Origin: Verrucomicrobiota bacterium | GTDB lineage: Bacteria; Verrucomicrobiota; Verrucomicrobiia; Verrucomicrobiales; Akkermansiaceae | NCBI GenBank assembly: GCA_027619375.1 | Contig: JAQCFL010000002.1 | Coordinates: forward strand, 1,663 to 65,662 | Length of the DNA: 64,000 bases | Reading direction: 5' to 3' | Part shown: piece after piece, positions 1 through 64,000 of the stretch | Numbering within the stretch: position 1 is the first letter of the stretch | Layout of the letters: the number at the start of each line of letters is the position of its first letter | Notes under the pieces: generated by a model | Databases searched by the model: none | The model's input: only the letters and a program-made list of their open reading frames with translations | Told to the model about the DNA's origin: nothing | Program-made: the position numbers and the translations under genes

Positions 1-828
1 GAGATTGGCCCGAATCAACTCGTGCGTCCGCTCACTGGTCCAAGTGTGCCAGCAGGGGACTTGTTCCACGTGGAACGCTTCCTTGCCCCAAGAATTCAGG
101 GTGAATAGATCATCAGGCCCAGCGAGGAGTCTCTTGGCCTCGAAACTGAAGAGGGGAGGGGGGGTGTCGCCCTCCTGGCGCTCCAGTTGCGAGAAGTCGA
201 TGGAGCGTCCATTGATTCGGCAGGGGGTCCCCGTCTTGAAGCGCTCGACCCCAAAGCCGAGAGCCTTGAGGGAGTCGCTGACGGTGGAGATCCCGTCGCC
301 CATCCGTCCCCCCTTTTGGTTCTGCAGGCCGACATGCATGAGGGCCCGCATGAAGGTGCCGGCGCTGACCACCACGGTGGGGGCGGCTAGCTCCATCTGG
401 AGGGAGGTGACCACTCCTTGGACTTGGTCGTCCCTGACCAGGATCTCGGCGGCGTTTCCCTGATGGAGGTCGATGCCCGGGCAGGACTCGATCTCGGCTT
501 TGGCGCGGAACTGGTAGGCCTTCTTATCGCACTGGGCGCGGGGGGCCTGCACGCTGGGTCCGCGGCCGGCGTTGAGCAGGCGCCACTGGATGGCGGTGGC
601 GTCGGTGTTGAGACCCATGAAGCCGCCCAGGGCATCGATCTCGCGCACCATGTGCCCCTTGCCGAGGCCGCCGATGGCCGGGTTGCAGCTCATCTGGCCG
701 ATGGTGTCGAGGTTCTGGGTGAGCATGGCCACCTTGGCCCCGAGCCGGGCGGCGGCAAGGGCGGCCTCGATCCCGGCGTGGCCGGCACCGACGACGAGGA
801 CATCGTATTGTTTTGGGTAGCGAAACAT
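1..828 (-). CDS. mnmG: tRNA uridine 5-carboxymethylaminomethyl modification enzyme MnmG/GidA, N-terminal part (3' end of gene lies outside window)
   Basis: Not in ORF track because there is no stop inside the window. Reverse-strand translation from the ATG at 828-826 reads MFRYPKQYDVLVVGAGHAGIEAALAAARLGAKVAMLTQNLDTIGQMSCNPAIGGLGKGHMVREIDALGG... This is the GxGxxG FAD-binding N-terminus typical of MnmG. The frame stays open to position 1. Confidence 0.9.
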   Translation of the reverse strand, partial: MFRYPKQYDVLVVGAGHAGIEAALAAARLGAKVAMLTQNLDTIGQMSCNPAIGGLGKGHMVREIDALGGFMGLNTDATAIQWRLLNAGRGPSVQAPRAQCDKKAYQFRAKAEIESCPGIDLHQGNAAEILVRDDQVQGVVTSLQMELAAPTVVVSAGTFMRALMHVGLQNQKGGRMGDGISTVSDSLKALGFGVERFKTGTPCRINGRSIDFSQLERQEGDTPPPLFSFEAKRLLAGPDDLFTLNSWGKEAFHVEQVPCWHTWTSERTHELIRANL

Positions 829-1160
829 GGGTTCTGGGGGCCGCAGACGGTAGCAGAGCGGGTCCTGATGACAAGCCTGCCCGACGTGGACGATGGGGCG
901 GCCCGGCAGGCCCTCCGCGGCGTTCCACGTGGAACAATGGAATCTCCCGGGCCGGAGCCGCGGACCCTCCGCCGGGGGAGGGGAGCGGTGCTCCTTCCGC
1001 TCAGGAAGGCAGCCGACCGAAAGAGGGCCCCCTGCCCTAAATACTATGTATATAGTACTTAAATCCGGAGCGAGACGGGGCGACTTCAGTGCATTGTGGG
1101 TCGCAGGAGACGGAGCCGGGAGGGCGCCCGGGAGGGAGAGTGCATGGACTTCGATTGACG

Positions 1161-1402
1161 ATCCCGGAGGGATCACAGTCATGAGCGCGGGGTCGAGGAG
1201 CGGAGCGACGAACACCCCGGGAAGAGGCGATTCAAGGGAAGAGAGCACCCCGGTGAGGGGATCCAGCAGCGGACGATCCGCCCTGCACCTCACGCGGCGG
1301 CTGCGACCCCTGCCAGGGTCGGGAGCAGGTGGGCCGGGTTACCGGTGGTGTCGTCGCCTTGCTCCTCAACCAGCGGCTAATGGCTCTGGATCCCTCCGGG
1401 AT
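1161..1402 (-). repeat. ~240-bp miniature element with terminal inverted repeats (family B), copy 1
   Basis: The ends ATCCCGGAGGGATC (from 1161) and GATCCCTCCGGGAT (to 1402) are inverted repeats. The reverse complement aligns by eye over its full length, with most positions identical, to 55911..56151. Confidence 0.7.
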
Positions 1403-1556
1403 GGGTCTGAAGATCAGGCCTAAAGGGCTGATGACCAACATGGCTTTGGCCATGAATAGCCTATGTTGATCTCAAGCCCACTCTTCCGGGGCTTGGCCGG
1501 ACCAAGGAAGTCCGGAGCGGGGCTGTTTTCTTCTGTGGTCGGGCGAAAAATCCCCA

Positions 1557-1783
1557 AGCAGCCTGTTGAAAAAGACGGGAATGAAAAACTGCGAGTCATT
1601 TTGGGAGCTGGCAAGGCGTGAGGAGGGAGTTGGTCGGGACCAGCGACCGACGAACAACGCCGCCAGATCCCAAAAGGGCCGCAGCCCGAAGGGCCTTCTG
1701 CTGTGCCCCTCCGGCGAAGCCGCATTTCAATCGGGGCCCCATATCCCCTCATTTTTCGTTTACGGGTTTTTCAACAGGCTGCT
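1557..1783. repeat. Inverted-repeat-bounded ~230-bp element upstream of the 1795 gene
   Basis: There is a perfect 17-bp inverted repeat: AGCAGCCTGTTGAAAAA (1557-1573) and TTTTTCAACAGGCTGCT (1767-1783). The arms continue imperfectly inward (GACGGGAATGAAAAA vs CCCGTAAACGAAAAA). Confidence 0.45.
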
Positions 1784-1794
1784 AGGCTTCCGCC

Positions 1795-2367
1795 ATGCAT
1801 CAACGGGTTCCTCTCGTCCTTCTCTTCGTCCTCTTGGTCGGATTCCGCCTTCTTGGGGCCCTGTGGCCGGAGGCCTTTCCGAACTTCCAGCTCCTGACCG
1901 CGGTCTTCTTTTGTACGACCGTGTTTCTGGGGTGGAGGGCTCTGTGGGTGCCCGCCGCAGCTTGGCTGGTGACCCTGCCGATCACGAATGGAATGCAAGG
2001 GTTCGGCTGGAGTGCGGAGATGCTGGTGGCGGCCCTTGGTCTGGGACTGACGGTGGGAGTGGGGTGGTTCATGCGTCAACAGCGGGGCGTTCTCCCGCTC
2101 TTGGGCGGCGCAGCACTCTGCGCCGTGCTCAGCTACTTCGTCCTGAATACCCTGAGCTGGTGGAGCTTGCCGGACTATCCGAAGAACCTGGCCGGCTTTG
2201 TCCAGGCCCAGTGGACCGGTGCCCCGCACCATACTCAGCCGACCTGGGTCTTCCTGCGAAACCCGCTCCTCGCCAATGTCCTCTTCACGGCCCTCTTCCT
2301 GCTCGGCCAGCGCAGCCTCGGCTTCGGGCTGGAGCCACAGCGGGCCACCGCCCCGGTGGGACGCTAA
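1795..2367 (+). CDS. Polytopic membrane protein of unknown function
   Basis: 190-aa ORF with ATG start, about five hydrophobic segments (LVLLFVLLVGFRLLGALW, LLTAVFFCTTVFLGW, ...) and GC3-rich codons. No catalytic motif was recognised. Confidence 0.6.
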   Translation: MHQRVPLVLLFVLLVGFRLLGALWPEAFPNFQLLTAVFFCTTVFLGWRALWVPAAAWLVTLPITNGMQGFGWSAEMLVAALGLGLTVGVGWFMRQQRGVLPLLGGAALCAVLSYFVLNTLSWWSLPDYPKNLAGFVQAQWTGAPHHTQPTWVFLRNPLLANVLFTALFLLGQRSLGFGLEPQRATAPVGR

Positions 2368-2426
2368 AGAAACAATCTTGCCCGCACCGTCCCCCCTCGC
2401 TATCCCCGCCACTCAGCCGCGCCACC

Positions 2427-3515
2427 ATGCCAGGACCAGCCGACACCAAATTTGCCAACTTGGACTTCGCCAGTTCACCGATCAACAGCTCCCTGACCCC
2501 GGAGGAGAAGATCGGGATCTATCGCGACATGGTCCGCATCCGGCGCTTCGAGCATCAAGCCCTGGCCCAGTATCAGAAGCCCGGGAAGATGGGCGGCTTC
2601 CTGCACCTCTATAATGGGCAGGAGTCGGTGGCGGTGGGAACGGTCTCCCTCTGTGGCGAGCACGATCACCTCATCACCGCTTACCGGAACCACGGGCACG
2701 CCCTCGCCGTGGGCATGTCCATGGACGAGTGCATGGCCGAGCTCTTCGGCAAGGCCGGGGGCTGCTCAAAGGGCAAGGGGGGCTCGATGCACTTTTTTGC
2801 ACCGGACAAGAATTACTGGGGCGGACACGGTATCGTGGCCGGCCAGACTCCGCTGGGTCTGGGTCTGGGCTTTGGATTGAAGTACAAGGATCTGCCCGGC
2901 TGTGCGCTGACCTTCCTCGGGGACGGGGCCATCAACCAGGGGGCCTTCCACGAGTCCCTCAACCTCGCCGCCCTCTTCGAGATTCCGGTGGTCTTCATCA
3001 TCGAGAACAACGGCTACTCCATGGGCACCTCCCAGCGCCGTTCCAGTGCCTACCGCGAATGCCTCGCCCAGCGGGCCGAGGCCTACGACATGGCCTGGGA
3101 TCTGGTGAACGGAGAGGATGTCTATGAGGTGCGGGCCAAGACCCACATCGCCATGGAGCGGGCCCGCAAGGAGCGGCAGCCAACCCTGTTGGAGGTGGAC
3201 ACCTATCGCTACTACGGACACTCGGTGGCCGATGCGAATGCCCAGAAATACCGGACCCCGGAGGAAATCGAGCGCTACAAGACGAACCATGACCCCCTGA
3301 TTCTCTGGAAGCAACTCCTTCTCAATGAGGGAGTTATGACCGAGGAAGCGGCCAAGGGGATCGAGGATGCGGCCAAGGACGAAGCCAAGCAGTCCGTGGC
3401 CTTTGCGGAGGCTTCCCCGGCACCCACCGTGGAGAGCATCATGGATGATGTCTATTGGGAGACCGACAACAACACCGAAGCTAGCAAGATCGGCCGCCAT
3501 TTCTTCAACGACTGA
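2427..3515 (+). CDS. pdhA: Pyruvate dehydrogenase E1 component, alpha subunit
   Basis: In-frame ATG at 2427 inside ORF 1566..3515. The product shows E1-alpha/TPP motifs (YRNHGHALA, FLGDGAINQGAFHESLNLAAL, TYRYYGHSVAD). The 287 upstream codons are Pro/Arg/Gly-rich and overlap the 1795..2367 gene, so they were discarded. Confidence 0.9.
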   Translation: MPGPADTKFANLDFASSPINSSLTPEEKIGIYRDMVRIRRFEHQALAQYQKPGKMGGFLHLYNGQESVAVGTVSLCGEHDHLITAYRNHGHALAVGMSMDECMAELFGKAGGCSKGKGGSMHFFAPDKNYWGGHGIVAGQTPLGLGLGFGLKYKDLPGCALTFLGDGAINQGAFHESLNLAALFEIPVVFIIENNGYSMGTSQRRSSAYRECLAQRAEAYDMAWDLVNGEDVYEVRAKTHIAMERARKERQPTLLEVDTYRYYGHSVADANAQKYRTPEEIERYKTNHDPLILWKQLLLNEGVMTEEAAKGIEDAAKDEAKQSVAFAEASPAPTVESIMDDVYWETDNNTEASKIGRHFFND

Positions 3516-3548
3516 TCCATCTACGGACACTCTAGTATTTAGACCACC

Positions 3549-4532
3549 ATGCGAGAACTTTCCTACCGCCACGCGCTGCGTGAAGCCTTCGACGAGGAAC
3601 TGGCCCGGGACGAGAATGTCGTCCTGCTGGGCGAGGAGGTCGCCCAGTACAACGGGGCCTACAAGGTGACCGAGGGACTCTGGGAGAAGTGGGGGGCCAA
3701 GCGCATCGTGGACACCCCCATTTCCGAGGCCGGCTTCATCGGGATGGGCCTGGGGGCCTCCATGCTGGGCCTCCGTCCGGTGATGGAGTTGATGTTCTGG
3801 TCCTTCCACAGCGTGGCCTTCGATCAGCTTGTCAACAATGCCGCCAACGTCCGCTACATGTCGGGAGGCTTGATCAACTGCCCCATCGTGGTCCGTGGTC
3901 CGGCCAACGGCGGCACCAACGTCGGCGCCACCCACTCCCACGTTCCGGAAGCGCTCTTTGCGGCCTTTCCCGGCCTGAAAGTTTGTGCTCCGGCCACCCC
4001 GGCCGATGCCAAGGGACTCATGAAGACCGCCATCCGGGACAATGACCCGGTCTACGTCATGGAAAACACCATGCTTTATGGGAACATGGGGCCGGTCCCT
4101 GAGGCTTCCGAGGGGGATCATTTGGTGCCGCTGGGCAAGGCCGACATCAAGCGGGAGGGCTCCGATGTCACCCTGATCGCCCATGGCCGCTCCGTCCTGC
4201 GGGCCCTCGAGGCGGCGGAAATCCTTCAAAATGACCACAATATCTCCGCGGAGGTCGTGGACCTGCGCTCGATCCGTCCCCTGGATCAGGAGACCATCCT
4301 GAGATCGGTCATGAAGACCAACCGGGCCGTCTGTGTTGATGAGTCCAAGGCCTTTGGCGGGGTCTCGGGGATGGTGGCGACCCTCATCCAGGAGCACGCC
4401 TTTGATTCCCTGGACGCTCCGGTGAAGCGGGTCTGCTCGCTGGACGCTCCGGCCATTTACTCGCCTCATGTCGAGGATGAGCAGCTCCCCAACCCCCGCC
4501 GCATCGTGCAGCAGGTCCTCACCATCGCCTGA
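3549..4532 (+). CDS. pdhB: Pyruvate dehydrogenase E1 component, beta subunit
   Basis: 327 aa: MRELSYRHALREAFDEELARDENVVLLGEEVAQYNGAYKVTEGL...DTPISEAGF... This is the transketolase-like pyrimidine-binding plus C-terminal domain pattern of E1-beta. It lies 33 nt after pdhA. Confidence 0.92.
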   Translation: MRELSYRHALREAFDEELARDENVVLLGEEVAQYNGAYKVTEGLWEKWGAKRIVDTPISEAGFIGMGLGASMLGLRPVMELMFWSFHSVAFDQLVNNAANVRYMSGGLINCPIVVRGPANGGTNVGATHSHVPEALFAAFPGLKVCAPATPADAKGLMKTAIRDNDPVYVMENTMLYGNMGPVPEASEGDHLVPLGKADIKREGSDVTLIAHGRSVLRALEAAEILQNDHNISAEVVDLRSIRPLDQETILRSVMKTNRAVCVDESKAFGGVSGMVATLIQEHAFDSLDAPVKRVCSLDAPAIYSPHVEDEQLPNPRRIVQQVLTIA

Positions 4533-4601
4533 TCGGGCTGGACAAGGCCCCTGAAAATCTGGTTGCATCGCCCCCTCACCCTCTTACCATTCCGAACCTC
4601 T

Positions 4602-4970
4602 ATGAAATCCATTGCTATTCTCCCGGCGATTTTCGTCCTCCTCTTCTCCCTCAACTCCTGCTGCTCGAGCTGTTTCAAGGGCAAGAAGTATGAGGCCACC
4701 TGCTGTGATCAAGAGACCTACGAAGAGCAGATCACCACCTGGGTCGAAGAAGAAGTGATGGGTGACAAGGGCCCCGTGATCGTGCGGAGCCCGGTGGTGC
4801 GGACCGTCACCAAGCCGATCACCTGCACCACCTGCGGTTCCTTCTATTGCGCCAGCCCCGGCTGCTGCGACACCGTCAGCCGTGAAGTGCTGAAGCGGGC
4901 CACCGCGCAAGGCGGCACCGGCGAGCCCCACATCGGACAGATTCCGACCATGAAAGTGCTCGCTCCCTGA
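4602..4970 (+). CDS. Cys-rich lipoprotein of unknown function, inserted between pdhB and pdhC
   Basis: ATG at 4602 gives MKSIAILPAIFVLLFSLNSC, a signal peptide plus lipobox. The mature part carries clustered cysteines (CCSSC, CC, CTTC, YC, CC). Confidence 0.6.
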   Translation: MKSIAILPAIFVLLFSLNSCCSSCFKGKKYEATCCDQETYEEQITTWVEEEVMGDKGPVIVRSPVVRTVTKPITCTTCGSFYCASPGCCDTVSREVLKRATAQGGTGEPHIGQIPTMKVLAP

Positions 4971-5126
4971 GCGATCAAGATCAGGCAAATCGGATTTCGC
5001 GGGCCCCTCCAGCAATGGTGGGGCCCGCTTCGTCATGACGCAGGGCGGCGAAATTGCTTTTGCCCAGGCCCGTCCCTCTGCTAAGTCCCCTGCGGTTTCT
5101 GATCACAATCCCCACCCACCGTCCCC

Positions 5127-6425
5127 ATGCCCATCAATCTCGAAATGCCCAAACTCTCCGACACCATGACGGAGGGCACCGTCGTCCGCTGGCTCAAGAA
5201 GGAGGGAGACCAGATCGAGATCGGGGACGAAGTGGCGGAGATCGAAACCGACAAGGCCACCATGGCCATGGAGGCCTTCGACGAGGGCATCCTTGCAAAG
5301 ATTCTCATCCCCGAGGGTGGCAAGGCCGCCATCGGCAGCGTCTTGGCGGTCATCACGGCGGAAGGCGAGTCGTTGGACGCCGCCGAGGCGACCCCTGCGC
5401 CAACCGCCGCTATGCCCGCTGCCGCCGCTCCGGCCGCTGCCCCTTCTTCTCCCGTTTCCGATCCGGTACCGGCCGCCGCCGCACCTGTTGCTCCCGCCGC
5501 ACCTGCGGCGACCCCTCCGGCCTCTGGAGAACGGATCAAATCTTCTCCTCTGGCGCGGAAAATCGCGGCCGACCAAGGGGTGGACCTGGCCGGGGTGACC
5601 GGGACGGGACCCGGGGGACGGATCGTGAAAGCCGACGTCGTCGCCGCCTCGAAAGCCGGCACTGCGACCCCGGCCGCCGGAAAGCCGGCCTCGCCGGCCC
5701 CCGCTCCCGCCGCCATTGCCCCGACCGTGGGTGCCGGTGATCAACGGGTGGAGCTTTCCAGCATGCGCCGCATCATCGCCGACCGCCTCCTGACCTCCAA
5801 GACCACCATCCCCCACTTCTATCTCCATCTTGAGGTCGACGCCGCGCCCCTCATGGCGATCCGCAAGCAGGTCAATGCCCAGGCCGAAGTGACCCACGGC
5901 AACAAGTACACCGTCAACGATTTCATCCTGAAGAGCGTGATCAATGCCCTGCAGGCCGTGCCTGCCGCCAACGCCTCCTTCAACGGCGATCACATCGTGC
6001 AGTTCGAGCAGATCGGCATCGCCGTGGCCGTGGCCATCGACGATGGTTTGGTCACCCCGGTGGTCAAGAATGCCGCCGCCAAGTCCCTTCTGCAGATCTC
6101 CAAGGAAGTGAAGGACCTCGCCACCCGGGCCCGGGACAAGAAGCTCAAGCCGGATGAGTTCGATGGCGGGACTATCACTGTGTCCAATCTTGGGGCCTAC
6201 GGCATCGAATCATTCGATGCAATCATCAACCCCCCGCAGGCCGCCATTTTGTCGGTCGGCGCGATCCTCGAGAAGCCCGTGGTGGTGGACGGCCAGCTCA
6301 CCATCGGTCTCCGCATGAACCTCGGCCTCTCCTGCGACCACCGCGTGGTGGATGGCGCGGTGGGTGCCCAGCTGCTCGGGCAGATCAAGAAGCTCCTTGA
6401 GAATCCGGCTTTAATGCTGGTTTAG
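5127..6425 (+). CDS. pdhC: Dihydrolipoamide acetyltransferase (E2) of pyruvate dehydrogenase complex
   Basis: 432 aa. It has a lipoyl domain (EIETDKATMAMEAF), an Ala/Pro-rich linker, a subunit-binding domain (SPLARKIAADQGVDLAGVTGTGPGGRIVKADV) and the catalytic motif DHRVVDG. Confidence 0.92.
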   Translation: MPINLEMPKLSDTMTEGTVVRWLKKEGDQIEIGDEVAEIETDKATMAMEAFDEGILAKILIPEGGKAAIGSVLAVITAEGESLDAAEATPAPTAAMPAAAAPAAAPSSPVSDPVPAAAAPVAPAAPAATPPASGERIKSSPLARKIAADQGVDLAGVTGTGPGGRIVKADVVAASKAGTATPAAGKPASPAPAPAAIAPTVGAGDQRVELSSMRRIIADRLLTSKTTIPHFYLHLEVDAAPLMAIRKQVNAQAEVTHGNKYTVNDFILKSVINALQAVPAANASFNGDHIVQFEQIGIAVAVAIDDGLVTPVVKNAAAKSLLQISKEVKDLATRARDKKLKPDEFDGGTITVSNLGAYGIESFDAIINPPQAAILSVGAILEKPVVVDGQLTIGLRMNLGLSCDHRVVDGAVGAQLLGQIKKLLENPALMLV

Positions 6426-6969
6426 GGGCTGCCGAGGAGGGATCGCAGCCAGCGTCGGGGGTCATGGGCGCAACGTCCGCAGCTAGGACCCCTGCCGGGG
6501 CGCACGTCTGTGTCAGGTTGAATTCCTGCAATCCGACCTCGTGCGCAATCACTTCAATTGTTGGACGGGCCATTTCCACGCTTCGAGCCCCCGGAGTGCG
6601 GAGGCTCGACTCCGCCTGGCGGCAGCTGGCTGGACAGCGCGGGGGAGCAGCGTCCACCCGGTCTTGCGAGCCATCTCGCCAGCCTTCGAGCCATGCCTCT
6701 ATCATCGCGCCCAACTCCTCTCCCCCACACGGGTCAAGCCCCGCCCATCCCGGGCGGAGTCCCGTCGTCGCCTACGGCTATGCCGGGGCACGGCAAGCCT
6801 CAGCACTCCGGGGCGACAATCCGGAGTGCTCCACGATGAAGACCAGTCGTTTACTGGAGAGCCGCCTCGCTGAATTGCCTCGGGCGAAGGGCAAGAGCCG
6901 GAGAAACCGGCGCCGTTCGCGGATTCGCTGCTCGTCAAGCGGGGTGCATTTTGGGAGCAATGCGGTGCC

Positions 6970-7542
6970 ATGGCAGACACAGCACGGGAGCAGCTCAAGG
7001 GGATCTTGTTGGAGAAATCAGTGCGGACGGGGGAGTTCACCCTCGCTTCGGGGAAGACCAGTGATCTCTACATTGATTGCCGGGTCACCACCATGGATCC
7101 CCGCGGGGCCCTGTTGGTGGGCGAGGTCGGCTGGGCGGCGGTGGCGGATTACCTTCAGGAGAAGGGGCTCCAAGTGCAGGCCATCGGCGGGATGACGCTG
7201 GGGGCGGATCCGGTTTCCCTGGCGGTGGGGATGGAGGCGGTTCGGAAGGCCCCTGAGCGAGGCCTGCAGGTTTTCACGGTGCGCAAGGAGGCCAAGGGCC
7301 ATGGCCGGGGCAAACGGATCGAGGGGAATTTCCACGAGGGCGACACCATCATCGTGGTCGACGATGTCATCACCACCGGTGGCTCGACCTTGAAAGCGAT
7401 CGAGGCGATCGAGGCGGAGGGCGGCAAGATCGCCTTTGCCCTGGTGCTGGTGGATCGGGAGGAAGGGGGCCGGCAGGCGATCGAGGAGCGCGGGGTGCCG
7501 GTGCTGGCCCTGTTTACCAGAAGCGATTTGCTAGGATCCTGA
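6970..7542 (+). CDS. pyrE: Orotate phosphoribosyltransferase
   Basis: 190 aa with PRPP-binding loop IIVVDDVITTGGST and the N-terminal pattern FTLASGKTSDLYID typical of PyrE. Confidence 0.9.
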   Translation: MADTAREQLKGILLEKSVRTGEFTLASGKTSDLYIDCRVTTMDPRGALLVGEVGWAAVADYLQEKGLQVQAIGGMTLGADPVSLAVGMEAVRKAPERGLQVFTVRKEAKGHGRGKRIEGNFHEGDTIIVVDDVITTGGSTLKAIEAIEAEGGKIAFALVLVDREEGGRQAIEERGVPVLALFTRSDLLGS

Positions 7543-7680
7543 GCCCGGCTCCAAAGAAGCCCCATCCGCAGAATCTGCGGGTAGCGGAGTGTGTCGGGTA
7601 GCGGAGTGTTGCCTACGAGCGGAATTGTTGCCACGGCGTCACCGATGGAGGGAGGTCGCCGTGTCGTTGTGTTCAGTGTG

Positions 7681-7896
7681 TCCCGGAGGGACTTGGGACG
7701 GTAGCTGGTGGTACCACCACCGGGTCTCATCGTCGTCTGGAAGAGCACCCCGGAGGGGCGCGGTAAGTCATGGCATGCGGATTGAACCGGTCTCGTTGTG
7801 TTCCGCCCGCTCCCGCGCCCCTCCGGGGTGCCCCTCAAAGGACCGGCCAAAGTCCGGTGGTGCTACCACCGGCTACCGTCCGATGTCCCTCCGGGA
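7681..7896. repeat. ~216-bp hairpin-like miniature element with ~45-bp terminal inverted repeats (family A), copy 1
   Basis: It starts TCCCGGAGGGACTTGGGACGGTAGCTGGTGGTACCACCACC and ends GGTGGTGCTACCACCGGCTACCGTCCGATGTCCCTCCGGGA. A nested inner inverted repeat is present (CACCCCGGAGGGGCGCGG / CCGCGCCCCTCCGGGGTG). A near-identical copy lies at 16608..16824. Confidence 0.75.
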
Positions 7897-8012
7897 CGAA
7901 GAAAACTTAACTGCGACCCTTAGTCGGATACCCTTAACCGCCCAGCTCAAACGTCTTGGTGGGCCAATCATCCAACTCTGCGTTGGCGCAGGGATGCGTT
8001 GGGCCCGGGCCC

Positions 8013-9086
8013 TCAGGCACCGTTGCTTTCGGGATCGAACAACTCGGCGAAGACCAATTCGCCGGCGGAGGTTTGGAGGGTCGAGATGACGACGACATCC
8101 TGGGTGGTGCCGATCTTTGAAACGCCGTGGTTCACCACGATCATGGTGCCATCGGGGAGGTAGCCGACTCCCTGGTGGTCGTCCTTGCCGGAGCGGACGA
8201 GGGCGAGGCGGATCTTCTCGCCGACCGCCACGGCGGGCTTCAGGGCGTCGGCCAAGTCGTTGATGTTCAGGACTTCGGCATTCTGAAGGCGGGCGACTTT
8301 GGCGAGATTCTCGTCGGTGGTGAGGAGGCGGGCCCCGAGGAGGCGGGCCGTTTGAATGAGGCGGGCGTCGAGACTGTCGGTGGTGGAGGCATCGCCGGCG
8401 TCGTGGATGGAAATGCGAAGCCCGGGATGGGCCTGCATTTCCTCCAGACAGTCCAGACCGCGTTGTCCGCGTTGGCGTTTGGCGACCGAGGGAGAGTTGG
8501 ACATCACCTTCAACTCTTCGAGGACGAAGCGGGGGACGATGAGGCGGCCGGTCAGGAATCCGGAGGCCTGGATGCGGGGGACGCGGCCATCCATGATGAC
8601 GTCGGCGTCGAGAATGAGGGGTTGCCCGGAGGCGGAGTCCTGGCGGAAGCGGACGTAGGGGATGATGAAGGCGAAGTCGTCCTGCCCGCTGCGCAGGGCG
8701 AGGGCCGCCCCGATGAAGCCGAGACTGGCAAAGAGGGAGACGCTGACCGCGAGGCCGACCGTGTCGGCCCGGTCGTCGGTGAGTTGCAGGGCGACGACCA
8801 GGAGGCGGTCGATATCCACCCTGGTGAGCAGCCAGGCACAGAAGATGCCGATGAGCAGTCCGAAGATGGCGTGGGAGAAGCCCCGGACGGTGACCCCCTT
8901 GGCGAGGGCCTCGACGAGGATGAAGAAGGCGGCGACGAGGAGGCCGCCGCCGATTCCCACCCAGAGGGGCATCTCGTAGGAGCTGCCGTGGGTGCTGAGA
9001 GCCACAGCCACGCCGGCGATCTCACACACCAGAAGGTAGATGAGGCGGGCGATGTTGACCGAGGCTATGGAGGATCGTTCCTTCAC
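8013..9086 (-). CDS. PIN/TRAM domain membrane protein (YacL-like)
   Basis: This is the C-terminal 357 codons of ORF 8013..9416, using the GTG at 9086 (VKERSSIASVNIARLIYLL...). It has four N-terminal hydrophobic helices, then a PIN-like region (LILDADVIMDGR...LTTDENLAKVA) and a TRAM-like C-terminus (VGYLPDGTMIVVNHG). The upstream 110 codons are Arg/Gly/Pro-rich and overlap rseP. Confidence 0.75.
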   Translation of the reverse strand: MKERSSIASVNIARLIYLLVCEIAGVAVALSTHGSSYEMPLWVGIGGGLLVAAFFILVEALAKGVTVRGFSHAIFGLLIGIFCAWLLTRVDIDRLLVVALQLTDDRADTVGLAVSVSLFASLGFIGAALALRSGQDDFAFIIPYVRFRQDSASGQPLILDADVIMDGRVPRIQASGFLTGRLIVPRFVLEELKVMSNSPSVAKRQRGQRGLDCLEEMQAHPGLRISIHDAGDASTTDSLDARLIQTARLLGARLLTTDENLAKVARLQNAEVLNINDLADALKPAVAVGEKIRLALVRSGKDDHQGVGYLPDGTMIVVNHGVSKIGTTQDVVVISTLQTSAGELVFAELFDPESNGA

Positions 9087-9142
9087 GATTGTTGTTAGAC
9101 TCCCCGGATTCCAGCGCCGGTGCAAGGTAAACCCTTGGGGCC

Positions 9143-10573
9143 TCAGCCCTGCGCCTCGGCGCCGGATGTCGGCCACTTGGGGGCCTCCGTTTTGCCCCAG
9201 AAGAAGTTGTCCCCGATATCCTTGGAGGTGATGAAGAGGAAGAAGCAGAGGATGACCAGGGCGAACGCGGTTTGAACCACCTCCAGAATTCTGGCCTTCA
9301 CGGGTTTGCCGACGATCATTTCTCCCAGGGAGAGCACCACATGTCCACCGTCGAGCACGGGCAGGGGGAGCATGTTCAAGACGGCCAGATTGACGTTGAA
9401 GAGGACCAGAAACCATATCAGGCGTCTCCAGCCGTTTTCGGTGGTGAGGAGGTCATACATGGCCTTGCCGATGCCCACCGGTCCGGACAGGTGCTGGGGA
9501 CCGACGTCGGAATCCTTGGAAACAATCTTGGCGATGGTGACCCACATCATTCGGAGACTGTCCCCCACCTGCTTGGCAGGGGTCGGATAGACCGGTTCCA
9601 CGCTGACTTCGCCGCCGGGGAGGAAGCCGATGCCGATCTTGGCGAGGCCGTCCTTGGCGTTGAGGGGGACCACCGGGGTGACGTTGAGCGTCAGGACGGA
9701 GTCCTTGCGCAGGATCTCAAACTCGAAGGTTTTGCCTGCGGCATCGTCGATGAGATCGAAGAACCGGTCGCGGGTGATGAGCTTCTCTCCGTTGACGGAG
9801 AGAATCTGGTCGCCGGTTTTCAATCCGGCCTTGAAGGCGGGACCACCCTCGGAGACAGGACCGACGATGGTCTTGTTGGGGACTCCGATGCCGACGTTCC
9901 GCATTCCAGAGCGGCGGAACCAGGGGGAGTCGGCAATTTTAAAGCCGCTGCGCAGGACGAGTGGCTCGGGTTCACCGGGACGTGCGACCCGGAACTCGAT
10001 TTCCTTCCCCTCGCTGAGCATGATCCGCTCCTGCACGCTGTCGAGGGATCCGGCAAAGCCGTTCACCTCTTCCCCGTTGATGGCGAGAATCCTGTCGCCC
10101 ACTTGAAGTTTGGCTTCGGCGGCGGGGCTGCCCTTGGCGATGTAACCAATCTCGGTGGAATGGATAAAATCCTCCGGCTTGCCCACGTTCCAGACGATCA
10201 GACCGGCTGTCAGGGCGAGGAGGAAGCTGAAGATGGGACCGGCGAGGGCGACGATGATCTTGTCGAGGGGTTTGACCTTGGGGAGGGGGGCCTTGTCGTC
10301 GCGGTTGTCGCCCTCGATGGATTCCATGGGAGCCATTTGGGGGAGGGCCACGAAGCCGCCGAAGGGCAGCCAGCCCAGTCCGTATTGGACTCCGTTGACC
10401 TCCTTTTTCCAAAGGGGCTTTCCGAACCAGATCTGGAAGCGGTCGACTTGGAGGCCCCTCCACCGGGCGGCGAGGAAGTGTCCGAGTTCGTGGACGAAAA
10501 TGATGATGTTGAAGAGGGCGACGATGATGGCGATCGACGCCGCGGTTTGCAGCAAATTGACTACGGTATCCAT
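9143..10573 (-). CDS. rseP: RIP (site-2) zinc metalloprotease RseP
   Basis: 476 aa with an HELGHF zinc motif in the first TM region, two PDZ-like segments, and the C-terminal NMLPLPVLDGGH motif. Confidence 0.9.
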   Translation of the reverse strand: MDTVVNLLQTAASIAIIVALFNIIIFVHELGHFLAARWRGLQVDRFQIWFGKPLWKKEVNGVQYGLGWLPFGGFVALPQMAPMESIEGDNRDDKAPLPKVKPLDKIIVALAGPIFSFLLALTAGLIVWNVGKPEDFIHSTEIGYIAKGSPAAEAKLQVGDRILAINGEEVNGFAGSLDSVQERIMLSEGKEIEFRVARPGEPEPLVLRSGFKIADSPWFRRSGMRNVGIGVPNKTIVGPVSEGGPAFKAGLKTGDQILSVNGEKLITRDRFFDLIDDAAGKTFEFEILRKDSVLTLNVTPVVPLNAKDGLAKIGIGFLPGGEVSVEPVYPTPAKQVGDSLRMMWVTIAKIVSKDSDVGPQHLSGPVGIGKAMYDLLTTENGWRRLIWFLVLFNVNLAVLNMLPLPVLDGGHVVLSLGEMIVGKPVKARILEVVQTAFALVILCFFLFITSKDIGDNFFWGKTEAPKWPTSGAEAQG

Positions 10574-10768
10574 GAGTGATGAAGGGTGGGGAACCTAGCG
10601 CCGCAGACCCCGGGGGCAAGCGGAGAAACGTCGGGGCCAGAAGGTCCTGACCCCGTCCTGCCGTGGGGATCCAGCCGCGTCGGCCGGGGCGGACAATTGC
10701 ACAAAATCTTACCATTAAGAAGCATTAAAGAATTGCAATCCAGGCCTGTGGGACTAGGAATGGGGAGC

Positions 10769-10915
10769 ATGAATTTGAGGACGAAACTCATTCTGATCTT
10801 GGCCGGGGCCGGTGCGCTTCTGATGGTGTCCTGTGAAACCTTCGCGGGAATGGGACGTGATATCCAGCGGGCCGGACAAGGGATGGAGAACTCCGGGCAA
10901 GGCCGGGAGTGGTAG
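10769..10915 (+). CDS. Small entericidin-like lipoprotein
   Basis: ATG at 10769 gives MNLRTKLILILAGAGALLMVSC (lipobox) followed by ETFAGMGRDIQRAGQGMENSG, which resembles the EcnA/B family. An alternative start at 10760 is possible. Confidence 0.6.
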   Translation: MNLRTKLILILAGAGALLMVSCETFAGMGRDIQRAGQGMENSGQGREW

Positions 10916-10990
10916 AGCGCGGGGCTTGATCCCCGGCGGGGAGAGAGTCGGCCAAGGGTTGGTCGGCCGGTTGCGGTCGGCCGGGACTCT

Positions 10991-11476
10991 TCAGGCGGTC
11001 CCCGAGATTCGTGAATTTTGATCCAAGTGATCTTCGGTTGCCTTGCGGAGCCGCTTCAGAAGGCTCAGGAGCAAGTCGCGCTCCCGGGTGCTGACCTCGT
11101 CGAAAATCGCCTGCAGGGCGGCCCGGCGTTCCTTGAGGAGCCGCTTGGCGACGGCGGATCCGGCCGGGGTGGCGGACACCGAGACAATTCTCCGATCCTC
11201 CGAATTCCGAAGGGTTTCGACCAATCCCTTGGCGCGAAGGCGTTGGACCGCGGTGGTGATGGAGCCGCTGGTCAGGCCGATGCGCCGTCCGAGATCGTTG
11301 ACGGCCTGGGGTCCCTTCCTGGAAAGCCGGTCCAGAATGCCGAGATCCGAAGCGCAAAGGCTGTCGCCGGAAAGGAGGACACGGTCCAGTTCGGCGAGGG
11401 CCTGCTCTGCCCTACCGACGGCACGCCGGGTGCGAAGGGCCTCGCGCCCCTCTTTCTGGTTGGATGTGGCCATCAC
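10991..11476 (-). CDS. MarR family transcriptional regulator
   Basis: 161 aa with a winged-HTH core (LGILDRLSRKGPQAVNDLGRRIGLTSGSITTAVQRLRAKGLVETLRNSEDRR) typical of MarR. Confidence 0.8.
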   Translation of the reverse strand: MMATSNQKEGREALRTRRAVGRAEQALAELDRVLLSGDSLCASDLGILDRLSRKGPQAVNDLGRRIGLTSGSITTAVQRLRAKGLVETLRNSEDRRIVSVSATPAGSAVAKRLLKERRAALQAIFDEVSTRERDLLLSLLKRLRKATEDHLDQNSRISGTA

Positions 11477-11509
11477 GGGACCCGGTCGCCGGGGACCGGA
11501 CCAAGGGTC

Positions 11510-11869
11510 TTAGAACCAAGTCTTTCGGCCCGTGATGTAGGTCTTCACAAATTCCTCGTCCGGCTTGGTGAGATACATGATGTCCTCGACGATGCCGATA
11601 ATTGAGACGATGGAGGTCGGGATCCCACAAAGAAAGAAACCGACCACGCCGATGACGAGCATGATGATGCCTTCCTTCTGGTAGCCGAGGTAGAACTTGT
11701 GGACGCCGAGCCAGCCCAGAAGGATGGCGAGAATCCCAGCCACCATCTTCTTTTCGGACCCGGCAGGACCGGCCGGGGCCCCGGCGGCGGGTGCGGGATT
11801 CGCGGGAGGAGCGGCTTCGGGTGCGGGATCTGGAGCCGCATCTGTGGCGGATTGTTCTTCTTCAGACAT
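11510..11869 (-). CDS. TM2 domain-containing membrane protein
   Basis: An internal ATG at 11869 gives MSEEEQSATDA..., a Pro/Ala-rich linker, then the TM2 signature VAGILAILLGWLGVHKFYLGYQKEG and a second helix. Confidence 0.75.
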   Translation of the reverse strand: MSEEEQSATDAAPDPAPEAAPPANPAPAAGAPAGPAGSEKKMVAGILAILLGWLGVHKFYLGYQKEGIIMLVIGVVGFFLCGIPTSIVSIIGIVEDIMYLTKPDEEFVKTYITGRKTWF

Positions 11870-12015
11870 AGTGGAGTAATCTAGAGAGGGCGGGAGAGCA
11901 CTGACAAGGAAAGACGGAGGGGGAGGCCTTGATGTTGCGAGAATTCCGTCTTGGAGTGCTTTTGCTCGAAATTCGCTCCGGATGGGCAAGACTCCCGCCC
12001 TGTTCACCCCGATTG

Positions 12016-12726
12016 ATGAAGCCCCACGTTCTTCTAGCCGAAGTCGCTACTCCCGCGGGAGATCAGCTGGCCCTCTATTCTCACGACGACAACTTTTTCC
12101 TGAAGGCCAATGGCGTCCAGCTCATGACGAGTGCGGCCCAGGCGCCGGAGGAAGAGTTGGCGCGCCTGGGATGCGCTCCGCTGCGTCCCGCAGCCCAGCC
12201 CCACGTCCTCATCGGGGGCTTGGGGCTTGGTTTCACCCTGGCGGAGGCTTGCCGGGCCCTGCCGCAGAAGGGAGCCCGCTTCACCGTGGCGGAGGTGATC
12301 CCAGAACTGGTGAGCTGGAACAAGACCCATCTCGCCCACCTGCACCCCGGCGTGTGGGAAGATCCGCGGGTGGCGATCCATCGAGGCGATGTGCGGGACC
12401 TGATCGGCAGGCGGCAGGAGGCCTACAATGTCATCCTCCTCGACGCGGACAACAGCCCGGAGGCCTTCCTGGGGCAAAATAACGATCCGCTTTCCACGTT
12501 GGAGGGACTGCAAGAGCTCTCTGCGGCGCTGAAGGCCGGAGGCATTCTGGCCATTTGGTCCGCCTCTGGGGACCCGGGCATCGAGCAGCGCCTGAGCAGG
12601 GCCGGCTTCGAGGTCAGCCGGGCGGAAGTTCCCGCAGCTCATCGGGGTCAACGGAAACGCCGACACATCATCTGGATCGCCCGTAATGGGGAGTATCAAC
12701 CGAAACGACATTCTCAAAAACCATGA
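12016..12726 (+). CDS. Spermidine-synthase-like class I methyltransferase-fold protein
   Basis: ATG at 12016 (MKPHVLLAEV...). It has a Gly-rich nucleotide loop VLIGGLGLGFT and an acidic loop VILLDADNSP. Its stop overlaps the next start (ATGA at 12723-12726). Confidence 0.7.
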   Translation: MKPHVLLAEVATPAGDQLALYSHDDNFFLKANGVQLMTSAAQAPEEELARLGCAPLRPAAQPHVLIGGLGLGFTLAEACRALPQKGARFTVAEVIPELVSWNKTHLAHLHPGVWEDPRVAIHRGDVRDLIGRRQEAYNVILLDADNSPEAFLGQNNDPLSTLEGLQELSAALKAGGILAIWSASGDPGIEQRLSRAGFEVSRAEVPAAHRGQRKRRHIIWIARNGEYQPKRHSQKP

Positions 12727-14138
12727 AGTCCCTGATCATCTCATCTGCCCTCCTGCTTGCCCTCCCCGCCTTCTCCCGGGCCGGGGAGGTCACCGTGGAG
12801 CCCGCCCCCTTCGAAGCAACCGTGCAGCTGGACGGAGTCCTTCTCCCCCCGGGTGGCGAGGGGCTTTCCTTTGACTTGGATCGCTGGAGCGATCTGAAAA
12901 TACTTGATATCAAGGAACAAGGCGCGCCGATCAAGAAGGGGGAGAAGATTGTGACCCTCGATCTGGAAGGCATTGAGCGAAAAATCGCGGATGACAAGAC
13001 GGCGGCGCAACTGCGGGCCCTGGAATTGGCGAATGCGGAGCGGGATCTCGCGAATCTCAAGATTTCCACCGCTTGGAAATTGGAGGTCGCCAAGCGGGCC
13101 TTTCAGCGGACCAAGGAGGACCTCGCCTATTTCAAGGAGGTTGGCCGACCAATCGCCGAAGAGTTCGCAGGGCGTTCGGTGGATCGGGCCAAGCGGTCCT
13201 TGGAAGGTCAGCAGGAGGAGTTGGCCCAGTTGTTGAAGATGTATGAGGAGGACGACCTGACCGAGGAGACCGAGGAGATCATTCTGAAGCGTCAGAAGGA
13301 CTCGGTGGAGGATGCCACCTACATGGTGAAGCGGACCGAGCTCGGTGCGAAGCAGACCTTGGAGGTGGAGCTTCCCCGGCAGGAGGTCGATCTGGAGCAG
13401 GGTTTCAAGGATGCCGAGTTGACCTGGACCTCCCAGAGCGAGCTTCTTCCCAGAGCGCTGGAGCAGAAAAGCCTTGAGGTCAAGAAATTGCGCCTGGAGG
13501 ACGAACGGGCCAGGGAAGCGGAAGCGGAGATCGTCGCCGACCTGAAGAGGATGAGTCCGGCCTCTCCGGTGACCGGGCGGGTCTATTACGGGGAAATCGC
13601 GGATGGCAGCTGGGTTCCAACGGATGCTGCCAAATTCATGAAGGAGCGGGGACTCATCCCGACCGGGGTGGTCTATGCAACGGTCATTCCGACCGGGGCA
13701 CCCTTGGAGGTGCATGCCTTTGCCGACGAAGCGGTGGTGACGCAGGCCCGGAAGGCCAAGGGAGGCTACTTGTCCCCGATCTCCGCACCACGCCAACGCC
13801 TGCCGCTCACCCTGAAGTCGGCCGCCTCCTACCCCGGGGTGGACGGGAAGTATCATGTGGTCTTGACCCTGGATAATGGGATCAAGGATCTGGAGCTCGT
13901 GGCGGGCATGAAGGGGAAGGTGACGCTGGTGACCATCCGCCGGGAGGCAGCCTTGAGTATTCCGGTCGAAGCGCTGCACGAAGAGGCGGACGGGACCTTC
14001 ACGGTGAAGATCAAGTTGGCGGACGGGGCTTCCGAAAGCCGGACCGTGGTGCCTGGGGCGGAAGCAAAAGGGACCGTGGAGATCGTCAGTGGTCTGGAGG
14101 CCGGCCAGGTCGTCCTGGTGGAGGGCGGGGCGGAATGA
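12723..14138 (+). CDS. Secreted HlyD/membrane-fusion-protein-like adaptor
   Basis: 471 aa with a signal peptide (MKSLIISSALLLALPAFSRA), a long central coiled-coil-like Glu/Leu/Lys-rich region and a beta-rich C-terminus (GMKGKVTLVT...VEIVSGLEAGQVVLVEG). This is typical of periplasmic adaptor subunits. Confidence 0.65.
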   Translation: MKSLIISSALLLALPAFSRAGEVTVEPAPFEATVQLDGVLLPPGGEGLSFDLDRWSDLKILDIKEQGAPIKKGEKIVTLDLEGIERKIADDKTAAQLRALELANAERDLANLKISTAWKLEVAKRAFQRTKEDLAYFKEVGRPIAEEFAGRSVDRAKRSLEGQQEELAQLLKMYEEDDLTEETEEIILKRQKDSVEDATYMVKRTELGAKQTLEVELPRQEVDLEQGFKDAELTWTSQSELLPRALEQKSLEVKKLRLEDERAREAEAEIVADLKRMSPASPVTGRVYYGEIADGSWVPTDAAKFMKERGLIPTGVVYATVIPTGAPLEVHAFADEAVVTQARKAKGGYLSPISAPRQRLPLTLKSAASYPGVDGKYHVVLTLDNGIKDLELVAGMKGKVTLVTIRREAALSIPVEALHEEADGTFTVKIKLADGASESRTVVPGAEAKGTVEIVSGLEAGQVVLVEGGAE

Positions 14139-15373
14139 GAACCCTGGCGGGACAGGCCCTGTGCCTCTGTTTGGCCCTCGGATCCGGGGGAAGCCCCGCC
14201 GAGGAGCCGGCTCCGGCAGAGGCAACGGTCCCGGCCTGGAAATCCGATTTGCCCCCGCTGCCGGAGCTGACTCCGCCCAGCGCGGAGGTCTTGGAGAAAT
14301 CGATCCGGGCAGGGGTGGATTTCCTGGTCTCCCGCCAAAACGCGAATGGTTCCTGGGGCGGCCCCACCGAAACCAAGGGCCTGAACATCTATGCGCCGAT
14401 TCCGGGGGCGCACCATGCCTTTCGGTCGGGAGCCTCGGGATTGGCTCTCTACGGAATCTTGGCGTCAAGGGATCAGCGCGCGAGCACCAAGGCGGCCATC
14501 GACAAGGCGGAAGTCTGGTTCCTGGCGGAGCTGCCCCGCCTGCGCCGTGCCGAGCAGACCACCACCTACAATGTTTGGGGTCATGCCTACGGGTTGCGAG
14601 CCTTGTGCGCCCTCTACGAGTATCGGGCCGGGGATGAGCCAAAACGGAGCGCGCTGAAAGCGTTGGGAGCGCAACAGGTCGAACTTCTCCAGCGCTACGA
14701 AGACATCAATGGCGGCTGGGGCTATTTGGATCTGGATGCCACCATCACCAGGAAGCCCTCGGGGATTCCCACCAGCTTCACCACCGCCTCAGCCATGATT
14801 GCCTTGCATGAGGCTCGGGAGGTGATGGGCCTGGCCCTGCCCGAGCGGGAGGTGGATCGCGGACTGCGTTTCCTTCAACGCCAGCAGACACCGGATTTCG
14901 CCTACCTTTACTCCGATAACCATCGCTACCGACCCCGCTACCCGATTAACCGACCAGCCGGTTCTTTGTGCCGCTCCCAAGCTTGCTCGGCAGCGCGGCG
15001 TTACTTTGGGGATGAGGCCGTCACGGATGAGATTCTGAAGGAATGGTTGAAACGCCTGATCCTCCGCAACGGGTGGGTGGACATCGCCCGGAAGAGACCG
15101 GTCCCTCACGAGACCCATTTTCAGAACTCCGGCTACTTTTATTACTACGGCCACTTCTACGCAACCGACTGCATTGCCCTTCTTCCAGAAGCCGACCAGT
15201 TGGTTTATTATCAGAATCTGGCGACTATTTTGCTCCCCAAACAGGAGAAGGATGGTTCCTGGTGGGACTACCCGCTCTACTCGTATCACAAGCCCTATGG
15301 GACGGGATACGTCTTGGCGACCTTGTCGCGGTGCCGGGATGGCGGAATGGGGAAAAGACCGGACGCCAAGTAG
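14135..15373 (+). CDS. Secreted prenyltransferase/squalene-oxidase-repeat protein
   Basis: 412 aa with a signal peptide and repeated motifs SRQNANGSWGG, EDINGGWGYLD and QEKDGSWWDY, typical of terpenoid-cyclase/prenyltransferase alpha-alpha-toroid repeats. There is an ATGA overlap with the upstream gene at 14135-14138. Confidence 0.65.
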   Translation: MRTLAGQALCLCLALGSGGSPAEEPAPAEATVPAWKSDLPPLPELTPPSAEVLEKSIRAGVDFLVSRQNANGSWGGPTETKGLNIYAPIPGAHHAFRSGASGLALYGILASRDQRASTKAAIDKAEVWFLAELPRLRRAEQTTTYNVWGHAYGLRALCALYEYRAGDEPKRSALKALGAQQVELLQRYEDINGGWGYLDLDATITRKPSGIPTSFTTASAMIALHEAREVMGLALPEREVDRGLRFLQRQQTPDFAYLYSDNHRYRPRYPINRPAGSLCRSQACSAARRYFGDEAVTDEILKEWLKRLILRNGWVDIARKRPVPHETHFQNSGYFYYYGHFYATDCIALLPEADQLVYYQNLATILLPKQEKDGSWWDYPLYSYHKPYGTGYVLATLSRCRDGGMGKRPDAK

Positions 15374-15390
15374 TAAGGCGCGCCAAATAA

Positions 15391-16107
15391 TCAAACCTTC
15401 TGGTCGGAACTTCGCAGGCTCAGATCGCCGACTTCGACATGGGCCGGGGCCTCGAGGATGTGGAGAACGGCTTGGGCGACATCCTGGGGGTCGAGCATTC
15501 GGAGGGAGGAGCGCATCGCGGCGAGTTCGCCTTCACGCCCCTTGAAATAGCTGTCGACGAGGGGGGTCTCGACAAACCCGGGGGAAACGCTGGAAATTTG
15601 ATGGGAAGAACCGTCCAGTCGGAACTCAGCGCGGAGGGCTTCTGTGATGCCGCGCACCGCATACTTGCTGGGGGCATAGAATCCGCCGGTGGGGGGCACG
15701 CGATGACCGGAAAGGGAGGAAATGTTGACGATGCGTCCTCCGCTGACGGGGAAGCGCTGGAGGGCCTCTTGGCAGCAGATGGCGAGGCCGTGGACGTTGA
15801 CCTCCCACATTTCCGCCCACTCGGCAGGGTCCCCGTCGGTGAGGCGGGAAAGGTGGGCGATACCGGCGTTGTTGACAAGGATGTCGAGGCGGGGGGAGGC
15901 GGCGTCGAGGATCTCGAAGGCGTGGGCGATCCGCGCTGGTTGGCGGAGGTCGCAGGAGATGGGGGTCGCCCCATCGGGGATCCGGCCAATCTTGCGGCAC
16001 ATTCCGAAGACCGTGGCCCCGCGCTCGAGGAGGGCGGAGGCGATCACTTTGCCGATGCCGCTGGAGGCCCCGGTGACGAGGGCGACTTTTCCACGGAGGG
16101 GACTCAT
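15391..16107 (-). CDS. Short-chain dehydrogenase/reductase (SDR) family oxidoreductase
   Basis: An internal ATG at 16107 gives MSPLRGKVALVTGASSGIGK, the TGxxxGxG motif. The catalytic YAPSK (YxxxK) and NNAG motifs are present. Confidence 0.85.
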   Translation of the reverse strand: MSPLRGKVALVTGASSGIGKVIASALLERGATVFGMCRKIGRIPDGATPISCDLRQPARIAHAFEILDAASPRLDILVNNAGIAHLSRLTDGDPAEWAEMWEVNVHGLAICCQEALQRFPVSGGRIVNISSLSGHRVPPTGGFYAPSKYAVRGITEALRAEFRLDGSSHQISSVSPGFVETPLVDSYFKGREGELAAMRSSLRMLDPQDVAQAVLHILEAPAHVEVGDLSLRSSDQKV

Positions 16108-16251
16108 GCGGGGGAGTGTAGGGAATTCGGAGGCGATGGAAATCCGGGAATGCTGGAGGGAGAATGTCTGAGGCATTTACGGTAAAAGCCGGATGAATTT
16201 GAACAGGAGATCGGGGAGGTCGCCGAGCGCCCATGATAGACGGCCGGATAG

Positions 16252-16580
16252 ATGGCCTGTCCCGTGCCCGTCAGTCGTCCCGTCACCGCCCCTTAGCCCG
16301 TCACCCACGTCACCGACAGTAGGCCAGTCCCTTAGTCCGTCCCACGTCACCGACAGTAGGCCTGTCCCTTAGTCCGTCCCTTAGTCCGTCGCCGAGGCCT
16401 GTCCCTTAGTCCGTCGCCGAGCACCGACAGTAGGCCAGCACCGACAGTAGGCCTGTCCCTTAGCCCCGACAGTAGGCCTGTCCCTTAGTCCGTCGTCCGT
16501 CCCTTAGTCCGTCGTCCCTTAGTCCGTCGCCGTCCCTTAGTCCGTCGCCTTAGTCTGTCGGTCCCTTAGTCTGTCGTCGG
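16252..16580. repeat. Short tandem repeat array A (about 10 copies of ~15-bp unit GTCCCTTAGTCCGTC interspersed with CACCGACAGTAGGCC units)
   Basis: Read directly from the sequence: CCCTTAGTC recurs at about 16328, 16364, 16376, 16401, 16479, 16500, 16515 and 16533, with variants at 16454, 16548 and 16561. There are no spacers and no convincing ORF. Confidence 0.8.
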
Positions 16581-16607
16581 AGGGCCGGACAAATGGCCGG
16601 TCCCTTG

Positions 16608-16824
16608 TCCCGGAGGGACTAGGAACGGTAGCCGGTGGTAACACCACCGGGTCTCCTCGTCGTCTGGAAGAGCACCCCGGAGGGGCGCGGTAGATCCTGG
16701 CATACGGGTTGAACCGATCTCGTTGTGTTTCGCCCGCTCCCGCGCCCCTCCGGGGTGCCAATCAATAATCTGGCCAAGGTTCCGGTGGTGCTACCACCGG
16801 CTACCGTCCGAGGTCCCTCCGGGA
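16608..16824. repeat. Family A TIR miniature element, copy 2
   Basis: TCCCGGAGGGACTAGGAACGGTAGCCGGTGGTAACACCACC ... GGTGGTGCTACCACCGGCTACCGTCCGAGGTCCCTCCGGGA. It is collinear with 7681..7896, differing mainly in the central ~40 bp. Confidence 0.75.
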
Positions 16825-16859
16825 CGAAGAGAACGTCGACTCGCCATTGGGCGGGAGAG

Positions 16860-16970
16860 ATGGCCTGTCCCTTGTCCGACCGGTCCCTTGTCCGTCCGGT
16901 CCGGTCCCTTCTCCGTCCGGTCCGGTCCCTTGTCGGTCCGGGTCCCTTGTCGGTCCGACCGGTCCCTGTG
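16860..16970. repeat. Short tandem repeat array B (about 6 copies of GGTCCCTTGTCCGTCC-like unit)
   Basis: ATGGCCTGTCCCTTGTCCGACCGGTCCCTTGTCCGTCCGGTCCGGTCCCTTCTCCGTCCGGTCCGGTCCCTTGTCGGTCCGGGTCCCTTGTCGGTCCGACCGGTCCC. It lies on the other side of the family A element from array A. Confidence 0.75.
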
Positions 16971-17146
16971 GTGGAGACCTTTTGACGAAAACAACGCTGT
17001 ATCAACGATCCCAGGCCACAACAGGGCCCAATAGCGAAAGTCGGGCTCCTTGCAGGGGCCCGCTGCCACCAGACGTTCCTTTGCCTGATTCATCGGCCAA
17101 TCGAGTGCCGATTGCGACTCATGGAGTGGATTCCTTCGGATACGGG

Positions 17147-17226
17147 CGGGTTAGGAAACAACTCCGCCAATCTGCTGGTCCTTTTGGCCAACACCTGCGT
17201 TGGCTTCCAGGTCGAATAGCCTGCTG
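17147..17226 (+). repeat. ~80-bp direct repeat, copy 1 (upstream of trpS)
   Basis: GGGTTAGGAAACAACTCCGCCAATCTGCTGGTCCTTTTGGCCAACACCTGCGTTGGCTTCCAGGTCGAATAGCCTGCT matches 18747..18825 with few mismatches. It contains the hairpin GCCAAC-ACCTGC-GTTGGC. Confidence 0.7.
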
Positions 17227-17396
17227 GCACTCGACGGAGGCACGTTCGAAGAGGCCCCCTTGAATGTCGGGGAGCTCGGGGGCGTTTCCCGCGGGGCGGG
17301 CCACGAGGATCTTGCCGTCCCGACAGAGGAAGGCACCGGGCATTTGGAGGCACCCGCAGTCTTGCCGCGGGGCGGGGGGCTGCTACAACACGCGCC

Positions 17397-18362
17397 ATGC
17401 GAACGCTGACCGGTCTCCAACCCAGTGGAAGGGTACACGTGGGTAACTATTTCGGGGCGATGGAGCCTGCCGTGCAACTGCAGGAGGAGGGGGAGGCCTA
17501 TTACTTCATCGCGGACTACCACGCCATGACCAGCACGCACGATCCGGCCGAGCTGCGGCAAAATGTGCGGGATATGGCGATCGATTTTCTGGCTTGCGGT
17601 TTGGACCCGGAGAAGGCCTTGTTCTTCCGCCAGAGTGCGGTGCCGGAGGTCAATGAGCTGGCCTGGATCCTCTCCACGGTTTGTCCGATGGGCCTGTTGG
17701 ACCGCTGCCATTCCTACAAGGACAAGGTGGCGAAGGGGATCGCGGCGAGCCATGCGCTCTTTGCCTATCCCGTTCTGATGGCGGCGGACATCCTGCTCTA
17801 CGATTCCAACGTGGTCCCGGTGGGCGACGATCAGAAACAGCACCTCGAGGTGACCCGGGATTTGGTGATCAAGATCAACGGGCGTTTTGGCCCGGAGACC
17901 CTGGTGATGCCGGAGCCGCGGATCCGGGAGGGGGTGGCAAAGGTGCCGGGGCTGGACGGGCAGAAGATGAGCAAGAGCTACAACAACACCCTGCCGATTT
18001 TCGGGGACGAGAAGCCCTTGCGCAAAACGGTGATGCGGATCGTGACCGATTCCACGCCGGTGGAGGAGCCGAAGGCCACGGAAGGGTCGGTGATCCTCGA
18101 TCTCTATCGCTTGATGGCAAGCGAGTCGGACCATGCCGCGATGGTGGCGGATTACCAGTCCGGGGGGATGGGCTACGGCGACTTCAAGAAGCGGCTGTGG
18201 GAGGCCTATTGGGAGTATTTTGCGCCGATGCGGGAGAAGCGGGCGGCCTTAGTGGCCGATCCGGGCTATGTGGAGAGTGTGTTGGCGGCGGGGGCGGCGA
18301 AGGCGCGGGAGACAGCGGAGGCGACTCTGACGCGGGTGAGAAAGGCCGTGGGCTTGAGGTGA
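17397..18362 (+). CDS. trpS: Tryptophan--tRNA ligase
   Basis: 321 aa, class I aaRS. It has an N-terminal TGLQPSGRVHVGNYFG (HIGH-type) and KMSKS (GQKMSKSYNN). Overall length is typical of bacterial TrpRS. Confidence 0.93.
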   Translation: MRTLTGLQPSGRVHVGNYFGAMEPAVQLQEEGEAYYFIADYHAMTSTHDPAELRQNVRDMAIDFLACGLDPEKALFFRQSAVPEVNELAWILSTVCPMGLLDRCHSYKDKVAKGIAASHALFAYPVLMAADILLYDSNVVPVGDDQKQHLEVTRDLVIKINGRFGPETLVMPEPRIREGVAKVPGLDGQKMSKSYNNTLPIFGDEKPLRKTVMRIVTDSTPVEEPKATEGSVILDLYRLMASESDHAAMVADYQSGGMGYGDFKKRLWEAYWEYFAPMREKRAALVADPGYVESVLAAGAAKARETAEATLTRVRKAVGLR

Positions 18363-18703
18363 GTGCGGCGGGAAGACCTGAGACCTCCGGGCGTCGCTGG
18401 TTGGGCGCGGCGGTCTTGGGGACGCTTCTCATGGCGCTCGGGTCCTTGTTGCTGGTCGGGATCCACGTCCAGACCCGGGGCAATATGCGGGAGGTTCTGG
18501 TGGGAACGCATGGGCAGATTCGCACCGATGGCCAGCTGCGGGTCGTGAACGAGATCATGACCCGTGGTTTGATGATCAGCATCGGGGGATTGGGAGTGGT
18601 GGCGAGTGGGGTTATTCTCGCCTCGGTGGGGTTGGTGGGATTTTTTGTTCGTCGGCGGAAGGCCCGGAACGCACCTGTTTCCGGGGCGGTGGACCGACTT
18701 TGA
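18359..18703 (+). CDS. Hypothetical small membrane protein (start uncertain)
   Basis: This is the tail of ORF 17681..18703 in a frame that becomes free after trpS. A possible GTG at 18359 overlaps the trpS stop. There are two hydrophobic helices (WLGAAVLGTLLMALGSLLLVGI; LMISIGGLGVVASGVILASVGLVGFFV). No homology was recognised. Confidence 0.35.
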   Translation: MSAAGRPETSGRRWLGAAVLGTLLMALGSLLLVGIHVQTRGNMREVLVGTHGQIRTDGQLRVVNEIMTRGLMISIGGLGVVASGVILASVGLVGFFVRRRKARNAPVSGAVDRL

Positions 18704-18746
18704 GCCCGGTGGGGAACGGTTTCGATCAATCAATGGTCCATAGGGC

Positions 18747-18825
18747 GCGTTGGGAATTAACTCCCCCAAACTGCTGGTCCATTTGGCCAACACCTGCGTT
18801 GGCTTCCAGGTCGAATAGCCTGCTA
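18747..18825 (+). repeat. ~80-bp direct repeat, copy 2 (downstream of trpS unit)
   Basis: GCGTTGGGAATTAACTCCCCCAAACTGCTGGTCCATTTGGCCAACACCTGCGTTGGCTTCCAGGTCGAATAGCCTGCT. It has the same orientation as 17147..17226. Confidence 0.7.
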
Positions 18826-18984
18826 TACTCGCTGAAATCCGCCTTGATGCTGACCAAAGATCCTGCGCATCTTCGAATGACTTATCTCTTAACGAGCCCT
18901 AAGACCTCTTGCGGGCTTTATCTTTTCGGTTTGACCTTGCTGAAATGGTGTTAGACAGTTCGGAGGAATCAACGAACAGGAGGA

Positions 18985-19203
18985 TTGGTGGATAGCGACT
19001 TATTGCATACGGAGAAGATTCTTGCGGACCGGAAAGTGTTCTTTTTGGACCTGAAAGAAAATCAGCGGGGCCGGGTGGTGAAGATCACTGAGGATGTGGG
19101 AGGCAATCGTGATACGATCATGGTTCCTGCCGAGATCCTTGGGGATTTCATTGCGGCCTTGCAGGATATTCAGGCGACGTCCGAAGCAACCGAGCAGGCC
19201 TGA
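18985..19203 (+). CDS. Single-repeat PUR-alpha-like (PurA/DUF3276-type) ssDNA/RNA-binding protein
   Basis: 72 aa with a TTG start after AGGAGG. LHTEKILADRKVFFLDLKENQRGRVVKITEDVGGNRDTIMVPAEILGDFIAAL matches the PUR-repeat consensus ([20 protein letters not shown]...) as I remember it. Confidence 0.7.
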   Translation: MVDSDLLHTEKILADRKVFFLDLKENQRGRVVKITEDVGGNRDTIMVPAEILGDFIAALQDIQATSEATEQA

Positions 19204-19282
19204 AGAGGTCTGATTGGAGAATCGGCAGTAACGCCCCTGGGGGCGCGGCGGTGGAGGTGCGTACGAGGCGCCAGGGTTCCGG

Positions 19283-19732
19283 TCAGCGGATTTGGCGCCA
19301 GGCCTCGTAGAGAACGATGGCGGCGGAGGTGGCGACGTTGAGTGACCGGGTGCTGGATTCCAGCATGGGGATGCGGAGGGTTTGGGCGGAGTGTTCGCGG
19401 AGGAGTGATTCTGGAAGTCCGCGGGACTCTGGACCGAAGACGAAGAAGTCGCCTTCCTGGAAGGTGGGGTCCCAATGGGAGGCGCTGGCCTTCGTGCTGA
19501 GGAACCAGAAGCGGCTGTGCAGATGAGCCTCGCGGAGGGCGGGGAGGGAATCCCAGACCTGTAGGGGGACCTCCTTCCAGTAGTCGAGTCCGGCGCGGCG
19601 GACCTGCTTGTCCTCCAGGGAGAAGCCGAGGGGCTTGATGAGATGGAGGGTGGAGCCGGTGGCGAGGCAGAGGCGGCCGATGGAACCGGTGTTGTGGGGT
19701 ATTTCGGGGGCGAGGAGGACGACGTGGAACAT
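19283..19732 (-). CDS. trmL: tRNA (cytidine/uridine-2'-O-)-methyltransferase TrmL (SpoU/TrmH family)
   Basis: An internal ATG at 19732 gives MFHVVLLAPEIPHNTGSIGRLCLATGSTLHLIKPLGFSLEDKQVRRAGLDYW... and the C-terminal knot motif SLNVATSAAIVLYEA. The upstream 75 codons are Arg/Pro-rich and were rejected. Confidence 0.88.
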   Translation of the reverse strand: MFHVVLLAPEIPHNTGSIGRLCLATGSTLHLIKPLGFSLEDKQVRRAGLDYWKEVPLQVWDSLPALREAHLHSRFWFLSTKASASHWDPTFQEGDFFVFGPESRGLPESLLREHSAQTLRIPMLESSTRSLNVATSAAIVLYEAWRQIR

Positions 19733-19778
19733 GACGGGCTTGCGGGAAGGGTGTGCTTCAGGCCGCCATGGGGCGACG

Positions 19779-19806
19779 CAAAAACGGCGACCCGAGGGTC
19801 GCCGTT
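19779..19806 (-). terminator. Rho-independent terminator after rpmA
   Basis: The minus strand reads ACGGCGACCC-TC-GGGTCGCCGT followed by TTTTGCG. This is a 10-bp GC-rich stem plus T-tract, ~30 nt downstream of the rpmA stop. Confidence 0.6.
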
Positions 19807-19833
19807 CGAAAAATTGGAAGCGGGGTTCGCTTG

Positions 19834-20088
19834 TTAGTTGGCCTCGGCGAGGGCGACGTTGACGCGGCGGCCGTTGCGGTCGAAGAAGACATTGCCTTCC
19901 ACGAGGGCGAAGATGGTGTGGTCCTTGCCGATGCCGACGTTGGCGCCGGGGTGCCACTTGGTGCCACGCTGACGGAGGATGATGTTGCCGGGAATGACAA
20001 CTTCGCCGCCGAATTTTTTAACGCCGAGGCGCTTGCTGCGGGAATCGCGACCGTTTTTGACGGAACCTTGTCCTTTTTTGTGGGCCAT
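19834..20088 (-). CDS. rpmA: 50S ribosomal protein L27
   Basis: 84 aa: [52 protein letters not shown]..., the canonical L27 sequence. Confidence 0.95.
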
Positions 20089-20127
20089 ATCGAGAGTGTT
20101 GGGAAAGGGGTTGGAGTGATCGGTGGA

Positions 20128-20442
20128 TCAACCGGCGATACCGGTGATTTCGAGTTTGGTGAGGGAGCGGCGGAAGCCTTTCGTTTTGTGGTAGCCCTTG
20201 CGGCGTTTGAATTTGAAGGCGACGCCTTTTTTGCCGCGGAACTGATCGACGACCTTGGCGGTGACGGTGGCTCCATCGACGAAGGGTGTGCCCACCTTGG
20301 TGGCGGTGCCATCGTTGACGAGAAGGATCTCGACGAAGCGGATGTCGTCATCGACATCGACGGCGAGTTTCTCGACATCAATTTTGTCGCCTTCCTGCAC
20401 GCGGTATTGCTTACCGCCGGTTTTGATCACTGCGTAGGACAT
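20128..20442 (-). CDS. rplU: 50S ribosomal protein L21
   Basis: An internal ATG at 20442 gives MSYAVIKTGGKQYRVQEGDKIDVEKL...FKFKRRKGYHKTKGFRRSLTKLEI, canonical L21. It lies directly upstream of rpmA. Confidence 0.93.
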   Translation of the reverse strand: MSYAVIKTGGKQYRVQEGDKIDVEKLAVDVDDDIRFVEILLVNDGTATKVGTPFVDGATVTAKVVDQFRGKKGVAFKFKRRKGYHKTKGFRRSLTKLEITGIAG

Positions 20443-20569
20443 CGGAAAAGTGGATTGGGTGTGAGCCGACACCCAAAAGGGGCGAGGCGGGCGGGGAATT
20501 CACCACAGGGGCCCCGGCGGAGCAAGAAATTTTTGCAAATCTGGTGCGTCGTCTCCAGACTGCGGGTCG

Positions 20570-20992
20570 ATGGACGGAGAATGGGACTACGGGACACCGG
20601 AAGAAATGCATGCGTTGGGGCGGCAAATAGGGGCTGATTTGCGCCCAGGGGCCTGTTTGGGGCTGTGCGGACCGCTCGGGGCGGGGAAGACCCAGTTGGT
20701 AAAAGGTTTGGCGGTGGGACTGGGATATCCCGGGGAGGTGACCAGTCCGACCTTTTCCCTGCTCCATGAATATCGGGGGGGACGGGAGGCCCTGTTCCAC
20801 TTGGACTTCTACCGCGTGGAAACGGAGGGCGAGCTGATCGATCTCGGGTGGGATGAGCTCCTGGAGGAGGGCGTGGTGGTGGCGGAATGGGCGGACAAGT
20901 TTCCCGGAGTGCTCCCGCCAGAAACGCGCATGATCCGGATCGAGCATCTGGAGGGTGGCGGGCGGAGGGTGCGGGAAGGGGTTGCCGACTAG
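20570..20992 (+). CDS. tsaE: tRNA threonylcarbamoyladenosine biosynthesis ATPase TsaE
   Basis: 140 aa with P-loop LCGPLGAGKTQLVKG, then SPTFSLLHEY and HLDFYR, typical of TsaE/YjeE. Confidence 0.85.
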   Translation: MDGEWDYGTPEEMHALGRQIGADLRPGACLGLCGPLGAGKTQLVKGLAVGLGYPGEVTSPTFSLLHEYRGGREALFHLDFYRVETEGELIDLGWDELLEEGVVVAEWADKFPGVLPPETRMIRIEHLEGGGRRVREGVAD

Positions 20993-21053
20993 GCCGAATG
21001 GCACGCGGTTAGTTGGACTAGCGATATCGGGGTGGTGCAGGCACGACCGTCCC

Positions 21054-21563
21054 CTACCTGACGATGCTGCCGCCGGGCCCCGAGGAACTGTTTCCCGGAC
21101 AATCCGTGGAGAGCTCGTTTCGCGGGGCAGGAAGGGTTCCGGAGGGGAGGGGCGCTTGGTGGTCCCGCTCGGAGCGCCTTCGGTGCCCGCCACAAGAGAC
21201 AGGTTCGCCGCAGTGGCGGCAGTCGTAGGCGCTTGTGCCGAGAATCTGGAGGGCGGTGTGTAGGCGATAGCTGCCGAGGAAGCGGGAGGCATCGGGGTGT
21301 TTGGCACAGGAGGTGCGCTCGAGAAGCGGTGCCGAGCAGACCGTACAGCGGGATTGGCCGGCCTCGGCCAAATGGAGAAGGGCGAAGGCGATCCAACCGA
21401 TAAAGACGGTTCCGGCCAGGCCTAGCCAGCGGGGATCGTCCTGGGCCAGGGCGACAATGGCCAAGGTGAAGATTGCGAGAAGGGTGAGAAAACGACCGAC
21501 GTGAAGGAGGGCAACGAGCCTCAAGTGGACAGGGTCGCGATGGGATGGCGGGGTGGGAGCCAT
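21054..21563 (-). CDS. Hypothetical membrane protein with CxxC...CxxC zinc-ribbon-like tail
   Basis: 169 aa with two hydrophobic helices (FLTLLAIFTLAIVALA; LAGTVFIGWIAFALLHL), then CTVC...CRHC. No family was recognised. Confidence 0.5.
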   Translation of the reverse strand: MAPTPPSHRDPVHLRLVALLHVGRFLTLLAIFTLAIVALAQDDPRWLGLAGTVFIGWIAFALLHLAEAGQSRCTVCSAPLLERTSCAKHPDASRFLGSYRLHTALQILGTSAYDCRHCGEPVSCGGHRRRSERDHQAPLPSGTLPAPRNELSTDCPGNSSSGPGGSIVR

Positions 21564-21610
21564 TCGGGAAATCTATAATATTAAGATTCCCAAATCAAGC
21601 AAATAGGGGG

Positions 21611-21793
21611 TTACTCCGTGGCTGGAGCGGAAAATGTTGGGGCAGGAAGACACTGCGGAACATCGGTCCAGAGGGTCTCGGTGGTATTTAGGCCGAAGGT
21701 TCGTCCGGCGGATTGGAGCAGGCGCCCCGGGGTCTGCAGCAAGGCGCAAGAGTTCAGCAAGGGAATCGCGAGAAGGAGAAGAAGCGCTTTCAT
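21611..21793 (-). CDS. Small putative lipoprotein
   Basis: An internal ATG at 21793 gives MKALLLLLAIPLLNSC (lipobox). 60 aa with no homology recognised. Confidence 0.45.
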   Translation of the reverse strand: MKALLLLLAIPLLNSCALLQTPGRLLQSAGRTFGLNTTETLWTDVPQCLPAPTFSAPATE

Positions 21794-21849
21794 GGCGGGG
21801 AGAATAGGGGGAGGGAGGGCCGCGTCAATGGCGGGCAGGGCCCCACATT

Positions 21850-22452
21850 CTATCCCTGATCGTCGTTCAGGGCGGCGATCCGCTTCAAGCATTCGTCCTT
21901 GCCGGAGGCGAGGACCTGGCCATCCGGGGAGAGGAGGAGGTACTCGGGGACGAAGTCACCGGCGAACTTCTCGAGGTCGGCTCCCTCGAGTTTGGAGGAC
22001 AGGACGGTGAGCCAGGGGAAGCCCTCCTTTTTGGCCCAGCTGAGGGCAGCGGCTTCCTGCTCGTCGTAGCTGACGTGGATCATGGCGACCTTCGTGCTGT
22101 CGGCGAGGTGCTCTTTGTAGGACTCCACCAACTGTGGAGCAGCAGCGCGGCAGGGGCCTCACCAACTGGCCGAGTAGTAAACAAAGAAGGCCTCGGGGGT
22201 GAACTGGAGGTTTGCCGGCTTGAAGACCTCGCCCTCCAAGCGGACCGTATTGCCAAGCAATTTGGCCCCGATGCCCTGGGTTTCACCGGCCGCAGGGGTT
22301 TCGGGAGCGGCTGTCGGCGGGGCGGGATCCGCCGTGGGATCCGAGGGAGTAGTTGGCTCCTCGGCGGACTGGGCGGCCTTTTTCTGCCCGGAATCACAGC
22401 TGGCCAGAAGGCCGAGGACGAGGAGGAGGAAGGGAATGAGGATGGTCTTCAT
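21850..22452 (-). CDS. TlpA/ResA-like thioredoxin-fold lipoprotein with in-frame TGA (candidate selenocysteine) in the redox motif
   Basis: The tail of ORF 22159..23955 and ORF 21850..22131 are in the same frame, separated only by the TGA at 22161-22159. The joined product is MKTILIPFLLLVLGLLASC (lipobox) ...EAFFVYYSASW[TGA]GPCRAAAPQLVESYKEHL..., so the TGA sits at the first Cys of W-C-x-x-C. Confidence 0.6.
22123..22139 (-). promoter_or_regulatory. Candidate bacterial SECIS-like hairpin downstream of the in-frame TGA
   Basis: The minus strand reads CTCCAC-AGTTG-GTGGAG, a 6-bp stem with a 5-nt G/U-containing loop. It starts 19 nt after the TGA, which is roughly the spacing expected for bSECIS elements. 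It is short, so the evidence is weak. Confidence 0.35.
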
Positions 22453-22632
22453 GACTGGGGAAACGCGGTGCGGAAGGGGGAACTGCTTTCGACTGAGAGT
22501 TATGGAGAGCGGGAATATTCCCCGAAGCCCTCCGACGGGGTGGAGCATAGGACGTTTCGGCGAGCTGGCAAAGAGAAGCACGGGCAAATTCGCTCGCGGG
22601 GGACGGGCTGCTTGTGTTGGATGGGGGGAACA

Positions 22633-23895
22633 ATGAAGGAACAACTCTTGCAAAGCCCGGTCTTCCACATGGCGGCCACACAGTTCGAACGGGTCGCGGA
22701 TTTCCTGGAGCTGGGCGAGGAGATCCGGGAGCGCTGCAAGTGGCCGAAGCGCCTGATCACGGTGACCATGCCGGTGCGGATGGATGACGGGCGCACGGAG
22801 GTCTTCTTCGGGCATCGGGTGCAACACCATCTTTCCCGGGGTCCGGTCAAGGGCGGCCTGCGCTATCATCCCTCGGTGGACCTCGGCGAGGTCGCGGCGT
22901 TGGCGATGTGGATGAATTGGAAGTGTGCGCTGATGCGGTTGCCGTACGGGGGGGCGAAGGGAGGCATCGCCTGCAATCCACGCGCGATGAGCGACGGGGA
23001 AAAGGAGCGTCTGACGCGGCGTTTTGCGATGGAAATGCTCCCGTTCATCGGGGAGGAGGTCGATGTGATGGCACCGGACATGGGGACCGACGAGCAGACC
23101 ATGGCGTGGATTGTGGATGTCTATTCGACCTACGCGGGGCACCTCGTTCCGGGCATTGTGACGGGGAAACCATTGGAGCTGCAGGGCTCCGCAGGGCGCA
23201 AGGCGGCGACCGGCCACGGGGTGGCCTTTTTGGCGAGCAGGGCCTTGAACAAGCTGGGCATCCAGGCGCCGGGGGCGACTGCGGTGATTCAAGGCTTTGG
23301 CAACGTGGGCTATTACACGGCGGAAACGATGAGCGGTTACGGAATCAAGGTCAATGGGATCTCCGACGTGACCGGGGCGATCTGGAATGATGGGGGACTG
23401 GAGATCCGGGCGCTGCACAATCATGTGCTGGAGACCGGCGGGGTGGCGGGATTCGGGGAAGCGGAGGCCATTGATCCCGGGGCGCTCCTCATGCAGGAAT
23501 GCGATGTGCTGGTGCCGGCGGCGGTGGAGCGGGTCATCACCAAGGACAATGCATCCGGTTTGCGATGCCGGGTCCTGGCGGAGGCGGCGAACGGACCGAC
23601 CACCCCGGAGGCCGATGCGATCATTGAAGAGCGGGGGGACATCTACCTGATCCCGGATGTTCTTTGTAACGCGGGGGGGGTCACGGTGTCCTACTTTGAG
23701 TGGGTGCAGAATCTGCAACGTTTCCAATGGGATGAGCGGGAGGTGTTGACCAAGTTGGAAACGATGCTGGAGGGGGCTTTCGAACGTTTTCAGCAATACG
23801 TGCGTGCCGAGAAGGTGTCTCATCGGATGGCTGCGTTGTTTCTGGGGATCCAGGAGGTGGCGCGGGTGAAACAAGTGCGGGGGTTGTTTCCATGA
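22633..23895 (+). CDS. gdhA: Glutamate dehydrogenase (Glu/Leu/Phe/Val dehydrogenase family)
   Basis: ATG at 22633 (alternative 22621) inside ORF 22075..23895. Motifs are KGGLRYHP, LPYGGAKGG (catalytic Lys region) and the Rossmann loop QGFGNVG. The upstream part of the ORF is antisense to the thioredoxin-like gene. Confidence 0.9.
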   Translation: MKEQLLQSPVFHMAATQFERVADFLELGEEIRERCKWPKRLITVTMPVRMDDGRTEVFFGHRVQHHLSRGPVKGGLRYHPSVDLGEVAALAMWMNWKCALMRLPYGGAKGGIACNPRAMSDGEKERLTRRFAMEMLPFIGEEVDVMAPDMGTDEQTMAWIVDVYSTYAGHLVPGIVTGKPLELQGSAGRKAATGHGVAFLASRALNKLGIQAPGATAVIQGFGNVGYYTAETMSGYGIKVNGISDVTGAIWNDGGLEIRALHNHVLETGGVAGFGEAEAIDPGALLMQECDVLVPAAVERVITKDNASGLRCRVLAEAANGPTTPEADAIIEERGDIYLIPDVLCNAGGVTVSYFEWVQNLQRFQWDEREVLTKLETMLEGAFERFQQYVRAEKVSHRMAALFLGIQEVARVKQVRGLFP

Positions 23896-24902
23896 GCGAG
23901 GCCATATCGAAACATCCCGGGGGAAGGGAGGTGCGCTTTTCGCGCTTTGGACCACCTGAGGAGGTCCTGGAAATCGGGGAACGGGAATTGCCGGAACCTA
24001 CTTCTGGACAAGCTCTTGTGCGGCTGCTGGCCAGCCCGGTGAATCCGGCCGACCTGAACATCGTGGAAGGCGTCTATGGGGTTCGACCGGAGCTGCCGGC
24101 CGTGCCCGGGATGGAGGGCTGCGGGGAGGTACTGCGCTGTCCCGGCGGGGAATTGGCGGTGGGTTCGCGGGTCATTTTTCTGCGCAAAGGGGGGGCCTGG
24201 GCGGAGGAGATGGTTTTGCCGACGGAGGATCTGATCGCGGTGCCGGAGGCCATCGATCCGGTGCAGGCGGCGATGCTGGGGGTGAATCCGCTGACGGCGC
24301 TGCGGCTCCTGGAGGGCTTTGTCGATCTGAAGCCCGGCGATTGGATCGTCCAGAATGCGGCCAACTCGAATGTGGGGCGTTGTGTCATCCAGCTGGCCCG
24401 GGAGCGGGGCGTATCTACGGTGAACCTCGTACGTCGGGAGAGCCTGCGGGAGGAGCTGCTGGGATTGGGGGCGAGCGTGGTCTTGTTGGATGATGAGGAA
24501 ATGGTGGCCAAGGCCCTGGAGGCCACGGGAGGCCGGCGTCCGGTGCTGGCCTTGAACGCGGTGGGCGGGGACAGCGCCCTGCGCCAGATGGATTTTCTGG
24601 AGCGGCGGGGGAGCCACGTCACCTATGGGGCGATGAGTCGGCAGAGCCTGAAGGTGCCGAACAAGTTCGTGATCTTCAAGGAGCTGACCATCACCGGATT
24701 CTGGATCACCAAGTGGCTGGAGGAGAGTGCCCGGGCGAAAATCGAGGAGTCCTATGTCCTTCTTTCCCAATTCGTCGTGGAGGGAAAGCTGGAGCAGGCG
24801 GTGGATGGAAGCTATCCGCTGGAGGAAGTCCGGGCGGCGTGTCGGCGGGCCGGGGAAGAGGGGCGGGGGGGGAAGGTGATCCTGGTTCCTCGAAGGGGTT
24901 GA
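23892..24902 (+). CDS. MDR-family zinc-independent enoyl reductase / quinone oxidoreductase-like protein
   Basis: 336 aa with the pattern LASPVNPADLNIVEGVYG...PGMEGCGEV and the nucleotide loop VQNAANSNVGRCVIQLA. It resembles 2-enoyl thioester reductase (MECR/Etr1)-type MDRs. There is an ATGA overlap with gdh at 23892-23895. Confidence 0.8.
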   Translation: MSEAISKHPGGREVRFSRFGPPEEVLEIGERELPEPTSGQALVRLLASPVNPADLNIVEGVYGVRPELPAVPGMEGCGEVLRCPGGELAVGSRVIFLRKGGAWAEEMVLPTEDLIAVPEAIDPVQAAMLGVNPLTALRLLEGFVDLKPGDWIVQNAANSNVGRCVIQLARERGVSTVNLVRRESLREELLGLGASVVLLDDEEMVAKALEATGGRRPVLALNAVGGDSALRQMDFLERRGSHVTYGAMSRQSLKVPNKFVIFKELTITGFWITKWLEESARAKIEESYVLLSQFVVEGKLEQAVDGSYPLEEVRAACRRAGEEGRGGKVILVPRRG

Positions 24903-24966
24903 GGGAGGGGAGAACCCGGCGGGAGGGCACCAAGTCGGTGGAAGGATGAGGCGCGCTTGAGCCTGC

Positions 24967-26742
24967 TCATGGGGCGTGGGGGCTGGAGCGGAGAGAGAGG
25001 AGGTGCTCGGCGAGGCCGAGGACCTCGGCATCGGTGAGAGTTTCGTGTCCCGGCATGTCCGTGCCGGGGAGGCCGAATTTGGCGATGCGGGCGAGGGTTT
25101 CGCGGAGCGGGGGACCGTTCGGGGCGGGGTTGCTGAAGAGGAAGGGGCCGGCGTTGAGGTTGGCAGGGGGGCGTTGGAAGTGGCGGGCGAGGGGGCCGTC
25201 GCCGCGGCCGGCTTCCCCATGGCAGGCGGCGCAGTGGAGTGCGAAGAGGGTCGCCCCTTCGGCGGGTGGAGGATCGGAGGGGGTCCAGGCGGCGATGGTT
25301 TCCAAACGGGAGGACCACTCTTCGGGAGTGGTGTTGGTGAGGAAGGCGATCAGGTCGGCGCCGCGGTCATCGTCCCAGAGCCGGAGGTAGGGGGGCATGA
25401 CGCTGCCGGGGCTGAGCAATTGGGGATGGAGGAAGTGGAGTTCCATCCATTTTGGGGAGCGGCGCAAACCGACCTGCAGCAGATCCGGTCCCTGTCTGCG
25501 GTTTCCAATCAGGACCGGGGCGTCCTGAAGGATCTTCGGGATGGATCGGCTGGGGCCCCAGAGCAACTCGTCGGCGGTGCCGGGACGCACGTAGCGGGAA
25601 TGGCAATGGATGCAGCCCTCGGAGAGATAGACGGCTTGGCCGCGGGAAACGGGGCTGGCATTGGTTGAGGGGGGCGTGGCGAGGCTCCAAGCGAGGAGCG
25701 CGGACAAGACCACGAGAACGACGGCCGGGTGTCTGCCGGGCAGTCTGAACCGGTGACAGAGCACGGCGGCCGCACCGAGCCAAACCGCGAAGACGAACCA
25801 AGGGGGGACGAGGTGGAGGTTTGCGGCCATGCCGACGCCGAGGGCGGAGCCGATCCAACCGGCGAGGCCGAAGAGTCGCGCGGCGAGGGGGAGCGCTTCG
25901 CGGCTGGTGCGGGCTCCGGAGAGGCAGCCGGGATAGACCACGAGGGCCACGGAATAGAGGGAGACTCCGAGAGGATAGAGCCAACCGGAGAGGGCGGCGA
26001 AGGCCGGTTGACCGACCCACTGCGAGGCGACCGAGAGCAGGGCGAGGGCGGGCAAGAGGACGCGGAGCAGCCAGCCCCGATCGAGAGCCAGGCCGGCGGC
26101 GAGGGCTCCGAAGAAATGGAGGGCGGCATTGCGCCAGAGCAGATCGCTGCCCCAGGTGGCCTTTTTCAGAACGGCGGTGTGTTGGATGATGTAGAAGGCG
26201 GCCGAGTCGAGCCACACGAGGGACAGGAAGAGGAACACGATGAACCAGAACTGGCGGGGGATGGTCGGGGTGGAGGCTGACTTTGGGGGACCGAAATCGT
26301 TGTTCCGCGGGACGGTGGGGACGAACACCGCAGCGAGCCCGGCGAGGAGCACCACGGCGCCGGTCTGCCACTGCCAGGTGGCTTGGAAGAAGGCGGAGAT
26401 ATTGCAGAAGGCATAGGCCAGACCGGTGCCGAGGCCTGCCACCAGTCCGGCGCGTCGGGGGGACACCGTTTGACGCAGGGTGCCGGCGAGGGTGACGAGA
26501 GCGGTGAAACCGCAGACGAGAAAGCCGATCCGCAGGAGGGTGCGAGCCCCGAAGGTTTCCACCAGGCGAGGGGTGAGGACACAGCCGAGGACGCCGCCCA
26601 GGCCCATGGCGGCCATGAGGATCTTCAGGCCGTGGCCGGCATCCTCTCCGAGGGCGCTTCCCTCCAGAAAAGCAAACTGCGCGAAGAGCCGGAAGTAGCC
26701 ATAGATCGCGGTGATGGCGAAGCCGGTGCGGAGCATGTTCAT
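24967..26742 (-). CDS. Fusion protein: MFS-like polytopic membrane domain + CcoO(FixO)-like mono-haem domain + second class-I cytochrome c domain
   Basis: The ATG at 26742 (MNMLRTGFAIT...) overlaps the upstream stop (ATGA). About 11 hydrophobic helices include the MFS-motif-A-like LTPRLVETFGARTLLRIG. Next comes CIHCHSRYVRP...GPDL...W..HF.HP...SPGSVMPPY, the CcoO signature as I recall it. The C-terminus has LFALHCAACHGEAGRGDG...GTDMP. The 157 upstream codons of ORF 24967..27213 were rejected as Arg/Pro-rich. Confidence 0.8.
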   Translation of the reverse strand: MNMLRTGFAITAIYGYFRLFAQFAFLEGSALGEDAGHGLKILMAAMGLGGVLGCVLTPRLVETFGARTLLRIGFLVCGFTALVTLAGTLRQTVSPRRAGLVAGLGTGLAYAFCNISAFFQATWQWQTGAVVLLAGLAAVFVPTVPRNNDFGPPKSASTPTIPRQFWFIVFLFLSLVWLDSAAFYIIQHTAVLKKATWGSDLLWRNAALHFFGALAAGLALDRGWLLRVLLPALALLSVASQWVGQPAFAALSGWLYPLGVSLYSVALVVYPGCLSGARTSREALPLAARLFGLAGWIGSALGVGMAANLHLVPPWFVFAVWLGAAAVLCHRFRLPGRHPAVVLVVLSALLAWSLATPPSTNASPVSRGQAVYLSEGCIHCHSRYVRPGTADELLWGPSRSIPKILQDAPVLIGNRRQGPDLLQVGLRRSPKWMELHFLHPQLLSPGSVMPPYLRLWDDDRGADLIAFLTNTTPEEWSSRLETIAAWTPSDPPPAEGATLFALHCAACHGEAGRGDGPLARHFQRPPANLNAGPFLFSNPAPNGPPLRETLARIAKFGLPGTDMPGHETLTDAEVLGLAEHLLSLRSSPHAP

Positions 26743-27161
26743 CCCTGTAAAACCCTTTCCAACAGTTGTTTGTGCAATCCGATGGCCTGGAGGCCGCCCA
26801 CCACGAGGTCGGTTGCGGCGACCGGGAGCCAGGCCGTCTCGAGGCTGCCGCGGGCCACGCTGAGGGCCACGAAAAGGGCCACGGCGCAGCGGGCCACGGC
26901 GGTGATGAGCCATTGCATGCGCCAGGCGGCGACCGCGTTGGCGTCGCGGGGGAGGCCGCCCACCAGAAAGTAGGAAAGACCGACGGAGAAGACGAAGACG
27001 CCGACCCACGAGAGGAAGATGTTGGGGCCTGCCGGTTCGCTGATTCCCATGAGGCGCAAGGTTTGCAGGGGGAGGAACAGGAGGAGGAGTCCGGTGAGGG
27101 AGTCCATCAGGCCGACGAGGCGCTGGGCCGGAAGAAGAAGTCTGGGAAACTTGTCTTGCAT
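26739..27161 (-). CDS. 140-aa four-helix membrane protein of unknown function
   Basis: Its ATG directly abuts the TAA of the upstream gene (27159-27164). There are four hydrophobic segments and no motif was recognised. Confidence 0.65.
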   Translation of the reverse strand: MQDKFPRLLLPAQRLVGLMDSLTGLLLLFLPLQTLRLMGISEPAGPNIFLSWVGVFVFSVGLSYFLVGGLPRDANAVAAWRMQWLITAVARCAVALFVALSVARGSLETAWLPVAATDLVVGGLQAIGLHKQLLERVLQG

Positions 27162-28424
27162 TTAATTGTTCGCTGCGGATTGAGGTTCGTGTGGCTTGAG
27201 GAGTCCGAGCCACCAGCGGGCGCTGACGATCAGGAGGACGAGGCCGCAGAGGAGGCGCAGGGTGTAGAGGCTCGTCTTGGTTGGGTTGGGGTGAAGGATC
27301 CAGGCGGGGTCGGCGGCTTCAAAGAGGCCGGCGCTTGCCATGAGCACGACGTAGCCGAGGGTGGCGCCGTTCCACCACCAGAAGCCCGTCGCCAAGGGCC
27401 GCGTCCCGCCGGTGAGGACCACGGCGAGGAAGAGCAGGAAGGTGCTGGTGAACCCGGCCATGGCGAAGTGGGCGTGCGCGACGAGGACGTTGGTGAATTT
27501 GGCGGCATCGAGCAGCCCCGGCAGGAAGGTGAGCCAGCCGGTGAGGATGAGCAGGGCGAGCCAGGCCAGGGAGGCGGAGAGCCAGCGGCGTTCCAGAGGG
27601 CTCCAGGAATAGCGTCGATAGAAGATCGGGAGGAGGGCGATCCAGGCGAGAAGGAGGCCGAGGCCAATCCATTGGGAGGGTTCGCGGTGACTGATCACGG
27701 TCCGCTCGAGGAAGGGAACGGCGGCGAGTTGGAGGCCGAAGACGATCCAATAGAGGGACTCTCGCCCCGCGCCTTCGGCCCTCCGCCGACCGAGGGAGCG
27801 GGGCACGAGGAGGAGCAGGAAGACGACGGACAAGCTGGAGCCGAGGAGGCTGGCCCCGGTCGGGCCGCCGCTCTCGGGGTTGACGGGAGGATAGACCTCC
27901 GGGCGGGCGGCGAGGGCGAGGAGCACCGGCACGGCGCCGAGGGCCAGGAGGCCAAGGAGATGCGCCTTGCCGCGGCGGCCGCGAAACCAGGCGGCGGCGA
28001 GGACGCCCCAAAGCAGGACCATGGCCCCGAGGAAGAAGCCGAGGCTGCGCCCGGACCAGTCCAGAAAGATCTTGCCGCTGGTCTGGCCATCCAGCCAGGC
28101 GAGGGAACCCGCCAGCAGGGCGGCGGACCAGGCCCAGATTGCCGTGAGGCCCCAGCTGGTGAGGCCGATGGCATCCACCCCGTAAAGCCGGAACAGCCAG
28201 GCGACCAAGGGGAGGCTGGTCCAGCCGAAGAGGTGCAGGTTCAGGTGCAGGGGCATCCAGCGTCCATAGGTCCAGGTGCCCAGCAGCCCGCCGCCGGTTG
28301 GGGCGACGAGGAGCAGGGCCAGGAGGAAACCCACGGCATTTGCGGCGACCAGCCAGAAGAAGGCATGCCTCAGGGCGGTCCTGATGGAAGCGTTCTCGGG
28401 CGGGAAATTGGGGGAACTCAACAT
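27162..28424 (-). CDS. cbb3 oxidase subunit I (CcoN)/NorB-like haem-copper-oxidase-superfamily membrane protein lacking recognisable CuB/FeB histidine ligands
   Basis: 420 aa, ~12 TM. GRWMPLHLNLHLFGW resembles the CcoN helix-II GRLRPLHTNAVIFAF. FTNVLVAHAHFAMAGF carries the helix-X HxH haem ligand pair. LYTLRLLCGLVLL resembles the CcoN C-terminus FYVIRLLGG. Only one His (H246) lies between residues ~160 and 316, where one His plus an HH pair is expected. These comparisons are from memory of family consensus. Confidence 0.7.
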   Translation of the reverse strand: MLSSPNFPPENASIRTALRHAFFWLVAANAVGFLLALLLVAPTGGGLLGTWTYGRWMPLHLNLHLFGWTSLPLVAWLFRLYGVDAIGLTSWGLTAIWAWSAALLAGSLAWLDGQTSGKIFLDWSGRSLGFFLGAMVLLWGVLAAAWFRGRRGKAHLLGLLALGAVPVLLALAARPEVYPPVNPESGGPTGASLLGSSLSVVFLLLLVPRSLGRRRAEGAGRESLYWIVFGLQLAAVPFLERTVISHREPSQWIGLGLLLAWIALLPIFYRRYSWSPLERRWLSASLAWLALLILTGWLTFLPGLLDAAKFTNVLVAHAHFAMAGFTSTFLLFLAVVLTGGTRPLATGFWWWNGATLGYVVLMASAGLFEAADPAWILHPNPTKTSLYTLRLLCGLVLLIVSARWWLGLLKPHEPQSAANN

Positions 28425-28425
28425 G

Positions 28426-29094
28426 TTAGGAGAGGATGCGGCCGTCCTTCATTTCCACGACCCGGTCACAGCGGTCGGCGAGGGAGCGGTCGTGGGTGGC
28501 CATGATGAGGGTGCGGCCGGCGCTTCTGACGAGATCGACGAGAAGGGCGAAAACCTGTTCGCGACTGTCCTCGTCGAGGGCCCCGGTGGGTTCGTCGGCG
28601 AGGATGAGTTGGGGATCGTTCATGAGGGCCCGGCAGAGGGCGGTGCGCTGGCGCTCCCCACCGGAGAGATCCTGGATGCGGTTTCCCAGTCTGTGTTGGA
28701 GTCCGGTGGCGGTGGTGAGGCGGGCGAGTCGAAGGCGGGCCTCACCCTTGGGAAGTCCTGCGGCGATGGCGGGAATCAGGCAGTTCTCGGTGAGGGTGAG
28801 GTCGGCGATGAGATTGTGGAGCTGGAAGACGAGTCCGATCCGGCTGCGGAGGAGGAGGGTGAGATCGCGGTCGCGGTGGAGGGATTGGCCGTCGTGGAGG
28901 ACCTGCCCCCTGGTGGGTTGATCCAGTCCGGCGATGAGATGGAGGAGGGTGGATTTGCCGCAACCGGAGGGTCCACAGATGGCGACGAGGCTGCCGCGTT
29001 GGACCTCGAGGTCGACCTCGTGGAGGACGGGGATTTTCCCGTTCTCGTAGCTCATGGAAACGCCACGGGTTTGCACTTGGGGTGGTTGGCTCAT
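28426..29094 (-). CDS. ABC transporter ATP-binding protein (MacB/LolD-type)
   Basis: 222 aa with Walker A GPSGCGKST, signature LSGGERQR, Walker B LILADEPT and an H-loop ATHD. Confidence 0.9.
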   Translation of the reverse strand: MSQPPQVQTRGVSMSYENGKIPVLHEVDLEVQRGSLVAICGPSGCGKSTLLHLIAGLDQPTRGQVLHDGQSLHRDRDLTLLLRSRIGLVFQLHNLIADLTLTENCLIPAIAAGLPKGEARLRLARLTTATGLQHRLGNRIQDLSGGERQRTALCRALMNDPQLILADEPTGALDEDSREQVFALLVDLVRSAGRTLIMATHDRSLADRCDRVVEMKDGRILS

Positions 29095-30203
29095 TCGAAT
29101 CGCAGGGCGTTGGCGGCGCGGATCCTCATGCCGTAGATGGCGGGGTAGAGGGCTCCGAGCATGCCGGTGAGGACGGCGAGGAAGACGACCACGCCGATCA
29201 TGGAGGGTTCGAGGTGGACCTCCACATAGCCCTGGAGGAAGGGCAGGGACTTGAGGAGACCGAGGGCGAGGCGGCTGAGGAGGATGCCGACCACCGCACC
29301 TAGCAGGGCCACGACGATGGACTCCCCGACGATGAGGCCGGCGATCTGCCAGCGGGAGAACCCGCAGACGCGGAGGATGGCGAGTTCGCGGATGCGGCCG
29401 AAGACGGCCATGATCATGGTGTTGGCGACGCTGAGCCCGCCGAGGAGGAAGGCGCAGCCGCCCACCACCCAGGCGGTGATTTTCAGGATGCGGAACTGGG
29501 AGTAGTTCTGGCTGAACTCCTCGTTTTCGAGGGCGGTGAGGTTTTCGTGATTGGTTTGCACGTAGTCCTTGAACTGTCGGCGTTGGTTTTCCTCCCGGAG
29601 TTTCACCATGACCACGGAGGCGACCCCCTCCTTTCGGAAGAAGCGTTGGGCGAGAGGGAGGGGCATGAAGACCCCGCCGTCTTCGAAGCCGTTGGCGGTC
29701 CGGATGACTCCGGCGACCTCGAACTCAGCTCGTCCGATCGGCACACGCTCCCCGGCACCAACCTTGAGGAAGGCTGCGGCCCGCTCCCCGAGGAGGACGC
29801 GTTCACTGTCGTTGGTGAACCGGTCGGAAGCACCCTGCAGCCATTCCGCGTCGCGGAGGCGGGCTGCCTCGGGGCCGACCCCGAAGCAGGTGATGACCGG
29901 GTTGTTCTCGCTGGAGACGATGCCGAAGAGGACCGCCTCGGCGTTCTGGACGAAGGGGAGGTCCTCAAACTCGGCGACCGTCTCCACCGGGACGTTGCTG
30001 AAGAAGAGGTCGGAGACGTTGCGTTCGAAGACGATCAGTTCGCTGTCGCTGCTAAGAATGCGTTCGAACATCCGGATCGCCCCGCCGAGCAGGGTCACCA
30101 CGCAAAGCATGGTGGCCACCCCGAAGGAGATACCAACCGCCCCGATGGTGGTGCGGATGGCGTGGCACCGGAGGTTGAGGAGGATGAGGCCGAGGAGGGA
30201 CAT
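29091..30203 (-). CDS. ABC transporter permease, FtsX/MacB-type with periplasmic core domain
   Basis: 370 aa with one N-terminal TM, a ~220-aa extracytoplasmic domain, then three C-terminal TMs (FtsX-like: RELAILRVCGFSRWQIAGLIVGES...). There is an ATGA overlap with the ATPase gene. Confidence 0.85.
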   Translation of the reverse strand: MSLLGLILLNLRCHAIRTTIGAVGISFGVATMLCVVTLLGGAIRMFERILSSDSELIVFERNVSDLFFSNVPVETVAEFEDLPFVQNAEAVLFGIVSSENNPVITCFGVGPEAARLRDAEWLQGASDRFTNDSERVLLGERAAAFLKVGAGERVPIGRAEFEVAGVIRTANGFEDGGVFMPLPLAQRFFRKEGVASVVMVKLREENQRRQFKDYVQTNHENLTALENEEFSQNYSQFRILKITAWVVGGCAFLLGGLSVANTMIMAVFGRIRELAILRVCGFSRWQIAGLIVGESIVVALLGAVVGILLSRLALGLLKSLPFLQGYVEVHLEPSMIGVVVFLAVLTGMLGALYPAIYGMRIRAANALRFE

Positions 30204-30206
30204 CGG

Positions 30207-30986
30207 TCAGCTCGCCACCGAGGTGAGGTGGGGGGTCTCGCGGGGTTGCATGGCGGGGACGGCCGTCCGGAGGCGATCGAGGAAGCGCCACTGAGCGGGG
30301 GAGCCGGGTAGCTGAGAGACCGTTTTGTCTCCCAGCCGGTTGAGGCGTTCGATCAGTTGCAGGGCACTCTGCGCACCGCCGGCGAGGACCAAATTCGGTC
30401 GACCGAGGGCCAGGTCCCGGCCGCCGGTCTTGCCGCTGGTGTCCACCGGGCCGACGAAGTCCTTGAGGTCGTCCGCGATCTGAAAGGCGAGACCGACGAA
30501 GAGGCAGTAGCGCTCGAGGAGCTGGATGAGGCGCGGGCTGCCCCCAGTGATGATGACCGGGAGGAGCGCGGCGAGCCGCAGGAGCGGGACGGTTTTCATT
30601 CGGGCGATGGCCAGAACGCCATGCGGTGACCGGGAGCTACGGCTATCATGCAGATCGCGGCTCTGGCCCCCGAGGAGACTGAAGACCCCGAGGGCTTGAT
30701 CGATGTAGCTGGTCGCCTTGAGGTGATCGGGCAGGCTCGCGAAGGCGATTCCCTCCCCAATGAGGGAGTAGGCCCGGGTGATCAGGGCGAGTCCGGCGAG
30801 GACCGCGGCGCTTTCACCGTGGGTCCGGTGGACGCAGGGTGCGTGCCGCCGGGTATCGGCGTCGTCCATGCAGGGCAGATCGTCGAAGATGAGGGAAGCC
30901 GTGTGGAAATACTCCACGGCGATGGCCAGTTTGAGGGCGTGATTTCTTTCCAGTCCTGCGGAGCGCCCCGAGGCGAAGCAGGCCAT
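30207..30986 (-). CDS. trans-Prenyl diphosphate synthase-like protein (FPP/GGPP synthase family); N-terminus apparently displaced into another frame
   Basis: The first Asp-rich motif FDDLPCMDDADTRR and the second IADDLKD are present, with GKTGGRDLALGRPN downstream. Only ~30 residues precede the first motif. Plausible N-terminal sequence (DDLRALREAFRTGFDDTTEGDPVLVASLAHVLAHPG) is encoded in a different frame at ~31005-31115. Confidence 0.65.
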   Translation of the reverse strand: MACFASGRSAGLERNHALKLAIAVEYFHTASLIFDDLPCMDDADTRRHAPCVHRTHGESAAVLAGLALITRAYSLIGEGIAFASLPDHLKATSYIDQALGVFSLLGGQSRDLHDSRSSRSPHGVLAIARMKTVPLLRLAALLPVIITGGSPRLIQLLERYCLFVGLAFQIADDLKDFVGPVDTSGKTGGRDLALGRPNLVLAGGAQSALQLIERLNRLGDKTVSQLPGSPAQWRFLDRLRTAVPAMQPRETPHLTSVAS

Positions 30987-31159
30987 GGCCCTGCCGAGGT
31001 GCCCGGGTGGGCGAGCACGTGGGCCAGGGAGGCGACCAGCACCGGATCACCTTCGGTGGTGTCGTCGAAACCGGTTCGAAATGCCTCGCGGAGGGCCCGG
31101 AGATCGTCCGGAGACGCTCTGGCTTTCGGAGTTGCGGGGTTGATGGATGGGACATGCGG

Positions 31160-31723
31160 TTAGCGGATGCTCCCTTTGAGGTTGAAGCGGATCGTGACGA
31201 TGGGATTCACGGTGAGGACGAGCAATTTGCGGATCTTGCCCAGTTTGAAATCCTGGTGATCGATGCGCACGGTGCCAGACACTTGGAGGTTGCTGCCGTC
31301 GCGGACAGTGGTCACCGGGAACTGGATGATTTTTCTGACTCCGTGGATGCGGAGGGTCCCCTTGGCCCAGGTGCTGCCATCTTTGGCGGTGGCGAAGCCG
31401 CTGAGATTGAAGCTGCCGGAGGGCATGGCGGCGTGTTCCAGCCACTTGAGCATTTCGTCGTCGCGCTTCACATCGCCGGTGGGAAGGTTTTTGAAGTCCC
31501 AGCTGAGATCGACGGTCTTCGGGGTGGCGGAGTTGGCGTCGCCGGTGATTTTGATCTTATACTTGGTTAGCTTGGCGGTGAAGTCGTGGCCGGTGGCTTT
31601 GACATCGACGAGGATGGCGCTCTTGGCGGGATCGACGACGAACTCGGCTGCTTGGAGCGGCTGAGCGAGGACTCCGAGGGCGAAGGCCAGGGAGAGGAAT
31701 GGGGGAGACAATGGTGATTTCAT
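31160..31723 (-). CDS. YceI-like periplasmic polyisoprenoid/lipid-binding protein
   Basis: 187 aa with a signal peptide (…ALGVLAQPLQA). F.VDPAKS.I...V.ATGHDFTAKL...G.L.IHGV....F...V... is the YceI beta-barrel pattern. Confidence 0.8.
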   Translation of the reverse strand: MKSPLSPPFLSLAFALGVLAQPLQAAEFVVDPAKSAILVDVKATGHDFTAKLTKYKIKITGDANSATPKTVDLSWDFKNLPTGDVKRDDEMLKWLEHAAMPSGSFNLSGFATAKDGSTWAKGTLRIHGVRKIIQFPVTTVRDGSNLQVSGTVRIDHQDFKLGKIRKLLVLTVNPIVTIRFNLKGSIR

Positions 31724-31928
31724 GATGGTTTGATGGGGATGGGTTCAAAGGAGGTTCCGGTGGGAACAGGGAGGTCCCGAGGGAGGGAGAAACACTGCCG
31801 CCGTAGAACGCACGGAAGCGGAGAGGGGGCCGGGCAGGCTCGAGGAAACGGCCCATGATGCCTGGACCCACGGGTGCAGACCCGCGGAAAGGTCACCGGC
31901 CGTGCGTCCTGCACGGGGGCCGAGGGGA

Positions 31929-32327
31929 TCAGAGCCGATAGACTCCGAAGAAGCTGCGCTCGGGAGCGGGAAGCGACAAGGCGGGGTCGGGCGGGGGCCG
32001 GATGGGGAGGTGGCCGGTGGCGGGATCCTGGAGAAGGGTGATGGACGATCCGATATCGCCGCAGAGCAGGGTTCCCGGGGCGAGTTTGCCATCCGCGGGC
32101 TCCTGATCCTCGGCAAGGTCAGCGACCTCTTCGACTTCCTGGTCGCAGTGGCAGGGAACGCCGGGGGTGTTGGGTGTCGAGAGCTGGTGGCAGTTGCCCT
32201 GAAGGGGGCGGGCTGCGGCCGAGGCATGAAGGTTGACCCCGAAGAGGGACATCACCTTGCACGGGCAGCTTGGCAAGATGATGCCGAACCATGCGATGAT
32301 CAGGGCGGTATTGCGGAAGAAAGCCAC
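31929..32327 (-). CDS. Hypothetical small protein with N-terminal hydrophobic helix and Cys/His clusters
   Basis: 132 aa: MAFFRNTALIIAWFGIILPSCPC...CHCDQE... It has strongly GC3-biased codons, unlike the overlapping plus-strand ORF 31902..32372. Confidence 0.5.
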   Translation of the reverse strand: MAFFRNTALIIAWFGIILPSCPCKVMSLFGVNLHASAAARPLQGNCHQLSTPNTPGVPCHCDQEVEEVADLAEDQEPADGKLAPGTLLCGDIGSSITLLQDPATGHLPIRPPPDPALSLPAPERSFFGVYRL

Positions 32328-32423
32328 AGCTGGTCGTTCGGAGTCGATTGTAACGGGGGATGTTCAAATTAAATTTTGCGCATTGCTGAAAAAAAGGGAG
32401 CTTCGGACGCCCCATCCCATGCC

Positions 32424-33380
32424 ATGGCCCGGAGATACGCGAACAACCATCCCATGCCCCGCCACGGGCCCCTGCAGATTTTGAAATGGAAGCTGGGGAT
32501 GTCCCGGCGGGAGGCCCCTGCCGTTCCTGATGCTCCGGACACACCGGCGGCGTGGATGGCGGTGGAGGAGTCGAGACTGGAGGCGCCGCCCATGTCCACC
32601 TGGCAGTTGACCTGGCTCGGGCATGCCTCGTGGCTTCTGCAACTGGGTGGGGCAAACCTGCTCATTGATCCGGTCTTTTCCGAATACTGTGCTCCGGTGC
32701 GCATCCCGAGCTTGCGGCGTCAGCAGGGTCCCGGCGTGCTGCCGGGGGGACTTCCCGGAATCGATGGGGTGTTGCTGACCCACAGCCACTATGATCATTT
32801 GGATCTGCCGACCTTGCGGAACCTCCCGGGAAATCCGCCACTGGTGGTGCCGGAGGGTCATCGGGAATGGCTGAGGGGCAAAGGCTTTGGGGACGTCACC
32901 GAGTTGGCTTGGGGCGACTCCTGTGCGCTCGGCAGGGGTCTCACCGTGCACGCCACCCCGGCGCAACATTTCACGGCCCGGACGCCGTTTGACCGTGACC
33001 GGGGGCATTGGTGTGGGTGGGTGGTGGAGGGCGGAGGGATGCGGATCTATTTCGCGGGAGACACGGGGTATGCACCGCTCTTCGGGGACATTGCGCGGCG
33101 GCATGCCGCGCTGGATCTGGCCGTGTTGCCGATTGGAGCCTATGCCCCGCGCTGGTTGATGCGTCCGATCCATTTGGATCCGGAAGAGGCGGTGCGGGCG
33201 CATCTGGAGCTTGGCCCGCGTTGTTCGGTGGCCTCGCATTGGGGGACCTTCCGTTTGACCGACGAGGCGCTGGGGGAGCCACCGATCTGGCTGGCCCGGG
33301 CCTGTGATGCTGCCGGGGTGGCGCGGAAGGACTTTCGGGTCCTGAAGGTGGGGGAGACGCTCAGCGGGGAGGAGGTCTGA
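32424..33380 (+). CDS. MBL-fold metallo-hydrolase (NAPE-PLD-like)
   Basis: Motifs are WLGHASWLLQLGG, LLIDPVF, the metal motif THSHYDHLD, and FAGDTGY. The start could be 32424 (ATG) or the track start 32376. Confidence 0.8.
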   Translation: MARRYANNHPMPRHGPLQILKWKLGMSRREAPAVPDAPDTPAAWMAVEESRLEAPPMSTWQLTWLGHASWLLQLGGANLLIDPVFSEYCAPVRIPSLRRQQGPGVLPGGLPGIDGVLLTHSHYDHLDLPTLRNLPGNPPLVVPEGHREWLRGKGFGDVTELAWGDSCALGRGLTVHATPAQHFTARTPFDRDRGHWCGWVVEGGGMRIYFAGDTGYAPLFGDIARRHAALDLAVLPIGAYAPRWLMRPIHLDPEEAVRAHLELGPRCSVASHWGTFRLTDEALGEPPIWLARACDAAGVARKDFRVLKVGETLSGEEV

Positions 33381-33421
33381 GCCGGCGGCTTGTGGCGGGA
33401 AGCATCGTCCGATAGTCTCTG

Positions 33422-34732
33422 ATGGAAGACATGTTGCCGCAGGAGATCATCAGGAGGAAGAGGGATGGGGCGAAGCTGAGTCCGGAGGAGATTCGGTTTT
33501 TTGTGCGGGGGATCGCGGATGGCTCGGTGGGGGAGGGGCAGATTGGCTCGTTTGCGATGGCGGTGTTCTTCCGGGGGATGGAGATGGAGGAGCGGGTGGT
33601 GTTGACCGAGGCGATGCGGGACTCGGGTGCGGTGTTGCGGTGGGAGGGTCTCGACGGGCCGGTTCTGGACAAGCATTCCACGGGAGGGGTGGGGGACTGC
33701 ACCTCGCTCATTCTTGGTCCGGTGGTGGCCGCGTGTGGCGGGTTCGTGCCGATGATTTCGGGGCGGGGCCTGGGCCATACCGGGGGGACCTTGGACAAGC
33801 TGGACTCCATTCCCGGCTATCGGACCTCGCCGGAGGAGGCTGATTTCAAGCGGGTTGTGAAGGAAGTGGGTGTGGCCATCATCGGGCAGACGGCCGCCCT
33901 GGCCCCGGCCGACAAGCGCTTCTATGCGGTGCGGGACGTGACCGCCACGGTGGAGTCGATCGACCTGATCACCGCCTCGATCCTTTCCAAGAAACTGGCG
34001 GAGGGCCTGGACGGCTTGGTGATGGATGTGAAGACCGGATCGGGGGCCTTCATGCCGACCTACGAGGATTCCCGTCGTTTGGCGGAGAGTATTGTGGGGG
34101 TGGCGACGGGGGCGGGGGTGAGGACGACGGGGATGCTTACCGACATGAATCAGCCTCTGGCGTCCTGTGCGGGAAACGCGCTGGAGGTGTTGGAGTGTGT
34201 TCGCTTGCTCAGAGGGGAGCTGGGGGCCGGCCGGCTGCTCGAGCTCAGCATCCGGCTTTCCGCGGAGTTGGTTGGGCTGGGTGGATTGGGAGAGGACGCG
34301 GAGGGGATGGTGCGGGAGGCGCTCGCCTCCGGCGAGGCGGCGGAGCGCTTTGGCCGCATGGTGGCCGCGCTGGGTGGGCCGGTTGATTTTGTGGAACGGG
34401 CCGAATTCCATTTGCCGGAGGCTCCGGTGGTGAAGGCGGTCGAGGCCGGGGAGGAGGGGAGGCTGACCGGGGTGGAGACCCGGGAGCTGGGTCTGGCCGT
34501 GGTGGAGCTGGGTGGGGGTCGGCGGCAGGCCGAGGATAGCATTGATTACGCGGTGGGTCTGAGCGGCTTTTTGCCGGTGGGCGCGGCGATCGAGGTCGGG
34601 CAGGCGCTCTGCCTGGTGCATGCCCGGAGCGAGGACGACTGGGAGCAGGCGGCCCGGCGGATCAGGGCGGCCCATCGTGTGGGGGCCGGTGGTGCTGACC
34701 CCGGACCGGTGGTGCAGGAGCTGTTGCGATAG
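33422..34732 (+). CDS. deoA: Thymidine (pyrimidine-nucleoside) phosphorylase
   Basis: 436 aa: [26 protein letters not shown]...[10 protein letters not shown]...[20 protein letters not shown], canonical DeoA motifs. Confidence 0.9.
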
Positions 34733-34784
34733 AAATACCGAGAGGGCGTTTTCCTTTGTCTGCGGTGCGGGTTAGAAGAGGCGC

Positions 34785-35504
34785 ATGGCCACACCGCACA
34801 TCGAGGCGCGAGCAGGGGATTTCGCGGAAACCTGTCTGTTGCCGGGGGATCCACTGCGGGCCAAATACATCGCGGAGACCTTTCTGGACGAAGTGCGGCC
34901 GGTGAACGGGGTGCGCAACATGCTGGGGTTCACGGGGCGCTATCGGGGGACGCCGGTTTCGGTGATGGGCAGTGGGATGGGGATTCCGTCCATCTCGATC
35001 TATGCGAAGGAATTGATCACGGACTACGGGGTGAAGAACCTGATCCGGGTGGGGAGCTGCGGGGCGGTGGGCAGGGAGGTCGGGCTGCGGGACATCATTC
35101 TTGGGATGGGGGCCTGCACCGATTCCGGGGTGAACCGGGCCCGTTTCGGGGGGATGGACTATGCGGCGGTGGCGGACTTCGATCTGTTGCGCCGGGCGGT
35201 GGAGGGGGCGGGACGCCTCGGGCTGCAGGCGCGGGTGGGGAACCTCTTCTCGGCGGACCTCTTCTACGCGCCGGATCCCGGGGTTTATGACACCATGGAA
35301 CGGATGGGGGTGCTGGCGGTGGAGATGGAAGCGGCGGGACTCTATGGTTGTGCGGCGGAGTTCGGGGCGCGGGCCCTGGCGGTCTGCACGGTGTCGGATC
35401 ACCTTCGAACCGGGGAGAGACTTTCGTCGGGGGAGCGGGAGTGCGGTTTTGCGGACATGCTGAAGATTGCCCTGGAGCTTTGTGCTGCGGGAGGCTGCGC
35501 CTGA
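34785..35504 (+). CDS. deoD: Purine nucleoside phosphorylase, DeoD type
   Basis: 239 aa: [34 protein letters not shown]...[20 protein letters not shown]...[10 protein letters not shown]. Confidence 0.9.
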
Positions 35505-35603
35505 AGGGGGCCGTCTTAACAACTTGGACAACGACAATTTGGGGGCTGGGGGGAGGTGCTTGCAACTTTACAGTTCGGGACGGGGGAGCCTTAATCGGGA
35601 GGG

Positions 35604-36008
35604 ATGAGCGGGGAAGAGAAGCTGGAATTGGTCAGATTGGCGGCGGTTGCCGGCAAGGAGGCCTATGCCCCCTATTCGAAGTTTGGGGTGGGTGCGGTGC
35701 TGAAGGCCCGCGACGGGCGCTTGTTTTCGGCCTGCAACGTGGAGAACGCCTCGTATGGCCTGACCATTTGTGCGGAGCGGGCGGCGGTGTTCAAGGCGGT
35801 CTCGGAGGGAGTTCAATCCTTTGCATGTCTCGCCCTGAGCGTTCCCGGCGGGGGAGCTCCGTGTGGGGCCTGTCGGCAAGTACTCCGGGAGTTCGGGGCG
35901 GATCTGCCGATTTTTGTGGGAGACGAAAATGGTGAAATGCGCCGGGAGTTGAACCTGGCGAATTTGTTGCCCGACTCCTTCGGTCCCGAGAGCTTGAATT
36001 TCCCTTAA
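35604..36008 (+). CDS. cdd: Cytidine deaminase
   Basis: 134 aa with zinc ligand motifs CAERAA and PCGACRQ, preceded by APYSKFGVGA. Confidence 0.9.
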   Translation: MSGEEKLELVRLAAVAGKEAYAPYSKFGVGAVLKARDGRLFSACNVENASYGLTICAERAAVFKAVSEGVQSFACLALSVPGGGAPCGACRQVLREFGADLPIFVGDENGEMRRELNLANLLPDSFGPESLNFP

Positions 36009-36302
36009 AAGAGGGGCTTTAGGAGCGAAAAAAGTGGCCGGTGGTCATCGGCTTTGCGGCCCTCTGCGGAGGGCCTCCGTGGCGGAAAGTGCAACTTGGT
36101 ATGCTCTGAAGGGAGGTCAGGAGCCCTCAGGAACCCGGGTGGAAAACAATAATTACGGGCAAATTCACCCAAAAACGGGGAGCTTGAAAACAGTTTTTTT
36201 AAAGGATTCGCCCGGGAAACGAGAGGGCCGCTCGAAGGACTGGCAGGAGCTGGGGGCCCGGGTCGGGAGGGGGAAGCGGAGCGGGCGGAGGAGAGGCTCG
36301 GC

Positions 36303-36683
36303 CTAGGTCTCGGGGCACATGGCCCGCACCGATTTCTGGAACTGGCGGGGGGGGAGATTGAAGTAGGATTTCACTTCGGAGGCGAAGTGGGTGTAGTGCT
36401 TGAAGCCGAGACGCTGGGCAATTACTTGCAGGGAGTAGCCTTCCGCGACCAAACGGCGAGCCAGAAGCATCCGTTGGCGCCGGAACAATTCCTTTGGCCG
36501 CAATCCGGCAACCCGTTCGACGGCGTACTCCAACTGGCGATTGGTGAGCTGCAGTTCGTCGGCCACTCCCGAAACAGAGAAGCCCTCCGCCTCTGCCAGC
36601 TCGAGTAGATCCCGACCGTCCGGACAGGCGAAGCGCTGGCCTTTGCGCTCAAGTTTGAAAGATTCTGTGTCGGGCTCAGCCAT
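36303..36683 (-). CDS. AraC-type helix-turn-helix transcriptional regulator (short, DNA-binding domain only)
   Basis: 126 aa: FSVSGVADELQLTNRQLEYAVER...LARRLVAEGYSLQVIAQRLGFKHYTHFASEVKSYFNLPPRQF, the two HTH units of the AraC family. It is divergent from the 36785 operon. Confidence 0.75.
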   Translation of the reverse strand: MAEPDTESFKLERKGQRFACPDGRDLLELAEAEGFSVSGVADELQLTNRQLEYAVERVAGLRPKELFRRQRMLLARRLVAEGYSLQVIAQRLGFKHYTHFASEVKSYFNLPPRQFQKSVRAMCPET

Positions 36684-36784
36684 GGATGAGGAAATTAAGT
36701 ATCATAGTTTTAAAAAAAACCATTTTTCAGGGGTTCTTGTCAAGTCCTTAAGAAGCCAGTAGTTTTTTCTGTTCAAAACACCAC
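36684..36784. promoter_or_regulatory. AT-rich divergent promoter region between AraC-like gene and methyltransferase operon
   Basis: This 101-bp intergenic stretch has A/T runs (TTTTAAAAAAAACCATTTTTCAGG, AGTAGTTTTTTCTGTTCAAAACACC) in an otherwise GC-rich context. No specific boxes were assigned. Confidence 0.3.
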
Positions 36785-38200
36785 ATGCAGAAGACCTCGC
36801 CACTCCTGAGCAGCATCGTTGTTTGCCGGAATCACCAGGGAGCCGAAATAACGGCCAATATTCTAAGGTTGAGGCGCTATTCGGTCGCCTTTGAAGTCTA
36901 TAATCCCTATAGCGTTCTCCAGCTGTCGGAGGTCTTGAACGATTTCCGGATCCGGGTGGGGGATCAGATTGTTTACGAGGGGAAGGCGGTCGTTTCAGGT
37001 CTGGTGAACACCGGAATCCTGCTCGTTTGCGAGGTCACCCTGGGCGATTCGTGGTTGGATGTCGGATTTTTGGCCGAGCAGGGGCAGGAGGAATCGCTGG
37101 GAGAACAGATTGGTTCGTTCCTGCATGACTGGAAGCGGGCCCATGAGGTGGATTCGGCGTTCAAGGTGGAGGTGGCGGACACCCAGAACCTCTTGTTTGG
37201 CCTCCAACGCTGGTTAGAGCAGATCGATCTCGGGATCCGCGCCACGGCGACCAAGGATCGGCACTCCCTGGAGCAGGACGTTCTTTCGCAGGTGCAGGGC
37301 AAGGTGCTGGAGGAGGTGCACGGCTTGTTTGCATCGTTTGAGAGAACGGCGCTCACCGTTCCGGAAGGGCGGGAGGCGACCCACAAGTTCTATGCGCGGC
37401 GGCAATTGCACCCGCTCTTTCTCTGTTCACCCTTCCTCTATCGCACCTTCCACAAGCCCCTGGGCTATGCGGGGGACTACGAGATGGTGAACATGATGTT
37501 GCGGGATCCCTTTGAAGGAGGATCCCTGTTTGCAAAGAACCTGAACAACGCGTTCATCCAGTCCCCGCCCGCCGAGGCGCACCGGAACCGGATCAAGTAT
37601 CTGAGGACCATGCTGCGGGATGAGACCGAACGGAATGCGCGGGAGGGGCGGCGGACGAAAATCCTGAACCTGGGCTGCGGTCCGGCCCGGGAAGTGGAGG
37701 CCTTCCTGCACGACGAGGAGTTGAGCGATCTGGCCAGTTTCACCCTCCTGGATTTCAACCGGGAAACGATCGACTATGCGCAGCGGCATTTGATGCAGGC
37801 CCGGACCACGGCGGGGCGGGTCACGCCGATTAATTTCGTGGAGCGATCCGTGCACCAGCTGCTTCGGCAGGCGGTTGGCGGTGATGAGGACCTGACTTGG
37901 AGCAGTTACGACGTGGTGTATTGCGCGGGTTTGTTCGATTACCTGTCCCAGCGGGTCTGCAAGCGTCTGATCGAGGTGTTTTTTCGGCTGTTGAAGCCCG
38001 GAGGACTGCTGGTGGTCACCAACGTGGGGACCGATAATCCCAGCCAGGGCGTGATGGAATACATCATGGAATGGAATCTGATCTACCGGGATGACGCCGG
38101 AATGAAGGACTTGGTGCCGGACACGGTTTCGCCCCGGGATTGCACCTTGAAAAGGGATCCGACCGGGGTGAACTACTTCTTGGAGATCAGGAAAGTCTGA
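36785..38200 (+). CDS. PhcB-like class I SAM-dependent methyltransferase (C-terminal MTase, ~230-aa N-terminal domain of unknown function)
   Basis: 471 aa with SAM motif I ILNLGCGPAREV and post-I LLDFN. Its size and its position ahead of sensor-kinase and response-regulator genes mirror Ralstonia phcB. That assignment is from memory and not searched. Confidence 0.75.
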   Translation: MQKTSPLLSSIVVCRNHQGAEITANILRLRRYSVAFEVYNPYSVLQLSEVLNDFRIRVGDQIVYEGKAVVSGLVNTGILLVCEVTLGDSWLDVGFLAEQGQEESLGEQIGSFLHDWKRAHEVDSAFKVEVADTQNLLFGLQRWLEQIDLGIRATATKDRHSLEQDVLSQVQGKVLEEVHGLFASFERTALTVPEGREATHKFYARRQLHPLFLCSPFLYRTFHKPLGYAGDYEMVNMMLRDPFEGGSLFAKNLNNAFIQSPPAEAHRNRIKYLRTMLRDETERNAREGRRTKILNLGCGPAREVEAFLHDEELSDLASFTLLDFNRETIDYAQRHLMQARTTAGRVTPINFVERSVHQLLRQAVGGDEDLTWSSYDVVYCAGLFDYLSQRVCKRLIEVFFRLLKPGGLLVVTNVGTDNPSQGVMEYIMEWNLIYRDDAGMKDLVPDTVSPRDCTLKRDPTGVNYFLEIRKV

Positions 38201-38204
38201 TAGA

Positions 38205-40949
38205 ATGAATCATGTTGTGAGCGGCGGGGATAGGCCCGGGCAAAAGGCGCTGCTTGGGGATCTTCGCGCCGCGTTCCACAAGGAGGAAGCGGCCGTTTTT
38301 ATGGACAACTGCCGGCGGGGAGCGGTGGTGGCCATTGCGGCAACCTTTGGAGGGGCGACCATGGACTGGGTCGTCTATCCGGGATTTGCGGAGCACTTTC
38401 TTTATGTCCGCACCGCTTTCGCCTTCTTTCTGGCGGGGATCCTGGCCCTGCTTTACTGGCAACCGGCGATGCGTTTCAGTCGCGTTCTGGGGCACATGAT
38501 CGTGCTGCTGCCGATCATCAACGTCTTGTGGATGATCGCGGCGTTGGGTGAAGACGAGTCGGCCTACTATGCCGGTCTGAACCTGGTGATGGTGGGTTCT
38601 GTGTTGCTGCTCCGCTGGAAGTTTACGGATTCGGTGATCAACTCGGTGCTTTGCTTGAGCGGCTATCTGAGCGTGGAGGCGGCGATCGGGACAAGCTTCG
38701 ACGTGGTGTTTCGGAATTCCTTCTTCATTTTGGTGACGGGGATCATTGCCTGTGTGGGGATTTATTTTTATAACAGGCTGAGGTTCAGTGAGTATTGTCT
38801 GCGGATTGAGGTGGAGGCGAACCGGGCGGAGCTGGCCCACAACCATGAGCGTTTGCGGGCCCTGGATGAGGCGAAGACCCGGTTTTTTGCGAACATCAGC
38901 CATGAGCTGCGGACGCCGTTGACGCTCATTCTGGCTCCCGTGGAGAAGCTCCGGGGGAGTGCTGCGGTGAAGGGGGACGAAACGCTCATGCAGATGGTGG
39001 ATTCCTTGGAGGACAATGGTTTACGTCTGCTTCGATTGATCAACGACTTGCTGGATTTGGTGAAGCTGGACACGGAGGAGATGAAGATGCGGCCGGAGCG
39101 TTTTCGGCCGGCAATTTTTCTCGAAGGGCTCGGTCGGAATCTGGGACCGATGGCGGATCGCAACACGGTGGCGCTGACCTGGAGTTCGAATGAAGCGGCC
39201 CAGCAGGAGGTGTATCTGGATCGGGACCGCCTGGAGAAGATCGTCCTGAACCTCGCAGTGAACGCCCTGAAATTCACTCCGCCCGGCGGGAGGGTGGAGA
39301 TGAAGGCGGATGTGGAGGAGAACACCCTGCGGTTGTCGGTCGCGGACACCGGGGAAGGGATGACCGGGGATCAGATCCGGAGTGCCTTCGAGCGATTCTG
39401 GCAGGCGGATTCCTCGGTGCGGCGCAAGCATCAGGGGGTGGGCATTGGCTTGGCCCTGGTGAAGAGCCTGACCGAGTCGATGGATGGCACGGTCGGGATC
39501 GAGAGCGAATTTGGGAAGGGGACGACCTTTAGCCTGACCATTCCGCTGGTGGCCGTGCCGGAGAAGGAGAGCGAGGCGGATGAGGGGGTGGAGGTCACGA
39601 GGCAGGATGCCTTTGACGAGCTGCACACGCGGGCGCGGCTGCAGGGGGCGGCGGTGGCCCCAACGGCGCGGGAGCCCCGCGAGTTGTTGTTGAGAAAGGC
39701 GGGGAGTCGTGCGCGGGGAGATCGGGAGCGTATTCTGATCGCGGATGACGAGGCGGGACTGCGGGCGTTCCTGCGAAGCGAACTGGAAGAGCTGGGTTGT
39801 GAGGTGGTCGAGGCGAAGGATGGGGCGGAAGCGTGGGAGTTGGCGCAGCGGATGCAGCCGAGCCTGGCGGTGTTGGACATGATGATGCCGGAAATGGATG
39901 GGATCACCCTGACCCGGAAACTTCGGGAGAGCGAAGGGACCTCCCAGCTGCCCATCGTGCTGGTGACGGCACGGGCCGATGATGCGTCGCGCATTCAAGC
40001 TCTGGAGGCTGGCGTCAGTGATTTCCTGACCAAGCCGTTCTCCACGGCGGAGCTGCGGGTGCGCATCGTCAATCTGCTGGACGGACAGCGCTACCAGCGT
40101 CAGTTGAACGTGAAGAACCGGGAGTTGGGGATCGCCTTGCAGGAGATCAAGGCGAACGAGGCGCGGCTGCTGCACGCCGAGAAGTTGTCCTCCCTGGGCC
40201 GGATGAGTGCGGGGATCGTGCATGAGGTGAACAACCCGCTCAACTACGCGAAAACGGCCCTGCATGCCTTGCGCATCTACGTGGACGATCTGCCCGAGGA
40301 GGAGCGGGAGGACTACATGGAGACGGTGGGGGATGCGGAGGAAGGAGTGGGTCGGGTCATTCGGATCATCAGCGACCTGCGTTCCTTCACGAAAGGGGAG
40401 ACCGCGCACCGCTTCGATGTGAGTCTGGGGACGGTGCTGGAGTCGGCGCGGCGTCTGGTGAGCCACGATTTGCAGGGAATTTCCTATGAAGCTGACCTTC
40501 CGGAAGGCTTGGAGGTGTCTGGAAATGACAATCAGTTGTGCCAGGTGTTCGTCAACCTGATGCAGAACAGTGCACAGGCGGTGGTGGCGGCGCGGAAGAG
40601 GGGAGAGGAGCCGACCATCGTGGTGAAGACCGGGAAGGAGCCCGATGGAAGGGTTTTTGTGTCGATCAGGGACAATGGTTGCGGAATCTCCGCGGAGGAT
40701 GTAGAGCATTTGTTCGACCCATTTTTCACGAAACGGGAAGTGGGCGAAGGAATGGGTTTGGGTTTGAGCATTTGCCACCGCATTCTAGAGTCTCACGGAG
40801 CCAGCATCGAGGTGACCAGCGAACTGGATCGATTCACGCAGTTCACCATTCACTTCCCCACCGAACCCGACGACGACGAAGAAGAAACAGCCGAGTCTCC
40901 GGAATCCTCCGGAACGGAGCACATGGAAGAAGCCAGCCGCATACAATGA
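38205..40949 (+). CDS. Membrane sensor hybrid protein: TM sensor + HisKA/HATPase + REC + second HisKA/HATPase (HK-REC-HK)
   Basis: 914 aa with ~6 N-terminal TM helices. The first H-box is FFANISHELRTPL with an ATPase (DTGEGM...GVGIGLALV...GKGTTFSL). The REC domain is ILIADDE...VLDMMMPEMDG...LTKPF. The second H-box is GIVHEVNNPLN with an ATPase (RDNGCGI...GMGLGLSI). Confidence 0.9.
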   Translation: MNHVVSGGDRPGQKALLGDLRAAFHKEEAAVFMDNCRRGAVVAIAATFGGATMDWVVYPGFAEHFLYVRTAFAFFLAGILALLYWQPAMRFSRVLGHMIVLLPIINVLWMIAALGEDESAYYAGLNLVMVGSVLLLRWKFTDSVINSVLCLSGYLSVEAAIGTSFDVVFRNSFFILVTGIIACVGIYFYNRLRFSEYCLRIEVEANRAELAHNHERLRALDEAKTRFFANISHELRTPLTLILAPVEKLRGSAAVKGDETLMQMVDSLEDNGLRLLRLINDLLDLVKLDTEEMKMRPERFRPAIFLEGLGRNLGPMADRNTVALTWSSNEAAQQEVYLDRDRLEKIVLNLAVNALKFTPPGGRVEMKADVEENTLRLSVADTGEGMTGDQIRSAFERFWQADSSVRRKHQGVGIGLALVKSLTESMDGTVGIESEFGKGTTFSLTIPLVAVPEKESEADEGVEVTRQDAFDELHTRARLQGAAVAPTAREPRELLLRKAGSRARGDRERILIADDEAGLRAFLRSELEELGCEVVEAKDGAEAWELAQRMQPSLAVLDMMMPEMDGITLTRKLRESEGTSQLPIVLVTARADDASRIQALEAGVSDFLTKPFSTAELRVRIVNLLDGQRYQRQLNVKNRELGIALQEIKANEARLLHAEKLSSLGRMSAGIVHEVNNPLNYAKTALHALRIYVDDLPEEEREDYMETVGDAEEGVGRVIRIISDLRSFTKGETAHRFDVSLGTVLESARRLVSHDLQGISYEADLPEGLEVSGNDNQLCQVFVNLMQNSAQAVVAARKRGEEPTIVVKTGKEPDGRVFVSIRDNGCGISAEDVEHLFDPFFTKREVGEGMGLGLSICHRILESHGASIEVTSELDRFTQFTIHFPTEPDDDEEETAESPESSGTEHMEEASRIQ

Positions 40950-42139
40950 GCCAACAGACCTTGGATTACCGACAGCATCTCGTCCTCTTTGTGGATGATG
41001 AGGCGAAGACCAGAAAGTATTTCGCCAAGTTATTTGGGAAGGTGTTCCGCATCGTCCTCGCCGAGGACGGGGTGGCGGGATTGGAACGATTCCGGGAGTA
41101 TCAGGACGAGATTGGAGTGGTCATCACCGACCAACGGATGCCCAACGAGTCGGGAACGCAATTTTTGGAGAAGGTGGCGCTGTTGAAGCCGAATGTGGTG
41201 CGGATTCTCTCCACGGCCTTCGCGGATATCGATGCGGCGGTGGACTCCGTGAACAAGGGGGGCATCTACCGGTATATCACCAAGCCCTGGGAGGTGCCCG
41301 AGCTGGAGGTGACCCTGCGGCGGGCGATGGAACTCTACATGGTGCGTTTGGAGCGGGAGGAATTGATCCGGCAAAAGATGATGAGTGTGGAGATCCTGGC
41401 GGCCTCGGACCGCATCATGTCTCTGGCCGCGCTTTCCGTCTTTCGGGATGGCCGACTGCGCCACGTGGGGGAGGGCCTCAAGGCGGTGGTGCGGCTGGCG
41501 GAGGATCAGCGGGATCGTGCGGCGGAGAGCGTGGCGGCGGAGGGCTTGTCATGGCGGGAGCTCTATCGGCGGCATTTGTCGTTTCTTGGATCGGTGGCGT
41601 CTTCCCTGCCGGAGAATTTGACGGAGCCTGCCGCCCTGTCCTTTGACAAGCGCTGCTCGGTGCGGGAGGTGTTGGAGGCGACGGTGGAAGTGAGCGAGGG
41701 GCGGATCGTGTGGGCGGCCCCGCGAGCCACCCCACCGGACTGGCCCGGGCCTGCCGAAGGGATGCGGATCGTGGTGGGGGGGCTCTTGAACAGCCTGGTG
41801 GAAGCCGGGGGAGGAGAGGGCCCGGTGCGTTTGGAGGAATGCCTCTCGGGGTTGGAGATCGCCTTCCCGGCGCGGCCCTTGCGGAAGCTGCTGCAGCCAG
41901 CCATGAGCACCTCGGCGGAGGAGCCTTCGCGGATCGCTCTGGAGGTCATCGGCGGCTTCCTGCGACTGGCGCACTTCGGCTGCATCTTCGATTTCCTTCC
42001 CGAACCGCAGAGTGGCGGTTGTCGGCTGCGGATCGGCTTCGACGTTTCCCGGGTGGAGCGCGCTCCGAGCGACCCCTATGAGGAACTGGCGGCGGACCTG
42101 GTCGGGAATGAGCTCTTCTGGTCGCGCTTCGTGGATTAG
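40946..42139 (+). CDS. Response regulator: REC domain + ~270-aa C-terminal domain of unknown function (PhcQ-like arrangement)
   Basis: The ATG at 40946 overlaps the kinase stop (ATGA). The REC domain is HLVLFVDDE...VVITDQRMPNESG...ITKPW. The C-terminal region has no recognised output motif. Confidence 0.85.
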   Translation: MSQQTLDYRQHLVLFVDDEAKTRKYFAKLFGKVFRIVLAEDGVAGLERFREYQDEIGVVITDQRMPNESGTQFLEKVALLKPNVVRILSTAFADIDAAVDSVNKGGIYRYITKPWEVPELEVTLRRAMELYMVRLEREELIRQKMMSVEILAASDRIMSLAALSVFRDGRLRHVGEGLKAVVRLAEDQRDRAAESVAAEGLSWRELYRRHLSFLGSVASSLPENLTEPAALSFDKRCSVREVLEATVEVSEGRIVWAAPRATPPDWPGPAEGMRIVVGGLLNSLVEAGGGEGPVRLEECLSGLEIAFPARPLRKLLQPAMSTSAEEPSRIALEVIGGFLRLAHFGCIFDFLPEPQSGGCRLRIGFDVSRVERAPSDPYEELAADLVGNELFWSRFVD

Positions 42140-42230
42140 GGGCGCCTTCTGGTCGGAGTTATGCGGAACCCAATGAAACTCAGGGTTAAATGCCTTGTGC
42201 TTAAGACATCTTAACCATTATGATCCACCC

Positions 42231-43454
42231 ATGACAACTTTCTCTAAGCGGCGGTCAAACGGAGCGGTACTACTGACGGCCATATTGGGCTTGGGCAGTG
42301 CGCCGGTCTGGGCGGTGGGCTTTTTCCTGCCGAACCAAAGCGTGGAGGCCACCGCACGAGGCAATGCCTGGGTGGCGACCGCGGACTCGGCGGCGGCGGT
42401 GCATTACAATCCGGCCGGACTCACCCAGCTGGAAGGACCGACGAGCGAGTTCGGACTCTATACCGTTTATCTGGGCTACGATCACGACTCGGATCTTGAC
42501 GGCGAGCACTACAAGACCGACCGGGGCCTGAAGGCGGTGCCGCACCTCTACTACGCGCAACCGATCAACAAGAAGATGGCCTATGGACTGGGTCTGACCG
42601 CGCCCTTTGGTTTGGGCACGGAGTGGGACAACGACACCGTCTTCCGGGATGTGGCGATCGAGGCCGATCTCAAATATGTCCGACTCTCGGCGGTGCTTTC
42701 GTATGCGTTGACCGAGACGCTCTCAATTGGTGGCGGGGTGGGGCTCGACTACACGAATGTGACGCTGAAGCGGGGCATCGATGACGCCCTGAGTCCCTTT
42801 CCGAATGATACCCTGAAGTTTGAAGGGGACGGGACGGATCTGGTTTGGACGCTCAGTCTGCTCTGGAAACCCTGCGACGCACACTCCTTCGGTCTGACCT
42901 ATCGCTCGGCGTCGGAGTTCAAGCTGAAGGGAGATGTGGAGTCCACGCCGGAAGGCTTTGGCCTGCCTGACGGCTCGGCGAACATCGACTTCAACACGCC
43001 GCAGACCGTGGCGGGCGGCTACCGGTATCGGGTCAATGATCGCTTCGACGTGGAGGCCAACGTGGAGTGGGTGGATTGGGACAGCCTGAACACGCTGACC
43101 TTGAACGGCGACGGTCTGGGCGGGATGCCGGTGCCGGTGCCCTTTGAATATGAGTCCTCCTTCATCTACGAAGTGGGGGGATCCTACCAGGTGGACGACC
43201 GCTGCCGGGTGCACTTCGGTTATGTCTACAATGAGGCTTCCGTGCCGGACCTTTTCTACAATCCCGCCGTGCCCGACTCGAACCTGCAGTCGCTCAACGT
43301 GGGGCTGAGCTACAAGTTTGACAAGGTCACCATGAGCGGGGCCTACCAGTATGCCTGGTCGGAGTATGATGTGAACGACTCGGTGCTGCCGAGCAATGGA
43401 CGGTATGACAGCGAACACCATGCCTTCCTTGTTTCAGCCCGTTGGGATTACTGA
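42231..43454 (+). CDS. FadL/OmpP1/TodX-family outer-membrane channel for hydrophobic compounds
   Basis: ATG at 42231 with a signal peptide (…LGSAPVWA). The N-terminal hatch pattern is NQSVEATARGNAWVATADSAAAVHYNPAGL. The body has alternating beta-strand composition and a C-terminal aromatic (…VSARWDY). Confidence 0.75.
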   Translation: MTTFSKRRSNGAVLLTAILGLGSAPVWAVGFFLPNQSVEATARGNAWVATADSAAAVHYNPAGLTQLEGPTSEFGLYTVYLGYDHDSDLDGEHYKTDRGLKAVPHLYYAQPINKKMAYGLGLTAPFGLGTEWDNDTVFRDVAIEADLKYVRLSAVLSYALTETLSIGGGVGLDYTNVTLKRGIDDALSPFPNDTLKFEGDGTDLVWTLSLLWKPCDAHSFGLTYRSASEFKLKGDVESTPEGFGLPDGSANIDFNTPQTVAGGYRYRVNDRFDVEANVEWVDWDSLNTLTLNGDGLGGMPVPVPFEYESSFIYEVGGSYQVDDRCRVHFGYVYNEASVPDLFYNPAVPDSNLQSLNVGLSYKFDKVTMSGAYQYAWSEYDVNDSVLPSNGRYDSEHHAFLVSARWDY

Positions 43455-43456
43455 CG

Positions 43457-44302
43457 ATGAGCGAGACTGAAGGAGGGATCCCCTATTTCGATGAGCTGTT
43501 CAAGCTGATTGGAAGCGACGAGGAGTGGTGCCGGGCCTTCGGCAAAAATGTCCATTGGGGCTATTGGGAGGATCCGGCGAAGGCGGATGGCAGTATAGAA
43601 TCCTTTGTGGAGGCGGCGGATGCGCTGACCAGGAAGACCGTGTCGGAGGCCCCCTTGCGCGATGGCATCCGCATTCTCGATGTGGGTTGCGGGTTCGGGG
43701 GGACGATTCAGATGCTCAACGAGATGGTGAAAGACAGCCATCTCATCGGAGTGAACATCGAGGAACGGCAACTGGCGCGGGCCCGCGAGAGGGTGCAGGC
43801 GAAGAACGGCAACACCATCGAGTTCATCCACATGGACGCGAACGAGCTGCATTTCGACGAGCCCTTTGACGTCATCTTCGCGGTGGAGTGCATCTTCCAC
43901 TTCAATCGGCCGAGGTTCTTCCGGCACATCAAGCGGCTGCTCAAGCCGGAGGGCCGGTTCGTGATCACCGACTTCGTGGTGAAGCGCTGGAAGATGCCCA
44001 TTTTTCGGACCCTGAACGCAATCAGCCGCAATGCGACCTTGGCGACCTATGGGGACATCGATCTTTCCTACAGCCTGACCCGGTACCGGAAAGTGGCGGA
44101 AGAGGCGGAACTCCGCTGCTCGCATGATCTCGACATTTCACGCAACACCCTGCCGACCTATGCGTTCGTGCTCCGACAGATCAAGAAGGTGGCGGACGCG
44201 AAACGGTCGACACGATTTCGCAAGGCCACGGAGGGCCTGGACAAGGCGACCCGCTGGGGGATTCTGGGCTATCACGTCATCGCCTTTTCGCATCCGGAGT
44301 GA
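43457..44302 (+). CDS. Class I SAM-dependent methyltransferase (second MTase of the cluster)
   Basis: The ATG at 43457 lies 2 nt after the FadL-like stop. Motif I is ILDVGCGFGG and the acidic loop is IGVNIEE. The motif II-III region is FDVIFAVECIFHF...LKPEGRFVITD. Confidence 0.8.
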   Translation: MSETEGGIPYFDELFKLIGSDEEWCRAFGKNVHWGYWEDPAKADGSIESFVEAADALTRKTVSEAPLRDGIRILDVGCGFGGTIQMLNEMVKDSHLIGVNIEERQLARARERVQAKNGNTIEFIHMDANELHFDEPFDVIFAVECIFHFNRPRFFRHIKRLLKPEGRFVITDFVVKRWKMPIFRTLNAISRNATLATYGDIDLSYSLTRYRKVAEEAELRCSHDLDISRNTLPTYAFVLRQIKKVADAKRSTRFRKATEGLDKATRWGILGYHVIAFSHPE

Positions 44303-44310
44303 GAGGGAGG

Positions 44311-45999
44311 TCAGGGCAGGAGGTAGAGCGCGCCAGCCGTGAGCAGCAGGCCGCCGGCGAGGAGGTCGCGTGAGCCGAGGCGGTCGTTCGCCCCGCGGGA
44401 GCGGAGGAATTTGAGGAGCAGGCCGGTGGGGCAGCCGTACTTGCAATAGGCCAATGGGACGACGGCGGAAGCGAGCAGACCGACCACGGCGATGGTGATG
44501 CTGGACCAACCGGCGACCCGGAAGAGGTAGGCGTCGAAGGCCTCGAGGGCCGCGTTGTTGACGCCGAGACCGAGCATGACGTTGCCGAGGACGAAGGCGA
44601 GGAGGACGAAGGGCACAGCGGAGAGGAGGCGGTGGAGCTTTGGTGGCACCGCGAAGTTTGGCAAGGGGATCTTCTGCATCCACTGCTGCAGGGCACCGTG
44701 GGGACAGAGGTGGTGGCAGTAGAGTTGGTGGCCGGTGGACCAGGGGATGAGGAAGGCCGCGCCGGCCATGACGAGGCTGCCGAGAGCGGGGAGCCAGGCG
44801 ACGCCGTTCTGGGCCCAGCCCGAAAAGAGGGCCATCGAAAGCAGGTCGCCGGTGAGGAGGCCGAGGTAGAGGACGAGGAGGATCTGCCACGCAATCCGGA
44901 GGTGGGCCTGGCCGCGGAGTTTGGTGAAGGACATCATCAATCCGCCCAAGGTGAGGAAGAAAAGGCCGAACTGGCGGGGGGAGACGGGGAAGGGGGGCGG
45001 AGGGCGGTCGCGGTCGGCGAGAAAGGCGTGCAGGCGCCGCCGGACGCCCTCGACGAGGGCCCAGCTGCTGTGGGTGGCGCCGGAGACCCCCTCGATACCG
45101 GCTTCCTCGAGGTCGAGGCCGGCGACCTTCCCGATGGGCCAGCCGTTGAATTGGGCGAGGTAGGCCTCGCCGTCGAGCATGCGGTCAAGATACTCGTCGT
45201 TGTCGTAGCTCTTCCGGAAGCGGAGGGCTCGCACGGTCTCCGCCTTGGCGTCCAATAAAATGAGCGTGTCGGTGGGGCCCTGATAGCCGAGGAGGTGATC
45301 CTGCCCGGGGGAGGTGCGCAGGGCGTGGGCGATGAGGGTTCCCTGCGCATCCTTCACCTGTTGCACACCCTCCCGTGCGGGATGCGCGGTGAGCGACCGT
45401 GCCTCCGGGAGAAGCAGCTGGACCTCGACGAGGAGAATTTCGGTGGGAAAGAGGGCGGAGTCGCGGATGGTGGTGCCGCCGAGGCGCCGGGTGACGGCGC
45501 TGACGATGCCGCTCGAGGTGAGGGTCGCGCCGCTGACCGCATCGATTTCAGGCCGGCCGGGACTGCCGAGGGTGAGCCCGTGGAAGCCGCGCCAAAAGGG
45601 CCCGCTTTTCGCGACCGTGGCGACGTGGTCCGCGGTGTCCTCGGAGGAAAGGAGCGCTGCTCCGGTCACCCGCCCGGTGGGGTCGAGGGCCACGAGGACG
45701 TTGCTGGGGCCGGTGTAGCCGAGGATGTCATCCGCCTCGGGGGAGGTGTGGAACACGAGGCCGAGCTGGCGGCCGTCGGCGTCCTGCACCGTCTGGATGT
45801 TGTGGGGCGGGGTGCGTGGGCCGAGCCTGGCGGCGGTGGGAAAGAGGGAGCGGGCCTGCTTCACGGTGAGGGCGGTGTCGCGCTGGGCGCGGAGCCTCTG
45901 ATGCTGCTGATGCATCAAGAGCGCCGCTGCCAGGACCACGGCGAGGCGGTAGAGGCGGGGGAGGACGCGGCGGATTCCCCGGAGCACGGCGCCGATCAT
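44311..45999 (-). CDS. NosR/NirI-like membrane protein: two periplasmic FMN-binding domains + polytopic domain with CxxxCP motifs
   Basis: The ATG at 45999 overlaps the upstream stop (ATGA). Two FMN_bind-like segments end in DAVSGATLTSSG and EGVSGATHSSWA. The C-terminal helices carry YCHHLCPHG and YCKYGCPTG, as in the NapH/NosR family. Confidence 0.7.
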   Translation of the reverse strand: MIGAVLRGIRRVLPRLYRLAVVLAAALLMHQQHQRLRAQRDTALTVKQARSLFPTAARLGPRTPPHNIQTVQDADGRQLGLVFHTSPEADDILGYTGPSNVLVALDPTGRVTGAALLSSEDTADHVATVAKSGPFWRGFHGLTLGSPGRPEIDAVSGATLTSSGIVSAVTRRLGGTTIRDSALFPTEILLVEVQLLLPEARSLTAHPAREGVQQVKDAQGTLIAHALRTSPGQDHLLGYQGPTDTLILLDAKAETVRALRFRKSYDNDEYLDRMLDGEAYLAQFNGWPIGKVAGLDLEEAGIEGVSGATHSSWALVEGVRRRLHAFLADRDRPPPPFPVSPRQFGLFFLTLGGLMMSFTKLRGQAHLRIAWQILLVLYLGLLTGDLLSMALFSGWAQNGVAWLPALGSLVMAGAAFLIPWSTGHQLYCHHLCPHGALQQWMQKIPLPNFAVPPKLHRLLSAVPFVLLAFVLGNVMLGLGVNNAALEAFDAYLFRVAGWSSITIAVVGLLASAVVPLAYCKYGCPTGLLLKFLRSRGANDRLGSRDLLAGGLLLTAGALYLLP

Positions 46000-48263
46000 T
46001 TCACGGGGACGAGCTGGACGCAATCTGCGTGAAGGAATCCGCTGCCGGTGGGGCCGGTGATGGTGACCGAGGCGGGGAGGACATCGACAAAGTCATAGCT
46101 GCCGACGACCTGGTAGTTCTTTGCGGAAGGTTCCTTGCTGAGATCGACGGGGACTTCGGAGGATCCCTTGCCGTGGGCGATGGTCAGCGTGGCGGTCTTG
46201 CAGCGGTTCTCGTGGGGCCGCAGGTAGTAGCGCACCTCATAGCGGCCGGACTTCTTGACCCGAATCGGGAAGGTCGCGGACACCCCGTCACCCGCACCGG
46301 CGTAGGCGTAGCTGTTGTTGACGGTGGGCTTCAGGCCGTCGCCGTGGCTCCATTTGCCCTTCAGCCGGGCGGCCTGATCATCGACGACGATGCCGGCCAG
46401 GCTGTCGGAGGGGAGGCCCCGGTCGATCGCGGAAGGCTGGGCGGCATTGGCCGGCAGGTAGAGTGTGCCGTCGGGCGAATCGCGGCGGAGGGCCCCGGGT
46501 TGCTGGAGGAGGGCGATGAGTTGAGGGAGGTAGTTCTCATAAACGCCGCGGGGGGTGGTCTTCCGGGTGGTGGCGATCCAGGCAGCCTTGCCGACCACCT
46601 CGCCCATCATCCCGCAGGTGCGCATGACCCGGACCGTGCCGAGGACTTCGTGGGTGACGGAGACGCAGCGGCCGGCCATGAAGAGGTTGGGGATGTTGCG
46701 CGAGTAGAAGCAACGGTAGGGCACGGGATAGCCCACCGAGCGGTCCACGCCCTTGCCGTGCACGGCGACGGAAATGAAGGGATTGTCCTCGAAGCCCTTG
46801 AGGAATTCCTTCTTCGGATAGTGGAGGTCGATGGACCAGGTGGTGGGGACACAGCCGTCGGGAAAATCGCGTTTGTTGACGACATCCTCCTCGGTGAGAA
46901 TGACGTCGCCCAGAAGCCGGCGCGACTCACGGGTGCCGCCGATGTAGGCGAGCCATTGCAGACGGGCATTCTCATTGCCCTTCTCTGCTTTGATAGCGGA
47001 AAAGGCGCCGAAGACGGCCCGCAGGTTCCAGTCGCGGATGAGTTCGAGATCGTCCAGAGGGTGGTGATCGAAGCCGCTTTCCCAGAACCACTCGCCCTTG
47101 AAAAACTTCGATCCGGGGCCCTTGGAAGCCCGGGTCTCGGGGAATTGCTCCGTGGTAAGCTCCAGAGCCCAAGGGGTTTCGGGCCAGGCTTGCGGGCTCC
47201 GGCCCTGCTCCCAGGACCACATGTTGGAGGTGCCCATGTGGCCCTCTACGGTCATGTCGAAATCGGCTCCGGCGAGGCCGCCGATGGTGCCATGGCCGGT
47301 GGCGTCGCAGAAAAGGGTGCCCTCAAAGCGCCGCTCGATGCTCTTGCGGACGTCGAGGGCGACCACCGCAGCGATGCGACCGTCCTTCATTTCCACGCCG
47401 TGGGCAAAGTGGCCGAGGAAGAGATCGAGAGTCTTTTCACCGGCCACGACCGCTGCCTTTTTGCCATCCACGAAATCGGCGGCGGTGCCGGGAGAGTCTG
47501 GGGCCCGGTCGGTGAATTCTTCGATGATGTCGCCGATGTGCGGATACTTGCCGAGGCGGATGTTTCCCTGGGCCCAGACGCGCACCTCGGAGGATCCATT
47601 GCCACCGAGCACTTCGCGGTCCTGAATGAGGGCGACCTTCAGCCCCTGCCGGGCGGCGGAGATGGAGGCCCCCAGTCCGGAATAACCGCCGCCAATGACG
47701 ACGAGATCGTAGGGGCCCTCGGTGGTGACCGTTTCAGGCAGGTTGAGGAGTTCGCGGCGGAGTTTGACGAGTTCCTCCCCGCCGTCCGGGGGTTGGGCGT
47801 TGAGATTGGTGGTGAAGAGGATGGCGTCGCAGCGGCCGTCGAAGCCGGTGAGGTCGTGCAGGGAGAGGGTGACCTTGGTGTCGATCACCGGGAGCACCCC
47901 GCCATCGTGCCAATGCCACTCCGCTCCCTTGGTCCCGAAGGTCTCCCTGAGTGGTGTTCCGTTGACGAGGAGCTGAAACTTTCCGGGGGCGCCTTCCGCG
48001 GCCCAAGGGGCGACCCAGTCCTTGGTGCGGACGAAGATGCGGTAGGTGCCGGTCTCGGGCAACGCCACCGTGGTAGTGGCGTCGGCCACCGGGGTTCCAA
48101 GACCATGGGCGAGAAGGTAAGGCGAACCCATTTGCAGCATGAACTGCGTGTCCACTTTCCAGCCACCGGGATCCCCGAAGGCCTCCGCTTCCACGAGGAG
48201 GGATCCGGCACGGAGGGGAAGGACGGTGAGGCAGACGAGGAGGCCGAGTGTGTTGCGGATCAT
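45996..48263 (-). CDS. Secreted FAD-dependent oxidoreductase flanked by beta-sandwich (CBM-like) domains
   Basis: An internal ATG at 48263 gives MIRNTLGLLVCLTVLPLRAGS (signal peptide). The dinucleotide fold is YDLVVIGGGYSGLGASISAARQG...LIQDREVLGGN. The N- and C-terminal ~150-aa regions are beta-rich. Confidence 0.8.
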   Translation of the reverse strand: MIRNTLGLLVCLTVLPLRAGSLLVEAEAFGDPGGWKVDTQFMLQMGSPYLLAHGLGTPVADATTTVALPETGTYRIFVRTKDWVAPWAAEGAPGKFQLLVNGTPLRETFGTKGAEWHWHDGGVLPVIDTKVTLSLHDLTGFDGRCDAILFTTNLNAQPPDGGEELVKLRRELLNLPETVTTEGPYDLVVIGGGYSGLGASISAARQGLKVALIQDREVLGGNGSSEVRVWAQGNIRLGKYPHIGDIIEEFTDRAPDSPGTAADFVDGKKAAVVAGEKTLDLFLGHFAHGVEMKDGRIAAVVALDVRKSIERRFEGTLFCDATGHGTIGGLAGADFDMTVEGHMGTSNMWSWEQGRSPQAWPETPWALELTTEQFPETRASKGPGSKFFKGEWFWESGFDHHPLDDLELIRDWNLRAVFGAFSAIKAEKGNENARLQWLAYIGGTRESRRLLGDVILTEEDVVNKRDFPDGCVPTTWSIDLHYPKKEFLKGFEDNPFISVAVHGKGVDRSVGYPVPYRCFYSRNIPNLFMAGRCVSVTHEVLGTVRVMRTCGMMGEVVGKAAWIATTRKTTPRGVYENYLPQLIALLQQPGALRRDSPDGTLYLPANAAQPSAIDRGLPSDSLAGIVVDDQAARLKGKWSHGDGLKPTVNNSYAYAGAGDGVSATFPIRVKKSGRYEVRYYLRPHENRCKTATLTIAHGKGSSEVPVDLSKEPSAKNYQVVGSYDFVDVLPASVTITGPTGSGFLHADCVQLVPVK

Positions 48264-48482
48264 GGGGAGGGTGGCTTGTGGTTGGGCAAGAGCGGCTGTT
48301 GCGGCACCAATGTTGTTACAATGTGGCTTCAGGCCGAGGCAAGCCCGGGCTCGTTCCCCGCCGATCATCGCGGGTTGCCAAGGTATTTATACTGAGATCA
48401 TCTCGATTGTGACAGTCCGGCCTCTGGGCGAGGTGCTCCGGTGTGGTATCGACACGCCATGGGGCTGGGGCATCATACCGCG

Positions 48483-49364
48483 ATGAGAGCTTGTTGGATC
48501 TTGCTGGTGATGGGGCTGTGGGTGGGCGCGGTGCAGGCGGACGACCTCCGCGTGGCGACCTTCAACATTCGCTATGACGCCTCGGGTGATCGCGGAGAAA
48601 GGGACTGGAAGGCGCGGCGGGATCTGGTGGCGGAGACAATCGGAAAGATGAAGCCGGACGTGTTGGGTCTGCAAGAGGCCATGGACAAGCAAAAGGCCTA
48701 TCTGGAGAAGACCCTGCCGATCTACGGCGTGGTGGGGGTGGGTCGCGATGATGGCAAAACCCGTGGCGAGTATTCGCCGATTTTCTACCGCAAGGATCGC
48801 TTCGAGGTGGATGACAAGGAACTAGGGACCTTCTGGCTGTCCGACTCGCCGGAGGAACCTGGATCGATGTCCTGGGGCAATTCCATTCCGAGAATCTGCA
48901 CTTGGGTGCGCCTTACCGGGAAGGTGGGCGGTGCGAGCTTCTACGTTTTCAACACCCACTGGGATCACCAAAGCCAGCCGTCGCGGGAGCGGTCCGCAGT
49001 CCTGATGGCGGAGCGCATCGCGGGGCGGAAGCACGGAGAGGAGCCGGTGGTGGTGTTGGGAGATTTCAATGCAACGGAGACCAATCCGGCGATGGTGAAG
49101 TTGCTGACGAAGCAGGCGGTGGAGACGAATTCCCTGCGGGAGGCCTTCCTGCTTCTGCATGCGGATCAGGAGAATCGGCGGACGGGACACGGATTTGGAG
49201 GCGGCATGACAGGAAAGGCGATGATCGATCACGTCCTGATCACCAGGTCGTGGAGCGTTCGGGAGGCCTGGATCGAGTATCATCGTCGCGGGACGATGTG
49301 GCCCTCCGATCATTTTCCGGTCGCCGCGGTGCTGTCGCTGGAGCCGCCCGCGGGAGAGAAGTGA
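48483..49364 (+). CDS. Secreted endonuclease/exonuclease/phosphatase (EEP) family protein
   Basis: ATG at 48483 with a signal peptide. Motifs are RVATFNIR, VLGLQE, VFNTHWDH, GDFN, IDHVL and PSDHFPV. Confidence 0.8.
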   Translation: MRACWILLVMGLWVGAVQADDLRVATFNIRYDASGDRGERDWKARRDLVAETIGKMKPDVLGLQEAMDKQKAYLEKTLPIYGVVGVGRDDGKTRGEYSPIFYRKDRFEVDDKELGTFWLSDSPEEPGSMSWGNSIPRICTWVRLTGKVGGASFYVFNTHWDHQSQPSRERSAVLMAERIAGRKHGEEPVVVLGDFNATETNPAMVKLLTKQAVETNSLREAFLLLHADQENRRTGHGFGGGMTGKAMIDHVLITRSWSVREAWIEYHRRGTMWPSDHFPVAAVLSLEPPAGEK

Positions 49365-49385
49365 GATTCTGCGCGAATCGGGAAA

Positions 49386-49916
49386 TCAACTGGTGCTGAG
49401 GGCCGGGCTGGAGAGCATGGTGTCGTCGTCGGTCCCAAGGTGCTTGTCGGGTCCGGCGGAGCGGACCTCGAGTTGATCGGGTGAGAGGATGTGGAAGTGA
49501 AACGGTGAACCCCAGCGATCACAGAGTTCGCCATCGATGCTGATGGCGGGGTGGTCACGGGGAAGGGGGGCGTGGAAGTGGTTGTTTCCTCCGGAGAGAG
49601 CGTTGGTGATCTCGCGGTTGGTCCCGTCGGGAATCTCATGGAGGACGTTCCGGTAGGCCGCGAAAAGCGCAAGCAGGATGCGGAGGTCGTTCTCGATGTT
49701 GCCGGTCGTTCGGTTGAGCCCGTCGGCGAGGAGGGAGCGTTTCGGGTCGTGGGGAGGCACGGTCGGGGCGGTGGCCACGGGAGTAGCGGGGGGGTAGTGA
49801 AGGACGGGGAGCGGCATGAAGTCCTCGGTGAGGGAGACATCGCGGGGTCGCCAAGGGTTCCACAGGACGATGAGGACGCCGGTGATGATCAGGAGAAGTG
49901 CGAGGGCGGGGCGCAT
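49386..49916 (-). CDS. Hypothetical protein with N-terminal TM helix and GspG-like C-terminal motif
   Basis: 176 aa: MRPALALLLIITGVLIVLW... The C-terminal DRWGSPFHFHILSPDQLEVRSAGPDKHLGTDDD resembles the type II secretion pseudopilin G C-terminal pattern, a weak match from memory. Confidence 0.5.
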   Translation of the reverse strand: MRPALALLLIITGVLIVLWNPWRPRDVSLTEDFMPLPVLHYPPATPVATAPTVPPHDPKRSLLADGLNRTTGNIENDLRILLALFAAYRNVLHEIPDGTNREITNALSGGNNHFHAPLPRDHPAISIDGELCDRWGSPFHFHILSPDQLEVRSAGPDKHLGTDDDTMLSSPALSTS

Positions 49917-50201
49917 GGCGGGTGGTCAGGAAAGGACGTCGAGCAGCCGGAGAGCAGGAAGCGAGTCGATCCGAGAGGCGAGGGTAGGGGGAGTTTCGGA
50001 CCCAAATAGCAGCGGAAGCGCTGAATTTGGGCCGGTCAGGAGGGGGCCGGGAGGGGTCATAGCAGGGGGGATCAGTGGAGGATCTGCAAAATACGTAAAT
50101 ATTAATTATCGACAAGAGAAAGATGATTTCGGGATGCTTTTCCGATCAGCAAGGCGGGGGGCGGATTTGTAATAGAGCTTCGAGACCCCGGTGGTTACAA
50201 G

Positions 50202-50768
50202 ATGCGGCAGATGGAAGGACTCTTGATCGGATTGGTGGCCGTGGCCCTCTTGGCTCTGGTGGTTTGTGCGTTGATTTACAACGGCTTCGTGAGCCGACGC
50301 AATGCGGTGCGCAATGCATTTGCCTTTATTGATGTGCAATTGAAAAAACGTTGGGACCTGATTCCGAACCTGGTGGAGACGGTGAAGGCCTATGCGAGCC
50401 ACGAGAAGGAAACGTTCGACCGGGTCATCAAGGCGCGCCAGCGGGTGGAGTCCTCGCCGGTGGGGACGCGGGTGCGTTTTGAAAGCGAACAGGATCTCGG
50501 AGCGGGGGTCTCGCGACTGCTGATGCTGGCGGAGGCCTATCCGGAGTTGAAGGCGGGCAACCAGTTTTTGAACCTGCAGCGAAACCTAACAGAAATCGAA
50601 TCGCAGTTGGCGGCTTCGAGGCGGGCCTACAATGCGGCAGTGACCGATTGGAACGAGGGGGTGGAGATGTTCCCGGGCAGCGTCTTTGCGAAGGTGTTCG
50701 GCTTTGGGACGGCAGATTGGTTCGAGACGCCGTCCGATCAACGAAAGGCGCACGATGTCCGCTTCTGA
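50202..50768 (+). CDS. LemA family protein
   Basis: 188 aa with an N-terminal TM, then YNGFVSRRNAVRNAFAFIDVQLKKRWDLIPNLVETVKAYASHEKETF...AEAYPELKA...YNAAV..WN....FPGSVFA. Confidence 0.85.
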   Translation: MRQMEGLLIGLVAVALLALVVCALIYNGFVSRRNAVRNAFAFIDVQLKKRWDLIPNLVETVKAYASHEKETFDRVIKARQRVESSPVGTRVRFESEQDLGAGVSRLLMLAEAYPELKAGNQFLNLQRNLTEIESQLAASRRAYNAAVTDWNEGVEMFPGSVFAKVFGFGTADWFETPSDQRKAHDVRF

Positions 50769-50785
50769 CCATTTTTCGCGGGATC

Positions 50786-51223
50786 TTGCTGGTGGCCGAC
50801 TTCCACAAGGAGTTCCATGGCGAGTTGGCGGTGCTGCCGGACGTGGCAGAGAAGCACTTCGGTTGGTTTGGGCGGAAACTGCAGACGCTGGGAGGCAATC
50901 TGCAGCGGATGGAGAATCCGGAGTTTGAGAAGGCCTTCGTGGTGCGGGGCGCAGATGCGGTGGAGGCGCGCTACATTCTGACGCCCGACATGCAGGAGAG
51001 GCTTCTGGCGTTGCGGGGGCGATTGAATGACGGGGTGCGCTTCGCCTTCAAGGAGTCACAGGTCTATATCGGCTTTTCGAACAAGGGAAATTGGTTCGAG
51101 GGCGACCTGAAGCGGACCGCGCATGATCGCGGACAGATGCGCGAGATCCTCGGGCAGATGGCGTGCTGCTTCAACATCGTGCAGGACCTGAATTTGAACA
51201 CACGGATCTGGACGAAGGAGTGA
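50786..51223 (+). CDS. DUF3137-like protein, only the C-terminal domain present (N-terminally short; non-ATG start needed)
   Basis: FHKEFHGELAVLPD...RMENPEFEKAFVVRGADAVEARYILTPDMQERLLAL matches my memory of DUF3137, the usual LemA neighbour. There is no ATG between the LemA stop (50768) and this domain. Candidate starts are TTG 50786 and GTG 50792. Confidence 0.45.
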   Translation: MLVADFHKEFHGELAVLPDVAEKHFGWFGRKLQTLGGNLQRMENPEFEKAFVVRGADAVEARYILTPDMQERLLALRGRLNDGVRFAFKESQVYIGFSNKGNWFEGDLKRTAHDRGQMREILGQMACCFNIVQDLNLNTRIWTKE

Positions 51224-51525
51224 GGAAAGGGCGGCTGGGAATCCTCGTCGTGAGGACACTCCGGGATGATCCGGCGGCAAGGAAGAGACACCGCCAAAAT
51301 GTTGTTAGACTTTCGCCGGACGAGGCTGCCGCGATCGTCGAGAAGGAATCAAACCGTCACCTAGGGCTCCTCCCTTCCCAAGTTGATGTGCCGTTCGACA
51401 AGGAACTGAAATTTCGGCGCTTGCCTCGTGGCCACAGCCTTATCCTCCGGGTGCCCGCGCGGAGAGGCGTCCGGCTCGGCCTTGGGTGCGCTTGACAAGG
51501 GGCCAAGGAGGGGGTGGATTGTGGT

Positions 51526-52284
51526 ATGAGCGGATGGATTGGACGGGTGTTGGGGTGTTTGCTGCTGCTGCTGGCACCGTTGCAGGGGGCGGAGACGGTG
51601 GAGTTGCTGAGCAGTGAGGGACGGAAGCTGGAGGCGGTCTTGCTGGAGCGGGGGAAGGATGCGGTGAAGGTGGAGGTGGGGCGGAAGATCTATGTGCTGC
51701 CCTTCGACAAGCTGGCGGCGGAATCGGTGGCCCTGGTGAAGGCGGCGAACCTCCCGGTGATGTGCAACTTTGATATCCAGGTGGACCTGAAGAAGCGGGG
51801 GGACAAGGTGGAGCAGATGCGGAATGAGACGGTGCGGGTGGGGAATGAATTGGTGACCCAGGTGCTGACCGATTCCTACCGGGTGGACGTGGTGGATGGC
51901 GAGGCGACGGTGCGAAATCGGGATGTGGCCGATCCGAGTCCCGCAGGGATCCTTTACGTCGCGGTGTTGTGCAACGGGAAGAACGGCCACAATGTCATGC
52001 GATTGGATCAGTTTGCCCTCGCCTCGCTGGATCCCCTCTCAGCGAAGGAATTCGAGGTGACGAAGTCGAAGAGTTGGCACTCGGAGCGGGGGAGAAATTT
52101 TGGGAAGGGGAGCATTAAAGTGGAGGGCAACTATGCGGGCTATGTGGCGGCGGTGGTGGTGGACGGGAAGATCGCGGCGGTGAAGACGAGTCCGCCGAAG
52201 TATGAAGAGGAGCCCGAGGAAGTGCGGCGGCTCATCGGCCTCGCCAAACCGGAGAAGAAGGGGATTTTCCCCACACCGAAGTAG
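51526..52284 (+). CDS. Secreted hypothetical protein
   Basis: The ATG at 51526 gives MSGWIGRVLGCLLLLLAPLQGAE (signal peptide). ~250 aa, beta-rich, Lys/Glu-rich C-terminus, no family recognised. Confidence 0.6.
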   Translation: MSGWIGRVLGCLLLLLAPLQGAETVELLSSEGRKLEAVLLERGKDAVKVEVGRKIYVLPFDKLAAESVALVKAANLPVMCNFDIQVDLKKRGDKVEQMRNETVRVGNELVTQVLTDSYRVDVVDGEATVRNRDVADPSPAGILYVAVLCNGKNGHNVMRLDQFALASLDPLSAKEFEVTKSKSWHSERGRNFGKGSIKVEGNYAGYVAAVVVDGKIAAVKTSPPKYEEEPEEVRRLIGLAKPEKKGIFPTPK

Positions 52285-52685
52285 CGGCTGGGCGACTCAC
52301 ATTGAAGGCGATGGACGGTTAGTTCCCTTGGCCTGCCCCTACGGCCCCACCGCTTGCCCGCCCCCCGTCGCTCCCGCAGACCAAACTCCCGGCTGTGCTT
52401 CAAATCCTCTCGTCACGACGTCCATACCGAAAGCCCCCGCTCCCCATCCCCACTCTCACCCTGCAAAGTGCTTTTTTGTTCACCTTGTTCGCCTGTTTGC
52501 CTTACCCAAAAAAAATACACAACCGATGCCTAAACCATATCTGATCCTTAAATACCGGAGTTATCCAACTTCGACCCCACCTACCCAACCAACACAGACC
52601 TTAACCGCTTATCCCCAAACCCTTATCCACAATCTTGCCAAGTCGCATATCCCCGCTAAAGTCGCTCAATAGTACTGTTCTGCCA

Positions 52686-53324
52686 ATGAAGATGAATCTC
52701 GTGTCCCCTACCATCAGAGCCCTTCCGATTCTCGTTGCCTTAGTTCTCCTCGGCGGTTGCAGCGAAGATAGCAAGCGGGTGATCCGAGTCACTACGCAGC
52801 TCTCTGGTGCTTCGCCACACGAAGTAATGGAAACGTTGGTGCTACGCATAGAGTTCCAATTGATTGGATTGCCGGGCGTCGATTCGATTACTTCAATCAG
52901 CTCGATCGGGAGTCTTGAGACCTACGTCCTCGTAGCGCAGGAAGGGGACATCGATGAAATGATCACCCGTGTGGAGGAGGAATTATCAAACGCTGAGCTT
53001 CCGTTTGCAGCGACCGCCCCCACCGTGGAACCATTGCCGTCTACCACGAGCATTCCAGCAGTGAGCCCAACTGACATTTATTGCATCGTGGTCGATCTGG
53101 ACCTGGAGGCAATTGCGCGCTACGGCATTTCGCACTCGAAGGTCGTTTCGGCCATGCAGGAACAAGCTGGCGGGAGTGCTTCCGATATGAGCCGATTGAA
53201 GAGTCTACGTGCGATCCACTTCTCCAACATCGGCAACCGCACGGTTTCGCTAGAGGAACTGGCGGAGATTCGAGTAGAGAAGCAGCCCAGCCATGTCGTC
53301 ACGCGTTGGCCGACCGAGGACTAG
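52686..53324 (+). CDS. Lipoprotein resembling the N-terminal periplasmic porter subdomains of RND (AcrB/CzcA) transporters
   Basis: The ATG at 52686 gives MKMNLVSPTIRALPILVALVLLGGC (lipobox). Next comes IRVTTQLSGASPHEVMETLVLRIEFQLIGLPGVDSITSISSIGSLETYVL...DIDEMITRVEEELSNAELP..., like the ypGAsaeeVe..Vt..iE..l.g..gv..i.S.S pattern that follows TM1 in RND pumps. The local GC is lower. Confidence 0.55.
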   Translation: MKMNLVSPTIRALPILVALVLLGGCSEDSKRVIRVTTQLSGASPHEVMETLVLRIEFQLIGLPGVDSITSISSIGSLETYVLVAQEGDIDEMITRVEEELSNAELPFAATAPTVEPLPSTTSIPAVSPTDIYCIVVDLDLEAIARYGISHSKVVSAMQEQAGGSASDMSRLKSLRAIHFSNIGNRTVSLEELAEIRVEKQPSHVVTRWPTED

Positions 53325-53469
53325 TAATGCACAATCGGGCAGAACAAGACGCAGCAGAGCAACAGATGGGGCGGCCTTGTACTCGGAACTGTAGGGGCAT
53401 TCAAGTGTCTATCGAGCAGCGACGCGCCCCCTCGCCCCATCTGTGCCTGTGCTATGACGTTGGCAATGA

Positions 53470-53952
53470 ATGAATAAGCAAAGCCTCGGTTGGATGCTTC
53501 TGGTGGCCGGAATTGTCGCAATCGCTTCAAGCTGGTTCAGCATTCGGCCATCTTCAGCGCACCGTTATGACGAACTCACTGACCGCGAAGCTGCGGCACC
53601 AGGTTGGGTGACAGCCGAAGGGTGGGTCATGAGCAAGGACGATGAGGGCTTCACCGCCTTAGCCCTCATCTTCGTGGGGCCCGGATCGATGACCTGTCCC
53701 TTGTTTATGTGGTCCCTTGGTTTTGTGCTAACACTTTTCTACACCGATCCTTTGGCCATTGTTCCTGCCCCAGTTCAAAGCAGTGTCCCGTTGTTACGCA
53801 GGGCCGGTTTTGGCTTGGATTCAAAGCTGGATAACTTCATCGTTTGCCCAGTTCGGATTTGTAACGCATCATGTTGGCAAGCGACCCCACAAGGACGGCG
53901 AGGAAGGGAAAATTTCGGCACGTGGCGTCCTGTCTCCTGCCGCAGATGTTGA
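53470..53952 (+). CDS. Hypothetical membrane protein (3' end overlaps next gene; uncertain)
   Basis: 160-aa ORF. The first ~100 aa have plausible TM helices (WMLLVAGIVAIASSWF; LALIFVGPGSMTCPLFMWSLGFVLTLFY). The tail is Arg/Cys-rich and overlaps 53871..54968. Confidence 0.35.
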   Translation: MNKQSLGWMLLVAGIVAIASSWFSIRPSSAHRYDELTDREAAAPGWVTAEGWVMSKDDEGFTALALIFVGPGSMTCPLFMWSLGFVLTLFYTDPLAIVPAPVQSSVPLLRRAGFGLDSKLDNFIVCPVRICNASCWQATPQGRRGRENFGTWRPVSCRRC

Positions 53953-54968
53953 TCGGGCTTCTGGTCCTCGGGATTTGGCGCGGCGGGTTCTGGCTCATGC
54001 CGCTGACTGTCTTCCTGATGGTCCTGGTGCCGATTCTGGATTTGCTGACCGGTTGGCAGGATGACGAGCATTTTGAGACGAGCGATTTTTCGCGGGCCCA
54101 GGTTGTGTTGCTCCGTTGGAACACGCGATTGTATGCGGTGGGATACATGGCGGCCCTGGTCTATGTGGTGCTGAACATTGATCGCTTCAGTGGGCTTGAA
54201 TTCGGGTTGCTGGTCAGCGGGATGGGACTGGTGGGAGGGGTTGGTTTCGGCTGCGCTCATGAATTGCTGCATGCGCCGGGCCGGATCGACCAGACGCTGC
54301 AGAAGATCATGACGATTTTCCTGTTCTATCCCCACTACAAGCTCATCCACATCCGCAGCCACCATCACCATGCCGGGACCGATCATGATGAGAACACGGC
54401 CTGGATGAACGAGAGCATCTACTCCTATATTTTCCGCACCATCCCCGGTAGCATGGTGCGGTGCTGGCAGATGGAGGCGAAGCGCCACCGGGCGGTCAGC
54501 AGGGAGTCGTTTTTGAAGGGTTTCCTAATGAACAAGATGGTTCCCTACGCGCTCGGCCAGGTGATTCTGCTTGTGGCGCTTTGGGTGTTTGCGGGGCCGA
54601 TGGGATTGTTGTTCTACGCGGCGCAACTTGTGGTTGGGCACCTCATTCTCGAGTCGGTGAACTACATCCAGCACTATGGACTGCTGCGGAAGTTGAGGGA
54701 TGGAAAGTATGAACGAACCGGGCCGGAACATTCCTGGGACACCTACCATTTCTTTTCCAGCTACGTCACCTTCCGCGTGGGACATCATTCCTATCACCAC
54801 ATTGCGGTGCAGCCCTACTACCTTCTGGATCCTGAACCAGAGGCCCCGAAGTTGCCGGTCGGCTATTTTTGGGCGATTCCGATCGTCCTCCTGCCTCCGG
54901 TCTGGCGGCGTTGGATCAATCCGCGGATCGAGGCTGCGGGCGAGCAGATCGAAGCGGCCGCGGGCTGA
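53871..54968 (+). CDS. AlkB-like integral-membrane di-iron hydroxylase/fatty-acid-desaturase-family protein
   Basis: His boxes are AHELLH and IHIRSHHHH, plus the NYIQHYGL (HYG) motif and GHHSYHH, on a 4-6 TM scaffold. The start could instead be the internal ATG at 53946. Confidence 0.75.
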   Translation: MLASDPTRTARKGKFRHVASCLLPQMLIGLLVLGIWRGGFWLMPLTVFLMVLVPILDLLTGWQDDEHFETSDFSRAQVVLLRWNTRLYAVGYMAALVYVVLNIDRFSGLEFGLLVSGMGLVGGVGFGCAHELLHAPGRIDQTLQKIMTIFLFYPHYKLIHIRSHHHHAGTDHDENTAWMNESIYSYIFRTIPGSMVRCWQMEAKRHRAVSRESFLKGFLMNKMVPYALGQVILLVALWVFAGPMGLLFYAAQLVVGHLILESVNYIQHYGLLRKLRDGKYERTGPEHSWDTYHFFSSYVTFRVGHHSYHHIAVQPYYLLDPEPEAPKLPVGYFWAIPIVLLPPVWRRWINPRIEAAGEQIEAAAG

Positions 54969-55058
54969 GGGCGGGCCTGAATAGATGGCCTGTCCCTTGT
55001 GCTGGGGTCCCCGCGTTCGATTGCAATACGGACGGGCAGAGTAGACACTCCCTTCCGG

Positions 55059-55811
55059 ATGGACGAGTCAACGAAGACAAAGGCCCTGCGACTGCGCAAG
55101 GAGGATGCCGTGCAGCAGATTCTGGCGAAATCGCGCTCCACCAAGGAGGTCGCGGAGGAGTTCGGGATCTCCCACCAGGCTGTCTCGCTCTGGGTTCAAC
55201 GCTACAAGAAGTCCGGCACCCTCCAGGTCGAACGGATGGGACGCAAAAAGATTCCCCCGTTCACCCTAGCGGAGAGACGCCAATTCTCCGCCATGGTGAT
55301 CGCCCTCTACAAAAAGATGGGCTATCGTCTCGGAGACAATGTTCCGGAAGTCGATCAGATCGAGAACGCAACCCTGATCGATTTTCTCAAGCAAATTTCC
55401 GATCGACCGCCTTCTGCACACCAGGCGCACAAGCTCTTGAAAGAGCTCAACCTGCCCCCACACAGTAATCCCTTCACCCGGCTCGACGAGGATGATCAAC
55501 GGGCGAAAACGTTCTATCCTCTTCATGATCCGTTCAAAGCGCCGTCCCCCGAATCCACTGCCGCATCTGGCACGGACCAGCCCGGCACCCGGGACCATCT
55601 CGACGAGGCTGCTCCGAGCACTTCGGAGGAATACGACCAATGGATCAAGGACTCCAAGAGAATCCTCAAGGAGCGAGGGATCGACTACGACCCGGTTCAG
55701 ATGCGCGTCCAAAAGCCCACAAGTCCCGGCGGACGGGGCGGCAAGCAGACCAAGGGGGCCTCACATACTCCTCCGAAACGCCGCAAGAAAAAGGCTCGAA
55801 AACGCCGCTGA
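55059..55811 (+). CDS. Helix-turn-helix protein (transposase-N-terminal-like HTH) with basic C-terminal tail
   Basis: ATG at 55059. KSRSTKEVAEEFGISHQAVSLWVQRYKKSG is an IS630/IS3-type HTH. The C-terminus is PPKRRKKKARKRR. No catalytic transposase domain is present. Confidence 0.6.
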   Translation: MDESTKTKALRLRKEDAVQQILAKSRSTKEVAEEFGISHQAVSLWVQRYKKSGTLQVERMGRKKIPPFTLAERRQFSAMVIALYKKMGYRLGDNVPEVDQIENATLIDFLKQISDRPPSAHQAHKLLKELNLPPHSNPFTRLDEDDQRAKTFYPLHDPFKAPSPESTAASGTDQPGTRDHLDEAAPSTSEEYDQWIKDSKRILKERGIDYDPVQMRVQKPTSPGGRGGKQTKGASHTPPKRRKKKARKRR

Positions 55812-55910
55812 GGGACTCGTTTCCAATCGACCCGAACAGTCTGCCATCGACAGCCGGGGGGACTGAATTTGTCTGGGAACTCGTAGCTGGGAACTGGGAT
55901 CTATGTACAC

Positions 55911-56151
55911 ATCCCGGAGGGATCCCGAGCCATTAGCCGGTGGTTGAGGAGCCGCGCGACGACATCACCGGTCAACCGGCCCACGCGCTCCCGACCCTGG
56001 CAAGGGTCGTAGCCGCCGGGAGAGGTGCAGGGCGGATCGTCCGCCGCTGGCACCCCTGCCGGGGTGCTCTCTTCCGTTGAGCCGCCATTTCCCGGGGTGG
56101 TCGTCGCTTCACTCCTTGACCCCGCGCTAATGGCTTTGATCCCTCCGGGAT
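55911..56151 (+). repeat. Family B TIR miniature element, copy 2
   Basis: ATCCCGGAGGGATCCCGAGCCATTAGCCGGTGGTTGAGG ... GCGCTAATGGCTTTGATCCCTCCGGGAT. It is collinear with the reverse complement of 1161..1402. Confidence 0.7.
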
Positions 56152-56208
56152 GTCGAATCGCCCTTCAGGCAAGCTCTCGCGAGCCTCACTCATGGCCTGG
56201 GAAATAGT

Positions 56209-56625
56209 TTAAGAGGAAAAGGGATTGATCACGCGGACTCCGGCATAGAGCTGGCCGTGGTTGAGGTCTTCGGAGTAGACGGTGGCACATCCGAGCTCGA
56301 CGGCGGCGGCGATGATGGCGCCGTCCCAGTAGGAGATCTGATGGCGCTTCCTGATCGCAAGGGCGGACCAAAAGAGGGCGTCCGTCAGAGCGAGGACGGG
56401 ATAGGTTTCGAGGGACTCGAGAATCCGGATGACCGTGTCTTCGGGGAGTCGGAGCTTCGCGGTCGCGTTGACGTAGAACTCGGCGAGGACTTGGACGGAA
56501 AGTGCGCCTCCGTCCTTGGACAGGAGTCCTCTGGCGATGGTGCGCTTCTCCCGTTCTGCTGGCGCACCGGAGGCGGCGTAGAGAAGGATGTTTGTATCCA
56601 GGAAGAACTCAGCGTGCATGGGCAT
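56209..56625 (-). CDS. vapC: PIN-domain toxin VapC
   Basis: An internal ATG at 56625 gives MPMHAEFFLDTNILLYA. The acidic PIN residues are D in FLDTN, E in LAEFY, D in LTDAL and D in YSEDLN. Confidence 0.75.
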   Translation of the reverse strand: MPMHAEFFLDTNILLYAASGAPAEREKRTIARGLLSKDGGALSVQVLAEFYVNATAKLRLPEDTVIRILESLETYPVLALTDALFWSALAIRKRHQISYWDGAIIAAAVELGCATVYSEDLNHGQLYAGVRVINPFSS

Positions 56626-56839
56626 CGTCGCGCTTGAGGCGATCCCCGGCGGCAAACTCGGGCAGTTCATCCATTGCCGCGAAGAGCGTCTTGGCTCGGT
56701 CGCGGGCGGTCATCTGGGGTCCGGCCAGAACGTGTTCCAAGCCCTGCAGGACCAGCTCACGCAGGGTGGTGCGGCGTTCGGCAGCGAGGACTTTGGCCCG
56801 GTGCACGAGATCGTCGGGCAGCTCAATAGTGGTTTTCAT
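56609..56839 (-). CDS. vapB: Type II antitoxin (VapB-like)
   Basis: An internal ATG at 56839 gives MKTTIELPDDLVHRAKVLAAERRTTLRELVLQGLEHVL (76 aa). It overlaps the vapC start by 17 nt. Confidence 0.6.
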   Translation of the reverse strand: MKTTIELPDDLVHRAKVLAAERRTTLRELVLQGLEHVLAGPQMTARDRAKTLFAAMDELPEFAAGDRLKRDDAHAR

Positions 56840-56885
56840 CACCCGTAGATACAGCTTTACGGGCAAGCTGTCAAGAAGCCGGCCC

Positions 56886-57410
56886 CTACACCACATCCAT
56901 GTCGTCGAACTCCATGTCGTCGCCGCCGGAGGAGTCGAAGTCGACTTCGCGGACGCGTTTGGCGTCGCGGATGAGTTCGACGTGTTTGCGGATCATTTCG
57001 CGGACGGTGATGCCGTCGGGGATGGCCCGCATATCGACCACGGGGTAGGTGCGGTCGGAGGTGGCGAGGTGGATGGTGGAGAGGTTGAACATGCGCTGCA
57101 CGAAGGGGCGGTGGATGGTGGTGTCCTTGACGCGGTAGAGTTCGACCTCGTCGATCTCCTGGTTGAAGACGCCCTTGTAGAGGCGCAGGCGCTGGGTGGT
57201 GACTTCGAAGACGGTGCAGCGGATGACGAGCCATTTCCAGATCATGTAGCCGAGGGGGATGGCGGCTCCGATGATGACGGGGGCCAGCATGAAGGACCCG
57301 GCGATGAAGGCGGCGATGAAGGCGGCGATGAGGAGGAGGCAGGCGCTGAAGACCCAAAAATTCAGGAGTTGGGAGGGGCTGCCTTTCCAGACGGTATCTT
57401 CATCGGACAT
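56886..57410 (-). CDS. Membrane-anchored bacterial PH (bPH_2/YdbS-like) domain protein
   Basis: An internal ATG at 57410 gives MSDEDTVWKGSPSQ.... There are two TM helices, then FEVTTQRLRLYKGVFNQEIDEVELYRVKDTTI...STIHLATSD. The upstream 189 codons of the track ORF are Arg/Pro-rich. Confidence 0.7.
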   Translation of the reverse strand: MSDEDTVWKGSPSQLLNFWVFSACLLLIAAFIAAFIAGSFMLAPVIIGAAIPLGYMIWKWLVIRCTVFEVTTQRLRLYKGVFNQEIDEVELYRVKDTTIHRPFVQRMFNLSTIHLATSDRTYPVVDMRAIPDGITVREMIRKHVELIRDAKRVREVDFDSSGGDDMEFDDMDVV

Positions 57411-57541
57411 GGCGGGAGAGTCGGGCTTGGGGGGCGGGGTGACAAGTAGAGAAGCGCGGGGCTTTTGTAACTTCGGCGCTACATGCGGGGGAAGTTGTTC
57501 CGGTAAGCCTCGCCGCCGCCGGCGAGGAGGATCTGGGGAGC

Positions 57542-58891
57542 CTATTTGCCCGGGGCGCGCAAGGTCACGGTGTTGACGACCACGCCATTGACGTCGTGGT
57601 GGAGGAGGAGGGCGCCCTGGCCGTCGGCCTTGACGGAGACGAATCCGCCTTTGACGCGGAGAAACTGGTGGGGCGGCAGCTTGCGATCCTGCGACCAGCC
57701 CCCAGCGTGTTGGTCGCTGGCGGGGCCGGAGCCGAACTCCTGGAGGCCGGTTTCGGGGTCGATGGAGTGGTATTGCCAGTGGCGGTCGCCATTGATGACG
57801 ACGCAGCCGGAGATGGAGGAGAGGAACTTGCGAAGACGTTCGCCCTCGATGGCGAATCCCCCGTTGGCGTGGTTGTCGTTCTTCTTCTTGCGATCGGGAC
57901 CGACCACGGGGGTGGCGCTGACGAAGAACTTGTTGGTGGCGTCGCTGTCGCGCATGGTTTGCTCGATCCATTTCCATTGTTCCGCGCCGAAGATGCTCTT
58001 GTCCGGGCCGTCCTTCATGTTGTTGGGGCTGCGGTATTCGCGGCCTTCGGGAAACCAGACCTGCACGTGTTTGCCCCAGCGGAAGGTGCGATAGGGTTTG
58101 TCGCTCTGCGGGATCTGTTCGCGCCAGACCATGAGGCCCTGCTCCCAGGTGAGATCGCCGTAGGTTTGGCCGGGCCAGCAGTCGTTCATGAGGACGTCGT
58201 GGTCATCGTGGAGCCAGTAGGAGGGGACCTGCCGGTGAAATTCGCGGAGGTTGGGGAGGGCGTAGATGCGGTTCCACTTGTAGCGGGCCGTGGCGAGATC
58301 CTTGGCGAAGGGATTGGGCTTGTCGTAGTAGAGGGTGTCGCCGGTTTGCACGAAGAAGGAGGGCTTCAGGGTGAGCATGGACTTGTAGATCTTGTGTCCG
58401 TTGGCGAGGTCGTCGCGGCGGGGGAAGTCCTGGCAGGTGGAGACCACGAAGGTGACGGGTTGGTCGGCGGCGGGGGCGGGGGCGGTGCGGAAGCTGCCGG
58501 TGATGGAGGCGGTTTCCAACTCAGTGTTCTTGGCCCCAGCGATGGCGACTCCGTGGATAGCAAAGAGATATTCAGAGTCTGGCTTGAGGTCTGTCAGGGA
58601 AAACTGATGGCAGAAATCCGTCTTTTTGCTGACCTCCGGATGTTCAGGAGCGAGGACAGTGCCGAGATGACTTAGCATGATGGAGAGGCCGCCTGCAGCT
58701 CCCGGCACCGACCACTGTTTCGGTTCCTGGTCATCCCACTGGTCGATGCGGCGGTCGGCCTCGGGTCGTTCGGTGAGGCGGACCCAGAGGACGGCGCTGG
58801 TATCGGTGACTTCGCCGATCTTGACGCCATCGGCGAAGCCGACCGCTTGGAGGGGGGTGGCGAGGAGGGCGAGGAAGAGGAGTGCTTTCAC
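57542..58891 (-). CDS. PhoD-like alkaline phosphatase/metallophosphatase
   Basis: The GTG at 58891 gives (V)KALLFLALLATPLQA (signal peptide). The pattern is GEVTDTSAVLWVR (PhoD N-domain), FVVSTCQD, VQTGDTLYYD, WLHDDHD and INGDRHW. Confidence 0.75.
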   Translation of the reverse strand: MKALLFLALLATPLQAVGFADGVKIGEVTDTSAVLWVRLTERPEADRRIDQWDDQEPKQWSVPGAAGGLSIMLSHLGTVLAPEHPEVSKKTDFCHQFSLTDLKPDSEYLFAIHGVAIAGAKNTELETASITGSFRTAPAPAADQPVTFVVSTCQDFPRRDDLANGHKIYKSMLTLKPSFFVQTGDTLYYDKPNPFAKDLATARYKWNRIYALPNLREFHRQVPSYWLHDDHDVLMNDCWPGQTYGDLTWEQGLMVWREQIPQSDKPYRTFRWGKHVQVWFPEGREYRSPNNMKDGPDKSIFGAEQWKWIEQTMRDSDATNKFFVSATPVVGPDRKKKNDNHANGGFAIEGERLRKFLSSISGCVVINGDRHWQYHSIDPETGLQEFGSGPASDQHAGGWSQDRKLPPHQFLRVKGGFVSVKADGQGALLLHHDVNGVVVNTVTLRAPGK

Positions 58892-59112
58892 GGGGAGGAA
58901 ACTGGTGGGCGGGTGGGAATTTGTCAGCTGTGTTTGTGAGGCCGGGGGGATCTGCGCGTTGTGGACGGGGAGGAGAGGGGAGGGAGGGGCGGTGGTGGAA
59001 CCGCCGACGCCCCGCAGGGGCGCCGCTACGCGGAGTGGAGGATCGCGGAGGGGCCGCGCAAGAGCGGTGTCGACGTTCGAAGACTCACTCTGCCAACGCA
59101 GTCCAAAATGCC

Positions 59113-59898
59113 TCAGGCGAGGAGGGCGATCTTGCGGATGAGGAGGAGGCAGGCGAGGGCGATGACGAGGCAGAGGGCGCGTTCGACGCCGCGGCGGGAC
59201 CAGCGGAGGGCACCGTGGGTGGAGCCGAACCAGGCGCCGAGGGCGACGGCGGGGAGGAGGACGAGGAGGGTGGTGAGGCCGGGGGGCCAGCCGTGGGCGA
59301 GGGTGCGGCTGCCGAGGCCGATGGCGGAGTTGATCCAGATGAAGACCGTGCCGCAGGCGGCGGCCTGCTTGGCATCGCCGCGTCCTAACAAGCGGATGAT
59401 CGGCACCAGGTAGATGCCCCCGCCGATGCCGACCACGCCGGCCACGAAGCCCAGAAGGCAGCCGATGAGGATGCCCACCGACCACCAGAGGGCGGGGGAG
59501 GTTTGAGGGTTGGTCCCGGGTTCCCGGAGGGGCCGGAAGGGGGCGAGGAGGAGGCGGAGGAGGACGGCGAGGAGGGAGGCGAGGAGGATCCCGAGGAAGA
59601 CGCCCTGGGGCAGGACGAGACGTCCGCCGAGCCAGGCGCAGGGGATGGAGCCGAGGAGGAAGGGGGCCAGACGGGTCCAGGAAAAGTGGCCGCCGCGGAT
59701 GAAATTGACGCTGCCGATGGTGGTGGCGAAGAGGTTGAAGGTCAGCGAGATGACGGGGATGGTGCCCATCGGGAAGGCGGCGATGGACTGGATCGCGGTG
59801 TAGCTGGATCCACCACCCAGGCCGACCGAGGTGTGGGCGTAGGCGGCGAGGAGGAAGCCGAGCGCGACGAGGGAGAGGACGAGGAAGCCGGGGTCCAC
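59113..59898 (-). CDS. TauE/SafE family sulfite/anion exporter
   Basis: 261 aa, ~8 TM, with duplicated GLGGGSS / GIGGGIYLVP motifs typical of TauE/SafE (DUF81). Confidence 0.8.
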   Translation of the reverse strand: MDPGFLVLSLVALGFLLAAYAHTSVGLGGGSSYTAIQSIAAFPMGTIPVISLTFNLFATTIGSVNFIRGGHFSWTRLAPFLLGSIPCAWLGGRLVLPQGVFLGILLASLLAVLLRLLLAPFRPLREPGTNPQTSPALWWSVGILIGCLLGFVAGVVGIGGGIYLVPIIRLLGRGDAKQAAACGTVFIWINSAIGLGSRTLAHGWPPGLTTLLVLLPAVALGAWFGSTHGALRWSRRGVERALCLVIALACLLLIRKIALLA

Positions 59899-59903
59899 GG
59901 CGG

Positions 59904-62792
59904 CTATCCTAATGTGGCCGCGGCGGTCTTGAGGAGTTCATCCTTTTTGTCGCGCTGGGGGGCGGTGCCGCGGGCCATGTCGGGCTTGCCGCCGCCCTTG
60001 CCTCCGGCGAGGGGAGCGAGAGAGTTGATGAGGGCGCCGGCCTTGTGGGCACTACCAGAGCCGCAGTAGGCCCCGAGGTGGAGGCGTTCGCCATCGTCCA
60101 CCACGAAGAAGGCGGCGCCATCGAATTGGCGCTTCTTCAGGCCGGTGAGGAGTTCCTGCAAAAGTTCGGCGGGACCATCGACGCCCACGGCGAGGTTGCC
60201 GCCCTTTTCGAGGAGGGAGGCGAGAAGGTCGTCGGCGATCTTGCCGGCGGCCTTGGCCTGTTCCTTCTTCAGAGTTTTCTGGGCCTCGATGGCGGCGTGT
60301 TTGACCTCGTCGCGGTGGGCGAGGGCCTTGGCGAGGAGGCTGTTGATCTCGTGGATGTCGGCCTTGGCGACCACGGCTTCGGCGACGAGGTGGGGGAGGT
60401 CGGGGACGAGGGAGGGATCGAGGCCGGCGGCCTGGAGGGCGGTGTTGGCGGCGGCCAACTTCTCCTCGGCGGCCTTGATTTCCTCGCTGAGATTGGTGGC
60501 CTGTTCCTGGAGGGAGGCCCAGGCGGCCTCGCCGCAGGCGGCCTCGATGCGGCGCACTCCGGCGGCGATGGCTTCCTCGCGCTTGATGCGGAAGAAGCCG
60601 ATCTCTCTGGTGTTGCGGACGTGGGTGCCACCGCAGAGTTCCTGGGAATAGCCGTTGATTTCCAGCGGCTTACCGCCGATCTGGACCACGCGGACCAGCT
60701 CGCCGTATTTGTCGCCGAAGAACTGCATGACGTCCTCCCGGCCCTTCACCCGGGCGTGGGGGACCTCCTGCCAGCTGACGCTGTCGGCGGCCTTGATGCG
60801 CTCGTTGACCATCTCCTCCATCCGGGAGATTTGCTCGGCGCTGACCGGAGCGGAGCTGAAATCGAAGCGGAGGCGGTCCTCGGCGACGAGGGAGCCCTGC
60901 TGGGTGGCGTCCCTGGAAACGACCTCGTGGAGGGCCCAGTGGAGGAGGTGGGTGGCGGTGTGGTGGGCCTCGATGGGACGGCGGCGGGCCGTGTCGAGCT
61001 TCAGGGTGACCTGGTCGCCCGGTTCGACCGGGCCGACGAGGTTGGCGGGGACGCCGTGGGCGCGGGCTCCGCCAATCTGCTGCACGGCGACGACGGGGAT
61101 GTCGTTGTTGTTGACGACTAGATATCCAGTATCCCCGACCTGCCCGCCCATTTCGGCGTAGAAGCAGGTGCGGTCGGTGATGATCCAGAGGAGGTCTTCC
61201 TCGCTGTGTTCCTCGAGGACGGTGGTGGCGCACTCGTCCTGCTCGAAGCCGACGAACTCGGTGACGGCGTCGGTGGCGATGTCGAGGGCGGAGACGATTT
61301 CGGACTTCTGGGCCGCCCGGGCCCTTTCCCTTTGGGCCTGCATTTGGCGCTCAAACTCCTCAAGATCTAGCTCAATACCGCGCTCCTTGCAGAGGAGTTG
61401 GGTGAGGTCTAACGGAAATCCATAGGTGTCATATAGGAGGAAGACGTTCATCCCCGAGAATCGCCGGCTCACTCTCAGAAGAGCTTCTTTTCGCTCGTCA
61501 GAAAGGTCCGGTTTATTTGCGAGATCCTCCAGTAGAGCTGAAGTATTTGCCTCCATTACCTTGATATGTGTTTCAAATTCTTGGAGCCCGCGGTCGAGGG
61601 TTTGGTTGAAACTTTCCTCCTCGCGGGTGAGGGTCTTCTTGATCGTTTCGGCGCGGGAGACGAGTTCGGGGAAGACGCCGCCCATTTCGGTCTGAAGGGT
61701 GTCCATGAGTTCGGCCAGGAACGGCGTATCTCCTTGAAAGCCAAGGGATCGCCCATAGCGGACGGCGCGGCGGAGGATGCGGCGCAGCACGTAGTTGCGG
61801 CCGTTGTTGCCGGGGAGGATGCCGTCGGCGATGGAGAAGCTGAGGGTGCGGATGTGGTCGGCGATGACGCGGAAGGCGATGGCCGCTTTCAGTTCCTCGG
61901 AGTGCTCGGTCTGGCCGGGGGCGGGGAAGATGTCGGTGTATTTCCTGCCGCTGAGTTCCTCCAATTTGTCGAAGAGGGGGCGGAAGACATCGGTGGCGTA
62001 GTTGGACGGTTGGCCGGAGAAGTCGGTGAAGTTTCTTGTCGTCTGGAGGATTGAACAGACCCGTTCGAAGCCCATGCCGGTATCGACGTGTTTGGCGGGG
62101 AGGTCGCGGAAGGAGCCGTCGGCTTCGGCGTTGTATTGGATGAAGACGAGGTTCCAGATCTCGATGCAGCGGTCGCTGTCCTGGTTGACCAGCGCGCCCT
62201 TGGTGTCGCCGTTGGGGGTGAGGTCGACGTGGAGTTCCGAGCAGGGGCCGCAGGGGCCGGTGTCGCCCATCATCCAGAAATTATCGGCGACGTTGCCGTT
62301 GACGATGTGGACTTCGGGATCGCAGCCGGCCTTCTCGAAGAGGACTTTCCAGAGGTCGTAGGCTTCGTCATCGAAGACGCCGGGATCGCCCTCGCCGGGG
62401 CGGTAGATGGTGGCGTAGAGGCGTTCGGGAGGGAATCCCCAGCGGACCACGATCAGCTCCCAGGCCCAGTTGATGGCCTCGGCCTTGAAGTAATCGCCGA
62501 AGGACCAGTTTCCCAGCATCTCGAAGAAGGTGTGGTGGTAGGAGTCGATGCCGACGTCCTCGAGGTCGTTGTGTTTGCCCCCGGCGCGGATGCACTTCTG
62601 GGTGTCGGCGGCGCGGGGGGGGGCGTAGGGGGCCTTTTCGGTGCCGAGGAAGTAGGGCACGAACTGGTTCATGCCGGCATTGGTGAAGAGGAGTCCGGGA
62701 GATTGGGGGAGGAGGGAGGCGGAGGGCACGATGGTGTGTTCCTTCTCCCGGAAGAACTCGAGAAAGCTGTTGCGAATATCCGCCGCGGTCAT
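59904..62792 (-). CDS. alaS: Alanine--tRNA ligase
   Basis: An internal ATG at 62792 gives MTAADIRNSFLEFFREKEHTIVPSASLLP.... Class II motifs are present (HHTFFEMLGNWSFGDYFK; GPCGPCSE), plus the editing-domain HTATHLLH and CGGTHV and a C-terminal DHHA1-like region. There are ~25-30 extra residues before LYDTYGFPLDLT. Confidence 0.93.
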   Translation of the reverse strand: MTAADIRNSFLEFFREKEHTIVPSASLLPQSPGLLFTNAGMNQFVPYFLGTEKAPYAPPRAADTQKCIRAGGKHNDLEDVGIDSYHHTFFEMLGNWSFGDYFKAEAINWAWELIVVRWGFPPERLYATIYRPGEGDPGVFDDEAYDLWKVLFEKAGCDPEVHIVNGNVADNFWMMGDTGPCGPCSELHVDLTPNGDTKGALVNQDSDRCIEIWNLVFIQYNAEADGSFRDLPAKHVDTGMGFERVCSILQTTRNFTDFSGQPSNYATDVFRPLFDKLEELSGRKYTDIFPAPGQTEHSEELKAAIAFRVIADHIRTLSFSIADGILPGNNGRNYVLRRILRRAVRYGRSLGFQGDTPFLAELMDTLQTEMGGVFPELVSRAETIKKTLTREEESFNQTLDRGLQEFETHIKVMEANTSALLEDLANKPDLSDERKEALLRVSRRFSGMNVFLLYDTYGFPLDLTQLLCKERGIELDLEEFERQMQAQRERARAAQKSEIVSALDIATDAVTEFVGFEQDECATTVLEEHSEEDLLWIITDRTCFYAEMGGQVGDTGYLVVNNNDIPVVAVQQIGGARAHGVPANLVGPVEPGDQVTLKLDTARRRPIEAHHTATHLLHWALHEVVSRDATQQGSLVAEDRLRFDFSSAPVSAEQISRMEEMVNERIKAADSVSWQEVPHARVKGREDVMQFFGDKYGELVRVVQIGGKPLEINGYSQELCGGTHVRNTREIGFFRIKREEAIAAGVRRIEAACGEAAWASLQEQATNLSEEIKAAEEKLAAANTALQAAGLDPSLVPDLPHLVAEAVVAKADIHEINSLLAKALAHRDEVKHAAIEAQKTLKKEQAKAAGKIADDLLASLLEKGGNLAVGVDGPAELLQELLTGLKKRQFDGAAFFVVDDGERLHLGAYCGSGSAHKAGALINSLAPLAGGKGGGKPDMARGTAPQRDKKDELLKTAAATLG

Positions 62793-62936
62793 GGGTGGGG
62801 GCTGAGAAACCACGAAATCAGGGGATTGAACACGCTTTTTTACCAGCAGGGGAGGCCGGGATTTCCGCAGGCCGTGCATTGACCTCGTGGGGCAGTCAGG
62901 CTAGCGTCGGATCCGTATCCCTTACAAAGAAGTACC

Positions 62937-64000
62937 ATGAACACCCGTCCCTCTGCCCCGACTCTTGCTGCTGCCGTCGTTCTGAGCACCCTGAGCCCCC
63001 TCCATGCCGCAGAGACCGTGGCACGGACCTGGAATGAGCTGAATCTCGATGCGATCCGCGTGTCCTTTCCCGACCCGCCGGTCCATGCCCGGAACCTCTT
63101 CCACGTCTCGGTGGCGATGTACGACGCCTGGGCGGCCTATGATCCGGTCGCGGTGGGCTATGTCCACAACGAGGTGGGGCCTGCTCCGGGAATTGCGGAG
63201 CCGGGGATTGCCCCGCCCATTTCCATCGCGGCGGCGCGGCATGAGGCGATCAGCTATGCGGCCTATCGGGTGCTGGTGGCGCGTTATTTCACCTATCCTC
63301 ATCCGAAAACGCCTGCGGCAAATTCCCTGGTATCAAAGGCGGAGTTTGATGCGCAGATGGCCACGTTCGGCTATCCGCTCGGGAACACCACCACGGTGGG
63401 GGACAGTCCGGCGGCGGTGGGGAACCGGGTGGCGGCGGCGGTTCTGGCCTACGCGGACACGGATGGCTCGCGGGAGAGCACCGGCTATGACGATCCGACC
63501 TATGCGCCGGTCAACAATCCGCTCATCCTCGCCTTTCACGGAACGCAGATGAACGACCCGAATCGGTGGCAGCCGTTGGCCTTCGAGTTTGCCTTCACGC
63601 AGAACGGCATTGAGGCCGATGGGGTGCAGACCTTCGTGGGAGCGCATTGGGGGTCGGTGCGGCCGTTCGCGCTGCATTTGGAGAACGGCCAAACGCTTTA
63701 CCATGATCCCGGCATGCCGCCGTTGCTGGGTGGCGAAGGGGAGGAACAGTTCAAGCAGAACAATCTGGCGGTGGTGCGCTTCAGCAGTTGGCTGGACCCC
63801 GATGACGGAGTCTTGGTGGATATTTCCCCGGACAGTTGGGGCCGCAACTCGTGCGGCTACAACGACGGGACGGGCTACTCGGTGAATCCCAAGACCGGGC
63901 TGCCTTATCGGCCAAACATCGTGAAGCGGGGTGATTTTGGGCGGGTTCTGGCGGAGTTCTGGGCGGATGGGCCGCACTCCGAGACGCCTCCGGGGCATTG
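62937..64000 (+). CDS. Secreted protein, N-terminal part (possibly vanadium-haloperoxidase/PAP2-related family); continues beyond window
   Basis: Not in ORF track because there is no stop. The ATG at 62937 gives MNTRPSAPTLAAAVVLSTLSPLHAAE (signal peptide), then WNELNLDAIRVSFPDPPVHARNLFHVSVAMYDAWAAYD... The frame is open to 64000. The family call is from memory and weak. Confidence 0.65.
   Translation, partial: MNTRPSAPTLAAAVVLSTLSPLHAAETVARTWNELNLDAIRVSFPDPPVHARNLFHVSVAMYDAWAAYDPVAVGYVHNEVGPAPGIAEPGIAPPISIAAARHEAISYAAYRVLVARYFTYPHPKTPAANSLVSKAEFDAQMATFGYPLGNTTTVGDSPAAVGNRVAAAVLAYADTDGSRESTGYDDPTYAPVNNPLILAFHGTQMNDPNRWQPLAFEFAFTQNGIEADGVQTFVGAHWGSVRPFALHLENGQTLYHDPGMPPLLGGEGEEQFKQNNLAVVRFSSWLDPDDGVLVDISPDSWGRNSCGYNDGTGYSVNPKTGLPYRPNIVKRGDFGRVLAEFWADGPHSETPPGH

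Follow-up and report, generated by a model that had tools for sequence, protein, structure and literature searches.

The minus-strand gene at positions 21850 to 22452 of the window, by which we mean the whole 64-kb stretch of DNA analysed, is with high probability a genuine selenoprotein gene. Comparison of its sequence with those of its relatives indicates that an in-frame TGA would specify the active-site selenocysteine (Sec) of a thioredoxin-like protein that is predicted to be exported. The first-pass annotation had put this codon forward as a candidate Sec of the UxxC type, and the comparisons described below favour that proposal: homologues have Cys at this position, other relatives keep the TGA, a bSECIS hairpin follows it, and a gene for tRNA-Sec is present in a relative.

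A thioredoxin-like reading frame interrupted by one TGA

The reading frame opens with an ATG at 22452-22450 and closes with a TAG at 21852-21850 on the minus strand. Its sole internal stop is the TGA at 22161-22159, which lies in the context ...EAFFVYYSASW-TGA-GPCRAAAPQLVESYKEHL.... The translation therefore agrees, in frame and in coordinates, with the earlier description of two same-frame ORFs that are parted solely by this TGA. The features of the gene are as follows.

21850..22452, minus strand: proposed recoded CDS of 200 sense codons, including UGA as Sec98, followed by TAG; it contains one internal TGA.
22396..22452, minus strand: predicted signal peptide (residues 1-18) and lipobox Cys19 (L-A-S-C), read from the translation, with Asp at +2.
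22279..22395, minus strand: Pro/Ala/Thr-rich flexible linker (residues 20-58), read from the translation; pLDDT about 47-53, no secondary structure predicted.
21853..22278, minus strand: thioredoxin-fold domain (residues 59-200) of the tryparedoxin/ResA/TlpA-like type, from Pfam, PDB phmmer, AF2 and Foldseek.
22150..22164, minus strand: active-site motif W97-U98-G99-P100-C101 (UxxC) at the N-terminus of helix alpha-1; it aligns with SASWCGPC.
22159..22161, minus strand: UGA codon, proposed Sec; TGA in 24 of 24 distinct Sec forms of the family and TGY in 106 distinct Cys forms.
22122..22140, minus strand: bSECIS-like hairpin g-CUCCAC-AGUUG-GUGGAG-u inside the codons for A-P-Q-L-V-E; its loop starts 25 nt past the UGA.
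21850..21852, minus strand: true stop TAG; in family members the stop falls at the corresponding place, 94-109 codons past the TGA.

A pair of ORFs split by a TGA is unremarkable on its own, because the window has a G+C content of 63% and contains 123 places at which a TGA splits a same-frame ORF pair with at least 60 open codons on either side. Among these places, the target is the only one that has a redox motif and is flanked both before and after the TGA by sequence with coding-like codons and with homologues. No second selenoprotein gene, defined as a TGA with coding-like flanks and a redox motif, was found in the window. In the NCBI annotation the gene is represented by a truncated "hypothetical protein" of 97 residues, and its homologue in Roseibacillus persicicus by one of 117 residues.

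The probability that the TGA is a sequencing or assembly error, and that the true codon is TGC or TGT, is negligible. Most of the assemblies that carry it (ENA ERZ23495043, Logan SRR2027816 and GCA_027622125.1) probably derive from one sample. However, three contigs that were assembled separately all have the TGA, although they differ elsewhere (L001 by two mismatches, L002 by a 12-nt gap), the truncated product has two NCBI protein accessions, and the same TGA is present in many unrelated data sets of relatives.

Fold and predicted location of the protein

The joined protein, with Cys in place of the stop, scored above the Pfam cut-offs for Thioredoxin_8 (3.8e-9), Thioredoxin and AhpC-TSA, and marginally under that for Redoxin (26.5 bits against 26.6). 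Its best match in a phmmer search of the PDB was tryparedoxin 3s9f (2e-12). The AF2 model has a pLDDT above 90 for residues ~61 to 190 and of 83 over the last ten residues; confidence is low in the signal-peptide segment, as expected for a signal peptide. Besides the remaining elements, the model contains strands 70-73/76-79 and 88-94, helix 100-116, strand 122-128 and helix 133-143. Helix 100-116 starts right after the WUGPC motif, and the N-terminal beta-hairpin and central insertion are typical of the TlpA-like superfamily. P169, in the cis-Pro loop, is invariant among homologues. The best Foldseek matches were tryparedoxins, followed by ResA, StoA and Bacteroides thiol-disulfide oxidoreductases, with a probability of 1.0 for tryparedoxin, ResA and StoA.

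Together these results place the protein in the TlpA-like thioredoxin superfamily (cd02966). Matches to the NCBIfam models were weak: DsbE scored 30.4 bits (cut-off 123) and ResA 20.4 bits (cut-off 170), and the thioredoxin score was also far under its cut-off. This indicates that the protein is a member of the superfamily and not an orthologue of TlpA, ResA or CcmG. Thus, the earlier label "TlpA-like" holds at the level of the superfamily, but not in the sense of a specific orthologue, since the nearest solved relatives are tryparedoxins and ResA/StoA. The earlier outline of the joined protein as a lipoprotein signal, a Pro/Ala linker and a thioredoxin fold is borne out by both the translation and Pfam.

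Residues 1-19 (MKTILIPFLLLVLGLLASC) form a hydrophobic signal that closes with the L-A-S-C lipobox (residues 16-19). From this signal peptide and lipobox we infer that the protein is exported and tethered to lipid via Cys19. Type I signal peptides are present in the relatives, often together with an SHD1-like domain at the N-terminus, and the family therefore looks extracytoplasmic. The Pfam searches of window ORFs detected no ccm, res, sco, ccdA/DsbD or cytochrome c maturation genes. At a distance of 2.8 kb from the gene there is a FixO/cytochrome c ORF, which may be unrelated to it.

The model of the fold also bears on the possibility that the TGA is a genuine stop and that the locus yields two products, a 97-residue lipoprotein and perhaps a C-terminal fragment started at the TTG at 22131. 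Gene callers gave exactly these two ORFs, and genes of this genome usually end in TGA. Nevertheless, we consider this highly improbable. Neither piece makes up a whole thioredoxin fold: in the AF2 model strand 88-94 lies ahead of the TGA, whereas the active-site helix 100-116 and three core strands follow it, so that one fold needs both halves. Moreover, conservation is continuous across the TGA in all family members, and the RNA-level selection on the hairpin 25 nt downstream, described below, would have no role if translation ended at the TGA.

Homologues with Cys at the TGA codon

A search of a protein collection returned 13 homologues, all of full length. Each of the 13 has Cys in the column of the TGA, within a near-invariant SASWCGPC motif of which it is the first Cys of WCGPC. 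The two fragments of the window gene itself were absent from the matches of that search, though the N-terminal one is in the collection. This indicates that the split products of TGA-bearing relatives are effectively invisible to a protein search, and we therefore used scans at the DNA level. A metagenome scan for the DNA motif, in which TGA, TGC or TGT was accepted at the active-site codon, yielded 110 further Cys forms (106 distinct) with TGY at the codon in question. The first-pass annotation had placed the TGA exactly at the nucleophilic Cys of a redox motif; the Cys found there in the 13 homologues and in the 110 additional forms confirms this assignment.

Four of the Cys forms (P0001-P0004) were interspersed among Sec forms within the subfamily when compared by BLAST. 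The presence of these Cys forms inside the subfamily indicates that Sec is not obligatory for function.

Relatives that keep the TGA

A protein-pattern scan of species-representative genomes with the joined protein found no relative. When species-representative genomes were scanned for the degenerate DNA motif S-A-S-W-TGA-G-P-C-R, 120 loci were returned. Sixteen of these belong to the same subfamily and carry TGA in the same codon, with HMM E-values of 1e-40 to 1e-67 and 94 to 108 open codons past the TGA. The metagenome scan added 10 more TGA forms. Apart from the window copy, the genomes and metagenomes thus provide 23 other distinct TGA sequences, in which the frame of ~100 codons past the TGA is conserved. 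Most of the records with the TGA form are labelled Verrucomicrobiales, Roseibacillus, Oceaniferula or Akkermansiaceae.

The TGA forms are highly diverged. In an alignment of the shared domain they are 34-48% identical to the window protein, with best local BLAST identities of up to 57%; a frameshifted TGA form (L188) is 22% identical. Past the TGA the family keeps the pattern GPCR..APQLVE.Y...IH.S.D...WA...FPW within an open frame of 94-109 codons. The best BLAST matches of the window protein are mostly Sec forms.

Gene order supports the relationship between some of these copies. The order TsaE, a 169-aa membrane protein, the gene studied here and glutamate dehydrogenase (GDH) is common to the window, the metagenome-assembled genome of Roseibacillus sp. 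ANT-131 and a metagenome contig (L195). The GDH of the latter two is 77-78% identical to that of the window, and both of their copies also carry the TGA. The shared gene order and the GDH similarity indicate that the syntenic orthologue, too, has TGA at this codon. In the cultured species R. persicicus the TGA form is present in three assemblies, including the complete chromosome CP151838.1.

These relatives weigh against the view that the gene is a pseudogene, in which a recent TGY-to-TGA nonsense mutation has struck a Cys-type TlpA-like gene and left its 3' part untranslated. A single substitution turns TGC or TGT into TGA, Cys forms occur in the same subfamily, NCBI annotates the 97-aa hypothetical protein only, and the 64-kb window holds no Sec machinery. 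All of this would fit a pseudogene, but the reading is very unlikely for the following reasons. The homologues carry no random stop or split at this position; the 23 other distinct sequences, the syntenic orthologue among them, have TGA at the same codon together with the conserved downstream frame. The 102 codons downstream of the TGA are intact and conserved in the window copy, which furthermore has the hairpin and the codon choices that are specific to Sec forms.

A hairpin specific to the TGA forms

The sequence gCTCCAC-AGTTG-GTGGAGt at 22140..22122 on the minus strand can form a hairpin, whose CTCCAC arm is separated from the TGA by 19 nt and whose loop by 25 nt. The position given for CTCCAC-AGTTG-GTGGAG by the first-pass annotation, beginning 19 nt downstream of the TGA, is exact. 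According to the published bSECIS consensus, the apical loop has 3-9 nt and the upper stem 4-16 bp, one of the first two loop positions is a G that is usually followed by G or U, the distance from the UGA to the loop is 16-37 nt, and the minimum free energy (MFE) is -7.5 kcal/mol or lower (PMC13188914). The window hairpin agrees with all four published criteria: it has a 5-nt loop, AGUUG, with G in second position followed by U; six Watson-Crick pairs plus a closing G-U; a spacing of 25 nt; and an energy of -9.8 kcal/mol. The earlier remark that the hairpin lies where a bSECIS would be expected is thus consistent with the published constraints, and also with the specificity of the hairpin for TGA forms: it is present in every TGA form and largely absent from Cys forms.

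Covariation was analysed in an alignment of 27 TGA forms, 24 of them distinct. In these forms 92.4% of the cells of the 6-bp helix pair, compared with 39-60% after a shift of the 3' partners by 1-3 columns. Double compensatory changes were found in three of the six pairs (C-G to U-A, U-A to G-C and A-U to G-C), and none of 500 shuffles reached the observed covariation. The folding energies point in the same direction. The 19-nt segment has a mean energy of -8.3 kcal/mol in the 24 distinct Sec forms (range -13.2 to -3.0), against -1.65 kcal/mol for the equivalent segment of the 106 distinct Cys forms (Mann-Whitney p = 8e-14). Thirty of the Cys forms resemble the Sec forms in this peptide (P-x-[LFV]-[VA]), and their mean was -2.1 kcal/mol. 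One Cys form inside the subfamily (L127) still folds a weaker hairpin of -6.3 kcal/mol.

Synonymous sites were informative as well. Codons +7 to +13 of the Sec forms are near-frozen: GCT was used in 17 of 19 cases, CCA in 16 of 23, CAG in 24 of 24, a TTR codon for Leu in 19 of 19 (never CTN), GTG in 22 of 22, GAG in 16 of 19 and AAA in 13 of 14. The flanking codons of the same forms (-3, -2, +2 and +4 to +6) are near maximal entropy. This constraint is confined to the hairpin codons, and shared ancestry therefore does not explain it. In Cys forms, all synonymous codons are used at the hairpin positions; a Cys homologue with the identical PQLVE peptide, for example, encodes it as CCG CAA CTT GTG GAA. 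As the short hairpin overlaps the codons of a conserved peptide, APQLVE, constraint on the protein accounts for some of its conservation. However, the covariation, the difference in energy between Sec and Cys forms, and the synonymous sites show that selection on the hairpin at the RNA level is separable from protein conservation.

No SECIS match, and no other match of relevance, was obtained with Rfam, either for the whole window at the gathering threshold or in a permissive scan of 21800-22500. As bSECIS elements are diverse, this result is uninformative. Two other structures were considered and rejected. An intrinsic terminator is ruled out because no U-run follows the hairpin. A long-range lower stem was suggested by the 81-nt MFE fold, in which the UGA region pairs with downstream sequence (z = -1.9), but this pairing is not conserved in relatives.

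Sec decoding machinery

The first-pass annotation had reported that no Sec machinery genes lie in the window, and every scan we made of it was in agreement. No tRNA and no Rfam match was found in the 64 kb, tblastn with the E. coli SelA, SelB and SelD proteins gave no match there, and Pfam searches of 50 window ORFs revealed no family characteristic of SelA, SelB or SelD. The same tblastn queries found nothing near any family member among 245 fetched loci, and nothing in 20 kb around the R. persicicus gene. A SelD match (L057, Marinobacter) and SelB-like matches were discarded because they fall in loci that matched by chance.

A component of the decoding system was found in R. persicicus. There, a divergently oriented tRNA-Sec gene is located 229 nt upstream of the start of the TGA-form gene. 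ARAGORN assigns it the anticodon TCA, and it matches Rfam RF01852 with 59.6 bits (gathering threshold 47). This indicates that the lineage possesses the decoding tRNA, at the least.

Stop codons can be read through in bacteria without Sec, and a downstream RNA structure can stimulate such events. It is therefore conceivable that the UGA is decoded by a near-cognate tRNA for Trp, Cys or Arg, or under a local reassignment of the code, and that the hairpin merely slows termination; that Sec machinery was not seen in the 64-kb window would fit as well. We regard this as exceedingly improbable. The codon falls at the catalytic Cys of CxxC, a position whose chemistry is retained with Cys or Sec only, the hairpin has the G-U loop and the spacing of a bSECIS, and tRNA-Sec adjoins the R. 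persicicus copy. In addition, TGA ends most genes in the window: it is the commonest ordinary stop, used by 32 of the 52 roughly predicted window genes with a stop codon, a count on which reassignment of the codon was rejected. Several TGA-form genes of the family themselves end in TGA as the true stop, which indicates that TGA is also a normal stop in those relatives.

Proposed mechanism

Sec decoding of this gene would proceed as follows. The UGA at 22161-22159 would be recoded during translation, with the hairpin of 6-7 bp and its AGUUG loop acting as the bSECIS. The hairpin would recruit SelB-GTP-Sec-tRNA(Sec) to the ribosome, and Sec would presumably be inserted in place of termination. 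The signal peptide and lipobox would carry the 200-residue product across the inner membrane, and the protein would probably be lipidated at Cys19 and tethered there by the flexible Pro/Ala linker.

By analogy with tryparedoxin, ResA and TlpA, we infer that the product acts in the periplasm as a reductase tethered to the membrane. Its redox couple would be the U98-x-x-C101 pair, alternating between the selenol/thiol and the selenenylsulfide states. By the same analogy, this pair would reduce periplasmic client proteins. The oxidized protein could be recharged by a membrane electron carrier of the CcdA/DsbD type, as in analogous systems.

Comparison with known systems

Thioredoxin-fold proteins with a Sec-containing UxxC motif have been catalogued since 2005, in the Sargasso Sea and GOS surveys (PMC1088965, PMC2398784). 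The groups on record include a "thiol-disulfide isomerase-like protein" in cd02966 (TlpA-like) and large "Trx-like" and "Prx-like" UxxC groups (PMC1088965, PMC2398784 and the 2026 review PMC13188914). Selenoproteins of this kind are therefore already known, and the window gene would be a further member. It resembles the published groups in its thioredoxin fold, in the proposed Sec for the first Cys of CxxC, in an intragenic bSECIS just downstream and in its abundant Cys homologues. It probably differs from them in that its clade consists largely of Verrucomicrobiales and has Thioredoxin_8, of the tryparedoxin/nucleoredoxin type, as its best Pfam family. A lipoprotein signal in the window protein and an SHD1-like N-terminal domain in relatives are further differences. 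A text search of four selenoprotein surveys for "Verrucomicrobi" found no mention of the clade, and a literature search on Roseibacillus and selenocysteine found nothing.

It is possible, though less likely than not, that the family is a distinct selenoprotein subfamily, not yet described and mostly restricted to Verrucomicrobiales. It would be defined by an exported tryparedoxin-like UxxC protein with a lipid or SHD1-like anchor, a minimal bSECIS in the A-P-Q-L-V-E codons, an adjoining selC in R. persicicus, and systematic truncation to a "hypothetical protein" in the output of present-day annotation pipelines. If so, R. persicicus, being cultured, would make a Sec-dependent thiol-disulfide reductase of the periplasm accessible to experiment.

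Nothing in these results overturns current understanding. They do call for a correction of annotation, in which the NCBI "hypothetical proteins" of 97 and 117 residues become a full thioredoxin-fold selenoprotein, and they point to the use of Sec decoding in a Verrucomicrobiales clade that the surveys searched for "Verrucomicrobi" do not mention. The hairpin provides a compact example of a bSECIS, with a 6-bp stem and a 5-nt loop inside a conserved peptide, and matched Sec and Cys forms are at hand in which the coexistence of constraints on RNA and on protein could be studied. Exported UxxC selenoproteins have often been predicted and rarely been studied; a cultured host that has the gene beside selC makes the prediction testable.

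Like the SECIS elements of E. coli fdhF and fdnG, the window hairpin is intragenic, lies just 3' of the UGA and has G-U in its apical loop, and the stem of a few family members contains a bulged U, as in the E. coli elements. It differs from these in being much shorter (6-7 bp), in having no conserved lower stem, and in showing neither primary-sequence similarity to them nor an Rfam match.

At the protein level, the window gene product shares with TlpA, ResA, StoA and CcmG (DsbE) the thioredoxin fold and the WCxxC motif, it matches ResA and StoA in structure, and it is predicted to be extracytoplasmic and membrane-tethered as they are. Unlike these proteins it has a proposed Sec nucleophile in place of Cys, and its NCBIfam scores are far below the cut-offs. 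The tryparedoxins of Leishmania major (3s9f) and Crithidia fasciculata (1qk8) are its best PDB matches in both sequence (2e-12) and structure. They have in common with it a WCxxC motif that opens helix alpha-1, the N-terminal beta-hairpin, and the sequence ...YFSASWCPPCR..TPQLVEFY. However, tryparedoxins belong to eukaryotes (kinetoplastids), where they are Cys proteins of the cytosol that carry WCPPC and are reduced by trypanothione, whereas the window protein is bacterial, is predicted to be exported, and would carry WUGPC.

The target gene in public annotation and its open frame

None of GenBank, RefSeq and UniRef annotates the selenoprotein. At NCBI the window gene is represented solely by an N-terminal fragment that stops at the TGA (MDA0765275.1, MDA1005269.1), and the gene of the cultured relative R. 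persicicus is likewise given as an N-terminal fragment up to the TGA (WP_189572715.1, WP_308987054.1, GHC63572.1). These truncated entries are named either "hypothetical protein" or "SLA1 homology domain-containing protein".

The glutamate dehydrogenase gene is overlain on both strands by long spurious antisense ORFs (window 22075-23955): the minus-strand ORF has 598 aa, and the plus-strand ORF, counted from an upstream GTG, has 606 aa. The 598-aa ORF enters the frame of the target gene, with the result that this frame is open for 612 codons upstream of the TGA. This upstream stretch is an artefact of high G+C and does not belong to the target gene.

Variation among relatives and context of the TGA

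In many relatives a signal peptide and an SHD1-like domain (RTWTSADGSK..., a weak match to Pfam PF03983) are found in place of the lipobox and Pro/Ala linker present in the window. Examples are locus L090 (4194-4598, minus strand) and the Cys-form homologues P0003 and P0004. In one TGA form, L188 on a TARA_B110000881 scaffold, similarity ends about 25 codons past the TGA in a frameshift-like manner; the sequence is in error here, or the copy is decaying.

The TGA is directly followed by a Gly codon (window 22156-22158), for which the 24 Sec forms use solely GGC or GGA; at the same position GGT and GGG are the most frequent codons in the Cys forms. Sequence context influencing how UGA is recoded or terminates translation may account for this bias.

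Neighboring genes

The following ORFs adjoin the target gene or lie elsewhere in the window:

21611-21793, minus strand: 60-residue ORF that begins 56 nt past the target stop and carries a lipobox of its own (LNSC)
21054-21563, minus strand: 169-residue ORF, next after the 60-residue ORF
24967-27213, minus strand: 748-codon ORF with a FixO domain (mono-haem subunit of cbb3 oxidase) and a cytochrome c domain
54981-55811, plus strand: transposase-type HTH ORF
56209-56709, minus strand: PIN-domain ORF

The 60- and 169-residue ORFs may be partners co-transcribed with the target gene. A Pfam scan of the 169-residue ORF gave no match, and weak, partial tblastn matches to it (E about 1e-5) were obtained at the equivalent relative position in Roseibacillus sp. 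ANT-131. TlpA-like proteins frequently have a role in oxidase or cytochrome maturation. The FixO/cytochrome c ORF is 2.8 kb from the target gene, and a functional tie between the two would be hypothetical. The HTH and PIN-domain ORFs, which are near each other, may constitute a mobile-element remnant or a toxin-antitoxin pair.

TGA forms in other phyla

The genome motif scan also revealed loci having the TGA inside the motif ...LNFWA[ST]W-TGA-GPCR[AE]EFPHL... (L020, L035, L044, L034, L058 and L120), in MAGs labeled Acidobacteriota, Clostridia, Armatimonadota, Bacteroidales and Actinomycetota. Because 300-670 open codons precede the TGA at several of these loci, the sequences suggest a large N-terminal domain in those forms.

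A second TlpA-like family with an in-frame TGA was found, mostly in Planctomycetota MAGs, in the scan of species-representative genomes (L012, L026, L028, L033, L043, L046, L047, L053 and about 20 more loci). Its members display the motif ...EFWATW-TGA-GPCRGAWPHL... followed by 220-280 open codons, and score 1e-10 to 1e-20 against the A1 HMM profile. They probably constitute a further family of UxxC selenoproteins, one in which the C-terminal extension is long.

Follow-up and report, generated by a model that had tools for sequence, protein, structure and literature searches.

The locus lies on a 64,000-nucleotide stretch of a Verrucomicrobia MAG (hereafter the window) and consists of seven ORFs, all on the minus strand and at the positions given in an earlier note on this DNA (Table 1). 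The origin of the MAG agrees with the PVC host implied in that note. Pfam, NCBIfam, and profile and structure comparisons agree on the gene content which that note proposed, and profile HMMs match YceI, polyprenyl_synt, MacB_PCD, FtsX, FixO, and Cytochrom_C.

Table 1. Features of the cluster, with coordinates in the window
Feature	Position	Strand	Basis or remark
YceI-family periplasmic lipocalin-like protein, 187 aa, N-terminal signal peptide	31160..31723	-	Pfam, NCBI name
Displaced 5' part of synthase gene	30987..31159	-	YceI frame, no canonical start codon
Trans-prenyl diphosphate synthase body, CrtE/GGPP-synthase-like, without N-terminal region I	30207..30986	-	259-aa ORF
FtsX/MacB-type permease (type VII ABC, LolC/E-like), periplasmic core domain, 370 aa	29091..30203	-	
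ABC ATPase, LolD/MacB-like, 222 aa	28426..29094	-	
CcoN-like 12-TM two-haem protein without CuB site, 420 aa	27162..28424	-	Profile, AF2, Foldseek
Small 3-4-TM membrane subunit, 140 aa	26739..27161	-	
Fusion: MFS-fold membrane domain, residues ~1-331, one N-lobe helix missing	25750..26742	-	
Fusion: CcoO/FixO-like mono-haem c domain, residues 367-460, CIHCH, Met449-Pro450	25363..25644	-	Pfam
Fusion: C-terminal class-I cytochrome c domain, residues 494-584, CAACH, Met563-Pro564	24991..25263	-	Pfam

The earlier note also described the seven genes as one translationally coupled operon. Read base by base, the synthase/permease junction is TGA-CCG-ATG (30201-30209), the permease/ATPase and 4-TM/fusion junctions are ATGA overlaps (29091-29094 and 26739-26742), the ATPase/CcoN-like junction is TAA-C-ATG (28422-28428), and TAA stands directly against ATG between the CcoN-like and 4-TM genes (27159-27164). 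All five junctions which that note listed are thus as described, but the YceI/synthase junction is not cleanly coupled because of a frameshift in the synthase gene.

YceI protein, ABC transporter and prenyl synthase

The first gene scores 61.9 bits with Pfam YceI (cutoff 23.7), and NCBI names its product a YceI family protein. The permease matches MacB_PCD (69.9 bits) and FtsX (57.1 bits) in Pfam, and its best NCBIfam model is lolCE, matched over the full length at 73.7 bits, under the cutoff. The ATPase scores 120 bits with ABC_tran, and its best NCBIfam model is LolD (209.6 bits vs a cutoff of 307.75). By NCBIfam, the transporter is closest to LolCDE. As in LolCDE-LolA and MacB-type (type VII) systems, one FtsX/MacB_PCD permease is paired with a LolD-like ATPase, and next to the ABC genes is one for a periplasmic carrier, a beta-barrel with a hydrophobic cavity. 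However, YceI stands in the place of LolA as the carrier, the scores are far under the cutoffs of the Lol equivalogs, and the cluster encodes no lipoprotein.

YceI-family lipocalins are known to hold UQ-8 or polyprenyl chains and, together with a membrane cytochrome, to counter lipid peroxyl radicals (PMC9113575). The cluster resembles these BcnA-LcoA and YceI-YceJ pairs in that the gene for a YceI lipocalin is linked to that for a membrane haem protein; for such pairs, the proposal is redox chemistry on lipocalin-bound isoprenoid quinone, which would quench lipid peroxyl radicals in the envelope. It differs in having an HCO-like/CcoO-like four-haem complex instead of a cytochrome b561 as haem partner, and in its additional prenyl synthase, Lol-like ABC transporter, MFS domain, and two-component regulator.

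The synthase ORF scores 121 bits with Pfam polyprenyl_synt over profile positions 37-220 of 251, its best NCBIfam matches are FPP synthase and CrtE, and both aspartate-rich motifs are present (FARM, DDLPCMDD; SARM, DDLKD within IADDLKD). Its first ~50 codons lie upstream in another frame, the shift occurring in a CCCGGG run near 31001-31007. The translation '...DDLRALREAFRTGFDDTTEGDPVLVASLAHVLAHPG' of the displaced part aligns with residues 34-52 of a 315-aa homologue that is intact in a related locus (L002). NCBI has no protein accession between the YceI and permease genes in either of two MAGs. With a frameshifted synthase in these two independent MAGs and one helix missing from the MFS domain, the copy in the window is probably damaged and decaying.

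Across 80 related loci, the residue at position -5 of the FARM is Ala in 78 and Ser in 2, the residue at -4 is Ser in all 80, and the FARM belongs to the two-residue-insertion type. By established chain-length rules, this pattern indicates GGPP or longer, so the synthase product is probably C20 or longer.

CcoN-like protein, 4-TM subunit and fusion protein

The CcoN-like ORF has no Pfam match, COX1 included, and the profile of its family gives a weak but full-length match to cbb3 CcoN, at only 15-16% identity. An AF2 model (pLDDT 90.5) has 12 TM helices, and its top Foldseek matches are the CcoN chains 8smr_E (P. aeruginosa) and 3mk7 (P. stutzeri), with TM-scores of 0.68-0.70, followed by the NorB chains 4xyd and 3o0r. 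The protein therefore has a haem-copper-oxidase fold closest to CcoN. The haem-ligand histidines, i.e., the TM2 His and the TM10 HxH of cbb3 oxidases, are kept among family representatives (H60 in 102/103, H317 in 103/103, H319 in 100/103), and an acidic residue, D/E122, aligns with the region of the CcoN loop Glu. Members of the Acidobacteriaceae clade have Leu or Phe in place of the second TM10 His, and even the low-spin haem site may differ there.

The CuB His triad is absent: TM6 has no conserved His, and H246 is present in only 66 of the 103 representatives. No Tyr is conserved in TM7 of the family, so the catalytic, cross-linked Tyr is absent as well. All conserved ionisable residues are in the periplasmic third and none is in the cytoplasmic half, and there is therefore no proton channel. 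With the CuB triad, the catalytic Tyr, and the proton channel all missing, the protein is not a cbb3 oxidase, and the reading of a degenerate cbb3-like haem module without CuB ligands stands. A search of 1.84 billion proteins with the family profile yields only 488 representatives, so the family does not merge with canonical CcoN. NO reductases (cNOR NorBC and the eNOR, sNOR, gNOR, and nNOR families) also combine the HCO fold with the lack of a catalytic Tyr and with a cytochrome c partner subunit, and cNOR likewise lacks a proton channel. However, all NORs keep a second metal site of three His (one replaced by Asp in gNOR) plus Glu, and gNOR has been described as the first HCO family in which even one active-site His is replaced (PMC11214002), whereas the CcoN-like family has lost this site altogether.

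The 4-TM ORF has no Pfam or NCBIfam match. Its gene always lies between the CcoN-like and fusion genes, and its conserved residues include D20, T23, G24, R91, and D118. In P0243, P0267, and P0338, it is fused to the CcoN-like protein; these gene fusions indicate a physical complex, and that the 4-TM subunit binds the CcoN-like protein is well supported.

The fusion protein has the composition claimed for it in the earlier note. Pfam identifies FixO (75.3 bits vs a cutoff of 29.6) and, in the C-terminal haem domain, Cytochrom_C (56.4 bits) and Cytochrome_CBB3 (39.8 bits). Pfam MFS matches to the N-terminal domain are marginal; its MFS fold is identified by Foldseek, with matches to 6hcl/6g9x (E about 1.5e-5) and also to VMAT, OxlT, and NarK. 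In 24 sequences, C377, C380, H381, M449, and P450 of the CcoO domain are invariant, as are C504, C507, H508, M563, and P564 of the cytochrome c domain. Every family member fuses CcoO to MFS and cytochrome c domains. The window's copy lacks ~27-32 residues (alignment columns ~108-140, one MFS helix) which are present in 23/23 aligned homologues. A mono-haem c partner of the CcoO type, together with one more cytochrome c domain, is a cbb3-like feature; the fusion of CcoO behind an MFS domain and the extra 4-TM gene between the N and O genes are not.

Conservation, regulation and expression

The earlier note predicted that the neighbourhood would recur, and it does. Among 68 complete related loci (i.e., those with full flanks), six core genes are collinear in every one: the prenyl synthase, the Lol/MacB-type permease, the ATPase, the CcoN-like protein, the 4-TM protein, and the MFS-CcoO-cytochrome c fusion. 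Because this order recurs in 68/68 loci, it is more than chance. The YceI gene adjoins the core in 66 of them and a CusRS-like response regulator/kinase pair in 55. A one-genome-per-species collection contains ~362 matching stretches, the hosts are chiefly Acidobacteriaceae and Verrucomicrobiota, and a divergent member keeps all parts and the regulator on a single strand. In line with the same note, the literature searched contains no described system with this gene combination.

The kinase and regulator best match heavy-metal sensor families (TIGR01386, 178-228 bits; TIGR01387, 239 bits), with scores under the curated cutoffs. The kinase sensor domain has no recognisable ligand or metal motif and no conserved His, Met, or Cys motif. 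Within the CusRS/HprRS family, HprRS of E. coli responds to oxidants.

In JGI annotation, family members carry the names "cytochrome c oxidase cbb3-type subunit 1" and "subunit 2", and NCBI likewise calls them cbb3. The published "cbb3 operons" of Terriglobus roseus and Acidobacterium capsulatum belong to this family and are, puzzlingly, not induced at low O2. In A. capsulatum, the CcoN-like/4-TM/fusion trio falls from ~13-23 TPM at 10 uM O2 to ~1 TPM at nM O2, and its expression is very low in cultured strains.

Possible functions of the module

It is well supported that the cluster is a widely conserved, undescribed cell-envelope module and not an oxidase, and that its parts are YceI, a CrtE-like synthase, a Lol/MacB-type ABC transporter, the CcoN-like and 4-TM proteins, and the fusion, usually with a CusRS-like regulator.

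We tentatively favour a function in which a periplasm-facing haem module, fed by cytochrome c, acts on prenyl-lipid cargo carried by YceI. Periplasmic electron donors would reduce the two c haems of the fusion, and electrons would then pass via haem b to a haem b3-like site without CuB, open only to the periplasmic/outer-leaflet side and served by no cytoplasmic proton channel. This site would act on a lipid of prenyl origin (either a short-chain quinone or an oxidised/peroxidised isoprenoid) with its tail supplied by the dedicated synthase. The lipid would reach the outer leaflet, possibly via the MFS domain, and the Lol-like ABC transporter would extract it and deliver it to YceI, in the way that LolA receives lipoproteins from LolCDE. 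We infer, as the earlier note did, that YceI may receive a prenyl lipid or quinone from the transporter and that the haem proteins may exchange electrons with this cargo, which is consistent with the near-obligate linkage of the synthase, Lol-like ABC, YceI, and haem genes and has a functional precedent in the lipocalin BcnA and the cytochrome b561 LcoA (PMC9113575). The invariant c-haem motifs and Met ligands argue for the electron input.

Other observations count against this favoured function. The cluster has no gene for a UbiA/MenA-type prenyltransferase, and a quinone cargo would therefore depend on housekeeping enzymes. Reduction of ordinary quinones by electrons at the level of cytochrome c is unfavourable; such electrons could reduce only peroxyl or hydroperoxide species. 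The sensor domain lacks a recognisable motif, the second TM10 His is replaced in Acidobacteriaceae, and the window's synthase is frameshifted and its MFS domain truncated, meaning either that the module can do without its lipid arm or that the window's copy is dead. The Listeria flavin-based extracellular electron transfer locus with DmkA/DmkB similarly encodes its own polyprenyl synthase for a dedicated quinone, but in addition it has genes for the UbiA-type prenyltransferase DmkA, an NADH dehydrogenase, and the flavinylated PplA, all of which are absent from the cluster.

It is conceivable, if doubtful, that the haem trio works without copper as a terminal reductase or detoxifier of a small molecule (H2O2, O2, NO, or another oxidant), with the MFS domain moving substrate or product and the synthase, ABC transporter, and YceI only supplying a lipid cofactor or aiding assembly. 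Retained haem b/b3 ligands, CcoO-type electron input, closest structural relatives in cbb3 and cNOR, anion exchangers (NarK, OxlT) among the MFS fold matches, a CusRS/HprRS-family regulator, and expression that drops as O2 drops would all suit such an enzyme. However, it would have no second metal site, with at most one partly conserved His where CuB/FeB needs three, and neither a catalytic Tyr nor a Glu cluster, and the linkage of synthase, Lol-like extractor, and YceI in essentially every locus would be left unexplained.

We consider it unlikely that the cluster serves isoprenoid-lipid export or biogenesis to the outer membrane or surface, running from the synthase through an MFS flippase and the Lol-like ABC transporter to YceI, with the haem module modifying lipid in transit. 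This would match the component logic of LolCDE-LolA, the co-inherited dedicated synthase, and the inclusion of lipid flippases in the MFS fold, as well as the polyprenyl chains held by YceI proteins (PMC9113575). It leaves the four-haem electron chain unexplained, however, and the cluster has no conserved transferase, cyclase, or outer-membrane acceptor (a TonB-type barrel is near only a few loci); very low expression in cultured strains also counts against it.

A copper/heavy-metal stress or homeostasis module under CusRS/CopRS-type control, with the MFS domain acting like CcoA, is improbable. The sensor families, one plasmid-borne copy which adjoins a CusB/CzcB-type RND pump, and the association of an MFS-fold protein with CcoN/CcoO-type genes point that way, as MFS proteins serve cbb3 biogenesis and CcoA is a copper importer needed for cbb3 assembly (PMC5829832). 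However, the two-component scores and motif-free sensor do not, the CcoA motifs MXXXM (helix 7) and HXXXM (helix 8) are missing (family consensus LVWLDSAAFFIIQH and LWRNAAVHLxxA), the CcoN-like partner offers no copper site to supply, and there is no metal-binding domain anywhere in the cluster.

Finally, an ordinary cbb3-type (C-family) oxidase operon of the ccoNOP type with unrelated neighbours, which the product names, the FixO score, and the CcoN-like fold would suggest, is already contradicted by the missing CuB triad, Tyr, and COX1 match, the small family, the gene order (N, unknown, O rather than N then O), the lack of induction at low O2 in T. roseus and A. capsulatum, and the obligate linkage to synthase, ABC, and YceI genes, i.e., neighbours that are conserved and hence not unrelated.

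The trio has already been published, misnamed as the "cbb3 oxidase" of model Acidobacteria. Its expression in A. capsulatum falls as O2 falls, whereas that of a microaerobic oxidase would rise; an O2-linked stress function would fit this pattern. On the function we favour, the complete module would be an envelope system under regulatory control for redox chemistry or antioxidant defence, functionally analogous to the BcnA (YceI)-LcoA (cytochrome b561) pair but more elaborate.

The CcoN-like protein and its haem and metal sites

The window belongs to a Verrucomicrobia MAG. The 420-aa CcoN-like protein of the cluster, 100% identical to P0001 (NCBI locus tag O3A92_00450), gives no Pfam match at E<=0.1, COX1 (PF00115) included. 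On some homologues there are faint precomputed COX1 matches only, and a single-sequence PDB search returned nothing useful. A profile of the family does match CcoN, at weak scores but along its entire length (8smr_E at E 1.9e-4; also 9g6b_A and 3mk7_A). The AF2 model (pLDDT 90.5) has 12 TM helices, and Foldseek ranks 8smr_E and 3mk7 first (E 2-4e-9, TM-score 0.68-0.70, 15-16% identity), with cNOR NorB and then ba3 following the CcoN chains. Together, the model and its structural matches identify a 12-TM haem-copper oxidase (HCO) subunit-I fold. The earlier note had called the protein CcoN-like and without recognisable CuB ligands, and both the fold and the missing CuB columns are confirmed.

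Residue conservation was counted over 103 full-length representatives. The haem-ligand histidines are kept, i.e., the TM2 His (H60, 102/103) and the TM10 HxH pair (H317, 103/103; H319, 100/103), which align with H60, H345 and H347 of CcoN. In the Acidobacteriaceae clade (alignment A1; loci L004-L080), H319, the second His of the HxH pair and the low-spin haem ligand, is replaced by Leu or Phe. Met322, near the same motif, is kept in 92 of the 103 representatives and might stand in as the low-spin haem ligand in that clade.

The CuB triad is absent. Its ligands in the P. stutzeri reference are H207 (TM6) and H257 and H258 (TM7 end). Residues 180-210 of the CcoN-like family contain no His at all, and the counterpart of CcoN H207 is Ala191 or Pro188. 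The sole candidate, H246 close to the TM7 end, is His in 66/103 and Asn in 32/103; position 247 is His in 41/103. The active-site cross-linked Tyr is missing too, there being no kept TM7 Tyr column (position 225 is Tyr in 7/103). With the CuB and Tyr columns absent, a canonical cbb3 oxidase is ruled out. The same columns hold no NOR-type FeB site (three His, or two His and an Asp, plus Glu), and TM6-TM8 hold no conserved Glu; a NOR identity is ruled out by the absent FeB ligands. The ionisable residues that are kept (R55, H60, K118, D/E122, K309, H317, H319, E369 and R390) lie in periplasmic loops or in the third of the helices nearest to the periplasm, and in the cytoplasmic helix halves tryptophans alone are conserved. 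Because the kept ionisable residues are all on the periplasmic side, the family has no conserved proton channel.

More than 750 relatives came up in a word-indexed search, and an exhaustive profile search of 1.84 billion cluster representatives gave 488 matches at E<=1e-3 and 214 at E<=1e-30. The 488 matches mean that the family is compact and separate from the very large canonical CcoN/COX1 families. A 2024 HCO survey presents gNOR as the first HCO family in which even one active-site His is replaced (PMC11214002). The CcoN-like family is outside the described HCO families, and our literature search found neither a described CuB-less CcoN family nor this gene combination. We class it as an offshoot of the C-family/cNOR branch (HCO superfamily) that lacks copper and is set in a new gene combination. 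A compact, well-separated HCO-fold family whose catalytic metal site is wholly lost amounts to a new branch of that superfamily.

Gene order, hosts and neighbours

The five gene junctions described in the earlier note match the window base by base, and they are listed with the flanking genes below.

Positions of the cluster, its gene junctions and its flanking genes in the window
Feature	Positions	Strand	Description
Cluster	24967-31723	-	seven ORFs
Synthase-to-permease junction	30204-30206	-	3-nt spacer
Permease/ATPase junction	29091-29094	-	ATGA overlap
ATPase/CcoN-like junction	28425	-	1-nt spacer
CcoN-like/4-TM junction	27159-27164	-	TAA abuts ATG
4-TM/fusion junction	26739-26742	-	ATGA overlap
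Zn-dehydrogenase family gene	23892-24902	+	unrelated flanking gene, convergent
Metallo-beta-lactamase-fold gene	32376-33380	+	unrelated flanking gene, divergent

The metallo-beta-lactamase-fold gene also lies upstream of YceI in a Verrucomicrobia locus (L084:3201-4196); it is probably lineage synteny and outside the module. Between 24600 and 32500, a promoter scan found no sigma-70 promoters and a terminator scan found intrinsic terminators at a count close to expectation. A tblastn search of the plasmid collection gave no match.

A scan of 185,579 species, with one genome each, found 362 stretches that encode a relative. Most belong to Acidobacteriaceae (Terracidiphilus, Granulicella, Edaphobacter modestus DSM 18101 and Occallatibacter savannae AB23), many to Verrucomicrobiota (Akkermansiaceae, Verrucomicrobiaceae and Luteolibacter) and a few to other bins. 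Synteny was assessed by tblastn of the window proteins against 89 fetched loci and counted over the 68 that hold the whole cluster and at least 1.5 kb on each side. The six core genes (synthase, permease, ATPase, CcoN-like, 4-TM and fusion) are collinear in 68/68 of these, YceI adjoins the cluster in 66/68, and a response regulator/kinase pair adjoins it in 55/68. The earlier note had named a neighbourhood not conserved in related genomes as grounds for giving up its reading; the order is instead kept across related loci. In Verrucomicrobia YceI is upstream, and in Acidobacteria it comes right after the fusion gene; in a divergent member (L086/L087) all parts and the regulator lie on one strand with overlapping genes. 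The module is more general than the earlier note knew: it occurs in hundreds of species, comes with a regulator and has already been published under the wrong name.

The best matches of the regulator pair are the heavy-metal CusRS/CopRS families, at scores below the family cutoffs (178-228 vs 292.55 for TIGR01386; 238.6 vs 279.2 for TIGR01387). A metal-sensing kinase is ruled out, as the sensor domain lacks any conserved motif of His, Met or Cys. In the window, homologue searches found no two-component system, ~150-aa protein or YdjM adjoining the cluster. The sole two-component-like match to the regulator queries there is a big hybrid sensor kinase/response-regulator ORF at 38205-40949, which is 6.5 kb from the cluster and distantly related to the cluster regulators.

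Several other genes recur near the cluster. A secreted protein of ~150-160 aa, with the motif YVANIxGMPGIGRxFA and no Pfam or NCBIfam match, adjoins it in 16 loci (L002:11515-11967, L085:13136-13624 and 14 other Verrucomicrobia). Five loci have a YdjM-family gene in the vicinity, and 7 loci, acidobacterial ones, a large CarboxypepD_reg/OMP beta-barrel gene that is TonB-dependent-receptor-like (e.g., L083:1-3185 and L001:1846-5178, the latter being one of the rare loci without a YceI gene within reach). The fusion gene is immediately followed by a Chorismate_bind gene (MenF/PabB-like) in two Verrucomicrobia loci, and a third locus has one close by (L089:5346-6422, L009:12649-13659 and L005:3-509); the gene hints weakly at a link to quinones, in two to three loci that are too few to count as evidence. 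The complete module is carried on a 423-kb plasmid of Verrucomicrobiaceae bacterium 227 (L002, CP144260.1), beside a CusB/CzcB-type RND efflux pump and an outer-membrane factor, and it also appears in single Rhodanobacteraceae, Acetobacteraceae and Thermodesulfobacteriota bins. The plasmid copy and the scattered bins suggest horizontal transfer or mis-binning.

Partner proteins and the state of the window copy

Profile searches uphold the domain assignments of the earlier note, i.e., YceI, polyprenyl_synt, FtsX/MacB, ABC ATPase, and FixO plus cytochrome c. The YceI profile matches at 61.9 bits (cutoff 23.7) over residues 28-183. MacB_PCD, FtsX and ABC_tran are all above their Pfam thresholds, in a permease with a separate ATPase. 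The best NCBIfam matches are lolCE for the permease and LolD for the ATPase, both short of the orthology cutoffs (73.7 vs 362.45 and 209.6 vs 307.75). A lipoprotein cargo encoded by the cluster is ruled out, since YceI and the ~150-aa neighbour, read by eye, have Sec-type signals without a lipobox Cys.

The synthase carries the trans-prenyl diphosphate synthase motifs DDLPCMDD (FARM) and DDLKD (SARM) and scores 121 bits against polyprenyl_synt; its best NCBIfam matches are FPP synthase and CrtE. Family-wide, the FARM reads HTAS-L-x-F-DDLPxMD(N/D)-xxx-RRG, with the two-residue insertion that is typical of bacterial short-chain enzymes. In trans-prenyltransferases, FPP is the product when position -5 is aromatic, and GGPP or a longer chain when the residues are small. 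Ala at -5 and Ser at -4 are found in 78-80 of 80 loci, which under these chain-length rules points to a predicted product of C20 or longer.

The 591-aa fusion protein is one of a large family of ~600 aa with the same architecture. Its CcoO/FixO domain scores 75.3 bits against a FixO cutoff of 29.6 (residues 367-460, matching profile positions 52-145 of 219 only), and C377, C380, H381 and M449 in this domain are invariant. A second c domain is matched by Pfam Cytochrom_C, and both c-haem motifs (CIHCH and CAACH) and the Met-Pro ligand motifs are invariant across the fusion family. The N-terminal ~330 residues resemble MFS transporters by Foldseek (SfMCT at E ~1.5e-5, target TM-score 0.53-0.59; also VMAT, OxlT and NarK). 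Pfam MFS_1 is marginal on the family (2/24 members, at E ~0.24), and the window copy is also short of one N-lobe helix. The MFS domain has an invariant polar set of its own: Q22, D179, Q187, R204, N205, H209, Y256, S261 and Y263. MXXXM and HXXXM motifs define CcoA copper importers (PMC5829832); the family consensus has neither, so a CcoA-like copper importer is ruled out for this domain.

The 4-TM protein (140 aa) is specific to this family and has no Pfam match, and its conserved residues are D20, T23-G24, R91 and D118. Three proteins of 561-608 aa (P0243, P0267 and P0338) carry it as a C-terminal extension of the CcoN-like protein, and these natural gene fusions argue that the two are part of one complex. 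The gene-fusion set as a whole comprises P0243, P0267, P0338 and P0249, at loci L086-L088; one 1130-aa gene call joins all three haem-module genes, its middle part seemingly out of frame.

The window copy is less clean than the family. Intact synthase homologues are 304-317 aa long and the window ORF is 259 aa. The first ~50 codons (30987-31159) lie in the YceI frame without a canonical start codon, and the frameshift falls at a CCCGGG run near 31001-31007. As the ATG of the 259-aa ORF lies beyond the region I Arg (Gx[FL][IV]RA, IPP-binding), it is not an intact synthase ORF. The broken ORF is present on two contigs, and NCBI, which assigns the gene no protein, has accessions that run consecutively from YceI to permease in two MAGs (MDA0765283/282 and MDA1005277/276). 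Two separate MAGs thus show the same frameshift, and PGAP classes the gene as a pseudogene, which is probably genuine and not an artefact of assembly. The window fusion protein is also short: around residues 75-85 (~26480-26520), ~27-32 residues are missing relative to 23 of 23 aligned homologues. The missing stretch is most of one MFS N-lobe helix, and its loss would leave 12 helices instead of 13 and should upset the topology.

Published "cbb3" genes and the proposed function

Trojan et al. 2021 described "cbb3 operons" in two Acidobacteria (PMC8407424), namely Terriglobus roseus KBS 63, with Terro_4248 (ccoN), 4249 (an unknown cco gene) and 4250 (ccoO), and Acidobacterium capsulatum, with ACP_0885, 0887 and 0888. 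The gene order, N, unknown, O, is that of the window cluster, not ccoNOQP. The T. roseus qPCR primers fall inside the CcoN-like genes of six acidobacterial loci with at most 4-5 mismatches per 20-mer, and their spacing there is exactly 283 bp, the published amplicon length. Translated, they give the family motifs LVIIAI and LCWWIV. The A. capsulatum reverse primer encodes MAMAGF, the exact TM10 motif of the family, and the primer pair lies 341 bp apart (338 bp reported).

These genes were barely expressed and were down-regulated at nM O2, and the authors asked whether the function had been lost (PMC8407424); the T. roseus and A. capsulatum members thus do not show the low-O2 expression of a cbb3 oxidase. 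Terro_4248-4250 and ACP_0885-0888 belong to the copper-less family, as gene order and primer matches show, and this explains the missing expression, which had been left without an explanation. The same genes were used to propose model soil Acidobacteria as microaerobes (PMC5900883). JGI names family members "cytochrome c oxidase cbb3-type subunit 1" and "subunit 2", and NCBI also names them as cbb3 subunits. Our literature search found no papers on locus tags ACP_0883-0888 or Terro_4248/4250, and none of the cluster genes is named in a paper on the trace-metal proteome of Granulicella. Calls of ccoN/ccoO orthology are therefore unsafe markers of high-affinity respiration in metagenomes rich in Acidobacteria or Verrucomicrobia.

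We are highly confident of the architecture, i.e., a conserved multi-gene unit with an HCO-fold haem protein that lacks the second metal site and proton channel, and this confidence covers all architectural statements, including the two c domains, MFS, Lol-like ABC, YceI and CrtE-like synthase. The near-constant linkage of synthase, Lol-like extractor, YceI and four-haem module points to an undescribed envelope process with a carried isoprenoid lipid. By analogy with known systems, electrons would enter via the c haems, as in cbb3 and cNOR, and end at a periplasm-facing haem pocket, where the substrate would be neither O2 nor NO. The cargo may be a prenyl-derived lipid that is synthesised in the cytoplasm, is then moved and passed by extraction to YceI, and is turned over by the haem site. 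We put this whole redox-lipid model forward tentatively, as one that may well prove wrong. The structural reading in the earlier note is right, and the mechanism it proposed is a reasonable hypothesis.

The closest functional precedent is BcnA (YceI-family) with LcoA (cytochrome b561). This pair protects Burkholderia from lipid peroxyl radicals, with lipocalin-bound ubiquinone the proposed redox carrier (PMC9113575). The cluster differs in its haem partner, which is HCO-like/CcoO-like, with no b561 domain. Electrons at the level of cytochrome c would suit the reduction of peroxyls or hydroperoxides better than that of ordinary quinones, and the O2-dependent expression and CusRS/HprRS-family regulator fit an oxidant-linked role; both points support the redox-lipid model without proving it.

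A prenyl-lipid substrate is favoured because essentially every locus links the haem genes with synthase, extractor and lipocalin. The same haem pocket could serve a copper-free small-molecule reductase to which the lipid genes are accessories, and given that linkage we think this rather unlikely. An isoprenoid-lipid export pathway would suit the synthase, extractor and YceI, with the linked haem genes weighing on the other side, and is less probable again. A metal-stress module, with a CusRS-like regulator in its favour and a sensor domain free of metal-binding motifs against it, is very improbable. A genuine cbb3 oxidase, for all the database names, can practically be dismissed on its absent CuB and Tyr columns.

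The whole has a substantial chance of proving to be an envelope system of a new kind. More specifically, a copper-free HCO branch working with the synthase, MFS flippase, Lol-like extractor and YceI may constitute a new periplasmic lipid-borne redox system, a possibility on the doubtful side. Cultured hosts for testing it exist: T. roseus KBS 63, A. capsulatum, E. modestus DSM 18101 and O. savannae AB23. If it is true, the bacteria would make and export an isoprenoid or quinone cargo, carry it in the periplasm and use cytochrome c electrons to reduce or repair it, in a system that would be widespread in soil Acidobacteria and freshwater and soil Verrucomicrobia and has been miscounted as a high-affinity oxidase.

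Follow-up and report, generated by a model that had tools for sequence, protein, structure and literature searches.

A CcoN-derived haem-copper oxidase homologue lacking most CuB ligands at the core of a conserved operon in Acidobacteria and Verrucomicrobia

Introduction

Members of the haem-copper oxidase (HCO) superfamily share a histidine sextet, in which two residues ligate the low-spin haem, one ligates the high-spin haem, and three bind the CuB or FeB ion (PMC3413370). The last three are treated as the superfamily signature, and the survey sections cited here list only single-ligand substitutions, in gNOR and NOD. Is a protein that has parted with most of this site still a member of the superfamily, and what might it do? 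The question is raised by an open reading frame in a 64,000-nucleotide stretch of verrucomicrobial DNA (contig JAQCFL010000002.1; hereafter the window). Its product, termed pCcoN, is a CuB-less CcoN homologue of 420 residues and 12 transmembrane (TM) helices, identified from the reading frame, hhalign, AF2, and Foldseek and about 55 residues shorter than CcoN. The gene lies on the minus strand (27162..28424) with its ATG at 28424, and a plus-strand reading is meaningless.

An earlier reading of the sequence alone described a CcoN/NorB-like protein that keeps haem-ligand histidines and has lost the three CuB/FeB histidines. The strings relevant to that description are present in the protein: RHAFFWLVAANAVGFLLALLL (residues 19–39), GRWMPLHLNLHLFGW (residues 54–68), FTNVLVAHAHFAMAGF (residues 310–325), and LYTLRLLCGLVLL (residues 386–398). 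The protein contains His at positions 20, 60, 64, 155, 246, 317, 319, 378, and 412. None falls between 155 and 246, and H246 is indeed, as had been counted, the sole His between residues ~160 and 316. Below, conservation counts refer to an alignment of 121 family sequences and synteny counts to 82 loci from two phyla; the listed loci account for 80 of the 383 species genomes in which relatives occur.

Fold and ancestry

Searches with the window protein as a single sequence were uninformative, with zero matches in Pfam and only a spurious TM peptide returned by phmmer from the PDB. Profiles were therefore required, and the earlier by-eye detection of an HCO relationship was non-trivial. A family profile matches only cbb3 CcoN chains in the PDB (8smr_E, E 2e-4; 9g6b_A, E 2.6e-3) and does not retrieve NorB. 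The sequence-only reading had named alignment to CcoN and NorB by HMM or structure as a check, and a lack of significant similarity as one outcome that would refute it. Comparison of the family with seven genuine CcoN sequences by hhalign gives a probability of 96.5% (E 7e-10) in local mode and of 98.6% (E 4.8e-15, 406 columns) in global mode. The AF2 model (pLDDT 89.8, pTM 0.90) contains 12 TM helices, and Foldseek finds CcoN as its best match (E 5e-9, TM 0.70), ahead of NorB (E 1e-6, TM 0.65), ba3, qNOR, bo3, and aa3. The proposed homology to HCO subunit I is thus significant by both routes, and the suggested likeness of the C terminus to that of CcoN is borne out by the alignment of an RL.GG motif, at R390, with its CcoN equivalent in hhalign. 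Its 12-TM subunit I fold and its sequence homology place pCcoN in the HCO superfamily, as the core subunit of a separate branch that derives from the C family.

The likeness to cbb3 CcoN/CcoO (3MK7, 6XKW, 8SMR, 9G6B) extends over the 12-TM fold, the GR.xP.H.N motif, the H-x-H pair of helix X, and the RL.GG motif of TM12. It also includes the partner protein, in which a genuine FixO/CcoO haem c domain precedes another cytochrome c domain. pCcoN differs from the cbb3 enzymes in lacking the helix-VI CuB His, the HH pair, and the cross-link Tyr, and so the ligand set that defines the C family. Its partner has the CcoO domain placed behind a major facilitator superfamily (MFS) domain, and its operon encodes a prenyl synthase, an ABC extractor, and a YceI protein rather than ccoQP or ccoGHIS.

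Haem ligands

The three histidines that had been singled out as haem ligands, H60, H317, and H319, stand opposite His60, His345, and His347 of CcoN in high-confidence columns, as claimed. H60 (codon 28245..28247, minus strand) is found in 121/121 sequences and sits in a YGRWxPxHxN motif that aligns with GRLRPLHTN of CcoN, where the corresponding His60 is a low-spin haem b ligand. The other two belong to an H-A-H motif in TM10 (codons 317–319; 27468..27476, minus strand), which forms part of the highest-confidence alignment block. H317, likewise present in 121/121, is the counterpart of the proximal ligand to the high-spin haem b3, and H319 that of the second haem b ligand. Of the 121 sequences, 39 have His at position 319, 54 have Leu, and 28 have Phe. 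The H-x-H pair described earlier therefore holds for the window protein but not family-wide, where only H60 and H317 are universal.

At the level of aligned positions, axial His ligands are retained for the low-spin haem b (H60, joined by H319 in the Verrucomicrobia-type subgroup) and for the high-spin haem b3 (H317), and haem binding by pCcoN is predicted from these residues. A two-haem wire is uncertain for the family as a whole, because most members have Leu or Phe at position 319. A search for compensating ligands in those members found only loose co-variation of H247 and H307; M322 is invariant in the family whatever the residue at 319.

Loss of the CuB site

The CcoN segment WWYGHN, which bears the helix-VI CuB His, gives way in pCcoN to GGPTGAS, an invariant motif that N-caps TM6 (codons 186–192; 27849..27869, minus strand), in which G186, G187, P188, G190, and S192 are each conserved in 121/121 sequences. 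By hhalign, P188 falls opposite CuB His207 of CcoN, in low-confidence columns. Across the 121-sequence alignment no conserved His occurs in the helix-VI CuB region, and the same family alignment holds no alternative conserved His or Tyr in TM6–TM7. H246 lies in an S-H motif of the TM7–TM8 periplasmic loop (codon 27687..27689, minus strand; 118/121 conserved) and pairs, depending on the alignment, with the second HH histidine (CcoN His258) or with a position two residues downstream, again in low-confidence columns. The adjacent residue 247 is Arg in the window protein, a state shared by 27 of 121 sequences; 85 of 121 have His. The position of the cross-link Tyr of CcoN is occupied by Leu (L239), also in low-confidence hhalign columns.

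As judged from the aligned sequences, then, the CuB/FeB ligand set is lost, with GGPTGAS in place of the helix-VI His, a lone H246 in place of HH, and Leu in place of Tyr. H246 may be the only remnant of the HH ligand pair. The earlier claim that all three CuB/FeB histidines are gone stands for the helix-VI His and for the HH pair as such, but goes too far if H246 is a surviving ligand. Since H246 is invariant and close to the second HH position, the safe wording is that two or more of these three ligands are missing from pCcoN. The window protein thus retains three or four residues of the sextet (H60, H317, H319, and possibly H246), and across the family only H60, H317, and H246 are invariant.

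Might a Cu or Fe site have been re-invented from the loop histidines 114, 246, 247, and 307, leaving pCcoN an O2 or NO reductase after all? Among members without H319, 72 of 82 carry two or three of H114, H247, and H307, which together with H246 would constitute a periplasmic His cluster, and JGI labels members of the family cbb3 subunit 1. The window protein instead carries Q114, R247, and A307, and so has no such cluster. In addition, the cross-linked Tyr has no counterpart, the operon content is unlike that of respiratory oxidase operons, and the three active-site His are conserved, in the part of the survey cited, in every HCO family but gNOR (PMC11214002). A retained reductase activity of this kind is very unlikely. 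Given the missing binuclear centre and Tyr, pCcoN is presumably not a conventional O2 or NO reductase.

Other HCO relatives invite comparison. The cNOR complex NorB/NorC (3O0R) belongs, like pCcoN, to the C branch of the HCOs, lacks the Tyr cofactor, and has a mono-haem c partner, but NorB keeps all three FeB His, of which pCcoN lacks at least two, as well as a Glu, and the pCcoN partner is of the FixO rather than the NorC type. In gNOR one active-site His is replaced by Asp, and the other HCO families covered in the cited part of the survey keep all three (Murali et al. 2024, PMC11214002). NOD (His to Asn) and gNOR (His to Asp) share with pCcoN a broken histidine sextet on an HCO scaffold, as far as the cited sections describe them (PMC3413370, PMC11214002). 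Each of these alters one ligand and is thought still to bind metal and act on NO, whereas pCcoN lacks at least two of three ligands plus a helix segment and occurs in a context unrelated to N-oxide metabolism. Membership in the ‘N2O red’ family was considered and is unlikely. The cited portion of the survey describes that family as cNOR-related, ties it to Flexibacter canadensis, and gives the active-site His as conserved in all families but gNOR (Murali et al. 2024, PMC11214002). Loss of most of the site in a widespread, strongly conserved branch argues that the HCO scaffold has been reused for different chemistry.

Genomic context

In soil Acidobacteria and Verrucomicrobia, pCcoN forms the core of a seven-gene operon that is conserved and so far undescribed. 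A six-gene core is found in essentially all 82 loci from the two phyla, with absences at contig ends only. Its genes are translationally coupled and encode, in order, the prenyl synthase, the ABC pair, pCcoN, a small protein of four TM helices, and a fusion of MFS, CcoO, and cytochrome c domains. The sequence-only reading did not include this operon, which is the main functional clue.

In Verrucomicrobia the first cassette gene encodes a YceI-like periplasmic lipid/polyisoprenoid-binding protein (31160..31723, minus strand; Pfam YceI, 1.2e-16). It is upstream in 14 Verrucomicrobia-type loci, a divergent YceI gene lies downstream in ~36 loci, mostly acidobacterial, and YceI is found within 6 kb of the cassette in ~50 loci. 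It is followed in the window by a short-chain polyprenyl diphosphate synthase of the CrtE/GGPP type (30207..31155, minus strand; Pfam polyprenyl_synt, 5.9e-35; NCBIfam FPPsyn/CrtE), present in 77/82 loci. The cassette encodes neither a terpene cyclase nor a prenyl transferase to act on GGPP, and the lipid substrate considered below is accordingly hypothetical.

The ABC pair consists of a MacB/LolCE-type (type VII) permease with a periplasmic domain (29091..30203, minus strand; MacB_PCD, 4.7e-19; FtsX, 2.3e-15; 80/82 loci) and a LolD/MacB/FtsE-like ATPase (28426..29094, minus strand; Pfam ABC_tran, 1e-34; 82/82 loci). Type VII machines such as LolCDE and MacB take lipidated substrates out of the outer leaflet and pass them to carriers in the periplasm. 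The cassette pair resembles them in combining a MacB_PCD plus FtsX permease with an ATPase whose best match is LolD. It differs from LolCDE in having a single permease gene, in its presumed carrier, YceI rather than LolA, and in scores far under the equivalog cut-offs: the permease reaches 73.7 bits against TIGR02212 lolCE (1.3e-20; cut-off 362) and the ATPase 209.6 bits against TIGR02211 LolD (4e-62; cut-off 307.8). The pair belongs to the LolCDE architecture class and is not an orthologue.

Immediately after the pCcoN stop codon begins the gene for a small 4-TM membrane protein of 140 residues (26739..27161, minus strand; 79/82 loci). This protein matches nothing in Pfam or NCBIfam, and its D20, R91, and D118 are invariant in its family alignment (A3). 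It is fused to pCcoN in five cluster representatives (P0243, P0266, P0283, P0336, and P0364), and in P0252 the fusion additionally includes CcoO. Such gene fusions suggest that pCcoN forms a complex with the 4-TM protein and the CcoO fusion.

The start codon of the last gene overlaps the 4-TM stop codon. Its 591-residue product (24967..26742, minus strand) comprises an MFS-fold domain, a CcoO-like haem c domain, and a C-terminal cytochrome c domain, as delineated by Pfam, AF2, and Foldseek. Pfam matches are FixO (9.3e-21; 74.8 bits against a gathering cut-off of 29.6) and Cytochrom_C (1.5e-14); in the AF2 model (pLDDT 81), the N-terminal domain is assigned to the MFS by Foldseek (E about 1e-4). 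The haem sites are CIHCH with Met449 in the CcoO-like domain and CAACH with Met563 in the C-terminal domain, and the CxxCH and Met residues of both are invariant. A mono-haem CcoO-type subunit is therefore encoded close to a CcoN-type subunit as in cbb3 oxidases, but here it is fused to an MFS domain and the 4-TM gene intervenes. The MFS domain was also considered as a copper importer of the CcoA type. The CcoA motifs given in the cited part of the source are MxxxM and HxxxM (PMC6362234), and neither is visible among the invariant residues of the fusion alignment (A2); the assignment is not favoured.

A CusRS/HprRS-like two-component system is encoded divergently upstream in ~59/82 loci. It is absent beside the cassette in the window, where weak, generic matches appear only at 38.8–40.9 kb.

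Proposed function

Its fixed association with the prenyl synthase, the MFS domain, the type VII ABC extractor, and YceI suggests that pCcoN belongs to an envelope lipid/redox system not described before. The best overall explanation, and a probable one, is a redox-active, HCO-derived envelope lipid system with a CuB-less core. pCcoN itself would be a cytochrome-c-wired haem enzyme at the periplasmic face, tied to the handling of isoprenoid lipids. Electrons would pass between the c-type haems of the periplasm (that of the cytochrome c domain, then that of the CcoO-like domain), haem b, and a mononuclear b3-type haem in pCcoN. The distal pocket of the b3-type haem would be rebuilt from conserved periplasmic loops containing S245-H246, D122, Y178, NPDTGGPTGAS, D306, and K309. 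Most likely, pCcoN would work at the outer face of the inner membrane, where it would oxidize, reduce, or redox-cycle a substrate soluble in lipid. This would be either an isoprenoid lipid derived from GGPP or the radical or peroxide of a lipid, which the MFS domain might flip, the ABC pair extract, and YceI carry. The outcome would be an envelope redox or antioxidant lipid system.

A precedent for such logic is found in the YceI-family lipocalin BcnA, which together with the membrane b-cytochrome LcoA shields the envelope from lipid peroxyl radicals (PMC9113575). In BcnA–LcoA, as in E. coli yceI–yceJ, a periplasmic YceI-type isoprenoid/quinone binder shows genetic linkage with a b-type cytochrome of the membrane, and fused forms also occur (PMC9113575). 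By analogy, this cytochrome b561-based pair offers a plausible logic for an envelope redox lipid shuttle in the pCcoN system. The two differ in that pCcoN is HCO-derived and wired to c haems rather than a four-helix b561, and in that its cassette also provides for lipid synthesis and includes MFS and ABC extractor components; the cassette is not a YceI–b561 system, and the proposed analogy is a functional one.

A second reading takes this analogy toward detoxification. A classical peroxidase motif is a distal His-Arg pair, and the window protein has S-H246-R247. pCcoN might then be a membrane cytochrome c peroxidase on an HCO scaffold, in which the b3-type haem with distal His246 and Arg247 (His247 in other members) reduces H2O2, lipid hydroperoxides, or peroxyl radicals at the expense of cytochrome c. 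The CusRS/HprRS-like sensor adjacent in most loci and the link of YceI to lipid-peroxyl defence (PMC9113575) are in keeping with this proposal. The placement of H246/R247 over the haem, however, rests on low-confidence alignment, Arg is the minority state at position 247, and the prenyl synthase, MFS domain, and ABC extractor go unexplained unless a lipid model is added. A peroxidase is on balance unlikely.

Nor is pCcoN easily regarded as a relic, that is, a non-catalytic cytochrome b or haem-free scaffold that anchors or wires the CcoO–cytochrome c fusion to the MFS and ABC components. Loss of the defining CuB ligands and Tyr, the lack of conservation at position 319, and gene fusions indicative of physical coupling to transporter-like partners would all fit an electron-transfer or structural role. 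Such a role sits poorly with the universal retention of H317 as proximal ligand to the catalytic haem, and with the invariant polar residues S245-H246, D122, Y178, GGPTGAS, D306, and K309 in periplasmic loops around the former active site, a cluster typical of a substrate or catalytic site rather than of a passive wire. The relic, too, has a low probability. In some 116 columns of the family alignment conservation reaches 90% or more, and many of these columns hold polar residues of periplasmic loops. The earlier term ‘pseudo-oxidase’ is apt insofar as the binuclear ligand set has been lost, but a dead enzyme is improbable in view of these columns and of the retained CcoO-like haem c partner, which together argue for a new activity rather than decay.

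Within the preferred account of a redox-active envelope lipid system, a more specific and tentative proposal is that pCcoN is the first HCO-scaffold enzyme with a substrate other than O2 or an N-oxide, a cytochrome-c-driven mononuclear-haem protein that modifies or redox-cycles a GGPP-derived lipid handled by the MFS, ABC, and YceI components. If so, a respiratory oxidase would have been exapted into lipid biochemistry, and an unknown envelope lipid/redox pathway would be common to Acidobacteriaceae and Verrucomicrobiota.

The window copy

Two features set the window locus apart. The main reading frame of the prenyl synthase covers 30207–30986 and the first ~50 codons, for the N terminus, are in a different frame, with an apparent frameshift near 30990–31000 (tblastn with orthologues from loci L002 and L001). 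One conserved TM helix of ~31 residues, with four residues that are invariant or nearly so in the other 29 homologues, is missing from the MFS domain, the apparent deletion lying at ~26496. On account of the frameshift and the missing helix, the window copy may not be fully functional. It could be supposed that the odd features of the cassette as a whole reflect pseudogenization in a metagenome-assembled genome, for which the displaced prenyl synthase N terminus and the absent helix would speak. The CuB-less features are, however, family-wide, in 383 species genomes; the pCcoN reading frame is intact and matches 111 of the 116 highly conserved columns, the five deviations all being conservative substitutions; and the frameshift and missing helix may be assembly errors. 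Decay as the source of these features is scarcely credible.

Distribution and annotation

Relatives of pCcoN are found in 383 species genomes. At 50% identity the family has 488 representatives, and the family search does not draw in canonical CcoN. No model in Pfam or NCBIfam covers the family: Pfam COX1 gives weak matches in 10/30 members and none for the window protein, and the NCBIfam ccoN models score pCcoN at 16.6 bits against a cut-off of 1080. Literature searches on the operon and on CcoN homologues without CuB turned up nothing relevant. Public annotation assigns pCcoN as cbb3 subunit 1 (IMG/JGI) and its fusion partner as cbb3 subunit II (NCBI). These ‘cbb3 subunit I/II’ labels are misleading, and microaerobic respiration could be wrongly inferred from them; genome and metagenome surveys of Acidobacteria and Verrucomicrobia, both abundant in soil, peat, and freshwater, could miscount pCcoN as a high-affinity oxidase. 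The ‘cbb3’ of Terriglobus roseus and Acidobacterium capsulatum is reported to be poorly expressed (PMC8407424). The function of the cassette is directly testable, since it is carried by the cultured hosts Edaphobacter modestus DSM 18101, Occallatibacter savannae AB23, strain AB60, and Verrucomicrobiaceae bacterium 227.

Homology and distribution of pCcoN

The open reading frame at 27162-28424 runs on the minus strand from an ATG at 28424 to a stop codon at 27162-27164 and encodes a 420-residue CcoN homologue, pCcoN. All peptide strings quoted in the sequence-only reading are found in its minus-strand translation, the plus-strand reading being meaningless, and histidines occur at positions 20, 60, 64, 155, 246, 317, 319, 378, and 412, so that H246 is indeed the sole His across residues 160-316. 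With the single sequence as query, Pfam returns no match, a PDB search yields nothing meaningful, and the sole NCBIfam match, at 16.6 bits, is a model of fused cbb3 subunits I and II. A profile of 30 pCcoN sequences matches only cbb3 CcoN chains in the PDB (E 2e-4 and 2.6e-3). Alignment by hhalign of a 121-sequence pCcoN profile with seven genuine CcoN sequences taken from plasmids gives a probability of 96.5% (E 7e-10) in local mode and 98.6% (E 4.8e-15, 406 columns) in global mode. The AlphaFold2 model (pLDDT 89.8, pTM 0.90) contains 12 TM helices, and its top structural match is CcoN (E 5e-9, TM 0.70), followed by NorB, ba3, qNOR, bo3, and aa3. These profile-based tests and model matches establish by fold and homology that pCcoN belongs to the haem-copper oxidase (HCO) superfamily, bearing out the similarity to HCO subunit I first proposed by eye; its nearest branch is the C (cbb3) family.

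At least 756 relatives are present in a 90%-clustered database, and among 185,579 species, each represented by a single genome, 383 carry them. The majority of these species belong to Acidobacteriaceae (among them Terracidiphilus, Edaphobacter, Granulicella, and Occallatibacter), and the others mainly to Verrucomicrobiota (among them Akkermansiaceae, Luteolibacter, and Verrucomicrobiaceae); Edaphobacter modestus DSM 18101, Occallatibacter savannae AB23, and strain AB60 are cultured carriers. Searched exhaustively by HMM, 1.84 billion representatives at 50% identity yield only 488 matches at E <= 1e-3, 214 of them at E <= 1e-30. The family is compact and well apart from the thousands of canonical CcoN clusters, and neither Pfam nor NCBIfam has a model for it.

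Haem and metal ligands

High-confidence alignment blocks place H60, within YGRWxPxHxN, on the haem b ligand of GRLRPLHTN, and H317 and H319 on the two histidines of the helix-X H-V-H motif. The first of these is His345 of the P. stutzeri structure, the proximal ligand of haem b3; the second corresponds to His347, a haem b ligand. In addition, hhalign places R390 on the arginine in the 'RL.GG' motif of TM12. Across the family alignment (n = 121), H60 and H317 are each conserved in 121/121 members and H246 in 118/121, and H20, which has no CcoN counterpart, is found in 119/119 where the position is present. Position 319 is Leu in 54 members, His in 39, and Phe in 28.

The WWYGHN segment that supplies the helix-VI CuB ligand is replaced by an invariant loop/N-cap, Y178-PPVNPDT-GGPTGAS192, with P188 set opposite the CuB His by hhalign in low-confidence columns. 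L239 aligns with the position of the cross-link Tyr. S245-H246 aligns with the HH pair region, other profile alignments shifting H246 two residues onward, and the essentially invariant H246 may be a descendant of the HH motif. A search for conserved histidines across TM5-TM7 in the 121 members finds none besides H246. It can be stated safely from these alignments that pCcoN lacks the Tyr and retains at most one of the three CuB/FeB ligands, the helix VI/VII equivalences being of low confidence. The initial proposal that haem ligands are kept and all three CuB/FeB histidines lost stands for H60, H317, and H319 and is softened for the metal site, where H246 is the one candidate for a surviving helix VI/VII ligand.

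Two subtypes can be distinguished. Subtype 1 retains H319 and has few loop histidines, and the window copy belongs here, with Q114, R247, and A307. Subtype 2 carries Leu or Phe at 319 and mostly has two or three histidines among positions 114, 247, and 307 (72/82), a pattern that could represent a swap of the haem b ligand or a newly formed metal site in the periplasm. Less likely alternatives for pCcoN are a re-invented metal site, to which the loop histidines of subtype 2 could contribute, and a peroxidase-like site built on H246/R247, both of which the window copy has.

The histidine sextet has been called 'a signature for HCOs', and NOD is described as altering one ligand (Ettwig et al., PMC3413370). 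Murali et al. (2024, PMC11214002) find the three active-site histidines retained throughout the HCO families apart from gNOR, where one is changed to Asp. pCcoN fails this defining ligand test, in a new system context, and the suspicion of an unusual branch of the superfamily is supported. No literature on a CuB-less CcoN family or its operon was found within an incomplete coverage, and an earlier description may exist.

The cassette and its partner proteins

The neighbourhood of the gene is strikingly constant. In tblastn comparisons of 82 loci, the prenyl synthase gene comes first, followed by those for a MacB/LolCE-type permease, an ABC ATPase, pCcoN, the 4-TM protein, and the large fusion, with genes absent only at contig ends. 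In the window, pCcoN is adjoined by the upstream ABC ATPase gene (28426-29094, minus strand) and the 4-TM gene (26739-27161, minus strand), which the gene for the 591-residue MFS-CcoO-cytochrome c fusion (24967-26742, minus strand) overlaps. The window genes abut or overlap by <=4 nt, an arrangement that fits translational coupling. pCcoN is fused to the 4-TM protein in five cluster representatives (P0243, P0266, P0283, P0336, and P0364), and P0252 is a 1130-residue fusion that includes the MFS-CcoO-cytochrome c part too; such natural (Rosetta-stone) fusions support a physical complex.

The large fusion begins with an MFS-fold domain (AF2 pLDDT 81; Foldseek E ~1e-4 to many MFS transporters, lipid transporters included), followed by a haem c domain of the CcoO/FixO type, which scores above the Pfam cut-off (9.3e-21) and has invariant CIHCH and Met449, and by a second cytochrome c domain with CAACH and Met563. 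FARM/SARM are intact in the prenyl synthase, and its CrtE-like motif DDLPCMDDADTRR, which has a small residue at -5, suggests products of GGPP length; no GGPP-consuming enzyme is found in the cassette. A YceI-family gene lies upstream in Verrucomicrobia-type loci, the window included, whereas ~36 loci, mostly acidobacterial, encode a divergent YceI on the downstream side (Pfam 1e-23). In ~59/82 loci a divergently transcribed two-component system, a histidine kinase paired with a response regulator, lies upstream (e.g. L053:2760-4316(-) and L045:4264-4950(-)), with best matches, under their cut-offs, to heavy-metal CusRS/CopRS and HprRS models; at L002:4432-6554(-) the pair has the cassette on one side and a Cus/Czc-like RND efflux operon on the other. 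No such pair adjoins the window cassette.

Public names disagree: pCcoN is 'hypothetical protein' at NCBI and 'cytochrome c oxidase cbb3-type subunit 1' at JGI, and for the fusion NCBI uses 'cbb3-type cytochrome c oxidase subunit II' and JGI cbb3-type subunit 2. Terminal-oxidase surveys of Acidobacteria or Verrucomicrobia could therefore take the cassette for a high-affinity oxidase. Acidobacterial 'cbb3' operons made up of N, O, and one additional uncharacterized gene, possible members of this family, are reported to be barely expressed at low O2 (Trojan et al., PMC8407424).

Proposed function

Because the binuclear centre and Tyr are absent, canonical O2 or NO reduction by pCcoN should not occur. 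The intact c-haem relay, the invariance of H60 and H317, and the invariant polar periplasmic-loop residues around the former active site argue for a redox-active haem protein, its cofactors and activity being predicted, with an active site that is probably rebuilt and mononuclear. These features, together with the close match of the window copy to the highly conserved family columns, argue against a dead "pseudo-oxidase". A passive wire or scaffold is a less likely alternative, against which the invariant H317 and loop residues speak.

The simplest reading of the co-conserved genes is a lipid pipeline, in which a lipid would be made by the GGPP synthase, flipped by the MFS domain, extracted from the outer leaflet by the type VII ABC system, and carried through the periplasm by YceI, the HCO-derived complex giving or taking electrons via cytochrome c. 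The nearest described logic to this proposed pipeline is that of the YceI-family lipocalin BcnA and membrane cytochrome LcoA, which defend the cell envelope against lipid peroxyl radicals (PMC9113575).

Anomalies and neighbouring genes in the window

In the prenyl synthase gene (30207-31155, minus strand), the N-terminal ~50 codons (…EGDPVLVASLAHVLAHPG) are out of frame with the main ORF (30207-30986), which suggests a 1-nt indel at ~30990-31000, just past the conserved HPG motif, arising from misassembly or from a genuine frameshift. In the window fusion, the MFS domain has a 31-residue deletion after residue 82 (~26496), equal to one conserved TM helix bearing G/L/G/T, invariant or nearly so in the other 29 aligned homologues. 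With one helix gone, downstream topology should invert, and this copy may therefore be defective or mis-assembled. Each of the two anomalies could reflect misassembly or a genuine defect. Local decay is an unlikely alternative for the oddities of pCcoN; its window copy differs at 5/116 highly conserved columns, with conservative changes throughout, and the ligand replacements are shared across the family.

Just upstream of the cassette and divergent from it lies a metallo-beta-lactamase-fold ORF (32376-33380, plus strand; Lactamase_B_2, Pfam 1.4e-46), homologues of which occur near the cassette in 10/82 loci (flanks to 8-10 kb), 7 of these 10 being among the ~14 Verrucomicrobia-type ones. Judged from translation, a nucleoside-salvage cluster (33422-36008, plus strand) comprises ORFs resembling thymidine phosphorylase (33422-34732), DeoD-type purine nucleoside phosphorylase (34785-35504), and cytidine deaminase (35604-36008), and ribosomal proteins L21/L27 are encoded at 19834-20472 on the minus strand.
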